From the NCBI GenBank assembly GCA_947651825.1, contig CANTAQ010000004.1:1606-65605 (forward strand): 64,000 nucleotides of DNA. The letters are read 5' to 3'. Each line of letters starts with the position of its first letter. Position 1 is the stretch's first letter. Below the pieces are notes generated by a model. The model was given only the letters and a program-made list of their open reading frames with translations, was not told where the DNA came from and ran no database searches. The stretch comes from an uncultured Clostridium sp. GTDB taxonomy: Bacteria; Bacillota; Clostridia; TANB77; CAG-508. The position numbers were made by a program, and so were the translations under genes. Below, in pieces: positions 1-64,000 of the stretch.

Positions 1-17
1 ATGAAATCTATAAACAA

Positions 18-3000
18 ATGCATTTGGATAATAAATTAGCATCAAATTCAATGTTTGAAAGCTATACAATTGAAGAAATGCGTGCTGTTATGTTTACAAA
101 CATTGATGATGAAGAAATATTATGGTTACGTGATTATTCTGAAAAGAGATTTTCAAATATAGTAGATCGTTTTAACCCATTTAAATATATTAATTATACA
201 TTAGGTTATGGTTATTATAGACCACAATATTATAGTCAAGAGAATTATGAAAAATGGGATAAAAAATATAATTTATCAGAATATAATGTTCCCTATCAAG
301 CAGGAAAACCAAAATTATGGATAGTGTTTGAAGAAGGAGCTGTTTGTGGTGGACTTTCTAAAACAGCAGCTAACCTTTATGGAGTATGGGGATATCCAGC
401 CAAAGTTTTAGGTCAACCAGGACATGCTGCTTATACCTATTTATATAATGCTGGTGGTGGAAATTATGCATGGCAATTATCATACAATGTTGCTTCTACG
501 GCTTGGGCAGCTACTGATGGTGGTGGACGTATGCCAAATAGTTGGGGGAATGGATGGTCTAGTGGTGCAGCAAGTAGAGGTTCATATCATTTCTTATCTC
601 AAGAAGCTCAAAATGAATATGATAAATATGAAAAAGCGGAATTAATATTATTACAAGCAGATACATTTAAAAATGATAAAGAAAAATTAGAACAAATTTA
701 TCGTGATGCTTTAGCAGAGGAAATAATTAATTTTGATGCTTGGATTGGTGTAATAAGTTTATATAATGCAGATGATTCTAAAACTGAAGAAGAAAGAATT
801 GCTCTAGCTGAAGAAATTGCAGAAGTAATGGCTTATCATCCATTACCAATGTATGATTTGACAAAACTTGTTGGTACAAAAATCACATCACCAGAGTACA
901 TGAGTAAAATGATGATGTTACAAGAACAAACTTTGCGTAAAGCAACAAAGGCAACAAGTGCAAATACTTTATATCATAAAGAAGTGCCAATAGTTGCAAA
1001 TGCAATTTTAGGTGTAGTTGATTCTAGTATAGGCAACTTCTCTTTTAGTGGGGCAAATGCTGGTAAAATAATTTTATCAAAACAACTACAGAGTGCTCAA
1101 GTAACTTGGAGTTACAGTTTAGATGGTGGTAATACATGGAACGAATGTTATGAACATTCTGTACAACTTACAACTGAAGAGATTGCAAGTATTAATGTAA
1201 ATGATGATATTAAAATTCATATATCAGGCCTACCAATGACAGAAAAAAACATTTATACAATTGATATTACCAAAAGAACATTTCCAAGTGGAGTAGTTTC
1301 AATTAATGATGAAGAAAATCGTATATTGAATGCAACTAATGATATGGAATGGACGCTAGATCCTAATGGGGAATGGAATTCATTTGCTAATACGAATCCA
1401 ATATTTAATGGAAATAAAAGAGTTTATGTCAGAGTAATTGCTGCTGGAACTCAAGTAGCTAGTGATCCAGTATACTTTACTTTTAAAGAAAATAATTCAG
1501 ACGATACAAAATGGTATATTCAATCTAAAAATTTAAAGGTAGTTGAAGTAAATGGAACAGGTGCAGGAGATTATAAGAATGTTCTTGATGGAAATATTAA
1601 TACCTATTGGCGTTCTAAAGCAGGTATGTTTCCAGCTTATGTAACAATTAAATTAGATGAACCAAGATATATATCAGGATTAGATTATGTACCTGATAAG
1701 AGTGCAGTAAATATTGTTAAAGTTCCTTATGGTATAGCAAAGAAGGTTAACATTTATGTAAGTATGGATGGTACTAACTGGGAATTAGCAGCTAGTAAAG
1801 ATAATTTAGGAGAGAATGTTTCTCTAAAACATATTGATTTACCAGAGCCAAAAAAAGCTTTATATGTTAAATTTGAATGCGAAAGTATTTACCCACCAAT
1901 GGATTCGGCGGCTAAGTATAAAGTATTTACTGTATCTGTTATCAAATTATATGAAAATGTTATCGTAAATGAAATACCAAGAGCAGAGGTAAATTATAAC
2001 ATTACTAATGCAACTAACAAAAATGTAATAGCAGAATTGATTAATGAAACAAGACCTATTACAGTAACAAATAATGAGGGAAATAAGACTTATACATTCA
2101 CAGAAAATGGAGAATTTACCTTTGAATTTGTTGATGAAAATGGAAATAAGGGAAGTACAACAGCAACAGTTAACTGGATAGATAAAACTCCTCCTAAAGC
2201 AAATGTTGAATTTAGTACAACTGAACTAACCAATGAAGATGTAGTAGCAACAATTACCTTTGATAAAGAAAATATAACAATACTTTCAAAAGATATACAG
2301 ATTGCTGAAAATCCAGTAGATAAAAGTAAAACAATTACCTTTGAATCTAATGCATCTTATGAATTAGAATTTTCAGATTCATTAGGAAATATAGGGACTA
2401 AAACAATTGCAGTAGATTGGATTGATAAGGAAGAACCAACAGCAAAACTTACTTATAGTACTACTAATCTTACAGATGAACCAGTTACTGTAACATTAGA
2501 ACCAAGTGAAGAAGTAACTGTTACAAATAATATAGAAAGTGAAGATCCATTAAAATATGAATTTACAGAGAATGGAGAATTTACATTTGAATTTGTAGAT
2601 AAAGCAGGTAACCAAGGAACTGCAACAGCTATTGTAAATTGGATTTCAAAGATGCCAGAATATACATTAACATATTCTACAAGGGAATTGACTGCTCAAG
2701 ATGTTATTGTAACATTGGATATAGAAGAAGGATATAGAATAGTAAGTAATAATGGTTCAAATACTTATACATTTACTGAGAATGGTGAATATAATTTTGA
2801 GTATGTAGATGAAAATGGTAACAAAGGAGTTATAAATGTTAAAGTTGATTGGATTGATAAAGAAGCTCCAACAGGAAGTATTGAATTTAATATAACTTCT
2901 AAAACAAATCAATCTGTTATTGCAACATTAATTCCAAGTGAAGAAGTAACTGTTACAAATAATACAGAAAGTGAAGATCCATTAAAATATGAATTTACAG

Positions 3001-3722
3001 AGAATGGAGAATTTACATTTGAATATGTAGATAAAATAGGACATAGAGGAAGTACAACCGCAATAGTAGATTGGATTGATAAAGTGAAACCACAAGCTAC
3101 ATTAGTTTATGATATTACAGAAGAAACAGAATCAAATGTAATAGTAACAGTAGAATTTGACAAAGAAAATGTTACAATTACAAATAATGATGGAAACAAC
3201 ACATATACATTTACAAAAAATGGAGAATTTAAATTTGAGTTTGTTGATGAAGCAGGAAATACAAACTCTATAACAGCAGAAGTTACATGGATTAAGGAAA
3301 AAGAACCAGAAGAAAATCCTGATGAAGATGATGAAATTACTTCTAGTATATATGAAATAGAGGATAATATAATTAGAAAAGTTCCACTAAATCTTGAAAT
3401 GAGTGAATTTATTAAAAATATACAATCTAAAAAAGATATAATAATTAAAGACAAAAATCAAAATATTTTAAATGAAACATCAAAAATAGGAACAGGAATG
3501 AAAGCTTATGTAGGAAAAAACATATATACTTTTGTGGTAAAAGCAGATATTGACGGAAATGGTAGAATTAATTTAACAGACTTAGCTAAAATATGTTTAC
3601 ACTATATAGACCAAAAACCTTTAGTTGATGAATATTTTGAAGCTGCAGATATAGACAATAATAATAAAATAACTATAACAGATTTAGCAAAGATGCAACT
3701 TTTATTAATAGAAAGTGACTAA
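18..3722 (+). CDS. Large secreted multidomain protein, probably 5'-partial. N-terminal transglutaminase-like Cys/His core, F5/8 type C (discoidin) domain, 6-7 tandem ~85-aa Ig-like repeats, C-terminal type-I dockerin.
   Basis: Reading frame is open back to window position 3 and no signal peptide is visible, so the gene probably starts upstream. Motifs AVCGGLSK...GQPGHAAYTY (TGase-like C/H), GDYKNVLDGNINTYWRS (discoidin), repeats each ending VxWIDK. Dockerin calcium-binding pairs DIDGNGRINLTDLAK and DIDNNNKITITDLAK at nt ~3510-3710. Confidence 0.8.
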   Translation: MHLDNKLASNSMFESYTIEEMRAVMFTNIDDEEILWLRDYSEKRFSNIVDRFNPFKYINYTLGYGYYRPQYYSQENYEKWDKKYNLSEYNVPYQAGKPKLWIVFEEGAVCGGLSKTAANLYGVWGYPAKVLGQPGHAAYTYLYNAGGGNYAWQLSYNVASTAWAATDGGGRMPNSWGNGWSSGAASRGSYHFLSQEAQNEYDKYEKAELILLQADTFKNDKEKLEQIYRDALAEEIINFDAWIGVISLYNADDSKTEEERIALAEEIAEVMAYHPLPMYDLTKLVGTKITSPEYMSKMMMLQEQTLRKATKATSANTLYHKEVPIVANAILGVVDSSIGNFSFSGANAGKIILSKQLQSAQVTWSYSLDGGNTWNECYEHSVQLTTEEIASINVNDDIKIHISGLPMTEKNIYTIDITKRTFPSGVVSINDEENRILNATNDMEWTLDPNGEWNSFANTNPIFNGNKRVYVRVIAAGTQVASDPVYFTFKENNSDDTKWYIQSKNLKVVEVNGTGAGDYKNVLDGNINTYWRSKAGMFPAYVTIKLDEPRYISGLDYVPDKSAVNIVKVPYGIAKKVNIYVSMDGTNWELAASKDNLGENVSLKHIDLPEPKKALYVKFECESIYPPMDSAAKYKVFTVSVIKLYENVIVNEIPRAEVNYNITNATNKNVIAELINETRPITVTNNEGNKTYTFTENGEFTFEFVDENGNKGSTTATVNWIDKTPPKANVEFSTTELTNEDVVATITFDKENITILSKDIQIAENPVDKSKTITFESNASYELEFSDSLGNIGTKTIAVDWIDKEEPTAKLTYSTTNLTDEPVTVTLEPSEEVTVTNNIESEDPLKYEFTENGEFTFEFVDKAGNQGTATAIVNWISKMPEYTLTYSTRELTAQDVIVTLDIEEGYRIVSNNGSNTYTFTENGEYNFEYVDENGNKGVINVKVDWIDKEAPTGSIEFNITSKTNQSVIATLIPSEEVTVTNNTESEDPLKYEFTENGEFTFEYVDKIGHRGSTTAIVDWIDKVKPQATLVYDITEETESNVIVTVEFDKENVTITNNDGNNTYTFTKNGEFKFEFVDEAGNTNSITAEVTWIKEKEPEENPDEDDEITSSIYEIEDNIIRKVPLNLEMSEFIKNIQSKKDIIIKDKNQNILNETSKIGTGMKAYVGKNIYTFVVKADIDGNGRINLTDLAKICLHYIDQKPLVDEYFEAADIDNNNKITITDLAKMQLLLIESD

Positions 3723-3751
3723 TAAATTGAAGTAAGGAGAAATATAAAGGA

Positions 3752-4678
3752 ATGAACAACTTAAAAAAGATAAACATAGTTTTAATTATGATAATATTAA
3801 TTGTATGCATGTTTACAGACAAGACATATGCAGTGATTAATTGCAATGTAAGTTTAAATACATCTAAAGATAAAGTAACATATAAAGAACAGTTTTCTGT
3901 TTATGTTACAATATCTAATTTACAGACAACAAAAGGAATTATTGCAATAGGTGCTATGCTAAACTATGATAGAGACTCTTTAACATTAGTTGATATCAAA
4001 GGGGAAAATAATTGGTCAGATCCTTTTTATGAGGATTCAAATGGAAAACTTACATCAGTTAAAAATAAATTATCAACAAATAATGAAAATGTATTCAAGA
4101 TAATATTTGAGGTAAATGAAAATGCAAAAACTGAAAGTAGTGCATGGATAAAAATAAATAATTTTGAGATATCAGATGGAGAAGAAGAAAATAATTGTGG
4201 TGGAAATTCTGTAAATGTTGCTATAGTAGAACCAGATAATGAGAGTTCAGATAATGATAATGAAGGAAGTAATTCAGGAAACGATAATCAGGGAGATAAC
4301 TCAGGAAATATCAATCAAGGAGGTAACTCAGGGAATATTAATCAAGGAGGTACTAATCAAGGTTCTAACATACCAAGTACCAAACCAAGTAAACCAAATA
4401 CTGGAACTATGTCAAAGCCACCAGTTAATATATCTACAAATGTGCAAGGAGAAGATTTAAACAATGAGGATATATCAAATGATAGTATTAATAATGTAGA
4501 CACAAATAATATAGAAGAAGAGACTTCTATAGATGATGAGAATGTAATAAAAAACAACAATGAATATAACATGAAACCAAAGGAAAGTAAAAGAGTAATA
4601 TATATAATAAGTATCATAACGATAACTGCGATTATAGGAATAGTATTCTTGATAAGAAAAATCTGGAGAACAAACTAA
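3752..4678 (+). CDS. Membrane-anchored cohesin-domain protein (small scaffoldin-like). Signal peptide, cohesin-like beta-sandwich, N/Q/G/S-rich linker, C-terminal TM anchor.
   Basis: RBS AAGGAG before ATG. Region aa ~27-160 (nt ~3830-4230) follows the cohesin pattern (GIIAIGAMLNYDRDSLTLVDI ... VFKIIFEVNENAKTESSAWIKINNFEISDG), comparable to C. thermocellum CipA cohesins. Linker NSGNDNQGDNSGNINQGGNSGNINQGG. C-terminal hydrophobic helix VIYIISIITITAIIGIVFLI then RKIWRTN. Confidence 0.6.
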   Translation: MNNLKKINIVLIMIILIVCMFTDKTYAVINCNVSLNTSKDKVTYKEQFSVYVTISNLQTTKGIIAIGAMLNYDRDSLTLVDIKGENNWSDPFYEDSNGKLTSVKNKLSTNNENVFKIIFEVNENAKTESSAWIKINNFEISDGEEENNCGGNSVNVAIVEPDNESSDNDNEGSNSGNDNQGDNSGNINQGGNSGNINQGGTNQGSNIPSTKPSKPNTGTMSKPPVNISTNVQGEDLNNEDISNDSINNVDTNNIEEETSIDDENVIKNNNEYNMKPKESKRVIYIISIITITAIIGIVFLIRKIWRTN

Positions 4679-4686
4679 TATGAGAT

Positions 4687-4730
4687 AAAAACACCATTAA
4701 GCTTTATAGCATATAGATGGTGTTTTTTTA
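4687..4730 (+). terminator. Rho-independent terminator after the cohesin gene.
   Basis: Stem aaacaccat / atggtgttt followed by a T7 run. Confidence 0.6.
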
Positions 4731-4914
4731 TTGCAAAGTAAATTTGGGAAAATGAGATTTTTACAATATTAAGCTGTGTGTACTATTGCATCCTACATTT
4801 TAAACATGAAAAATATGGATAATTTGCCAAAATTATGTAAACGTGATATAATAGGAAAGGTAACTCTTGTATACCTGGGCCATTAATTTTAACAGCTTAA
4901 GGAGGGCTAGTAAA

Positions 4915-5388
4915 ATGGAGATGTATGAAGGCAAGGGCTACTGTCCAAACAATGCATTTTGGCAACGTATGGCAAGACAGGAAAATATTTCTCAATTTTG
5001 GGAGGAGACCATGAACCTTTTAGGAGATAGAATAGGGTATATGGTCTACACCAAGGAGGGAAATAATATTGCAGGAGAATGCTATATTGTAGATGCTTTA
5101 ATGGGTGCCAAAGGAAAATTAGGCATTCAAATTGCGTCTGCTCTCAAGAGGATTATTCCGACTTGCGTCTATGCCGAGGTGGGGTGCCCAATTGTGTGTA
5201 CGGACATTTTAAATCCAAATCAACTTCTCTCTAAAGGAGAGATGAGAGATGGTAAGTGGACGTGCCTCGAAAATGGCAAAAAAACGAGCAATGGACAGGA
5301 TGCCACAAACTTCTATGAGGATGAACGCTACAGTGTTATCGTCCAGGAGGGCGAAGGAGAAGTGCGAATTTATCTCTACAAAAAGTAA
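4915..5388 (+). CDS. Small GNAT-like acetyltransferase (tentative), on a locally GC-richer island.
   Basis: RBS AAGGAGGG 9 nt before ATG 4915 (the listed ORF start at 4867 lacks an RBS). Motif KGKLGIQIASALKRI resembles GNAT motif A (Q/R-x-x-G-x-G/A). Composition is visibly GC-richer than the flanks. Confidence 0.4.
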   Translation: MEMYEGKGYCPNNAFWQRMARQENISQFWEETMNLLGDRIGYMVYTKEGNNIAGECYIVDALMGAKGKLGIQIASALKRIIPTCVYAEVGCPIVCTDILNPNQLLSKGEMRDGKWTCLENGKKTSNGQDATNFYEDERYSVIVQEGEGEVRIYLYKK

Positions 5389-5595
5389 CTCCAGAATGGG
5401 GGAGCTTTAACCAAGGCAAAGCTTGAGGACCAGCAGAAATGCTGGCCCTCTTACTATTTAAAAGATATTTTACTTAATATACTATAAATTATTAAGAACA
5501 TAGAAAAGCATGAAAAGGTTATACTTGATTTATTACGCCTTTTATAGTAAAATCATATAGTATAATTGTCATAAAAGATAAGGAGAGTAAGGCAT

Positions 5596-6621
5596 ATGGA
5601 AAAATTATTACAAATAAAAGATATTGTAAATAATTTTATAAAAGAACATAGAAAAATAACTATGAGAGCATTAGCAGCTCTAATTGTTATTATAACAATA
5701 TTGGTTATTACATCAGCATTGAAGAAAGATAAAATTGGAAATTCAGCAGGAAATTTAATAAATAATAATGGAATATCAGCAACAGAGGGAAAGTGGATTT
5801 ATTATGTGGAATTTGATGATGGTGAGCCATCTGGAATATATAAAGTAAGAAATAGTGGAAGCAAGACAAAGAAAGTAAAAAGTGGATATTTTGAGTATTT
5901 AAATATAATAGACAAGTATATATATTGTCTAGAAAAAGATGAAGACAAAAATCAATATAATTTAGTAAAGATGAAAACAAATGGAAGCAAGAAAGAAACA
6001 TTAGCAAAAAACATAGACTATGCACCAGTAACAGCAACAGCTGGAAGAATATATTACTTTAAAGATAAAAACTTATATAGTATAAAAGATAATGGAAGTG
6101 ATAGACAAAAGATATCAGATAAAAATATTAGTTATTATGAGATTTGTGGAAATATGATGTATTATATTTATGAAAATGACGGAAAAAGTTATATAGCTAA
6201 AATGAAATTAAATGGAAAAAACAATAACGTAAGAATAGGAAAATTAGATGATTCAGAGTATGTAGCGCTTCATGTAAAAGGAAATAAAATATATTATATA
6301 GTTCATGAAGAAGAAAAAACATATAAGTTATATAGAATGAATAAAAACGGAGAAAAAGAAGAAAGAATATATTCTTTTTCAGAAGAGATAGATTATATAA
6401 ATATGCAAGATGATGCAATATATTATGTAGTAAAAGATGGTGGATATAAGATATCTACAATAAACTATAAAGCTGGAAATAAAGGAACTATTAAAAAATT
6501 TGACAGTGAAGTTAAATTTAATATATCAAATAAATGGGTATTTTATGTAACAGAAAACAAAGATAATGAAATTATAATCGAAAGAATAACCATAAAAGGT
6601 GAGAAAGAACAATCATTATAA
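5596..6621 (+). CDS. DUF5050-type beta-propeller repeat protein with N-terminal TM anchor.
   Basis: N-terminal hydrophobic helix. Repeated KIYYI / MMYYIYENDGKSY / IYYVVKDGGYK blades typical of DUF5050, a family common in Clostridia. Confidence 0.5.
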   Translation: MEKLLQIKDIVNNFIKEHRKITMRALAALIVIITILVITSALKKDKIGNSAGNLINNNGISATEGKWIYYVEFDDGEPSGIYKVRNSGSKTKKVKSGYFEYLNIIDKYIYCLEKDEDKNQYNLVKMKTNGSKKETLAKNIDYAPVTATAGRIYYFKDKNLYSIKDNGSDRQKISDKNISYYEICGNMMYYIYENDGKSYIAKMKLNGKNNNVRIGKLDDSEYVALHVKGNKIYYIVHEEEKTYKLYRMNKNGEKEERIYSFSEEIDYINMQDDAIYYVVKDGGYKISTINYKAGNKGTIKKFDSEVKFNISNKWVFYVTENKDNEIIIERITIKGEKEQSL

Positions 6622-6644
6622 TACACACTCTATTAGAAGGGAAA

Positions 6645-8300
6645 GTGATAATAATGCAAATAATGTATAAAAGTAATAAAATGCAAATAGAAGAGGGAAC
6701 AAGAGTTAAAGATGCTTTAGAAGAAGAAATAAAAAAACAAAAGGACAATGTAATAGCATGTAAATTCAATAATGAAGTAAAGAGTCTAGACTATAGACTA
6801 AACAAAGACGGAGATGTAGAATTAGTATATTTGACTGATAAAGATGGAATGAGAGTATATATGAGAGGTATTATATATATAGTAAGTAAAGCCTTTAAAG
6901 AGCTTTTCCCAAAATGTTTAATTACGGTTAATTATCAATTATATAATTCAATGTTCTGTAATATATATAATCTTGAAATAACAGATGAAGTAATAAAAAA
7001 GGTAGATAGTAAAGCAAGAGAGATAATAGAAAAAGATTTAAGTATAGAAAAACGCTCTATGACAAGACAAGAAGCAGAAGAGTTTTACAAGAAAAATGAT
7101 ACACTAATGGGAAAATTACAACTAGATATGGAAGAAAAAGAAGAAGTAACACTATACTATTGTGAAGATTATTTTAACTATTTTTTTGGTGTAATGCCAA
7201 TATCTACAGGGATTATTAAAAACTTTGAAATTATAAAATATGATGATGGGATTTTAATAAGATATCCAAATGAAAAACATCCAGAAAAATTAGTTGAATT
7301 TAAAGAAACACCAAAATTATATAACACACTAAAAGAGTATGATGATCTTCATAAAATATTAAAAATAGATACAATATATAAGTTAAATAAAGTTGTAGAT
7401 GAAAATAAAATTAAAGACTATATACTTCTAGATGAAGCATTACATGAGAAAAAAATAGCACAGATAGCAGATGAAATTGTAAAAAATAAAGGAATAAAAT
7501 TAATTACAATAGCAGGACCATCATCGTCAGGTAAAACAACATTTTCGAAGAGATTAGAAATACAAATGAGAATTAATGGACTAAAACCAGTAACAATATC
7601 AGTTGATAATTACTTTGTAGAAAGAGAAGCTACTCCACTAGATGAAAATGGAAAATATGACTTTGAATGTATTGAAGCAATAGATACAAAATTATTAAAT
7701 CAAGATTTAATAAAACTATTAAATGGAGAAGAAATTGATGCACCAACATTTAACTTCCATACAGGGCATAAAGAATATAGAGGAAACAAAATGAAACTAG
7801 GGAAAGATGAAGTATTAGTAATGGAAGGAATTCATTGTTTAAATGATGAATTAACATATTTAATTCCAAAAGAACAAAAATATAAAATCTATATTAGTGC
7901 ATTAACAGTTTTAAATATGGACTATTACAATAGAATTTCAACAACAGATACAAGACTAATTAGAAGAATAGTAAGAGATAATCAATTTAGAGGATATAGT
8001 GCAAAACATACATTAGAAATGTGGGAATCTGTAAAAGCAGGAGAACTTAAAAATATATTTAAGTTCCAAGAAGAAGCAGATGCAATGTTTAATTCATCAT
8101 TGATATACGAATTAGGAGTTCTAAAGAAATATGCAGAACCATTATTAAAAGAAATAGAAGTAGAATCTCCATTATATTCTGAAGCCAAAAGATTACTTAC
8201 AATGCTTAAATATTTTAAAAGCATACCAGATAAGTATATTCCAATAAAATCATTGATTAGAGAGTTTATTGGTGGCAGTGTATTTGAAGAAACAAACTAA
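6645..8300 (+). CDS. Uridine/nucleoside kinase-like protein with ThrRS-type N-terminal TGS and second-additional domains.
   Basis: P-loop GPSSSGKTTFSKRL of the PRK/uridine kinase family. N-terminal TGS-like region (KMQIEEGTRVKDALEE..). Confidence 0.8.
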   Translation: MIIMQIMYKSNKMQIEEGTRVKDALEEEIKKQKDNVIACKFNNEVKSLDYRLNKDGDVELVYLTDKDGMRVYMRGIIYIVSKAFKELFPKCLITVNYQLYNSMFCNIYNLEITDEVIKKVDSKAREIIEKDLSIEKRSMTRQEAEEFYKKNDTLMGKLQLDMEEKEEVTLYYCEDYFNYFFGVMPISTGIIKNFEIIKYDDGILIRYPNEKHPEKLVEFKETPKLYNTLKEYDDLHKILKIDTIYKLNKVVDENKIKDYILLDEALHEKKIAQIADEIVKNKGIKLITIAGPSSSGKTTFSKRLEIQMRINGLKPVTISVDNYFVEREATPLDENGKYDFECIEAIDTKLLNQDLIKLLNGEEIDAPTFNFHTGHKEYRGNKMKLGKDEVLVMEGIHCLNDELTYLIPKEQKYKIYISALTVLNMDYYNRISTTDTRLIRRIVRDNQFRGYSAKHTLEMWESVKAGELKNIFKFQEEADAMFNSSLIYELGVLKKYAEPLLKEIEVESPLYSEAKRLLTMLKYFKSIPDKYIPIKSLIREFIGGSVFEETN

Positions 8301-8319
8301 ATAAGGAGTTTTAGAAAAA

Positions 8320-8631
8320 ATGGATAGTTTATTTACTGAAATAGATGAAGAATTTATTTGTGAAAATTGTGGTAAAAAAGTTTCTAAACTAGGATACTCA
8401 TGTAGAAATCATTGTAATAATTGTTTGTGTTCAAAACATGTAGATAAAAACCCAGGAGATAGAAACGAAGACTGTCATGGATTATTAGAACCAATAGGAG
8501 TAGAAATAAGTAACAAGAAAGGGTATGTAATAATTCATAAATGCAGAAAATGTGGTGAAATAAGAAAAAATAAAGCAGCAGAAGATGATAACATAGATTT
8601 AATAATAAAATTAACTGTAAATAACAGTTAA
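8320..8631 (+). CDS. RNHCP domain-containing protein.
   Basis: CENCGKK...CRNHCNNCLCSKH...CRKCG, the diagnostic RNHCP cysteine motif. Confidence 0.7.
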   Translation: MDSLFTEIDEEFICENCGKKVSKLGYSCRNHCNNCLCSKHVDKNPGDRNEDCHGLLEPIGVEISNKKGYVIIHKCRKCGEIRKNKAAEDDNIDLIIKLTVNNS

Positions 8632-8644
8632 AAAATTATACAAA

Positions 8645-8673
8645 AATAGCTCCCGTTCATGGGAGCTATTTTA
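8645..8673. terminator. Bidirectional terminator between convergent genes.
   Basis: tagctccc gttcat gggagcta, followed by a T run. Confidence 0.6.
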
Positions 8674-8675
8674 AG

Positions 8676-9578
8676 CTATTCTATATTTTGTAAAGCTTCA
8701 ATTCTAGCTTCAATAGTAGGATGAGTATCAAACAATCCAGCTTTTTTCTTTCCTTTTTTTGATTTAAAAGGATTTACTATAAATAAGTTAGCTGTAGCGT
8801 TATTTGCTGATTTTAATTCATTTGAATCTGCATCTAATTTTTGAAGTGCGGAGATTAAACCTTGAGGATTACGTGTTATTTCAACGGCTGTAGCATCAGC
8901 TAGAAATTCTCTACGCCTAGAAAAAGACATTTGCATTATTTTTCCAAGTATTGGAGAAACAATTAATAAAACAAGGCCAATAACCATTAAAATTGCATTT
9001 CCTTTATTATCGTCATCTTTACTACTTCTTCCCCATAAGAAAGAGCGAGAAAACAAATCTGAAATCATTACTAGGAATCCAACCATAACTGTAATAATAG
9101 CAGAAAGCATGATATCATAATTGCGAATGTGGCTCATCTCATGAGCAATAACTCCCTCTAATTCATAATATTCTAATTTTTCTAACAAACCAGTGGTTAC
9201 ACAAATTATAGCATGTTCAGGATTTCTACCTGTTGCAAAAGCATTAGGTTGTGGATCATCTACGACATATAATCTAGGACGAGCTGGAAGATCTGCAGAA
9301 ATCATCAATGCATCTAAAATGTGTACTATTTTTTGGTCTTCTTCTAATGTTGCAGGCCTAGCTTTAGTTACAGATAATATTATTTTATCACTATTATAAT
9401 ATGAAGCCCAACTAGATAAGATAGAGAAAGTCATTGCAATTATTATTGCAATAGGGGCATCAATATCAAAAGCCATTGCTAGGAAGTAAATGATTAAGGT
9501 AATTACTAAAATAAAACTACCTATAATGAAACCAGATTTCATTTTATTTCTTTTTATATCTTCAAACATAATTATCAC
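8676..9578 (-). CDS. htpX: M48 zinc metalloprotease HtpX.
   Basis: HEMSHIRNYD (HExxH) motif, N-terminal TM helices, M48 architecture. Confidence 0.85.
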   Translation of the reverse strand: MIIMFEDIKRNKMKSGFIIGSFILVITLIIYFLAMAFDIDAPIAIIIAMTFSILSSWASYYNSDKIILSVTKARPATLEEDQKIVHILDALMISADLPARPRLYVVDDPQPNAFATGRNPEHAIICVTTGLLEKLEYYELEGVIAHEMSHIRNYDIMLSAIITVMVGFLVMISDLFSRSFLWGRSSKDDDNKGNAILMVIGLVLLIVSPILGKIMQMSFSRRREFLADATAVEITRNPQGLISALQKLDADSNELKSANNATANLFIVNPFKSKKGKKKAGLFDTHPTIEARIEALQNIE

Positions 9579-9747
9579 CTAAAACAAATTATAACATAAT
9601 AAGATTAAATTTACAATAAATATAGTAGTTGCTAAATAATACATATTTAAATATATTAGAATATATAACATAAATTCATTATAATAAGGTTTATTAGTGC
9701 AAAATAGTATCGAGTAAAATTTATCATATTTAAGCAATTGAAAACTA

Positions 9748-9776
9748 TTGCAAAAGTGGGTGCAATATGGTAGAAT
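9748..9776 (+). promoter_or_regulatory. SigA-type promoter for the pilin-like adhesin locus.
   Basis: TTGCAA (9748-9753), 17-nt spacer, TAGAAT (9771-9776). Confidence 0.45.
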
Positions 9777-9807
9777 ATGTTTGATAAAAACAAAGGAGGA
9801 AAAGAAA

Positions 9808-9873
9808 ATGTTTATAGTACAAAACGATGAAAGCCTTGAGAGAGTACACACACACACACACACACACAAGTAG
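9808..9873 (+). CDS. 21-codon upstream ORF (MFIVQNDESLERVHTHTHTHK) containing a (CA)11 tract.
   Basis: AAAGGAGG RBS 7 nt upstream of ATG 9808. The CA tract encodes alternating His-Thr. Stop TAG at 9871. Confidence 0.35.
   Translation: MFIVQNDESLERVHTHTHTHK
9847..9868. repeat. (CA)11 dinucleotide microsatellite.
   Basis: Direct read: cacacacacacacacacacaca. Confidence 0.95.
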
Positions 9874-20207: not shown

Positions 20208-20450
20208 TTACCAACCTTTCTTTATTTTATCAAAGACAAAACCCAAAGACAAAAAAGCTACAAAAGCAGTAATACTAGTTTTTAATAATAATATACCACT
20301 TTCAAACCAAACATGAGATATTGGATTATATGTATATAAAAATAAGATATAACTTGAAAATATTGCAAGAAGGAAAGAAAATTTATAACCATTTTTCATA
20401 ATTTTTATAATTGAAGAATCTATATTTTTGAAATATTTAATAATACTCAT
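20208..20450 (-). CDS. Small hypothetical membrane protein (80 aa).
   Basis: Two hydrophobic helices; no other support. Confidence 0.35.
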   Translation of the reverse strand: MSIIKYFKNIDSSIIKIMKNGYKFSFLLAIFSSYILFLYTYNPISHVWFESGILLLKTSITAFVAFLSLGFVFDKIKKGW

Positions 20451-20849
20451 AATTGCGCCTCCTAAAAATATGTTAACATAATTTTAGAGCAAAATCAAAG
20501 GTAATTTAAGGAAATACTATAGTTTGATAGAATGATGTATTTTAAAGTCCGCCAAATCTCCTGCGTTTGGCTACTCTGTACCAAATTTCAGTAAAAGCAA
20601 ATCATTATAATTATTTGAAAACGAGCTCGAACAGCTAACGCTTCAAGGCAACGTAAATGCGTAGCATTTTTGCCGAAGCGATTCGCTTTAATGTTAGTTC
20701 TTATCGTGCCAATACATTTGTTGTATTCTCTTCAATTAAAGCGGGTGGAGAACGGAGTTTGAAAATAATTCATAATGATTTGTGATATTATCAATATTTT
20801 CCTCACACAAACTGCAATTTGTAGAATTTAAAACAATGAAATTTCTTTT

Positions 20850-21689
20850 TTAGTTAAATAGTTTAAGATACCGGCTATCAGTTGAGAAATTAAAAACAAT
20901 TTTATAAGAACAAAGTTCTTGAGTTTTTTTATTAAATTTTTTATTGATAGAGTTTATACCATATTTTCCATCACCAATAATAGGCAAATTAACATGAGCT
21001 AAATGTGCTCTAATTTGATGCGTTCTACCAGAAAATTCAAGAGTTACACTAAGTATGCTAGTATTATTTTTTATATCTTTTTCAATAACTTCATAAGATG
21101 TAATAATTTTTTTATAGCCAGTTTTTGGGATATCAGAAATATAAACCATAGATTTTTTTGTATCTTTAAATAAATAAGCTTCTAAGGTATCAGAGTTTTT
21201 ATGAGGAATACCATAAACCATACACTTATAGAATTTTTTTATTTCTTTATTTTTAAATTTTTGTAAAAGTATATCTAAAGTAATTTGATTTTTTGCAAAA
21301 AGAACTAAGCCAGTAGTATTTCTATCCAATCGGTGGCAAGGCTCTATAAATTCATAATTTTTCTTTAATAAAGTAGTTAATGTTTTCTCATTAGAAGTTA
21401 AAGTTACTACTTCTATATTAGAAGGTTTGTTAATTACTAGAATATTATCGTCTTCATAAACTTTTTCAAGATTAATATTTTTATATAAAAATTCATCAGT
21501 GATATAAACTGAAATAGTATCACCTTTATGAATAACAATATTTTCCCTTGTACGGACATTATTAATTCGAATATCTTTATTGCGAAGTGCTTTGTTTAGC
21601 ACATTTAAAGAAAGCTCAGGGAAAGAGTCTTTTATAAAATTTATTAATTTTTTATTATCATATTTTTCATTTACAATTAAAGTTTTCAT
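20850..21689 (-). CDS. rluD: RluA-family 23S rRNA pseudouridine synthase (RluD-like) with S4 domain.
   Basis: HRLDRNTTGLVLFAKN catalytic motif, N-terminal S4-like region. Confidence 0.85.
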   Translation of the reverse strand: MKTLIVNEKYDNKKLINFIKDSFPELSLNVLNKALRNKDIRINNVRTRENIVIHKGDTISVYITDEFLYKNINLEKVYEDDNILVINKPSNIEVVTLTSNEKTLTTLLKKNYEFIEPCHRLDRNTTGLVLFAKNQITLDILLQKFKNKEIKKFYKCMVYGIPHKNSDTLEAYLFKDTKKSMVYISDIPKTGYKKIITSYEVIEKDIKNNTSILSVTLEFSGRTHQIRAHLAHVNLPIIGDGKYGINSINKKFNKKTQELCSYKIVFNFSTDSRYLKLFN

Positions 21690-21783
21690 AACGAAATTAT
21701 ACTATAAACTAATGAAGATTTGCAAATCTTCATGAAACATGCTAGAATATAAAATATCTTTATGTTGAAGGAGGCTTCTATCT

Positions 21784-21954
21784 ATGTTATCAACCCTAGT
21801 GCAATTTTGTACGGAATGGATTGGAACGGACTACTCCTCGTGGTCTAAGCTTCTCGGATTTCTGATTATCCTACTAGTTATTGTAGGACCGAGAAAACTC
21901 TTAACTATCAGAAAAACTGGAGAGAATAAGTGGACCATTTTTTTTAAGAGATAG
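21784..21954 (+). CDS. Unlisted 56-aa small membrane protein with a TatA-like TM-hinge motif.
   Basis: GAAGGAGG RBS. MLSTLVQFCTEWIGTDYSSWSKLLGFLIILLVIVGPRKLLTIRKTGENKWTIFFKR. LIILLVIVGPRKL resembles the TatA TM-FGPxKLP hinge. Lies between two minus-strand genes and has its own terminator. Confidence 0.35.
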   Translation: MLSTLVQFCTEWIGTDYSSWSKLLGFLIILLVIVGPRKLLTIRKTGENKWTIFFKR

Positions 21955-21975
21955 AAATTTTGAACATAAGATAAA

Positions 21976-22003
21976 GGCGACCGAAAGGTCGCTTAAGGTT
22001 TTT
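21976..22003 (+). terminator. Terminator for the small + strand ORF.
   Basis: ggcgacc gaaa ggtcgc then ttaaggttttt. Confidence 0.55.
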
Positions 22004-22011
22004 ATAAAAAA

Positions 22012-24471
22012 TTATTTATTGAAATGACCGCAATATTCTTGCCCTTCTAATCTTTTTGAATCTCTAACTGTATTTATAATTTCTTGAATTTGATTTTCAT
22101 CTTCATCTAAAATGGAAATTCTAATAGAATCTACATCATAATTGGTATAATCGAATGATGTGATTTTTGAATTATAAATAGTAGTTATTGTAGATATATT
22201 ATCTGCTACAATTCTAAAATTTAAACCTAATCGGTCTTTTATATAGAATTTTTTATTTGAATTACAAAACTTAGAGCAGTTTTTATAACATTTATTTGAC
22301 TTACCAAGAATACAGTAATTCATTGTCATAAATGGAATCCTACCATAGACCATTAATTCTAGTGGTAAAGAAGATGTTTCTATCAAAGTTTTTGTGTCAA
22401 AATCATTTAATTCAGGTGTTATACAAGTTTCAATAATTCCTTTAGATTTTAAAGTGTGTATCGTATGAATGTTATATACATTTAATGTATAGTTTCCAAG
22501 TAACTCCAATTTATATTTTTTTAGCAACTCTACTTGGTTAATAGAAGATACAACAAAGCCAGCTATTTTAAAAGACTTAACTATAGTATCAAAGTTAATT
22601 TTAATAGTATCTCGTAATATATTTGGCATATAAATATATGTATTAAATGTTTGACATATTGTTTTTAATTTTTCGGAGTATTCTGAAAGTATAAAATATT
22701 TTAAAGGAATGAATAATCTATCAATTCCAGTTAAATTATAATAACTAAAGTTTTCATCTAAGACATTTAGTAATAAATTGATTTTCGGCTTAGAGGCTAA
22801 TTTACTGTTTAATGTATAAAGAGAAGTTAGAAGAGGATTAAATTTTAAATTTCTACTTAAAATTTCTTTTTCTATAATTCTTGACATTAATTCTTCTAAT
22901 GCATTTCTTCTAAGTTCATTTAAACTGCTAACAGGAACAAATAAATTGTCATCTAATTCTAATTCTATATCTTCAAATTGAAATGGTGTATTGCCAGTTT
23001 TAGAAATTTGAGTAATAATTTTTTCTTTTGTAGTTGCTACATTTAGTGCTTCACTTGGGATTACTTCAGATGTAACGGTTACTACTTCATTATAATATAC
23101 AGAATTAATATCATTACAATAAACTTCTAATTTCATAGGGACATTTTTTAAAATATATAATTTTGAGCAAAGCTTTTGTTTCCTAAATTCTTTATCTTCC
23201 TTAAAAGTAGGAGAGATAGAATCATTTAAAGTTTTGCTTTGAAGCTTATAAAGGTTTAATCCAGGCTTAATATTTCCCTTCATTCTTCCAATTGTAATAA
23301 TGTCTCCAACATTAGCCTTTTTAATATTTTGATTATTAGTCATAAGTTCAGAGACAGTGTAAGTATCCGAATTTATACCAACTTTATCTCCAATTTCAAG
23401 GGGAGAAGATGTCTTTAAAGTAATGTAACCTTTTACTGGATTAAACTTTTCTATTTTTCCAAGATAAAAGCCTATATTATTTGGTTTGTCTTGGAAAATA
23501 AGTTCTGTATTTGCAGTGTTATCAAGATGACCATTTGAAAATCCACCACGATTGAAAACTTGAGTTACTTCTTCTAAATCAGACATATTAGTATTTTCAT
23601 TTTTCTTTTCTAATTCTTTAGAAATAATATCTAAAATTTGTTCAGTAGAAAGATTAGGATTTTCTAAAGTTATATCTATATATTTACGGTAAAATTTCGT
23701 AATAATTCCAACATATTCAGGAGATTTTAGGCGACCTTCAATTTTAAAACATTTAACTCCAGCACGAATTAATTCAGGGAGATATTTAATAGCGTTTAAG
23801 TCACGAGGACTTAATAAATGGCCTTTATCTAAAGTATTGTTTTTTTCATCAATTAAAGTGTATGGGAGTCTACAAGGTTGAGCACAAAGCCCACGATTGC
23901 CAGATCTTCCTCCAATTATACTGGAAAATAAACATTGACCAGAATAACATATACAAAGAGCACCATGAATAAAAGTCTCAATTTCAACTTTTGTATTTTT
24001 ACAGATATCTTTAATTTCATTTATAGAAAGCTCACGAGAAAGTACTACTCTTTGAACTCCCATGTTTTCTAATTGCTTAACTCCAGTTAAGTTATGAGTA
24101 GTCATTTGGGTGCTGGCATGTACAGGTATTTCTGGATAATTTTTGATAAGATATTCTAATAATCCTAAATCTTGAATAATAATAGCATCTGCTCCAAAAT
24201 TATATACTTTTATGGCAAGCTTTACAGCATCTTCAAATTCTTCGTTTTTAATTAATATGTTTAAAGTGACATGTACTTTAACATTTCTAAGTTTTGCATA
24301 TTTAATTGCTTCTTTTAAAGTTTCATCATCAAAGTTTTTAGCTCTGGCACGTGCATTGAAACTATCTGTACCGAGGTACACACTGTCTGCACCATTTTGA
24401 ACAGCAGCTTTTAAACATTCAAAATCTCCACAAGGAGCAAGTAATTCTGGTTTTTCCATAAAATTCTCCAT
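22012..24471 (-). CDS. U32 family peptidase (collagenase-like, long form).
   Basis: N-terminal ELLAPCGDFECLKAAVQNGADSVYLG, typical of peptidase U32. Confidence 0.85.
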   Translation of the reverse strand: MENFMEKPELLAPCGDFECLKAAVQNGADSVYLGTDSFNARARAKNFDDETLKEAIKYAKLRNVKVHVTLNILIKNEEFEDAVKLAIKVYNFGADAIIIQDLGLLEYLIKNYPEIPVHASTQMTTHNLTGVKQLENMGVQRVVLSRELSINEIKDICKNTKVEIETFIHGALCICYSGQCLFSSIIGGRSGNRGLCAQPCRLPYTLIDEKNNTLDKGHLLSPRDLNAIKYLPELIRAGVKCFKIEGRLKSPEYVGIITKFYRKYIDITLENPNLSTEQILDIISKELEKKNENTNMSDLEEVTQVFNRGGFSNGHLDNTANTELIFQDKPNNIGFYLGKIEKFNPVKGYITLKTSSPLEIGDKVGINSDTYTVSELMTNNQNIKKANVGDIITIGRMKGNIKPGLNLYKLQSKTLNDSISPTFKEDKEFRKQKLCSKLYILKNVPMKLEVYCNDINSVYYNEVVTVTSEVIPSEALNVATTKEKIITQISKTGNTPFQFEDIELELDDNLFVPVSSLNELRRNALEELMSRIIEKEILSRNLKFNPLLTSLYTLNSKLASKPKINLLLNVLDENFSYYNLTGIDRLFIPLKYFILSEYSEKLKTICQTFNTYIYMPNILRDTIKINFDTIVKSFKIAGFVVSSINQVELLKKYKLELLGNYTLNVYNIHTIHTLKSKGIIETCITPELNDFDTKTLIETSSLPLELMVYGRIPFMTMNYCILGKSNKCYKNCSKFCNSNKKFYIKDRLGLNFRIVADNISTITTIYNSKITSFDYTNYDVDSIRISILDEDENQIQEIINTVRDSKRLEGQEYCGHFNK

Positions 24472-24602
24472 ATTTTAAAATATTAACTATAATTATAGTA
24501 TAAATTAATATATAGGTCAATAAATTATCATAATAACATCTTCCAAAATCTAGTAAACTGTGGTATAATAAATATCAAAACTTAAATGAAAAAGGGGACA
24601 TT

Positions 24603-27600
24603 ATGAACGATATTATAAAGGTATTACCAAACTATAAGAAGTTTAATGACTATATTGAAAATGTAAAAAACAAAACAAATCCGATTATGCTTTCAGGATT
24701 GACAGATAGTGGAAAAGTGCATTTTGCCTATTCCACTTACTTTTATGCAGAAAAGCCAATTTGTATAATAACATATAATGAAATGCAAGCGAAGAAAATA
24801 GTAAAAAATTTAGCTTATTTTACAGATAAAGTAGACTTTTTTCCTAAAAAGGAAATTATGGCATATAACTTTTTAGCTGAAAGTAAAGATATAGCATACA
24901 GCAGAATTTCTTGTTTGAATAATATTTATGATGGAAAGGCAAATGTAATAGTTACAACAATAGAAGCAGTAAGCCAAAAAATAATATCAAAAAAAGTTTT
25001 ATATAAAAACATAATAAACTTAAAGACAGGAGATACTTTAGAATTAGAAGAAATAAAAGAAAAATTGATAGCATTAGGATATGAAAGAGCAGAAATAGTA
25101 GAGAATAAAGCAGAGTTTAGTGTAAGAGGCGGTATTATAGATATAGCACTAACTGAGAAAGATGGAATAAGAATAGAACTTTGGGGAGACGAAATTGATT
25201 CTATAAGAACATTTAATATATCAAATCAAAGGTCTAAAGAGAAAATAGATAATATAAAAATATATCCAGCACATGAATATATATTAGAAAGAACTTTAGA
25301 AGAAATAGTAGAAAATATAGAAGATGAACAAGATAGAGAAGAAATTGAAGAAGGAAATTATATTTCAAAAATAGATAAATATTGGAATATTTTTTATGAA
25401 AATTCAAACAATACTTTTATGGACTATATAGAAGATAACTGTATAGTTTTCCTTGATGAAGTAGGAAAAATAAAGTCAAGATCGGAAAATATTATTAAGG
25501 ATACACAAAACTTAATAAAGAATTTAATTGAAAAGAAAAGGACAATTCCTCAAGTATTAGAGAAAACAGAAGATTATATAAAATTTATTGAGAGACTAAA
25601 GAAACTACAAACAATATATTTAGAAAGTAAAGATATTGGATTTGTAGATAAACAAAGTATGCATGCAAAAAGAAATGGATATAGCTTTAGCTATAGGGAG
25701 GTCAACTTTTTTCGTAGTTCAATGGATTTATTGTTTAAGGAAGTACAAGAGGGGATTGGAGCAGGAACAACAATAGCTATACTTTGTGGAACCCAAGAAA
25801 ATGTTAAGAGGGTAAAAGAACTATTAAAAGAAAAAATAACAAATGAAGCGCATCTAGAAAAGGTGTTAATTAAAGAAGGGACACTTACAGAGGGATTTGA
25901 ATGTTATGATTTTAATTTATTAGTAATTTCAGTAAGTGAATTATTTAATGTTCAGAAAAAAAGAAGAAAATCACCAGAACAATTCAAACAAGGCGAAACT
26001 ATTATATTTTCAGAATTGAAACAAGGAGATTATATTGTTCATAGGAGCAATGGAATAGGACAATTTGTTGGAATTAACACAATTAAAACAGATGGTATTA
26101 CAAAAGATTATATTAAAATAAAATACAAAGATGATGGAATATTATATATTCCTACAAGTAGCTTAGACAATATAAAAAAATATATAGGTTCAGCAGATAA
26201 AGCACCAACATTAAATAAACTAGGAAGTAAAGAATGGTCTAAGGCAAAAGCAAAGGTAAAATCTAATTTACAAGAAGTTGCTAAAGATTTAATAGAGTTA
26301 TATGCGCAAAGAGAAAAAGCAAAAGGGTATATGTTTTCTCCAGACACAGAATGGCAAAAAGAATTTGAAAATAAATTCCCATACATTGAGACAAATGATC
26401 AACTAAGAAGTATTGAAGAAATGAAGAAAGATATGGAAAGTGAAAAACCAATGGATAGATTACTTTGTGGAGATGTTGGTTATGGAAAGACAGAAGTTGC
26501 AATGAGAGGAGCTTTTAAAGCTTGCATGGATCAAAAACAGGTTGTATATCTTGTTCCAACAACGATACTTGCAACCCAGCAATATGAGACATTTAAAGAA
26601 AGAATGAAAGACTATCCTATAAATATAGAATTGTTAAATCGATTCATAAAACCATCAAAACAAAAGGAAATAATTAATGGATTAAAACTGGGAGAAGTTG
26701 ATATTGTAGTAGGTACACACAAATTATTAAATGATAATATAGAATATAAGAATTTAGGAATGCTTATAATAGATGAGGAACATAGATTTGGAGTAAAACA
26801 CAAAGAAAAAATTAAAAAGTTAAAACAAAATGTAGATGTACTTACAATGACAGCTACTCCAATACCAAGAACACTGCATATGTCTATAGTAGGAATAAGA
26901 GATATGTCATGTCTTTATGAGCCACCACAAGATAGAAGACCAGTAAAGACTTATGTATTAGAATATGATGAAGAAGTCATAAAGGAAGCAATAACAAAAG
27001 AATTAGAAAGAGATGGTCAAATATTTTATTTATATAATAACGTTGAAGGTATATCATCTAAAGCAGATAAAATATCAAAACTTGTGCCAGAAGCGAAAGT
27101 TGCATATGCGCATGGCAGAATGTCTGGAGAAGAAATCGAAGACATTATGATGAGATTTATAGACAAAGAAATAAATGTTTTAGCATGTACAACAATATTA
27201 GAATCTGGTATAGATATACCAAATGCAAATACTATAATTGTAGAAAATGCAGATAGATTGGGACTAGCACAACTGTATCAAATCAGAGGGAGAGTAGGAA
27301 GAGCAGATAAACAAGCATATGCATATATAACTTATAAAAGAGATAAATTAATAAATGAAGTAGCTTCTAAAAGATTAAAAGCAATAAAAGAATTTACTGA
27401 ATTCGGTTCAGGATTTAAAATTGCAATGAGAGATTTAGAAATAAGAGGAGCCGGAAGTTTGCTTGGAGAGATTCAACATGGACATATAGATGAAGTTGGA
27501 TATGATACATATTGTAAAATATTAGATGAAGTAATTAAAGAAAATAAAGGAATAAAGGTTGAAGAAGAAATAGACGTACTTATAGATATCAATGTTTCAA

Positions 27601-28004
27601 GCTATATACCTGATTCATATATAGAAAACAATAGTCAAAAGCTAGAAACATACAGAAATATTGCACTATGTAGAACAAAAGAAGATATTGAAAACATTAC
27701 AAATGAAATAGTAGATAGATATGGTAAAATTCCAGAAGAAGTAAAAAACTTGATAAGTGTTGCACAGATAAAAGAAGCTTGCAAAAGTTTAGGAATAATT
27801 AAGATAATGCAAAAAGGGCAAAATGTTGTATTTTATATAGAACAAGATAAACTTGAAATGGATGTACCAAAATTGGTAGAAAAGTATAAAAATAATATAA
27901 GATTCTCAACAGGAGTAACTCCATATATAACATATAAAATTCAAAATATGCAAAGGATAATACCAGAAATCAAGGAGGTTTTAGAAATTGACAATAACCA
28001 GTAA
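24603..28004 (+). CDS. mfd: Transcription-repair coupling factor.
   Basis: Superfamily-2 helicase motifs (GDVGYGKTEVA, DEEHRFGV) in Mfd architecture, 1133 aa. Confidence 0.95.
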   Translation: MNDIIKVLPNYKKFNDYIENVKNKTNPIMLSGLTDSGKVHFAYSTYFYAEKPICIITYNEMQAKKIVKNLAYFTDKVDFFPKKEIMAYNFLAESKDIAYSRISCLNNIYDGKANVIVTTIEAVSQKIISKKVLYKNIINLKTGDTLELEEIKEKLIALGYERAEIVENKAEFSVRGGIIDIALTEKDGIRIELWGDEIDSIRTFNISNQRSKEKIDNIKIYPAHEYILERTLEEIVENIEDEQDREEIEEGNYISKIDKYWNIFYENSNNTFMDYIEDNCIVFLDEVGKIKSRSENIIKDTQNLIKNLIEKKRTIPQVLEKTEDYIKFIERLKKLQTIYLESKDIGFVDKQSMHAKRNGYSFSYREVNFFRSSMDLLFKEVQEGIGAGTTIAILCGTQENVKRVKELLKEKITNEAHLEKVLIKEGTLTEGFECYDFNLLVISVSELFNVQKKRRKSPEQFKQGETIIFSELKQGDYIVHRSNGIGQFVGINTIKTDGITKDYIKIKYKDDGILYIPTSSLDNIKKYIGSADKAPTLNKLGSKEWSKAKAKVKSNLQEVAKDLIELYAQREKAKGYMFSPDTEWQKEFENKFPYIETNDQLRSIEEMKKDMESEKPMDRLLCGDVGYGKTEVAMRGAFKACMDQKQVVYLVPTTILATQQYETFKERMKDYPINIELLNRFIKPSKQKEIINGLKLGEVDIVVGTHKLLNDNIEYKNLGMLIIDEEHRFGVKHKEKIKKLKQNVDVLTMTATPIPRTLHMSIVGIRDMSCLYEPPQDRRPVKTYVLEYDEEVIKEAITKELERDGQIFYLYNNVEGISSKADKISKLVPEAKVAYAHGRMSGEEIEDIMMRFIDKEINVLACTTILESGIDIPNANTIIVENADRLGLAQLYQIRGRVGRADKQAYAYITYKRDKLINEVASKRLKAIKEFTEFGSGFKIAMRDLEIRGAGSLLGEIQHGHIDEVGYDTYCKILDEVIKENKGIKVEEEIDVLIDINVSSYIPDSYIENNSQKLETYRNIALCRTKEDIENITNEIVDRYGKIPEEVKNLISVAQIKEACKSLGIIKIMQKGQNVVFYIEQDKLEMDVPKLVEKYKNNIRFSTGVTPYITYKIQNMQRIIPEIKEVLEIDNNQ

Positions 28005-28773
28005 AGATAATGAAACCATAAAACATGTTCGTAAGTTAAAAGAAAAAAAGTATAGAGATGAGTATGGAGAATATGTTATTGAGGGAATAAAACTTATAAA
28101 TGAGGCAATTGAGGAAAATGCTAAGATTAAAACAATTTTAGTATGTGACAATTGTAAAAAACAAGAAAAAATAAATCAAAATTCAATGTATGAAGTTGCA
28201 AAACAAAATTGTTTGTATGTAGATGAAAAAGTATTTAATACAATTACAGATGTGCAAAATCCACAAGGGATATTAGCAGTAGTTGAGAAAAAAGGAGAAG
28301 AAAAAGAAATAAACTATAATGAAGATGTAATAGTAGTTTTAGATGATATACAAGATCCAGGAAATATTGGAACAATTTTAAGAACATTGGATAGCATAGG
28401 ATTATCTCAAGTAATAATCTCTAAAAAAAGTGGAGATGTATATAATTCAAAGGTAGTACGTTCTACAATGGGAGCAATATTTAGAGTTAAAATAATAGAA
28501 AGTGAAAATTTAGTAGAAACATTGAAGATAATAAAAAAACATAAATTTAAAGTTATATCAACAAGTTTAGATACTGATAAAAATATGTATGATGTGGAAT
28601 ATAAAAAAGTAGCAATTGTAATGGGAAACGAAGCAAATGGAGTTTCAAAAGAAATACAAGAGATGTCAGACGAAAAAATAAAGATTCCAATGATAGGAAA
28701 GACAGAGAGTTTGAATGTATCAGTAGCAACAGCTGTTGTATTATATGAATATGTAAGACAAAAGATAAAATAA
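27988..28773 (+). CDS. TrmH/SpoU-family RNA 2'-O-methyltransferase.
   Basis: SpoU methylase motifs (VVLDDIQDPGNIGTILRT; MGNEANGVS). Confidence 0.8.
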   Translation: MTITSKDNETIKHVRKLKEKKYRDEYGEYVIEGIKLINEAIEENAKIKTILVCDNCKKQEKINQNSMYEVAKQNCLYVDEKVFNTITDVQNPQGILAVVEKKGEEKEINYNEDVIVVLDDIQDPGNIGTILRTLDSIGLSQVIISKKSGDVYNSKVVRSTMGAIFRVKIIESENLVETLKIIKKHKFKVISTSLDTDKNMYDVEYKKVAIVMGNEANGVSKEIQEMSDEKIKIPMIGKTESLNVSVATAVVLYEYVRQKIK

Positions 28774-28903
28774 AAAAGTATTTTTGTAGCACACATATTT
28801 TTTCAAGAGTAAAAATGTTATAATAACATAAAATTTCGTTCACCAGTCTTTTTAAGTGAAACAAAATATGAATAAGTATTTTTATGATAGCAACTAATGT
28901 AAA

Positions 28904-28939
28904 AAACGCTTTAGCAATAATGCTTTAAGCGTTTTTTTT
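28904..28939 (+). terminator. Terminator after the trmH-like gene.
   Basis: aaacgctt ... aagcgttt stem then T8. Confidence 0.55.
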
Positions 28940-28967
28940 GTTGAACTCATTTTTATTAAATGATTAT

Positions 28968-29501
28968 CTATTTAATCAATAACTCTAACAAATTAGGATA
29001 CAATGTTTCTGCATTGCTTTTCCAATTATCTACAATCATTTTGGCTTGATCTCTTGAACCTGCGAAGGTTTTTATTTCAAAAATAATATTGTTATTTTCT
29101 ATGATTTTACAAACTACAGTGTATGAATTTTCACTTTGTGGAATGAATTCTGCTGTAACTGAACGTTCATTCTCCATAGCATGCAAATCTTCTTTTAAAT
29201 TATTATCAATTTGAAATTTAATAAAACCAGGTATTAAATCTTGTACTAAGTTAACTGCCTCTTTTCCATCAGATGTAAGTTCATATAAAACCTTGTTGTT
29301 GTCTGATAATCCTTTTAAAATATATTTATTATCTATTAAATCTAACAAAAATTGTTGAAAATAAAAATAATTCATATTTTGAAAAGATAATACTAATTTA
29401 TAGAAATCAGTATTTTCTAATGGTTCGTTGACCTTAGAAAGTAAATATAAAATTAATGCTTTATTTTCTGCCAAAGTTTCATTATCTGAAGCAAGTTTCA
29501 T
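28968..29501 (-). CDS. Hypothetical protein (conserved upstream neighbour of mraZ).
   Basis: ORF with an RBS only; no recognisable motif. Confidence 0.4.
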   Translation of the reverse strand: MKLASDNETLAENKALILYLLSKVNEPLENTDFYKLVLSFQNMNYFYFQQFLLDLIDNKYILKGLSDNNKVLYELTSDGKEAVNLVQDLIPGFIKFQIDNNLKEDLHAMENERSVTAEFIPQSENSYTVVCKIIENNNIIFEIKTFAGSRDQAKMIVDNWKSNAETLYPNLLELLIK

Positions 29502-29683
29502 GATATCCCCTTTCAATTTAAAACATTATACCATAATTGTTAGCAAAAACCAATATAAATAAAATTAAAATATTTTCAAAAAAATTAAAAAAAGTATTGA
29601 TTTTTAAAAAGATATGGTGTAAAATGACATCGAAGTGGAGGAAAGTGGTAAAAAGTGGTGACACAAAAAAGAGGTGAGAAAAC

Positions 29684-30115
29684 TTGTTAATTGGCGAATA
29701 TGAACACTCAATTGATGCAAAAGGCAGACTAATAATGCCAGCAAAATTGAAAGAGGACATCGGCGAAAAATTTGTAATCACAAAAGGACTAGACGGATGT
29801 CTATTTGTGTATTCACAAAAAGAATGGCAAGTTTTTGAAGAAAAATTAAGAACATTTCCACTTACCAACAAAGATGCTAGAGCATTAATAAGATTTTTTC
29901 TAGCAGGAGCCACTGAATGTGAAATAGATAAACAAGGCAGATTTCTTATATCAAGTAATTTAAGAGAATTCGCAGCCTTAGAAAAAGAAGTTGTAATTAT
30001 TGGAGTTCTAAATAAAATAGAAATTTGGAGCAAAGATAAATGGCAAAAATATAGCGAAACAGAAAATATGGAAGCAGATGAAATCGCTGAAAAAATGTCT
30101 AATTTAGGTATATAA
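29684..30115 (+). CDS. mraZ: Transcriptional regulator MraZ.
   Basis: [19 protein letters not shown], the conserved MraZ N-terminus; two MraZ half-domains. Confidence 0.9.
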
Positions 30116-30504
30116 CTTGCAAAAGTTTATATAGATACAAAAGATTTTAAAAGTACAAAAGAACAGATTAAACAAAAGAATGAGAAAAACAAAAGAACCT
30201 ATGAGAGAAACTTAAAAATACAAAAGAATTAAAAAAGAACAAAAGAAAAAATTAAAAGAGATTTAACATAACAGATGAAAAATGCAGTCTAACACACTTT
30301 CAAATTTAAACAAAAGAAAGACTTACAAAAGATAAAATTTTAATATAGCAAAAGATACTGTATATAAAAACCAAAGAATAATAGTAGATACAAAAGTTAT
30401 AAATAAACACTAAAGACTTAAGTAAATACAAAAGTTACAACAGTTGGTATAACGGTGGTTTACCAACTGTTAAAAGTTTATTTCAAAATTAAGGAAAGAA
30501 TATA
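30116..30504. repeat. A/G-rich low-complexity spacer between mraZ and rsmH (ACAAAAG-type reiterations) ending in a perfect 11-bp hairpin at 30439-30471.
   Basis: acaaaagaa / aaagaac motifs are reiterated. Hairpin aacagttggta taacggtggtt taccaactgtt. Confidence 0.6.
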
Positions 30505-40401: not shown

Positions 40402-40893
40402 GTGATGAGATTGTACCGTTTAGTACGGATAACCTCAGCCGATTATCGGGATTATCGGCGAACACGAGCAAAAGTTGAGTACAGCTATTTCCCAAAGGGG
40501 CAAGAGAAACCAGCTATCGCAAGTATGATAAGAAAAATAACAGAAAGCGAGATACCTGGTAAAGGTGAGTTCTTAGACCTCGTGGAGAAGGATAAAAATG
40601 CATTTTATTTCCTTAAGGACGACGATGAAATTAAGGGAATTGCAGAACTTATCTTTACCGATGCTGAGCAACTATGCGACATTTGCGAGTTTGCAGTGCT
40701 GCAGCATGGAGAGGGCTTAGGAACTATCCTTTATCAGGAAGTCTTGAAAGTCATCAAAGAACGGAGGGCAACAAAAATTCTTTTGTGGTGTCCGTTTGAA
40801 GGAGCGCAGATTTTCTGGCGCAAGATGGGATTCAAAGTAAAAGAAGTCTTGAGCGCTGAACGAGGATTTATCTTTGGAAAAAGAGTTCGATAA
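40402..40893 (+). CDS. GNAT family N-acetyltransferase on a GC-rich island.
   Basis: GNAT motif A AVLQHGEGLGTILYQEVL. GC content clearly above the flanks. Three in-frame CGG codons. Confidence 0.55.
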   Translation: MMRLYRLVRITSADYRDYRRTRAKVEYSYFPKGQEKPAIASMIRKITESEIPGKGEFLDLVEKDKNAFYFLKDDDEIKGIAELIFTDAEQLCDICEFAVLQHGEGLGTILYQEVLKVIKERRATKILLWCPFEGAQIFWRKMGFKVKEVLSAERGFIFGKRVR

Positions 40894-40905
40894 TCATCCG
40901 ATTAA

Positions 40906-40943
40906 GAGGGGTGCATTTGCTTTGTAAAGCAGATGCACCCCTC
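40906..40943 (+). terminator. Strong GC-rich terminator hairpin after the GNAT gene.
   Basis: gaggggtgcat ttgctttgtaaagcag atgcacccctc. Confidence 0.8.
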
Positions 40944-41112
40944 GCCATATCTTATAAACATTTAATTTTTAACAAAAGAATGGATTTTTATAGAGTGAAT
41001 GTGAGCAGTAATCAGATTTTGAATGAAAAGTCAAATATCTATAAAAATATTGAAATACTAATAAAAATGATATATAATATTTGAGATAAAATAATTAAAA
41101 GGAATGATATAA

Positions 41113-42204
41113 ATGAAAATAGGTATAGTAGGATTACCAAATGTAGGTAAAAGTACAATGTTTAATAGTATAACAAAAGCAGGAGCAGAATGTGCAAACT
41201 ATCCTTTCTGTACAATAGAACCAAATGTTGGAATGGTAGCAGTTCCAGATGAAAGATTAGACAATTTGGCTAAATTATATAATCCAGATAAAGTAACACA
41301 TGCAGTAATTGAGTTTGTTGATATTGCAGGATTAGTGAAGGGAGCAAGTAAAGGAGAGGGATTAGGAAACAAATTTCTTTCACATATAAGAGAAGTAGAT
41401 GCAATATGTGAAGTTGTAAGATGTTTTGAAGATAGTAATATTGTTCATGTTGATGGAAATATTAATCCATTAAGAGACATAGAAACAATAAACTTAGAAT
41501 TAATATTTGCAGATATAGAAACAGTACAAAAAAGAAAAGATAAAACAATAAAAATGCTAAAAGCGGATAAAAAATATCAATCAGAATTAGATGCTTTAAA
41601 TAAGCTATCAGAAGCACTAGAACAAGGAAAATCTGCCAGAAGTGTAGAACTAACAGCTGAAGAAAAAGATATGCTAAAAGACTTATTTTTACTTACATCA
41701 AAACCAATAATATATATTTCAAATGTTAATGAAGATCAATTAACAAACACAGATAATGATGAAAATATAAATAAAGTTAGAGAATTAGCTAAACAAGAAC
41801 ATACGAAATGTATACCACTTTGTGCAAAAATAGAAGAAGAATTAAGCACATTAGAAGATTCAGATAAACAAGAAATGTTAGAAGCATTAGGACTAAAAGA
41901 GTCAGGATTAGATACTGTAATAAGAGAAAGTTATGATTTATTGGGATTAATGTCATTCTTAACAGCAGGAGAACCAGAAGTAAGAGCATGGACTATAAAA
42001 AAGGGAACTAAAGCACCAGAAGCAGCAGGAAAAATACATTCAGATATTCAAAGAGGATTTATAAAAGCAGAAATAGTTTCATATGACGATTTAATGAAAG
42101 AGGGATCAATGGTTACAGCAAAGGAGAAAGGATTAGTTCGTTCAGAAGGAAAAGAATATATTATGCAAGATGGAGACATAGTCCTATTTAGATTTAATGT
42201 ATAA
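41113..42204 (+). CDS. ychF: Ribosome-binding ATPase YchF.
   Basis: MKIGIVGLPNVGKST... with C-terminal TGS domain. Confidence 0.95.
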   Translation: MKIGIVGLPNVGKSTMFNSITKAGAECANYPFCTIEPNVGMVAVPDERLDNLAKLYNPDKVTHAVIEFVDIAGLVKGASKGEGLGNKFLSHIREVDAICEVVRCFEDSNIVHVDGNINPLRDIETINLELIFADIETVQKRKDKTIKMLKADKKYQSELDALNKLSEALEQGKSARSVELTAEEKDMLKDLFLLTSKPIIYISNVNEDQLTNTDNDENINKVRELAKQEHTKCIPLCAKIEEELSTLEDSDKQEMLEALGLKESGLDTVIRESYDLLGLMSFLTAGEPEVRAWTIKKGTKAPEAAGKIHSDIQRGFIKAEIVSYDDLMKEGSMVTAKEKGLVRSEGKEYIMQDGDIVLFRFNV

Positions 42205-42353
42205 AATATTTAAAATTTGCATCATATAGAAAGTCCATTCTATCTTGTAGATTTTTAGTTTTAAATTTTAATACAATTGTTTAAAATTAAAAAAAATCTA
42301 TTTGGAGATACTATGGTATAACAGAGCTAAACGTAAAAAAAGGGAGGCTAGGA

Positions 42354-43706
42354 ATGAAATTTAAATTTTGGATAGCGTTTTATGTAGCAAAAATGGGACA
42401 AGCACTTTTAAGATTATTAAAAAGAAATGCAACATATTTTCCAGGAAAAGTTGCAATAAAAATATGTCCACAATTTTTAAAATATATAGATAGACCAACA
42501 AAAATAATTGCAGTAACTGGAACAAATGGAAAAACAACAGTATGCAATATGATAAATGATATATTAATAGATAATGGATATAATGTTTTAAACAATAGAT
42601 TAGGTTCAAATATAAACTCAGGAATTGCTAGTAGTTTGATAGAACATACAAGTATTTTTAATAAGACAAAAAAAGATTTAGCAGTCTTTGAAGTTGATGA
42701 AAGAAGTTCAATTTTAATATACCAGTATATCAAGCCAGACTATTTAGTATGTACCAATTTATTTAGAGATTCAATAAAAAGAAATGCTCATACAGATTAT
42801 ATAGTAGATATAATAAATTCAAAATTACCAAAAGAAACAGTAGTTTTAGCAAATGCAGATGACTTAATTGCATGTAGCATAGGAAAAGAAAATAATCATA
42901 TATATTTCGGTATAGATAAATTAGATACAGATGTAGAGGAAACTACGAACATTATTAAAGACATAAAAACATGCCCAAATTGTGATACAAAACTAAAATA
43001 TGAATATGCAAGATATCACCATTTAGGAAAAGCATATTGCCCAAATTGTGATTTTAAGTCTCCAGATAGTAATTTTTTAGTAAGAAATATAGACAAAGAA
43101 CGTAGAGAAATTATAATAAAAGAAGATATGAAAAGTTATAAATATAATATGCTATCTGATAGTATCTTTAATATTTATAATGAATTAGCAGCTATATCAA
43201 TATTAAGAATAATGGGGTTGTCAGCAACAGAAATAAATAATTCAATAAAAAAGATAAAGATAGTAGAAACACGTTTATCAGAAGAAATTATTAATGAAAA
43301 AAAGGTTATAACACATCTTTCAAAAGGACAAAATCCAGTTGCAGCATCAAGAGTATTTGACTATGTAAAATCAGTAGAAGGGAATAAAGCGGTTATATTA
43401 ATAATAGACGATTGTGACGATGCAAAACATTCATCAGAAAATTTAACATGGCTATATGATGCAGATTTTGAATTATTAAATGATGACAATATAAAACAAG
43501 TGATAATAGGAGGAGTAAGAGCAAACGACTATTATTTAAGACTTTTACTTGCAGGTGTACCAGAAGAAAAGGTATCAAAAATTGAAGATGAATTAAAAAC
43601 AGTTAGTTTGATAAACCAAGAAAATGTAGACACAATATTTATCTTACATGATATTTATAAGTTTGATGTTGCATCAAACTTAAAAGAATTATTGAGAAAC
43701 AACTAG
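42354..43706 (+). CDS. murT: Lipid II isoglutaminyl synthase, Mur-ligase subunit MurT.
   Basis: Mur-ligase P-loop IIAVTGTNGKTTV, Zn ribbon CPNCDTK...CPNCDF, DUF1727-type C-terminus. Followed by gatD. Confidence 0.85.
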   Translation: MKFKFWIAFYVAKMGQALLRLLKRNATYFPGKVAIKICPQFLKYIDRPTKIIAVTGTNGKTTVCNMINDILIDNGYNVLNNRLGSNINSGIASSLIEHTSIFNKTKKDLAVFEVDERSSILIYQYIKPDYLVCTNLFRDSIKRNAHTDYIVDIINSKLPKETVVLANADDLIACSIGKENNHIYFGIDKLDTDVEETTNIIKDIKTCPNCDTKLKYEYARYHHLGKAYCPNCDFKSPDSNFLVRNIDKERREIIIKEDMKSYKYNMLSDSIFNIYNELAAISILRIMGLSATEINNSIKKIKIVETRLSEEIINEKKVITHLSKGQNPVAASRVFDYVKSVEGNKAVILIIDDCDDAKHSSENLTWLYDADFELLNDDNIKQVIIGGVRANDYYLRLLLAGVPEEKVSKIEDELKTVSLINQENVDTIFILHDIYKFDVASNLKELLRNN

Positions 43707-43851
43707 AAAATTACAAGACTTGAAACTTGTAAAATAGTAACTACACATGAATGATATATTTTATTTGAGGAACTGTAAGACAAAACGAAAAATATAGCAT
43801 TCAGCAAGATGAAGTGGATTTTATAGGCTAAAGTAATTAAGGAGAAAGAAT

Positions 43852-44562
43852 ATGAAAATAGAAATCTTATTTCCAGAATTTTGTAACATATATGGAGATT
43901 ATGGAAACATAATTTATTTAAAGGAATGTTTACCAGAGGCAGAATTTATAGAGACTAGTTTAAATGAAGAACCAAAATTCATAACTGAAGATGTAGATTT
44001 AGTCTATATGGGGTCAATGACAGAAAAAGTACAAGAAAAGATAATAAAAAAATTAATACCATATAAAGAAACTATAAAAGAGCAAATAGATGGAGAAAAG
44101 GCATTTTTATTTACAGGAAATAGCTTTGAGATATTTGGAAGATATATTGAAAATGAAGACAAGACACAAATAGAAGGACTAGGCATAATTGATATATATT
44201 CAAAAAGAGAAATGTTTAATAGATATAATTCAATCTTTTTAGGAGATTTTGAAGGAATTAAATTAGTAGGTTTTAAAGATCAATTTGCACATCAATATGG
44301 TAATAATTCTGATAAATATTTTGCAAAGGCAATTAGAGGAGCAGGACTAAATAGGAATAGCAAATTAGAAGGAATAAGGATTAAAAATTTTATAGGAACA
44401 AGTATTTTAGGTCCATTATTACCTTTAAACCCATTGTTTACAAAGTACTATTTGGGAAACATATTAAATATAGAAAATGCAGAAGTAGCATATGAAAAAG
44501 ATGCAATAGAAGCATATGAAAAAAGACTAGCAGAATATGAAGATATGAAAAGAAAAGAGTAA
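43852..44562 (+). CDS. gatD: Lipid II isoglutaminyl synthase, glutaminase subunit GatD (CobB/CobQ-like GATase).
   Basis: Typical GatD N-terminus MKIEILFPEFCNIYGDYGNIIYL. Immediately follows murT. Confidence 0.8.
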   Translation: MKIEILFPEFCNIYGDYGNIIYLKECLPEAEFIETSLNEEPKFITEDVDLVYMGSMTEKVQEKIIKKLIPYKETIKEQIDGEKAFLFTGNSFEIFGRYIENEDKTQIEGLGIIDIYSKREMFNRYNSIFLGDFEGIKLVGFKDQFAHQYGNNSDKYFAKAIRGAGLNRNSKLEGIRIKNFIGTSILGPLLPLNPLFTKYYLGNILNIENAEVAYEKDAIEAYEKRLAEYEDMKRKE

Positions 44563-44698
44563 GCATTTATTAAATTAACTAGAAATTAGCTTTACGCAGA
44601 TGTTTTAATTTATTTGTTCATCTTTTAACAAAATAAATAATAAAACATATAGCAAAATGGAGCAGATTGATAATAGTAAATAGGAAGGAAAAAGAAAA

Positions 44699-45697
44699 AT
44701 GGGAAATATAAAATATATCTTAAGTAGATTATCAAAAATGGATTACAAGGCAATGATTAATAAAGTAAATACGGTCCACAAAAAGACAAATAAAAATAGA
44801 ATATCAATATTTTTTGACATGACAAAATGTGCAAAAAGATATGGTGCAGGATATATGGATTATGATTTATTTGAGATGTATAATCTTACAGATGAACAAA
44901 GAGATACATATATTACAAGAGGAAGAAATAATAGTTTAATATCAAAATATAATGATAAAGCATATTTTCATATATTTGAAAATAAAGATGAATTCAATGA
45001 AAAATTTGATAAATATATAAAAAGAGATTGGATAAAAGTAAAAGGAACAGATAAAGAAAAGGTATTAGATTTTATAGACAAACATAATAATTTTATGGCA
45101 AAACCAATAGATGGTGGATGTGGAAAAGGAATAGAAAAAATAAATGTTTCAGATTATAATTCAAATGAAGAACTATACAATTATTTAAATACATCAAATG
45201 CAAATTTTGAATTAGAAGAAGTTATAAAACAGAATGAAGAAGTAAGTAAGATTTATCCAGGAGCAATAAATACAGTAAGAGTAGTTACAATACTAAAGGA
45301 CAATATACCACATGTAATCTGTGCATATTTTAGAATCGGAAATGGAAAGTTTGTAGATAACTTTAATAGTGGTGGAATGGTTGCACCAATAGATGTAGAA
45401 ACAGGAATAGTGCAAGATAGAGCAATAGACAAAAACAAAATACTTTATGAAAACCATCCAGCTACTGGAACTCCAATAAAAGGTTTTAAATTTCCATATT
45501 GGAATGAGGCATTAGAAATGTGTAAGGAAGCTGCAAAAGTAGTACCACAGATGGCATATGTTGGATGGGATGTAGGATTTACACCAGAAGGACCACTATT
45601 TGTAGAAGCAAATGAATTTCCAGGACATGATATTTACCAACTACCAGAACATACTCCAAACAAAATAGGTATGATGCCCAAATTCATAAATATATAG
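44699..45697 (+). CDS. ATP-grasp domain protein (sugar-transfer-associated ATP-grasp type, tentative).
   Basis: ATP-grasp-like segments (KPIDGGCGKGIEKI; NFNSGGMVAPID). The family is common in polysaccharide loci. Confidence 0.5.
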   Translation: MGNIKYILSRLSKMDYKAMINKVNTVHKKTNKNRISIFFDMTKCAKRYGAGYMDYDLFEMYNLTDEQRDTYITRGRNNSLISKYNDKAYFHIFENKDEFNEKFDKYIKRDWIKVKGTDKEKVLDFIDKHNNFMAKPIDGGCGKGIEKINVSDYNSNEELYNYLNTSNANFELEEVIKQNEEVSKIYPGAINTVRVVTILKDNIPHVICAYFRIGNGKFVDNFNSGGMVAPIDVETGIVQDRAIDKNKILYENHPATGTPIKGFKFPYWNEALEMCKEAAKVVPQMAYVGWDVGFTPEGPLFVEANEFPGHDIYQLPEHTPNKIGMMPKFINI

Positions 45698-45704
45698 AGA
45701 ACAA

Positions 45705-45769
45705 GGTGTCAAAGGGGACGGGGTCAAATGACATAAATTATGTCATTTGACCCCGTCCCCTTTGACACC
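45705..45769. repeat. Perfect 32/32-bp inverted repeat (65-bp palindrome) between the ATP-grasp gene and murB.
   Basis: ggtgtcaaaggggacggggtcaaatgacataa a ttatgtcatttgaccccgtcccctttgacacc. A further tttgacc copy follows immediately downstream. Confidence 0.9.
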
Positions 45770-45883
45770 CTTTGACCAAAACTGTTCCTACTTTACTTTT
45801 TGTAAAAAAAATGGTAAAATTTAATATGTTTGAATATTTTGAATATATATTAATAATGTGTTATTTTACGAAAGGAATGATAT

Positions 45884-46783
45884 ATGGAAGAATTGTATAA
45901 CAAATTATTAACTAAAATACCAAAAGATAATATACGATTAAATGAAGATATGTCTAAACATACATCTATAAAGATAGGTGGACCAGCAGACATATTCATA
46001 AAGATAAAAACTATAGAAGAGTTAAAATATATTTTAGAGGTAGCAAAAGAAAAAAATATTCCAATAACAGTCATTGGAAATGGAAGTAATTTGCTGGTAA
46101 AGGATAAAGGAATAAGAGGAATTGTCTTACAAATAAAAATAGATGAGATAAGTGTAAATGCTACGGAAATAGAGGTTGGAGCAGGAACACTATTATCAAA
46201 ATTGTCAAAAACAGCATATGAAAACTCATTAGCAGGATTAGAATTTGCAGCAGGTATACCTGGTACAATTGGTGGAGCAATTACTATGAATGCAGGAGCA
46301 TATGGAGGAGAATTTAAAGATATTGTAGTATCTACAACGTACATTGATAAAGATTTAAATATCCATACAATAAGTAATAAAGAACATAATTTTGAATATC
46401 GCAATAGCATTTTCAAAGATAAAAATTTTATTATATTAAAATCAAAACTAAAATTAAAGGAAGATATAAAAGAAAATATCGAAGCAAAGATGAAACAAAA
46501 TTCAAACAAAAGAAAAGAAAGTCAACCTATAGAATATCCGAGTGCAGGAAGTGTATTTAAAAGAGGAAATGGATTTATAACAGCAGAAGCTATAGACAAA
46601 TGTGGATTAAAGGGGTATAATATTAGGGATGCTTATGTTTCAGAAAAACATGCAGGATTTATTGTCAATAAAGGCAAGGCAACTGCAAAAGATGTAATAG
46701 ACTTAATAGAATATATTAAGCAGGTAGTATATGAAAAATATAAAATAAAAATTGAAATGGAAATTAAAATAATAGGAGAATAG
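45884..46783 (+). CDS. murB: UDP-N-acetylenolpyruvoylglucosamine reductase.
   Basis: FAD-binding domain and conserved MurB C-terminus (YPSAGSVFKRGNGFITAEAID). Confidence 0.9.
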   Translation: MEELYNKLLTKIPKDNIRLNEDMSKHTSIKIGGPADIFIKIKTIEELKYILEVAKEKNIPITVIGNGSNLLVKDKGIRGIVLQIKIDEISVNATEIEVGAGTLLSKLSKTAYENSLAGLEFAAGIPGTIGGAITMNAGAYGGEFKDIVVSTTYIDKDLNIHTISNKEHNFEYRNSIFKDKNFIILKSKLKLKEDIKENIEAKMKQNSNKRKESQPIEYPSAGSVFKRGNGFITAEAIDKCGLKGYNIRDAYVSEKHAGFIVNKGKATAKDVIDLIEYIKQVVYEKYKIKIEMEIKIIGE

Positions 46784-46799
46784 GAGAGGACTTAAAGAA

Positions 46800-48572
46800 A
46801 TGAAGAAATTTTTAAAAAAACTAAAAAGAAGGTTAAAAATAGCAGTATGGCTGGGATTAGCAATTGTAGGAATGTTACTTGCATGTTATGGATTTGCTCA
46901 AGTAATAGTGTTAGAAAGATTAGAAATTATTGATATTATAAAAATAGTAGCAACATTCGTTGCAGGATTTGTGTGTTTTATATTAGGTGTGGCATTTATG
47001 CAAAAAAGATTGCTAGATTCTGCTGTTTCAGAAGATGTTGCAGAAGAAAAATCACTTGATCTAAAGGATAAAGGTCCAAATATTGTTGTTATAGGTGGAG
47101 GAATAGGCTTAATAAGAGTTTTAAAAGGGCTAAAAAATTATACAAACAATTTAACTGCAATTGTGACTGTTTCATCATATGGAAATGAAAATAAAAGAAA
47201 ACCAACAGATGATATGAGAAGCAGTTTAGTAGCATTAGCAAAAAATGAAGAAGAAATGCAAGTACTATTAGACTGTCAAATGGGTAATACAAAATTCGGA
47301 GATATATATTTATCAGTTGTAGAAAAGGCGAACAAAAACTTGAATGTTGGAGTAGAAAAAAGTAATAGCTTGTTAGCAATAACGGGAAGAGTATTACCAG
47401 TAACATTAGACGAAATGAAAATATGTGTAGAATTAGATGATGGCACTGTTATTGAAGATAGAGAAAAAATAGCAGAGATAACATCAGATAAAGCGACAAA
47501 GATAAATAGAGTATATATAAATCCTACAAATTGTAGAGTTGCACCAGGGGTAATAGAAGCAATTCAATCAGCAGATGCAATAGTAATGGGACCAGGTGAA
47601 TTGTATACAGGTGTAATTCCAAACTTATTAATTAGAAATGTTGCAAAAGCTATTAGAGAATCAAAAGCATTTAAAATATATATATCAAATATAATGACTC
47701 AACCAGGACATACAGATGATTATGCAGTATCAGATCATATTAATGCTATTACAGAACATGCAGGTAAGGGAATAATAAATTACTGTGTATGTGATAATGG
47801 AGATATAATTCCGGAAATATTGAGAAAATATATAAACTTAGGATCAAATTTAGCTGATTTAGACAAACAAAATATTAAAGGTGTAAAAATAATTAGAGCA
47901 GATGTATCAACAGTAGAAGGAGAATTCATAAGACATGATAGTGACTTAACTGCAAGAGTTATAATAGATTTAATTGTTAGTGAATTGAAATTTAAAGACA
48001 AAAGAAAAGATGAACAATTTGCATTATTAAATCAAAAACTAAAGGAAACTAAGAAAAAAGTAAAAGAAAGAAGAAAACAACATATAAAGGTAAAAAAACC
48101 AAGATATAAACTAAAAAGTAAATTTAGTAATAAATATAAAGATAGAATATTATCAATAAAAGAGAGTGAAGAAAATACAGAAAGAAATAGAAAGAGACAA
48201 GAAAAAATAAAAAAAGAAAACAAGGCAAAGAAAGCAGCTAAAAAGGCAGCAAAACAACCGATAAAGGAAGTTACAAAGAGAGCATCAAAAGATATAGGTA
48301 AAGAAATGGAAATTTATAATGAATTACAAAATAAAGTTACTGCAAAGACATCAGAACAAAAAAATAAACAAGGAACAGGAAAGGCAGCAGCTACAAAAAA
48401 CACTAAAACAACAAATAAACATAATACAAATAATAAGAAAGCAGCTGCAAAAAGAGCAATGCCAGAAAGTAAGCCTGTAGCAAAGAAAACAGTGGAAAAA
48501 CCTACAAATGCTAAAAAGACTTCAAAAAAGACTTCAAAGGGAACTACAAAGAGTGCAAGAAAGAAACAATAG
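46800..48572 (+). CDS. YvcK/CofD-family protein with atypical N-terminal TM segment and ~190-aa lysine-rich C-terminal tail.
   Basis: Core IVVIGGGIGLIRVLKGLK...PGELYTGVIPNLL of the UPF0052/YvcK family, flanked by hydrophobic helices at aa ~15-70. Low-complexity K/A/T-rich tail (KKAAKKAAKQ...KKTSKKTSKGTTKSARKKQ). Confidence 0.7.
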   Translation: MKKFLKKLKRRLKIAVWLGLAIVGMLLACYGFAQVIVLERLEIIDIIKIVATFVAGFVCFILGVAFMQKRLLDSAVSEDVAEEKSLDLKDKGPNIVVIGGGIGLIRVLKGLKNYTNNLTAIVTVSSYGNENKRKPTDDMRSSLVALAKNEEEMQVLLDCQMGNTKFGDIYLSVVEKANKNLNVGVEKSNSLLAITGRVLPVTLDEMKICVELDDGTVIEDREKIAEITSDKATKINRVYINPTNCRVAPGVIEAIQSADAIVMGPGELYTGVIPNLLIRNVAKAIRESKAFKIYISNIMTQPGHTDDYAVSDHINAITEHAGKGIINYCVCDNGDIIPEILRKYINLGSNLADLDKQNIKGVKIIRADVSTVEGEFIRHDSDLTARVIIDLIVSELKFKDKRKDEQFALLNQKLKETKKKVKERRKQHIKVKKPRYKLKSKFSNKYKDRILSIKESEENTERNRKRQEKIKKENKAKKAAKKAAKQPIKEVTKRASKDIGKEMEIYNELQNKVTAKTSEQKNKQGTGKAAATKNTKTTNKHNTNNKKAAAKRAMPESKPVAKKTVEKPTNAKKTSKKTSKGTTKSARKKQ

Positions 48573-48597
48573 ATAAAATTAAATTCGGAGGAAACAA

Positions 48598-50631
48598 ATG
48601 ATATTAGATAAAAAACAATTAGATTTAAAAGATGGAATAACAAGAGAATGGATTATAACAAATGGACTTGGAGGATATAGTTCTTCAACGGTATTAGGGA
48701 TAAATACAAGAAAATATCATGGGTTGCTAGTTGCACCACTTACTCCTCCTGCAATGAGAACTTTAATATTATCTAAATTAGATGAGAGTATAGAAATAAA
48801 AGGTAAAAATTATAATTTATATTCTAATATGTGCAAAAATTATATATCAGATGGATATAAATTTTTAGAAAAATTTGAGAAAGAGTATGTGCCAATTTTT
48901 ACATATAAGATAGAAAATATAACTGTAACAAAATCAATATGTATGAAACATGGAAGAAATACAGTATGTGTATTATATCATATAGAAAACAATGGTGTAG
49001 ATGCAAAATTAACAATAACACCTATTTTAAATTTTAGAGACTTTCATACAATGAGTACAAATCATGAGTTTTATGTAAAACAAGAAATTAAAGATAAAAA
49101 AGTAAAAGTAGAAATAGATGAGAATGTAAATAATCCAATATATTTTTATATGTCAGATGGAAAATACATTAAGCATGAAAATGATATATTTAGAAATATG
49201 TATTATATTGAAGAGGACAAAAGGGGATTCTATCCAGAAGAAAATCATTCTGTACCAGGTAGATATGAGATAGAAATAAAAGAAAATAGTAAAAAAGAGA
49301 TAGGATTTATTTGTTCTTTAGAAGAAAATATTGAGGAAATTAATGTAAAGACTATTATAAACAAAGAGATTATGAGACTAAATGAAAAGTTGGAAGAAAC
49401 AAGAATTTATAATACGAAAAAGACGATAAAAAAAGTTGAAAAAGATGACGATAAAATTCTTAAATACTTTATAGCAGCAATAGACAATTTTATAGTATAT
49501 AGACCATCGTTTGGGTATCACACAATTATTTCAGGATATCCTTGGTTTCTAGATAGAGGAAGAGATGCTTTAATTTCTTTTGAAGGACTTCTTCTATTAA
49601 CTAATAGACATAAATATGCAAAAGAAGTTTTATTGACAATGATAAGAGATATAAAATTTGGACTAGTTCCAAATGGATATTCTGGGCACGATAATAGACC
49701 ATTATATGATAGTGCAGATACATCATTATTACTTTTTGAACAAGTTAGTAAGTACTTAAAGTATACAGATGATTACGAATTTGTAGAGGAGAAAATATAT
49801 CCAAAATTAAAATCAATAATAGAAAATTATGCAGAGGGTATTGATTTTGATGATAACAATATATTTCTTGATAAAGATGGTTTGATTTCATCAGGAACAG
49901 AAAATAAGCAAAATACATGGATGGATTCAAAGTATATAAATATATGTTTTACACCAAGAAATGGAAAATCAGTAGAATTAAATAGCTTATGGTATAATGC
50001 ATTAAAGATTATGGAGAACTTAAGTAAAAAATTTGGAGATAAAAAAGCAATTCAAAAATATGAAGAAATGGCAGAGAAATGTAAAAAATGTTTTAACCAG
50101 AAGTTCTACAATTCAAAAAAGAAGTGCTTATATGATGTTTTAGGAGATAGCAAGGTAAGACCAAATCAATTATTTGCACTTTCATTAACAAACCCAATAG
50201 TAGAACCGGATTCAGAAATTGCAAAGAATATAATAGAAACTGTAGAGAAAAAACTTTTAAATAAGTATGGATTAAAAACATTAGCAAAAGGTGAAAAAGG
50301 CTACATAGATATATATGAAGGAAACAGTTTTAAAAGAGATTCAAGTTACCATCAAGGTATAACTTGGGTATGGCTATTGGGATTATATTATGATGCTTTG
50401 AAAAATATGGCAAAGGCGGAAAAGAATAAAACTGTGCAAAAAGAATTACTAGAAAAAGTAAAAGACTTTAAAGAAAAAACAAAAAAGATATTTGAAAAAG
50501 AGTTAGTAGAAAGAGGTACTATAGGAACATTTGCAGAAATATATGATTCAAAGATGCCAAATTCACCTAAAGGTGCCATAGCACAAGCGTGGAGTGTATC
50601 AGAAATTTTTAGAATAATTTATGAAAAATAG
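48598..50631 (+). CDS. Glycogen debranching enzyme family protein (amylo-alpha-1,6-glucosidase type, archaeal-like GDE).
   Basis: N-terminus REWIITNGLGGYSSSTVLGINTRKYHGLLVAP and GYPWFLDRGRDALIS are GDE_N/GDE_C signatures. Confidence 0.75.
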   Translation: MILDKKQLDLKDGITREWIITNGLGGYSSSTVLGINTRKYHGLLVAPLTPPAMRTLILSKLDESIEIKGKNYNLYSNMCKNYISDGYKFLEKFEKEYVPIFTYKIENITVTKSICMKHGRNTVCVLYHIENNGVDAKLTITPILNFRDFHTMSTNHEFYVKQEIKDKKVKVEIDENVNNPIYFYMSDGKYIKHENDIFRNMYYIEEDKRGFYPEENHSVPGRYEIEIKENSKKEIGFICSLEENIEEINVKTIINKEIMRLNEKLEETRIYNTKKTIKKVEKDDDKILKYFIAAIDNFIVYRPSFGYHTIISGYPWFLDRGRDALISFEGLLLLTNRHKYAKEVLLTMIRDIKFGLVPNGYSGHDNRPLYDSADTSLLLFEQVSKYLKYTDDYEFVEEKIYPKLKSIIENYAEGIDFDDNNIFLDKDGLISSGTENKQNTWMDSKYINICFTPRNGKSVELNSLWYNALKIMENLSKKFGDKKAIQKYEEMAEKCKKCFNQKFYNSKKKCLYDVLGDSKVRPNQLFALSLTNPIVEPDSEIAKNIIETVEKKLLNKYGLKTLAKGEKGYIDIYEGNSFKRDSSYHQGITWVWLLGLYYDALKNMAKAEKNKTVQKELLEKVKDFKEKTKKIFEKELVERGTIGTFAEIYDSKMPNSPKGAIAQAWSVSEIFRIIYEK

Positions 50632-50642
50632 AAGGAAGAAAA

Positions 50643-51128
50643 ATGAGAATACTAGGAATTGATCCAGGATATGCAATTACAGGATATAGTATAATAGACT
50701 ATGCAGGAAATAAGTTTAAGTTAATAGATTCAGGAGCAGTAACAACAAAGGCAGGAGTATCATTCCCCCTAAGGCTTACTAAAATATATGATGATGTAGG
50801 TGAAATAATTGATAAATATAAGCCTGATGCAATATCTATAGAAGAATTGTTCTTTAATAACAATGCAAAAACTGCTATAAATGTTGCACAGGCGAGAGGA
50901 ATTGTTCTAACAGTGGGATGCAAGAAAAATATACCTACATTTGAATATACGCCATTACAAATAAAACAAGCAGTAGCAGGTTATGGTAGAGCAGATAAAA
51001 TACAAGTACAAAAAATGGTAAAAACAATTTTAAATGTTAGCGAATTACCAAAACTGGATGATACTACAGATAGTATGGCAGCAGCTATTTGTCATGCACA
51101 TTCAGCAAAATTTTCACAAAAATTATAA
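50643..51128 (+). CDS. ruvC: Holliday junction resolvase RuvC.
   Basis: MRILGIDPGYAITGY... and the catalytic-acid pattern of RuvC, 161 aa. Confidence 0.9.
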   Translation: MRILGIDPGYAITGYSIIDYAGNKFKLIDSGAVTTKAGVSFPLRLTKIYDDVGEIIDKYKPDAISIEELFFNNNAKTAINVAQARGIVLTVGCKKNIPTFEYTPLQIKQAVAGYGRADKIQVQKMVKTILNVSELPKLDDTTDSMAAAICHAHSAKFSQKL

Positions 51129-51141
51129 AAATGGAGGAACT

Positions 51142-52176
51142 ATGTTACAAGAAGAATTAGAACAGAACTTAAAAAAAGGAAATCTATCATCAATTTATTT
51201 ACTATATGGAGAAGAAGAATTTTTATTAGAAACGTGTGTAAAGAAAATAAAGAAATTATTTGGTGAATTGTTGCCAGGTATAAACTATATACAAATAGAT
51301 GATAAGAATGTTCAGAATTTAATATCAGACATAGAAACTCCAGCATTTGGATTTAACAAAAAATTAGTAATAGTAAAAAAATCTGGATTATTCAAGAAAG
51401 AAGCAAGAACGAGAAAAGGTAGTACTACCAAAACAGCAAAAAAAGCTGAAACATTACAAGAAAAAATTGCCATATACATTAAAGAAAATTTTGAAATAAT
51501 AAAAGAAACTGTTGTATTAATATTTATTGAGCAAGAAATAGATAAAAATGAATTACAAAAAGCTATTGATAAATTAGGTATTGAATGTGAATTTACAAAA
51601 CTGAAACCAGCACAAATTTCAAAAAGAATAAAAGCAATTTGTAATGCCTATAAAGTAAATATAAATGATAGTACAATACAGTATTTTATAGAGACATGTG
51701 GAACAAGTATGCTTACCTTAATAAACGAAATAAGAAAACTGATAGAATATATAGGAGAAAATGGTGAAATAACTAAAGTAGATATAGATAAATTATCTAT
51801 AAAAGAATTGGATAGTGTAATATTTGATTTGACAGATAATATAGGAAAAAAAGATATAACAAAATCATTGCAAATATTAAAAGAATTGTTATACAATAAA
51901 GAACCTATACAAAAAATATTAATAACATTATATAATCATTTTAAAAAAATTTATATGGTTATATTGGCTGAAGAATATAATATGGGAATTGCAGAAAGCT
52001 TAGATTTGAAACCAAACCAGATGTTTTTAGTTACGAAATATAAGAAACAGGCAACATATTTTAAAAAGAAAGAATTAAAAGAAATATTAAAAAAATTAAT
52101 GGAGTTAGATTATAATTCAAAACAAGGGAAAATAGATGTTAATATAGGATTAGAAGCAATATTATGCTTAATGTAA
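51142..52176 (+). CDS. holA: DNA polymerase III delta subunit.
   Basis: GGAGGAAC RBS before ATG 51142. The listed ORF start at 51034 overlaps ruvC and is not used. N-terminus NLSSIYLLYGEEEFL is typical of HolA. Confidence 0.8.
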   Translation: MLQEELEQNLKKGNLSSIYLLYGEEEFLLETCVKKIKKLFGELLPGINYIQIDDKNVQNLISDIETPAFGFNKKLVIVKKSGLFKKEARTRKGSTTKTAKKAETLQEKIAIYIKENFEIIKETVVLIFIEQEIDKNELQKAIDKLGIECEFTKLKPAQISKRIKAICNAYKVNINDSTIQYFIETCGTSMLTLINEIRKLIEYIGENGEITKVDIDKLSIKELDSVIFDLTDNIGKKDITKSLQILKELLYNKEPIQKILITLYNHFKKIYMVILAEEYNMGIAESLDLKPNQMFLVTKYKKQATYFKKKELKEILKKLMELDYNSKQGKIDVNIGLEAILCLM

Positions 52177-52188
52177 ATTACAAGATTA

Positions 52189-52232
52189 CAAGACCGAGCC
52201 CCCCCGCTTTATAGGCGGGGGGCTCGGTCTTG
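52189..52232. terminator. Bidirectional terminator between holA and the PH-domain gene: perfect 17-bp GC-rich stem.
   Basis: caagaccgagccccccg ctttatagg cggggggctcggtcttg. Confidence 0.8.
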
Positions 52233-52309
52233 TGTTTGGAAAGTTCTTAAATAAAAAAATGGAATTCTACAAATTATTGAAGTCAGGATACTGTGGACTT
52301 ATAGGGGTA

Positions 52310-52843
52310 TTACTTGCTCGGATTGAGGCTTTGCGTGAGTGCTTTGATGAACAGGTCCTGGTTTTTCAAATTCCTGAAAACAAGATTTTTATCCTTCTTT
52401 TTATCTCCTTTCGGCAGGATAATAGTCAGAGTCGAAACTCCAACAAGCTTCTGGATCAAGGACTCCTTGAAGTGATATTCCACCTCACTCGGAAGAGGAA
52501 AGACTTTTGTTTTCTTGAAGAAAAGTCCATACCGATACATAAGTGTCCCTTTTCTGAGGCGGATTTTCTTGCAGGTGGTGCGGATGCAGGAGAAGAGGGT
52601 GAGAAGCATCAGCATCAAAAAAAGGAGTCTGCAGATGGAGTAGCTGTAACCGATGAGGGGAATCTGATCCTGGTAGGTGATGATGGAGAAAAGGATTTGC
52701 GGCAACGCCACGAAGCGGAGTAGCAAAATGATGAGACTCCAGAAACCGGATTTGATGATGATAGGGATAATGCTGAAACGGAAAATCTGGGGCTTCTTGG
52801 TGGCGGGGGCTTTCTGGGTAGAACTTTCGGGATTTGTTTTCAT
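52310..52843 (-). CDS. Bacterial PH-domain (YdbS/DUF304-like) membrane protein on a GC-rich island.
   Basis: Two N-terminal TM helices then YRYGLFFKKTKVFPLPSEVEYHFKESLIQKLVGVSTLTIILPKG, matching the bPH_2 pattern. GC well above the flanks. The + strand ORF 52232..52723 is its mirror artefact. Confidence 0.6.
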   Translation of the reverse strand: MKTNPESSTQKAPATKKPQIFRFSIIPIIIKSGFWSLIILLLRFVALPQILFSIITYQDQIPLIGYSYSICRLLFLMLMLLTLFSCIRTTCKKIRLRKGTLMYRYGLFFKKTKVFPLPSEVEYHFKESLIQKLVGVSTLTIILPKGDKKKDKNLVFRNLKNQDLFIKALTQSLNPSK

Positions 52844-52957
52844 GGGGATTCCTCCTAAATTTTTAGTTTGAAATGTGCTAATGGAATTTACATAATATAA
52901 TTATATCATAAAATTGACTAGTAGTAAAATTAAAAGTCTAAATGAAATAATATTACT

Positions 52958-52993
52958 TGCAGTATAACAGATTTTATGATATAATATAAAAAG
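52958..52993 (+). promoter_or_regulatory. Candidate promoter for the small zinc-ribbon gene.
   Basis: TTGCAG, 17-nt spacer, TGaTATAAT extended -10. Confidence 0.35.
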
Positions 52994-53107
52994 TTTCGTT
53001 ATTATAAAAGAAATGTATGAATTTATTTTAACTATTTTACCTTCAAGTTTAAGATGGGTTAAGTAAATAAATTAATTCAAATCCAACCTAAAAAGGAGGT
53101 AAACAAT

Positions 53108-53275
53108 ATGGATGAAAAATATGAAGATATTACTATTAAATGTAAAGATTGTGGAAACGAATTTGTTTTTACTGCTGGTGAACAACAATTTTATTCAGAA
53201 AAAGGTTTTACAAACCAACCAGTAAGATGTCCAGAATGTAGAAAAGCAAGAAAACAACAAAAAAACAATTATTAA
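53108..53275 (+). CDS. Unlisted 55-aa zinc-ribbon protein.
   Basis: AAAAGGAGG RBS. MDEKYEDITIKCKDCGNEFVFTAGEQQFYSEKGFTNQPVRCPECRKARKQQKNNY. CxxC...CxxC within the conserved ..FxFTAGEQxFY..KGF.. small-protein family. Confidence 0.6.
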   Translation: MDEKYEDITIKCKDCGNEFVFTAGEQQFYSEKGFTNQPVRCPECRKARKQQKNNY

Positions 53276-53284
53276 TTTGAAGTA

Positions 53285-53317
53285 AAAAACGGTATTCTGT
53301 ATAGATTACCGTTTTTA
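53285..53317. terminator. Bidirectional terminator.
   Basis: aaaacggta ttctgtatagat taccgtttt, A-run to the left and T-run to the right. Confidence 0.6.
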
Positions 53318-53570
53318 AAATTTAGTTTACAATTATTTAATATTATCATTGTTTGCAAATGCTGTTTTTCACTTGCAGTACTTATAATTTTAACTTATAT
53401 TATTACAAAGAAAATCACATCTCTGATGATTAATAGATTTTAATATAAGAGAAGAGAGGGGGAGGTCAATAGAGTAAAATATGACCTTCTTTTTAAATTT
53501 GTATATTGTATGTATATTAGCTAGTCGCTTTTGATAACTTTAATCAGCTTTTAATGACTTGTCTATAAAT

Positions 53571-53605
53571 AAAAGAAAAGCAGTAATCGAAATAGATTAC
53601 CGCTT
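53571..53605 (-). terminator. Terminator of the rplM-rpsI operon (minus strand).
   Basis: Minus-strand agcggtaatc tatttc gattactgct (one G-U pair) then a T-rich tail. Confidence 0.5.
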
Positions 53606-53648
53606 TGTATATAGGTTTTTGACCATTTGCCCACCAGAGGGCTCTTTT

Positions 53649-54044
53649 TTATCTCTTTGAAAATTGTGGTGCTTTTCTGGCTTTTTTCATACCATATTTC
53701 TTTCTTTCTTTCATTCTAGCATCTCTTGTTAAGAATCCACTAGATTTTAAAATAGGTCTATATTCTGAATTTGCTTGTAATAAAGATCTTGCTATACCAT
53801 GACGAATAGCTCCTGCTTGACCACTAATTCCGCCACCTTTTACAGTACAAATAACATCAAATTTATCTAATGTATTTGTTACAGTTAAAGGTTGTTTTAC
53901 TATAACTTTAAGTGTTTCAACACCAAAATATTCATTTATATCTTTAGAGTTAATAGTAATTTTTCCATTACCATTAACTAATCTAACTCTAGCAATAGAA
54001 TTTTTTCTTCTACCTGTTCCTAATAGTGATGTTTTTTCTGCCAT
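53649..54044 (-). CDS. rpsI: 30S ribosomal protein S9.
   Basis: Conserved C-terminus [19 protein letters not shown]...[17 protein letters not shown]. Confidence 0.95.
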
Positions 54045-54045
54045 A

Positions 54046-54501
54046 TTATTTTACCTCCCAAACTTCTGGTTTTTGTGCTTGATTTTCATGTTCATTACCT
54101 GCATAAACTCTAAGTTTTCCAAGCATTTGTCTTCCTAATCTATTTTTTGGAAGCATTCCTTTTATAGCAAGCATCATAGCTTTTTCAGGATTATTTTGTA
54201 ACATATCTTTTGCAGAAATTTCTTTCATATTTCCTATATATCCTGTATGATGTCTATAAATTTTTTGATCTAATTTTTTTCCTGTTAATATAACATCTTT
54301 ACAATTTAAAACAATTACATGGTCACCAGTATCTACATTTGGTGTAAATGTTGGTTTATGTTTTCCTCTTAATAATTTTGCAACTTCAGCAGCCACTCTT
54401 CCTAGTGGTTTACCGCTGGCATCAATTATATACCATTTTCTTTGAATATCGCTACTTTTAGCTGAATAAGTAATATTGTTCATGGTAAATTTTTCCTCCA
54501 T
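54046..54501 (-). CDS. rplM: 50S ribosomal protein L13.
   Basis: Conserved [27 protein letters not shown]. Confidence 0.95.
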
Positions 54502-54637
54502 TCATAACTTAAAAATATTTATACAAATATATTTCCTAATATAAACTACCGGGCGAGGGTTTATATCAAAAAATAATATTTTTTTAATTCATACTAAACT
54601 ATTTTAATACAAAATTTAAAAAATGTCAAGCAAAGTA

Positions 54638-54666
54638 TTGACATTTATGTAAAAAAGTAGTAATAT
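54638..54666 (+). promoter_or_regulatory. SigA-type promoter of the infC-rpmI-rplT operon.
   Basis: TTGACA (54638-43), 17-nt spacer, TAATAT (54661-66). Confidence 0.5.
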
Positions 54667-54795
54667 ATATAAGGTTAAAGAAGAAGCATCCACTTCTCAC
54701 CTTTACTTATGGGAAAAGGTTATCTATTTTAAATATAATTTTAATATATAGATTATGTGGATTACTTGTTCTTTAAGAACAAGTTTTTTTTGGGG
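54667..54795 (+). promoter_or_regulatory. L20-responsive leader of infC-rpmI-rplT with an intrinsic attenuator hairpin at 54765-54791.
   Basis: Untranslated leader ending in cttgttc tttaa gaacaag plus T9 immediately before the infC start. The arrangement matches L20-mediated attenuation as described in Bacillus. Confidence 0.5.
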
Positions 54796-55317
54796 GTGAA
54801 AGATATAAAACAAGATTTATTAATCAATGAGCAAATACGTTATAAGGAAGTTCAGGTAATTGATGAACAAGGACAGAAATTAGGAAAACTACCAATTAAT
54901 GAAGCTTTAGATTTAGCAGCAAATAAAGACTTAGATTTAGTTTTAGTTTCAGGACAGAATCAAGATAATCCTGTTTGTAAGATAATGAATTATGGAAAAC
55001 ATAAATTTGAACAAGCAAAAAGAGAGAAAGAGTCTAGAAAGAAACAAAAAACTATAGAATGTAAAGAATTAAGAGTAACACCAAATATTGAAATCCATGA
55101 CTTTACCTTTAAAGCAAAAAACGCTAAAAAATTTTTAAGTGACGGAAATAAGGTAAGAATAACAGTTAGATTTAGAGGTAGAGAACTAAACTATGTAAAA
55201 ATGGGTGAAGATGTATTAAACAAATTTATAGAAGAACTAAAGGATGTGGCAACAGTTGAAAAGAAACCTTTATTAGAAGGTAAAAATATGTTTATAATAC
55301 TAGTACCTATTAAATAA
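54796..55317 (+). CDS. infC: Translation initiation factor IF-3 (non-canonical start; exact start uncertain, GTG 54796 or ATA 54805).
   Basis: QDLLINEQIRYKEVQVIDEQGQKLG and the C-terminal IF3 domain. As in other bacteria, there is no in-frame ATG after the attenuator. Confidence 0.85.
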   Translation: MKDIKQDLLINEQIRYKEVQVIDEQGQKLGKLPINEALDLAANKDLDLVLVSGQNQDNPVCKIMNYGKHKFEQAKREKESRKKQKTIECKELRVTPNIEIHDFTFKAKNAKKFLSDGNKVRITVRFRGRELNYVKMGEDVLNKFIEELKDVATVEKKPLLEGKNMFIILVPIK

Positions 55318-55346
55318 AGTAAAAATTATAAGGGGAGGAAAAAATT

Positions 55347-55550
55347 ATGCCAAAACTAAAAACAAACAAAGCAGCAAAAAAGAGATATTCTTATACAGCA
55401 TCAGGAAAAGTAAAAAGAACAAAATCAAACAGAAGACACTTATTAGCAAATAAAACAACAAGACAAAAAAAATCTGGAAAAATACAAAATGCTTATGCAG
55501 ACAAAACATGCGAAGCAGGAATAAAAAAATTATTACCATACGGAGATTAA
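55347..55550 (+). CDS. rpmI: 50S ribosomal protein L35.
   Basis: [14 protein letters not shown]..., basic, 67 aa. Confidence 0.9.
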
Positions 55551-55570
55551 TTAAGAAGGAGGAAAATGAT

Positions 55571-55921
55571 ATGGCAAGAGTAAAAACAGCAAGAATAACA
55601 AAAAAGAAACATAAAAAAGTATTAAAACAAGCAAAAGGATATTTTGGAGCAAAAAGTATTAGATTTAGAAATGCAAATCAAGCAGTATTAAAATCAATGT
55701 CTTATGCATATGTAGGAAGAAAAGATAAAAAAAGTAATTTTAGAAAATTATGGATAACAAGAATAAATGCAGCAGCAAGACAAAACGGAACAACATATAG
55801 TAAATTAATGGCAGGTTTAAAGAAAGCTAATATATCAATAAATAGAAAAATGTTAGCAGAACTTGCAGTTACAGATAGCAAAGCATTTGCAGAATTAGTA
55901 AAAACAGCAAGCAAAGCTTAA
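55571..55921 (+). CDS. rplT: 50S ribosomal protein L20.
   Basis: [42 protein letters not shown]. Confidence 0.95.
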
Positions 55922-55929
55922 TGAGTATT

Positions 55930-55957
55930 AGAGCAGACAAGTACTGCTCTTTTTTTT
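55930..55957 (+). terminator. Operon terminator after rplT.
   Basis: agagcag acaagta ctgctct then T9. Confidence 0.75.
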
Positions 55958-55998
55958 AACTTAAAGCGATTTATGCTTGAATAAAAGGGGGAATTGCC

Positions 55999-57111
55999 AT
56001 GTACAATAAGAATAGACAGACAGAACTGCTGATAAATTTAGAAGCTATGGAGTATAATTACAAACAAATTCAAAAATTACATCCTGATAAAAAGATATTA
56101 CCAGTATTAAAAGCAAGTGGATATGGAATTGGTGCTAGAAATGTAAAGGCATTCATAGATAAATTAAATATAGATATTATAGGAACTGCATTTGTAGATG
56201 AAGGAATTACACAAAGAGAATATTTAGAGTATAATGGAGAAATTGTGGTTTTAAATCAACCAGCCAAAGAAGAGATAGAAAATATTATCAAATATGATAT
56301 TACATCAGGAGTATGCTACATAGAATTTTTACAAGAACTGAATAAAGAGGCAATAAAAGCAAATAAGATTAGAAATGTGCATATAGAGATTGAAACTGGA
56401 ATGGGAAGGACAGGAATACAAATAGAAAATTTAAAGGATTTTATAGAGAAAAGTAAGGAACTAAAAAATATTAAAATAACTGGAATATATACGCATTTTG
56501 CAGTAAGTGACACAGATTTAGAATATACTAGAAAACAAATAGAAATATTTAATAAAGCAGTAGAATATGTAAAAAGCGAGATTTCTACAATAGAATATGT
56601 ACATTGTGCAAATAGTGCAGCAATACTTAGGGTAAAAGAATTACCAGGAAATATGCTAAGACCAGGAATTATGCTATATGGATATCTTCCAGATGAACGA
56701 ATAGAGGCTAAAATTAAATTAGAACCAGCTTGTATTTTGAAATCAAAAATTTCATTTATAAAAACTGTTGAAAAAGGAACAAGTATAAGTTATGGAAGGG
56801 AATTTGTAACTGAAAGAAAATCAAAAATAGCAAATGTTCCAATAGGTTATGCAGATGGAATTAGAAGAACTTTAAGCAATAAGGGAAAAGTTGTGATAAA
56901 AGGTAATTTGGCTCCAATAGTAGGAAAAGTATGTATGGACAGTTTTATGATAGATGTTACAGATATAGATGATATAAAAATAAATGATGAAGTATATATT
57001 TGGGACAACAAAAATATAACAGTAGAAGATATAGCAAAGGACTGTGGAACAATAAATTATGAAATACTAAGTACAATATCAAATAGAGTAGTAAGAAAAA
57101 TAATGTCATAA
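55999..57111 (+). CDS. alr: Alanine racemase.
   Basis: PLP-binding VLKASGYGIGA and C-terminal VGKVCMDSFMIDVTD. Confidence 0.85.
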   Translation: MYNKNRQTELLINLEAMEYNYKQIQKLHPDKKILPVLKASGYGIGARNVKAFIDKLNIDIIGTAFVDEGITQREYLEYNGEIVVLNQPAKEEIENIIKYDITSGVCYIEFLQELNKEAIKANKIRNVHIEIETGMGRTGIQIENLKDFIEKSKELKNIKITGIYTHFAVSDTDLEYTRKQIEIFNKAVEYVKSEISTIEYVHCANSAAILRVKELPGNMLRPGIMLYGYLPDERIEAKIKLEPACILKSKISFIKTVEKGTSISYGREFVTERKSKIANVPIGYADGIRRTLSNKGKVVIKGNLAPIVGKVCMDSFMIDVTDIDDIKINDEVYIWDNKNITVEDIAKDCGTINYEILSTISNRVVRKIMS

Positions 57112-57161
57112 TATCTTGAAAAAAGAATGTAATATATGATATAGTAATGTTGGTGATAGAT

Positions 57162-58649
57162 ATGGGAAAAGGAAAAAGATATGACGAACCAAAATTAAAC
57201 ATGAAAAAAGTTTTTGGGGTTATAATTACAATAGCTGTCATAATAATGATAATAGTATCTATAAAAAAAATTTTGAAACATGAAATTGCTCCAGTGGCTG
57301 AGATAAAAAGCAAATATTATACAGTTTATTTAAATGGAAAATGGGGAGTAATAAATAATCAAGGACAAGAAGTTATTCCACTAGATAAAGATGAAATGAT
57401 AGTAGTTCCAAACAAAGAAAAAGCGATATTTTTGAGTATATATGATGTAAATGAGCAAACAGGAGAATATAAAACTTTAGCAATAAATGAAAAAAAAGAA
57501 CAAATATTTAACGAGTATGATAGAGTAGAAGTAATAGAAAACTTTGATTCCAAACAAAATATTTGGTATGAGGAGAATATTTTAAGAGTATATAAAAATG
57601 AAAAATATGGTTTAATAGATTTAGAAGGAAAAACTATATTAAACTGTGATTATGATGAGATAACATCATTAAAAAGTGTAAAAGAAAATTTTATTGTAAG
57701 ACAAAATGATAAAGTAGGCTTAGTAAATAGCAAAGGACAAGAAATTATAAAAATACAATATAAAGAGATAAAGACTTTAAAAGAAGGATATAAAAATGAA
57801 TACATAATAGTAGATGAAAATGATAATTGTGGAGTTATTAGCACAAGTGGAACGATAATATTAGAACCAGCATACAAACAAATAAAATATTTAGGAAATG
57901 CTGAAATTTATGCAGTATTAATAGATAATGTATGGACATTAATAAAGAAAAATGGAGAAGTAATAAATAATGCATATAATTATATATCAGTAAAAGGTGA
58001 GAATGTAGTAGTTGAAAAAGATGGGAAATACGGAATTATAACAACAAAAGGTGAAGAAAAAATAACTCCAACTTATGAAAGCTTAGAATATGCCTTTTCA
58101 GTATATTATATAGCAAAACAAGAAGGAAAATATGGAATTATAAATATAGACAATGAACCAATTATTCCATTTGAATATTTGAACATGTATTATGTAGAGG
58201 ATAAGAGCATTTTGATAGGAGATATAACAACAACAGAAACAGTCATTTTTGATAATAATTTGGCTCAAAAATTAAAAGGATTATTTGTATTTGAAGATGA
58301 ATATATAAAAGCAAGAATAGATGGGCAGAACAAATATTATAATTATAGGTTTGAAGAAAAACAAAATAGAGAATTATTAACAAAAAATACATTATTTGTA
58401 AGTGAAAAAGATGGAAAATATGGCTACCTAAATGTATCTGGAGAAATTGTTGTAGATTATATATATGATGATGCAAAGGAACAAAATGAGGCAGGATATG
58501 CAGCAGTGAAGAAAGATGGAAAATGGGGTTGTATAGACAGAGCAGGAAAATTAATTCTGGAACCATCTGTAAATCTAGATAATAATTTATATACTGATTT
58601 TATTGGACAATGGCATTTATCAAATGAAGGAATTTATTATACAAAATAA
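57162..58649 (+). CDS. WG/KWG-repeat protein with N-terminal TM anchor.
   Basis: More than 8 repeats of KYG(L/I)I(D/N)..G...I.P.Y after a hydrophobic N-terminal helix. Confidence 0.6.
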   Translation: MGKGKRYDEPKLNMKKVFGVIITIAVIIMIIVSIKKILKHEIAPVAEIKSKYYTVYLNGKWGVINNQGQEVIPLDKDEMIVVPNKEKAIFLSIYDVNEQTGEYKTLAINEKKEQIFNEYDRVEVIENFDSKQNIWYEENILRVYKNEKYGLIDLEGKTILNCDYDEITSLKSVKENFIVRQNDKVGLVNSKGQEIIKIQYKEIKTLKEGYKNEYIIVDENDNCGVISTSGTIILEPAYKQIKYLGNAEIYAVLIDNVWTLIKKNGEVINNAYNYISVKGENVVVEKDGKYGIITTKGEEKITPTYESLEYAFSVYYIAKQEGKYGIINIDNEPIIPFEYLNMYYVEDKSILIGDITTTETVIFDNNLAQKLKGLFVFEDEYIKARIDGQNKYYNYRFEEKQNRELLTKNTLFVSEKDGKYGYLNVSGEIVVDYIYDDAKEQNEAGYAAVKKDGKWGCIDRAGKLILEPSVNLDNNLYTDFIGQWHLSNEGIYYTK

Positions 58650-58722
58650 TATAAATAAAGTTATATATTTTAGTAAAATCTAGAATATATAACTTTAAAA
58701 TTTTAAATGGAAGGACAAGAAA

Positions 58723-59097
58723 ATGAGAGTTTTATGTGGTACAGACATAATTGAAATAGAAAGAATAAAGAAATCGATAGAACATTCTGGAGATAGGTTT
58801 ACAAATTTGGTATATACTCCAGCAGAAAAGGAATATTGCGAAAGTAGAAAAGCAGCTAAATATTATCATTATGCAGGAAGATTTGCTGCAAAAGAAGCAA
58901 TATTTAAAGCAGTGTCTGCATTATTAAAAAATAAATTTGATATAAGTTGGCATAATGCACAAGTGATAAATGATGAAAATGGAAATCCATCAGTTGAATT
59001 TATTGGAATCAGTTTTGACAACATAAAAAACATTGATATAAGTATTTCGCATTGCCATGAATATGCAGTGGCAACTGTAGTGATAACAGTGGATTGA
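58723..59097 (+). CDS. acpS: Holo-[acyl-carrier-protein] synthase.
   Basis: GTDIIEIERI and FAAKEAIFKA motifs, 124 aa. Confidence 0.85.
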   Translation: MRVLCGTDIIEIERIKKSIEHSGDRFTNLVYTPAEKEYCESRKAAKYYHYAGRFAAKEAIFKAVSALLKNKFDISWHNAQVINDENGNPSVEFIGISFDNIKNIDISISHCHEYAVATVVITVD

Positions 59098-59158
59098 TTT
59101 TATAAAAGTTTGGAAAATGCGTAACTAGTTTGATAATAAAAAAATAAAAGGAGATAAG

Positions 59159-59917
59159 ATGGAATTATTTGATAGTCATGCACACTATAATGATGAAAAA
59201 TTTGAAAATGAAATAGAAATTGTAGAAGATATATACAATTCAGGTATAACTAAATTAATAACTGCTGGATATAGTTTAGAGAGTACAAAGAAGGCAGTAG
59301 AAATAGCACATAATTATGACTTTGTATATGCTACAGCAGGAATTTCTCCAAATGATATTGATGATTTGGAAGAAAGAAATTTTGATGAAATAAGATGTTT
59401 AGCAAAAGACAGAAAAGTTGTGGCAATAGGCGAGATTGGATTAGACTATTATTGGAATAAAGAGAACAAAGAAAAGCAAAAATATGCATTTATTGAGCAA
59501 ATAAAAATAGCAAATGAACTAGATTTGCCAATAGTAATACATACTAGAGAAGCTGTAAATGATACATTAGAAATTTTAAAAACAAATAGAACAAAAGGGG
59601 TATTTCATTGCTGCCCACTTAATATTGAACTAATAAAAGAAGGGCTAAAATTAGGATTTTATATATCATTTGCAGGACCAATTACTTTTAAAAATTCAAA
59701 AAATGCAAATCAAGTAATTGAATATGTGCCACTTGAAAGGATTTTAATAGAAACAGATTCTCCATATTTAAGTCCAGAACCATTAAGAGGAACAAGAAAT
59801 GATTCAAGAAACGTGAAATATATAGCACAAAAGATTGCAGAAGTGAAAGGAATATCAACAGAAGAAGTTGCAAGAATAACATATGAAAATGCAAAAAAAA
59901 TATTCAATATAGTATAA
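59159..59917 (+). CDS. tatD: TatD-family metal-dependent DNase/hydrolase.
   Basis: FDSHAHYND...IGEIGLDYYW...ETDSPYLSP. Confidence 0.85.
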   Translation: MELFDSHAHYNDEKFENEIEIVEDIYNSGITKLITAGYSLESTKKAVEIAHNYDFVYATAGISPNDIDDLEERNFDEIRCLAKDRKVVAIGEIGLDYYWNKENKEKQKYAFIEQIKIANELDLPIVIHTREAVNDTLEILKTNRTKGVFHCCPLNIELIKEGLKLGFYISFAGPITFKNSKNANQVIEYVPLERILIETDSPYLSPEPLRGTRNDSRNVKYIAQKIAEVKGISTEEVARITYENAKKIFNIV

Positions 59918-59985
59918 TATTTGTAAGGGAAGATTAATAATTATCTGTATAAAGAAATATCTGAAAATAGTTAACAACATAGAAA

Positions 59986-60014
59986 AAGAACTCTGGACAT
60001 CCAGAGTTCTTTTG
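59986..60014. terminator. Bidirectional terminator between tatD and lemA.
   Basis: aagaactctgg acat ccagagttctt then ttt. Confidence 0.6.
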
Positions 60015-60020
60015 GTTTAA

Positions 60021-60581
60021 CTATTTATTGAAATCAACTTTAACATTTTTTCTAGCTTCTGCTGTATCAACTTGGAATAGTTCTTCTGGTTTGAAACCAA
60101 ACATATTTGCAATAATGTTTGAAGGAACTACTTCAATTTTTGTATTGTATTTTGTAGCAACATCATTGTAGAATTGTCTAGAGAATGCTATTTTATTTTC
60201 AGTATTTTGTAGTTCTTCTTGTAATTGAGAAAAGTTTTGATTAGCTTTTAAATCAGGATAGTTTTCAGAAACTGCCATAATTGTTTTTAACGCTCCAGAA
60301 AGTTCACTATCTAAATTAGACTTTTCTTTTATTGAAGATGCAGTTGCCCAAGATGTTCTAAGTGCAGTTACTTTTTCTAAAACGCTACTTTCATGTGCCA
60401 TATAACCTTTTACTGTATCTACCAAATTTGGTATTAAATCAAATCTTCTTTGCAATTGAACATCAATTTGACTCCATCCATTTCTTACTTTTTGTCTTAG
60501 TTTAACTAAATCATTATATAACTTAATTATTACTAGTACTAGTAGCACAATAATAATTAGAATAATCCATAAAGCTCCCAT
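60021..60581 (-). CDS. lemA: LemA family membrane protein.
   Basis: AGGAGG RBS before the ATG at 60581. TM helix then the LemA core LRQKVRNGWSQIDVQLQRRFDLIPNLV. Confidence 0.85.
   Translation of the reverse strand: MGALWIILIIIVLLVLVIIKLYNDLVKLRQKVRNGWSQIDVQLQRRFDLIPNLVDTVKGYMAHESSVLEKVTALRTSWATASSIKEKSNLDSELSGALKTIMAVSENYPDLKANQNFSQLQEELQNTENKIAFSRQFYNDVATKYNTKIEVVPSNIIANMFGFKPEELFQVDTAEARKNVKVDFNK

Positions 60582-64000: not shown

Follow-up and report, generated by a model that had tools for sequence, protein, structure and literature searches.

The window, by which we mean the whole 64-kb stretch of DNA analysed, carries near its beginning two co-directional genes, and these genes and all of their features lie on the + strand. 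Gene 1 (ORF1, 3..3722, with its stop at 3720-3722) comprises the last 1239 codons and the stop codon of a 1608-aa secreted multidomain protein, and gene 2 (ORF2, 3752..4678, with its ATG at 3752) encodes a 308-aa anchor protein consisting of a signal peptide, a cohesin, a linker, a TM helix and a basic tail. The distance between the genes, given as 30 bp in the initial annotation, is 29 nt, and a ribosome-binding site for gene 2 (AAGGAG, 3734..3739) could be read directly within it. Reading of the 29-nt gap and a consensus scan revealed neither a promoter nor a terminator between gene 1 and gene 2, and the first strong promoter-like site follows gene 2 (4824-4852). Because neither element separates the two genes, they likely form one operon. 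The pair is flanked by housekeeping genes (priA/def/fmt upstream; gatA/gatB, mfd, PBPs and polC downstream). The 64 kb hold one dockerin, in gene 1, and one cohesin, in gene 2, both scoring over the Pfam curated cut-offs, which bears out the adjoining dockerin gene and cohesin-anchor gene first described.

The start of ORF1 had been placed at nt 18, which proved incorrect, the frame being open right up to the edge of the window, from nt 3 onwards. The full gene 1 product of 1608 aa came from near-identical contigs in metagenomes, which have 0-1 mismatches to the first 4678 nt of the window. Its last 1239 residues are identical to the window translation; the 5' 369 codons lie upstream of the window and encode a signal/anchor sequence and an NPCBM (CBM51) domain. 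The initial annotation had looked to this upstream sequence for the true N-terminus and signal peptide, and the N-terminus was found together with the signal/anchor sequence, but its hydrophobic segment shows no clear signal-peptidase site. For that reason the gene 1 protein might already be held in the membrane via its N-terminus, a point that counts against the explanation we favour below. The CBM51 domain scored 84 bits, over the Pfam curated cut-off, and matched 2vmg among PDB sequences (E = 5.5e-12), and the AF2 model of this part matched the solved CBM51 structures 2vmg/7jrm with Foldseek TM-scores of 0.84-0.87.

Downstream of a central domain considered below, gene 1 encodes two Ig-like beta domains (1035..1457), with beta strands in the AF2 model of a homologue and a weak likeness to DUF4073/CHB_HEX_C (DUF4073 sub-threshold, 27.7 bits vs 28.8). 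These are followed by the F5/8 type C (discoidin, CBM32-type) carbohydrate-binding domain that had been recognized initially (1560..1886; PF00754, 54.2 bits vs a cut-off of 28.2); the Pfam matches to this domain span 54-66 bits, and its PDB sequence matches are to C. perfringens CBM32 modules. The multiple Ig-like repeats also noted at the outset were resolved by a motif scan into six tandem copies of ~75 aa (1980..3317; pattern TYTFTENGEFTFEFVDxxGNxG...V.WIDK), with weak Pfam matches of the Big_3_2/Big type only, and this array is probably a stalk. A conserved module of ~65 aa without a Pfam family comes next, in an X-module-like position (3339..3533). This module also stands before the dockerin in the paralogous cargo proteins read at their C-termini, a 1445-aa triad cargo being the exception.

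The dockerin itself (3543..3695) consists of two segments, each a calcium-binding loop followed by a helix, as required of the duplicated EF-hand-like pattern D-x-D-x-[DN]-x-x-[IV]-x-x-x-D. The first 12-residue loop, DIDGNGRINLTD, is followed by LAKICLHYI and the second, DIDNNNKITITD, also of 12 residues, by LAKMQLLLI; the two lie 34 residues apart, and a six-frame scan of the 64 kb gave no further calcium-loop motif of this type. Dockerin_1 (PF00404) scored 25.7 bits with the window ORF and 25.2 bits with the full-length protein against a cut-off of 22.9, and this margin of 2-3 bits was likewise counted against the favoured explanation. Matches to solved dockerins were weak (8x39, E = 1.3e-6; 1ohz, E = 0.028). 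The C-terminal dockerin of the initial annotation thus stands, but its designation as type I cannot be asserted from a Dockerin_1 match, since this Pfam model does not separate types I, II and III, and X-modules precede types II and III, as the conserved module does here.

The architecture assigned earlier to the gene 2 product was confirmed by Pfam, hydropathy and composition. A signal peptide, MNNLKKINIVLIMIILIVCMFTDKTYA (3752..3832; hydropathy), ends in TYA, within a conserved K-T-Y-A end, and leads into the cohesin domain (3833..4237; PF00963, 34.8 bits vs 24.1, E = 2.3e-8, aa 45-147), on whose detection the earlier reading had been made to depend. The family HMM covers aa 29-162, and 52 of the 54 clusters of ORF2 homologues, which are of ~300 aa, carry a precomputed Pfam Cohesin assignment. 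No solved cohesin sequence was matched significantly by the ORF2 cohesin, the closest being R. flavefaciens ScaC (E = 0.039). The cohesin is followed by a low-complexity N/S/G/D/E/P linker of ~120 aa (4238..4594; 29 N, 15 S, 12 G), presumed to be a wall-spanning tether, and by a C-terminal TM helix, VIYIISIITITAIIGIVFLI, with the basic tail RKIWRTN (4595..4675; hydropathy).

The window opens inside a conserved domain of ~520 aa, our candidate catalytic module, of which the C-terminal ~376 residues are encoded at 3..1130 and match no Pfam family. The domain is built of helical regions, an alpha-beta core with the Cys and His, and a helical tail with weak TPR-like matches, and AF2 models of homologues have pLDDT values of 80-84. 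Alignment of 150 family representatives revealed a conserved Cys within GAVCGG, the putative nucleophile (Cys484, codon 345..347; Cys in 146/150), a His within a near-invariant Q-P-G-H (GQPGH, His510, codon 423..425; His in 149/150) and an Asn within WQLSYNV, the putative third triad residue (Asn531, codon 486..488; Asn in 137/150, the local alignment being ambiguous by one residue), where the family as a whole has W-x-[IL]-x-N-[DN]. The Cys and His are 26 residues apart and the His and Asn ~20, and in two AF2 models of homologues the Cys starts a helix with a three-stranded sheet after it. The order Cys, His, Asn in the alignment and the position of the Cys at a helix N-terminus in the models are those expected of a papain/transglutaminase-like fold. 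With a profile that runs from the CBM51 through the ~520-aa domain into the first part of the Ig-like region, 1242 clusters were retrieved at E<=1e-3, and 391 at the stricter E<=1e-30. Distant homologues extend to Bacillus mycoides and Enterococcus faecalis plasmids. NPCBM was present in 34/34 full-length members and F5/8C in 33/34; a known catalytic Pfam domain was found in none of the 34, nor in two members of 3.8-4.1 kaa.

The core had been described as transglutaminase-like. The Cys/His motif (GAVCGG ... GQPGH) on which this was based is present and strongly conserved, but the transglutaminase family was not established by the searches: neither Transglut_core nor another Pfam family matched the core even at E<=1, no significant PDB-sequence or Foldseek match was obtained, and a first profile-profile comparison (hhalign) yielded nothing at the Cys/His motif. 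Among 30 family core segments, two weakly matched Transglut_core (best E = 0.084) and two Acetyltransf_2 (best E = 0.17), all sub-threshold, and hhalign placed the family Cys on the Cys of Pfam-positive Transglut_core proteins (P = 0.032). Transglut_core and Acetyltransf_2 are both members of the papain-like clan. A transglutaminase-like identity stays plausible, given the near-invariance of Cys, His and Asn across the 150 relatives and the agreement of the weak profile hints.

It is also possible, if doubtful, that the central domain is no cysteine enzyme and is instead a new helical domain of GH or lyase type that relies on conserved acidic residues (IDDEEI, VFEEG), or else has no catalytic role and serves as a scaffold or adhesin, the protein then being a surface lectin. 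The domain is mostly helical with its TPR-like tail, Foldseek shows no papain- or TGase-like neighbour, the two acidic motifs are likewise highly conserved, two family members have Asn where the His is expected, and the combination of CBM51 and CBM32 is typical of C. perfringens glycoside hydrolases. However, a purely structural role would hardly account for a single unpaired near-invariant Cys beside a His and an Asn that are near-invariant too, the triad spacing as well as its order and the helix N-terminal Cys correspond to papain/TGase-fold triads, and the sole recurrent weak Pfam matches are those to Transglut_core and Acetyltransf_2, with hhalign pairing Cys with Cys. Gene 1 cargo homologues end in LPKTG in one case and in a dockerin in another, and because of these endings surface attachment is a theme common to the homologues, with the dockerin as one route.

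The gene arrangement recurs in related loci from uncultured gut Clostridia genomes. In 24 of 31 such loci, the small gene for the cohesin anchor has a dockerin gene as its immediate upstream neighbour, the pairing is found in at least seven distinct pair types, and the orthologous pair is kept in eight GTDB species representatives. This strengthens the earlier notion of an enzyme-like dockerin protein that would dock on an adjacent membrane-tethered single cohesin. Dockerin distances correlated with those of the adjoining cohesins (r = 0.95 over 25 pairs; 0/5000 permutations reached r), a correlation that is co-divergence and not contact and is expected of any co-inherited adjacent genes. The dockerin signature differs from one pair type to the next, being ICLHYI/MQLLLI here and K-L-H/K-L in the others. 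The genomes with the orthologous pair hold at least two further cohesin loci, one being an orphan anchor 51-57% identical to the gene 2 product and another encoding a 317-aa cohesin+dockerin adaptor. The term minimal two-component module falls short of the system, as the related genomes have at least three cohesin loci, cohesin+dockerin adaptors among them. Paralogue-like cargo neighbours in other MAGs include Pfam-positive Transglut_core-dockerin proteins, and the cargo of the lineage falls into essentially two families, neither with GH domains.

These additional loci bear on whether the adjacency reflects co-regulation only, with the gene 1 dockerin binding another cohesin and the gene 2 cohesin other dockerins in a small promiscuous network. 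Any of the two or more further cohesin loci, the orphan anchor and the adaptor included, could be the partner, and the many dockerins of Limousia and R. flavefaciens are served by a small number of cohesins. We nevertheless consider such a network unlikely, given that each pair type has a signature of its own, that the dockerins diverge in step with the adjoining cohesins and that the pairing is kept across the seven or more pair types.

With respect to the anchor, the initial annotation invoked neither sortase nor SLH attachment. This is true of the ORF2 sequence itself, in which no LPxTG precedes the helix (the residues there are NMKPKESKR, with the helix and basic tail present) and no SLH domain was matched in Pfam at E<=1; it does not extend to distant anchor relatives, which in the alignment end in LPKTG/LPQTG/LPKAG/IPKTG/IPHAG followed by a helix and a basic tail (P0079/P0081, with LPQTG, plus L019, L020, L029, L030 and L033). 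The ORF2 C-terminus has the topology of a sortase sorting signal without LPxTG, and since the distant relatives have LPKTG-like motifs in the equivalent place, its TM anchor would most simply be a sorting signal that has lost the motif. The same topology and the same motifs in distant members could instead mean that the gene 2 product is still processed by sortase through a non-canonical motif and sits covalently on peptidoglycan, the helix being only transient. A candidate is the KPNTG of a semi-conserved KPNTGT in the linker (4391-4408); K-P-x-T-G-T occurs in 13/23 aligned anchor members, and clostridial sortases accept (S/P)PxTG. This motif, however, lies ~60 residues from the helix, far beyond canonical spacing, K-P-x-T-G-T is absent from several close relatives, and no sortase signature (TLxTC) was found in the 64-kb window, so that we hold sortase processing to be quite improbable.

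That the two modules do not interact at all, the dockerin being a calcium-binding stabiliser and the cohesin a generic beta-sandwich, is a very remote prospect: the Pfam scores are modest on both sides and cohesin and dockerin modules outside cellulosomes are widely reported with no partner known, but adjacency that is repeated, with strand conserved, across many pair types would hardly arise unless the two modules were functionally linked, and the 64-kb window has just one of each module.

Taken together, the domain identities, the topology, the conservation and the recurrent gene pairing lead us to favour, as the probable role of this operon, the surface display of a cysteine enzyme targeted to host glycans, through a dedicated one-to-one cohesin-dockerin pair, with binding, glycan specificity and catalysis predicted. 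The cargo comprises, from N to C terminus, a signal/anchor sequence, CBM51, the ~520-aa Cys-His-Asn domain, two Ig-like domains, the CBM32-type discoidin domain, the stalk of six Ig-like repeats, the pre-dockerin module and the dockerin. The gene 2 product would be an exported cohesin held by its C-terminal helix in the cytoplasmic membrane, the disordered linker of ~120 residues passing through the wall. Calcium-dependent binding of dockerin to cohesin would fix the large protein on the cell surface, the two carbohydrate-binding modules would grip galactose/GalNAc-type host glycans, e.g. mucin or blood-group structures, and the glycoprotein would be acted on by the Cys/His domain, for which a cysteine hydrolase or amidase of papain/transglutaminase fold is the likeliest identity. 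More speculatively, the always CBM51/CBM32-flanked ~520-aa domain may define a large unrecognised Firmicutes family of glycan-guided cysteine enzymes (candidates being a glycoprotease directed at mucin or a PNGase-like amidase with a fold remotely of the papain/transglutaminase type), displayed in uncultured gut Clostridia by private co-duplicating cohesin-dockerin pairs whose anchors have turned from a sortase signal to a plain membrane anchor, an idea we put forward only tentatively.

Display by a single-cohesin anchor has precedents. ScaE of R. flavefaciens is a single-cohesin surface anchor with its gene in the same cluster as those of its partners ScaB and CttA (PMC2930009), and cSca5 of Limousia pullorum is an equivalent anchoring scaffoldin, also with a single cohesin (PMC12997984). 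Like these, the gene 2 product is small and exported; it carries a single cohesin at its N-terminus, joined by a linker to a C-terminal signal for surface attachment, and is predicted to receive the C-terminal dockerin of a larger protein. ScaE and cSca5 differ in having a canonical LPxTG and being sortase-linked to peptidoglycan, whereas the helix of the gene 2 product is not preceded by such a motif. ScaE holds an entire multi-scaffoldin complex, but the gene 2 product seems to have as its partner just the one cargo encoded by the adjoining upstream gene, and the gene 2 cohesin resembles the solved ruminococcal cohesins only negligibly in sequence (E = 0.039).

In C. perfringens, host-glycan-degrading enzymes (NagH, NagJ, NanJ and others) form cohesin(X82)-dockerin complexes (PMC12997984), which resemble the present pair in being non-cellulosomal, from low-GC Clostridia and built of very large secreted cargo with CBM32, CBM51 and Ig-like modules for host glycans. 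There, however, cohesin and dockerin are both on glycoside hydrolases and no dedicated anchor is involved; here a membrane anchor of its own carries the cohesin, and the gene 1 cargo has no recognisable GH domain. The Limousia mucinolysome (Akresi et al., Gut Microbes 2026) is likewise a cohesin-dockerin assembly of gut Firmicutes, cellulosome-like in kind, with a proposed mucin target, and features dockerin peptidases and a single-cohesin wall anchor, but it has multi-cohesin scaffoldins and 10-22 dockerin-bearing GHs, whereas the present lineage has single cohesins, gene-adjacent one-to-one pairs and adaptors of one cohesin and one dockerin. A cellulosome or mucinolysome is marked by a multi-cohesin scaffoldin and dockerin-bearing GHs; none of the 31 related loci encodes a protein with more than one cohesin, and scans of the gene 1 cargo, 34 relatives and two giant relatives gave no GH domain.

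A transglutaminase-like dockerin cargo, initially considered atypical, has a precedent in the ten dockerin proteins with transglutaminase-like modules of R. flavefaciens FD-1 (PMC2930009). ORF01263-01266 and RflaF_05439 (NlpC/P60-like module) of that strain share with gene 1 the use of cysteine-enzyme-fold modules, putative here, as dockerin cargo, and a crystal structure of a cellulosome-related papain-like module is reported (PMC3573020). The FD-1 modules are recognised by standard domain models, unlike the gene 1 Cys/His domain, which in addition sits in a fixed CBM51 plus CBM32 cassette. Closest in setting are the Transglut_core-Ig-cohesin-dockerin proteins of related MAGs (L021, L034 and L036), which occupy the same slot directly upstream of a homologous cohesin anchor and have the same pre-dockerin module and dockerin type as gene 1. 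They differ in an N-terminal enzyme of another family (Transglut_core at 26-29 bits, over the cut-off), and some have an internal cohesin; neither BLAST nor the first hhalign run detected similarity between them and the gene 1 Cys/His domain, and a later hhalign gave P = 0.032 only. The display principle is already known, the gene pairing is real and conserved, and the enzyme-like core that would be displayed belongs to a large uncharacterised family.

The reading frame of the large dockerin protein (gene 1), first called at 18..3722 of the window on the same strand as the gene for the 308-aa cohesin protein (gene 2, 3752..4678), was already open from nt 3 and was cut by the window edge, so that the start at nt 18 proposed in the initial annotation was wrong. 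An exact look-up of the gene 2 protein matched 213 index blocks, and 21 contigs were examined; its protein cluster is on record for 121 contigs. A look-up by cluster gave only the name “hypothetical protein.” In the loci returned, gene 1 encoded 1608 aa in four and 1605 aa in two, and the four 1608-aa loci differed from the first 4678 nt of the window by 0–1 mismatches. The final 1239 residues of gene 1 in one retrieved locus (L001) equal the window translation. The recovered N terminus carries a hydrophobic signal/anchor segment (MKIKIKKNFFVAFCVIFLLIFCIIV) and an NPCBM/NEW2 domain (84 bits, Pfam). By sequence and predicted fold this domain is a CBM51: it matched the CBM51 of a C. perfringens GH95 in a PDB sequence search (E = 5.5e-12), and the AF2 model of a 72%-identical homologue matched the CBM51 fold with TM-scores of 0.84–0.87 relative to the target (Foldseek).

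The F5/8 type C domain, Ig-like repeats and dockerin that had been read from the DNA in gene 1 were all recovered. Pfam scored F5/8 type C at 54.2 bits (cut-off, 28.2) and Dockerin_1 at 25.7 bits (cut-off, 22.9), a motif scan found six Ig-like repeats of ∼75 aa, and the two calcium-loop motifs of the dockerin were the sole ones across the six frames of the 64 kb. A conserved module of ∼65 aa precedes the dockerin and is common to most of the paralogous cargo proteins read, the 1445-aa triad cargo excepted. In gene 2, the predicted cohesin (34.8 bits; cut-off, 24.1), signal peptide (ending in TYA), low-complexity linker (120 residues, N/S/G-rich) and single C-terminal transmembrane helix, followed by RKIWRTN, likewise held up. 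The cohesin-dockerin gene pair is a real, conserved feature, and the domains originally assigned to it were largely right.

Searched against the PDB, gene 2 gave nothing with phmmer, and its cohesin profile matched only ScaC (E = 0.039). The claim that the anchor uses neither LPxTG nor SLH was correct for gene 2 itself, which had no SLH match and no LPxTG ahead of the helix; LPxTG was also absent from all close relatives in the alignment, and the window held no sortase (TLxTC) and no other LPxTG protein. In distant members of the anchor family, the C terminus consists of a sortase-type motif, a helix and a basic tail (LPQTG in P0079 and P0081, LPKTG in L019, LPKAG in L020, IPKTG in L029, IPHAG in L030 and L033). 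The C-terminal helix of gene 2 thus most plausibly derives from a sorting signal; it would have lost the cleavage motif and now serve as a membrane anchor. A semi-conserved K-P-x-T-G-T in the linker (window 4391–4408; residues 214–219), present in 13 of 23 aligned family members, resembles the xPxTG sortase motif; it lies ∼60 residues 5′ of the helix, too far for a canonical sorting signal.

The two genes are separated by 29 nt, with AAGGAG 12 nt ahead of the gene 2 ATG. A consensus scan detected neither a promoter nor a terminator in this gap; a strong promoter-like site (TTGCCA-17-TATAAT, 11/12) first occurs beyond gene 2, at 4824–4852. Because of the short gap with its AAGGAG and the lack of an internal promoter or terminator, a single operon is the simplest reading of the sequence. 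The G+C content of the window is 25–32%. On longer contigs the upstream neighbors are priA, def, fmt, cinA and a Mur ligase gene, and the downstream neighbors include a uridine-kinase-like gene, an htpX-type peptidase gene, genes for penicillin-binding proteins, gatA/gatB, mfd and polC. These housekeeping surroundings bear out the view that the locus is no polysaccharide-degradation cluster; together with the absence of a GH domain they led us to reject a cellulosome or polysaccharide-utilization locus, and a phage or mobile-element origin was rejected on the identical conserved chromosomal neighborhood in 6/6 contigs.

Several other features of the neighborhood deserve mention. The promoter-like site precedes a gene (4867–5388, +) for a cytosolic-looking protein of 157–173 aa that belongs to no family; this gene and the next (5596–6621, +), encoding a 341-aa protein with an N-terminal transmembrane segment and a DUF5050 β-propeller, lie directly 3′ of the pair and are kept alongside it in near-identical contigs. 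Farther downstream, an 896-aa protein containing four Big_2 domains (9978–12,668, +) is kept in 6/6 contigs; the signal at its N terminus (MNKGKQRGITLIALIITIIVMLIL) looks to be of the prepilin type (class III) and not of the Sec type. An 819-aa U32 “collagenase”-family peptidase with DUF3656 (22,012–24,471, −) is potentially directed at host matrix. A tRNA scan of the window found none; in L001, an intergenic stretch just 5′ of full-length gene 1 and upstream of the window (4925–5015) looks tRNA-like by eye (...GGTTCGAGTCCC...CACCA).

Scanning one genome per GTDB species with an anchor-family profile yielded 31 loci, all from uncultured Clostridia MAGs (one labeled Lachnospiraceae) and many from mouse gut catalogues, judging by isolate names. 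With cohesins and dockerins called by family HMMs, a dockerin gene lay directly 5′, on the same strand, of a 230–323-aa signal-cohesin-linker-helix gene in 24 of the 31. At least seven pair types occur among related loci. The cargo of the window's type is 1603–1611 aa long (eight loci); other types carry CBM51-Cys/His-CBM32-dockerin paralogues of 1271–1317 and ∼1993 aa, Pfam-positive Transglut_core-Ig-(cohesin)-dockerin proteins of ∼1250–1290 aa, or an Ig-dockerin protein of 551 aa. One type is a triad that combines a 314–317-aa cohesin+dockerin adaptor, a 229–230-aa cohesin anchor and a 1445–1582-aa CBM51-Cys/His-CBM32-dockerin protein; genomes holding the orthologous pair also hold this triad, and some additionally hold an orphan anchor.

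Distances between dockerins and between their adjacent cohesins were strongly correlated (r = 0.95 over 25 non-identical pairs), and none of 5000 permutations reached this value. The correlation shows the predicted pairs to duplicate and diverge as units; it is no proof of contact, because adjacent genes have a common history. The window dockerin bears the signature I-C-L-H-Y-I and M-Q-L-L-L-I, whereas K-L-H and K-L are found elsewhere. Some dockerin proteins of related MAGs contain an internal cohesin (L036, 907–4650 and 4820–10,801; L021, 5259–9122; L022, 9019–9963), examples being a Transglut_core-Ig-cohesin-dockerin protein, a 1993-aa CBM51...3×F5/8C-cohesin-dockerin protein and the 314-aa adaptor; multi-level assembly is therefore implied in the lineage. 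Neither a multi-cohesin scaffoldin nor GH cargo was seen in the related loci.

The ∼520-aa central domain of gene 1 lies between CBM51 and the Ig-like domains and includes what had been called a transglutaminase-like Cys/His core. The conserved Cys/His motifs are there; the transglutaminase label is unproven, with no significant match in Pfam, PDB or Foldseek searches. The core region matched no Pfam or NCBIfam family even at E ≤ 1, and the window proteins gave no transglutaminase match in either database and no NCBIfam family of any kind. Nothing in the PDB matched the core as a single protein, a full-domain profile or a core profile, and PDB sequence searches with gene 1 returned nothing beyond CBMs, dockerins and, weakly, designed TPR proteins. 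All structure models are of homologues 64–72% identical to gene 1 rather than of gene 1 itself. Since Foldseek with the model of an 804-aa homologue was swamped by its CBM51 module, a domain-only model of a 64%-identical homologue was made (AF2; pLDDT 84, pTM 0.87), and this had no significant PDB neighbor. In both AF2 models the Cys starts a helix, a three-stranded sheet comes next, and helical regions flank this part; the C-terminal helices of the domain have a TPR-like signature.

When 30 diverse core segments were compared with Pfam, only Transglut_core (2/30; best E = 0.084) and arylamine N-acetyltransferase (2/30; best E = 0.17), both members of the papain-like clan, matched more than once. 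Whole-domain hhalign against Pfam-positive transglutaminase dockerin proteins gave only a meaningless match; local alignment of the core with the Pfam-positive Transglut_core proteins of related loci (P = 0.032) paired Cys with Cys, G-Y-P with D-I-P and W-x-L with W-Y-A-V-D. These hints are consistent and individually weak, and they tip the balance slightly toward a cysteine enzyme of the papain/transglutaminase type.

A profile over the CBM51, central domain and Ig-like start matched 1242 clusters at 50% identity with E ≤ 1e-3, the weaker of which may include CBM51-only proteins, and 391 with E ≤ 1e-30; word-indexed searches, at 27 matches or 8 fragments, badly under-count this family. Of the best 150 members, 146 kept the Cys of G-x-V-C-G-G-[IL]-S-K, 149 the His of Q-P-G-H and 137 the Asn of W-x-[IL]-x-N-[DN]. 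Two homologues, P0003 and P0004, have GQPGN in place of GQPGH and may be inactive variants or reflect sequencing differences; their close relative P0009, a cargo homologue ending in LPKTG, has the His. NPCBM was present in 34 of 34 full-length members, F5/8C in 33 and a dockerin in 5. Because a known catalytic domain was found in none of the 34, the central domain is, on domain content, the only candidate active module of the family; in two members of 3.8–4.1 kaa the sole additions are Ig, LRR and repeat domains.

Distant homologues (22–25% identity) retaining all three core motifs are encoded by plasmids of Bacillus mycoides, whose copies bear the annotation “discoidin domain-containing protein,” and of Enterococcus faecalis, whose plasmid records carry no annotation. 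The examples from these cultured Bacilli, on B. mycoides DSM 2048 plasmid NZ_CP093292.1 (L038, 4371–6767) and E. faecalis plasmid LR962562.1 (L039, 3342–5765), show GGVCG..SK, GQPGHCA and LG-N/Y-D, and the B. mycoides gene adjoins three HBL/NHE enterotoxin-family genes.

We infer the following mechanism. Sec would export both proteins; the C-terminal helix would keep protein 2 in the membrane, its disordered linker taking the cohesin across the wall, where it would bind the dockerin of protein 1 with calcium. The six Ig-like repeats would form a stalk, CBM51 and CBM32 would bind host glycans of the Gal/GalNAc type, and the Cys/His domain might modify or cleave the bound glycoprotein.

Cohesin-dockerin assembly was for a long time regarded as a plant-fiber specialization. 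Amylosomes, the C. perfringens enzyme complexes and the 2026 Limousia mucinolysome reveal a general surface-assembly device of gut Firmicutes, here in its simplest layout of one cargo and an adjacent anchor, repeated as co-diverging pairs. Nothing in the locus overturns current understanding; its main value lies in an unstudied, widespread Cys/His-CBM51-CBM32 family and a tidy collection of cohesin/dockerin pairs. The pairs offer a convenient natural set, possibly orthogonal, for specificity studies and protein engineering, and within the anchor family sortase-type anchoring can be seen to give way to anchoring by a membrane helix. The cargo family combines host-glycan-binding modules with no known catalytic domain, which makes it a specific candidate for an enzyme activity new to the mucus interface.

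Single-cohesin anchors have been published for R. flavefaciens (PMC2930009) and Limousia (PMC12997984), and ScaE and cSca5 of these organisms share the architecture of gene 2 except for the LPxTG that gene 2 lacks. Also published are the Limousia mucinolysome and the non-cellulosomal cohesin-dockerin systems on host-glycan enzymes of C. perfringens (PMC12997984). A transglutaminase-like module, originally described as atypical cargo, is indeed uncommon and is not new, since dockerin proteins with such modules are on record in R. flavefaciens FD-1 (PMC2930009); the title of a further paper names the structure of a papain-like cellulosome-related module from R. flavefaciens (PMC3573020). Unlike the published systems, the loci seen here have no multi-cohesin scaffoldin or GH cargo, anchor by a membrane helix, place one cargo next to one anchor in repeated, co-diverging pairs, and carry as their main cargo an uncharacterized Cys/His family.
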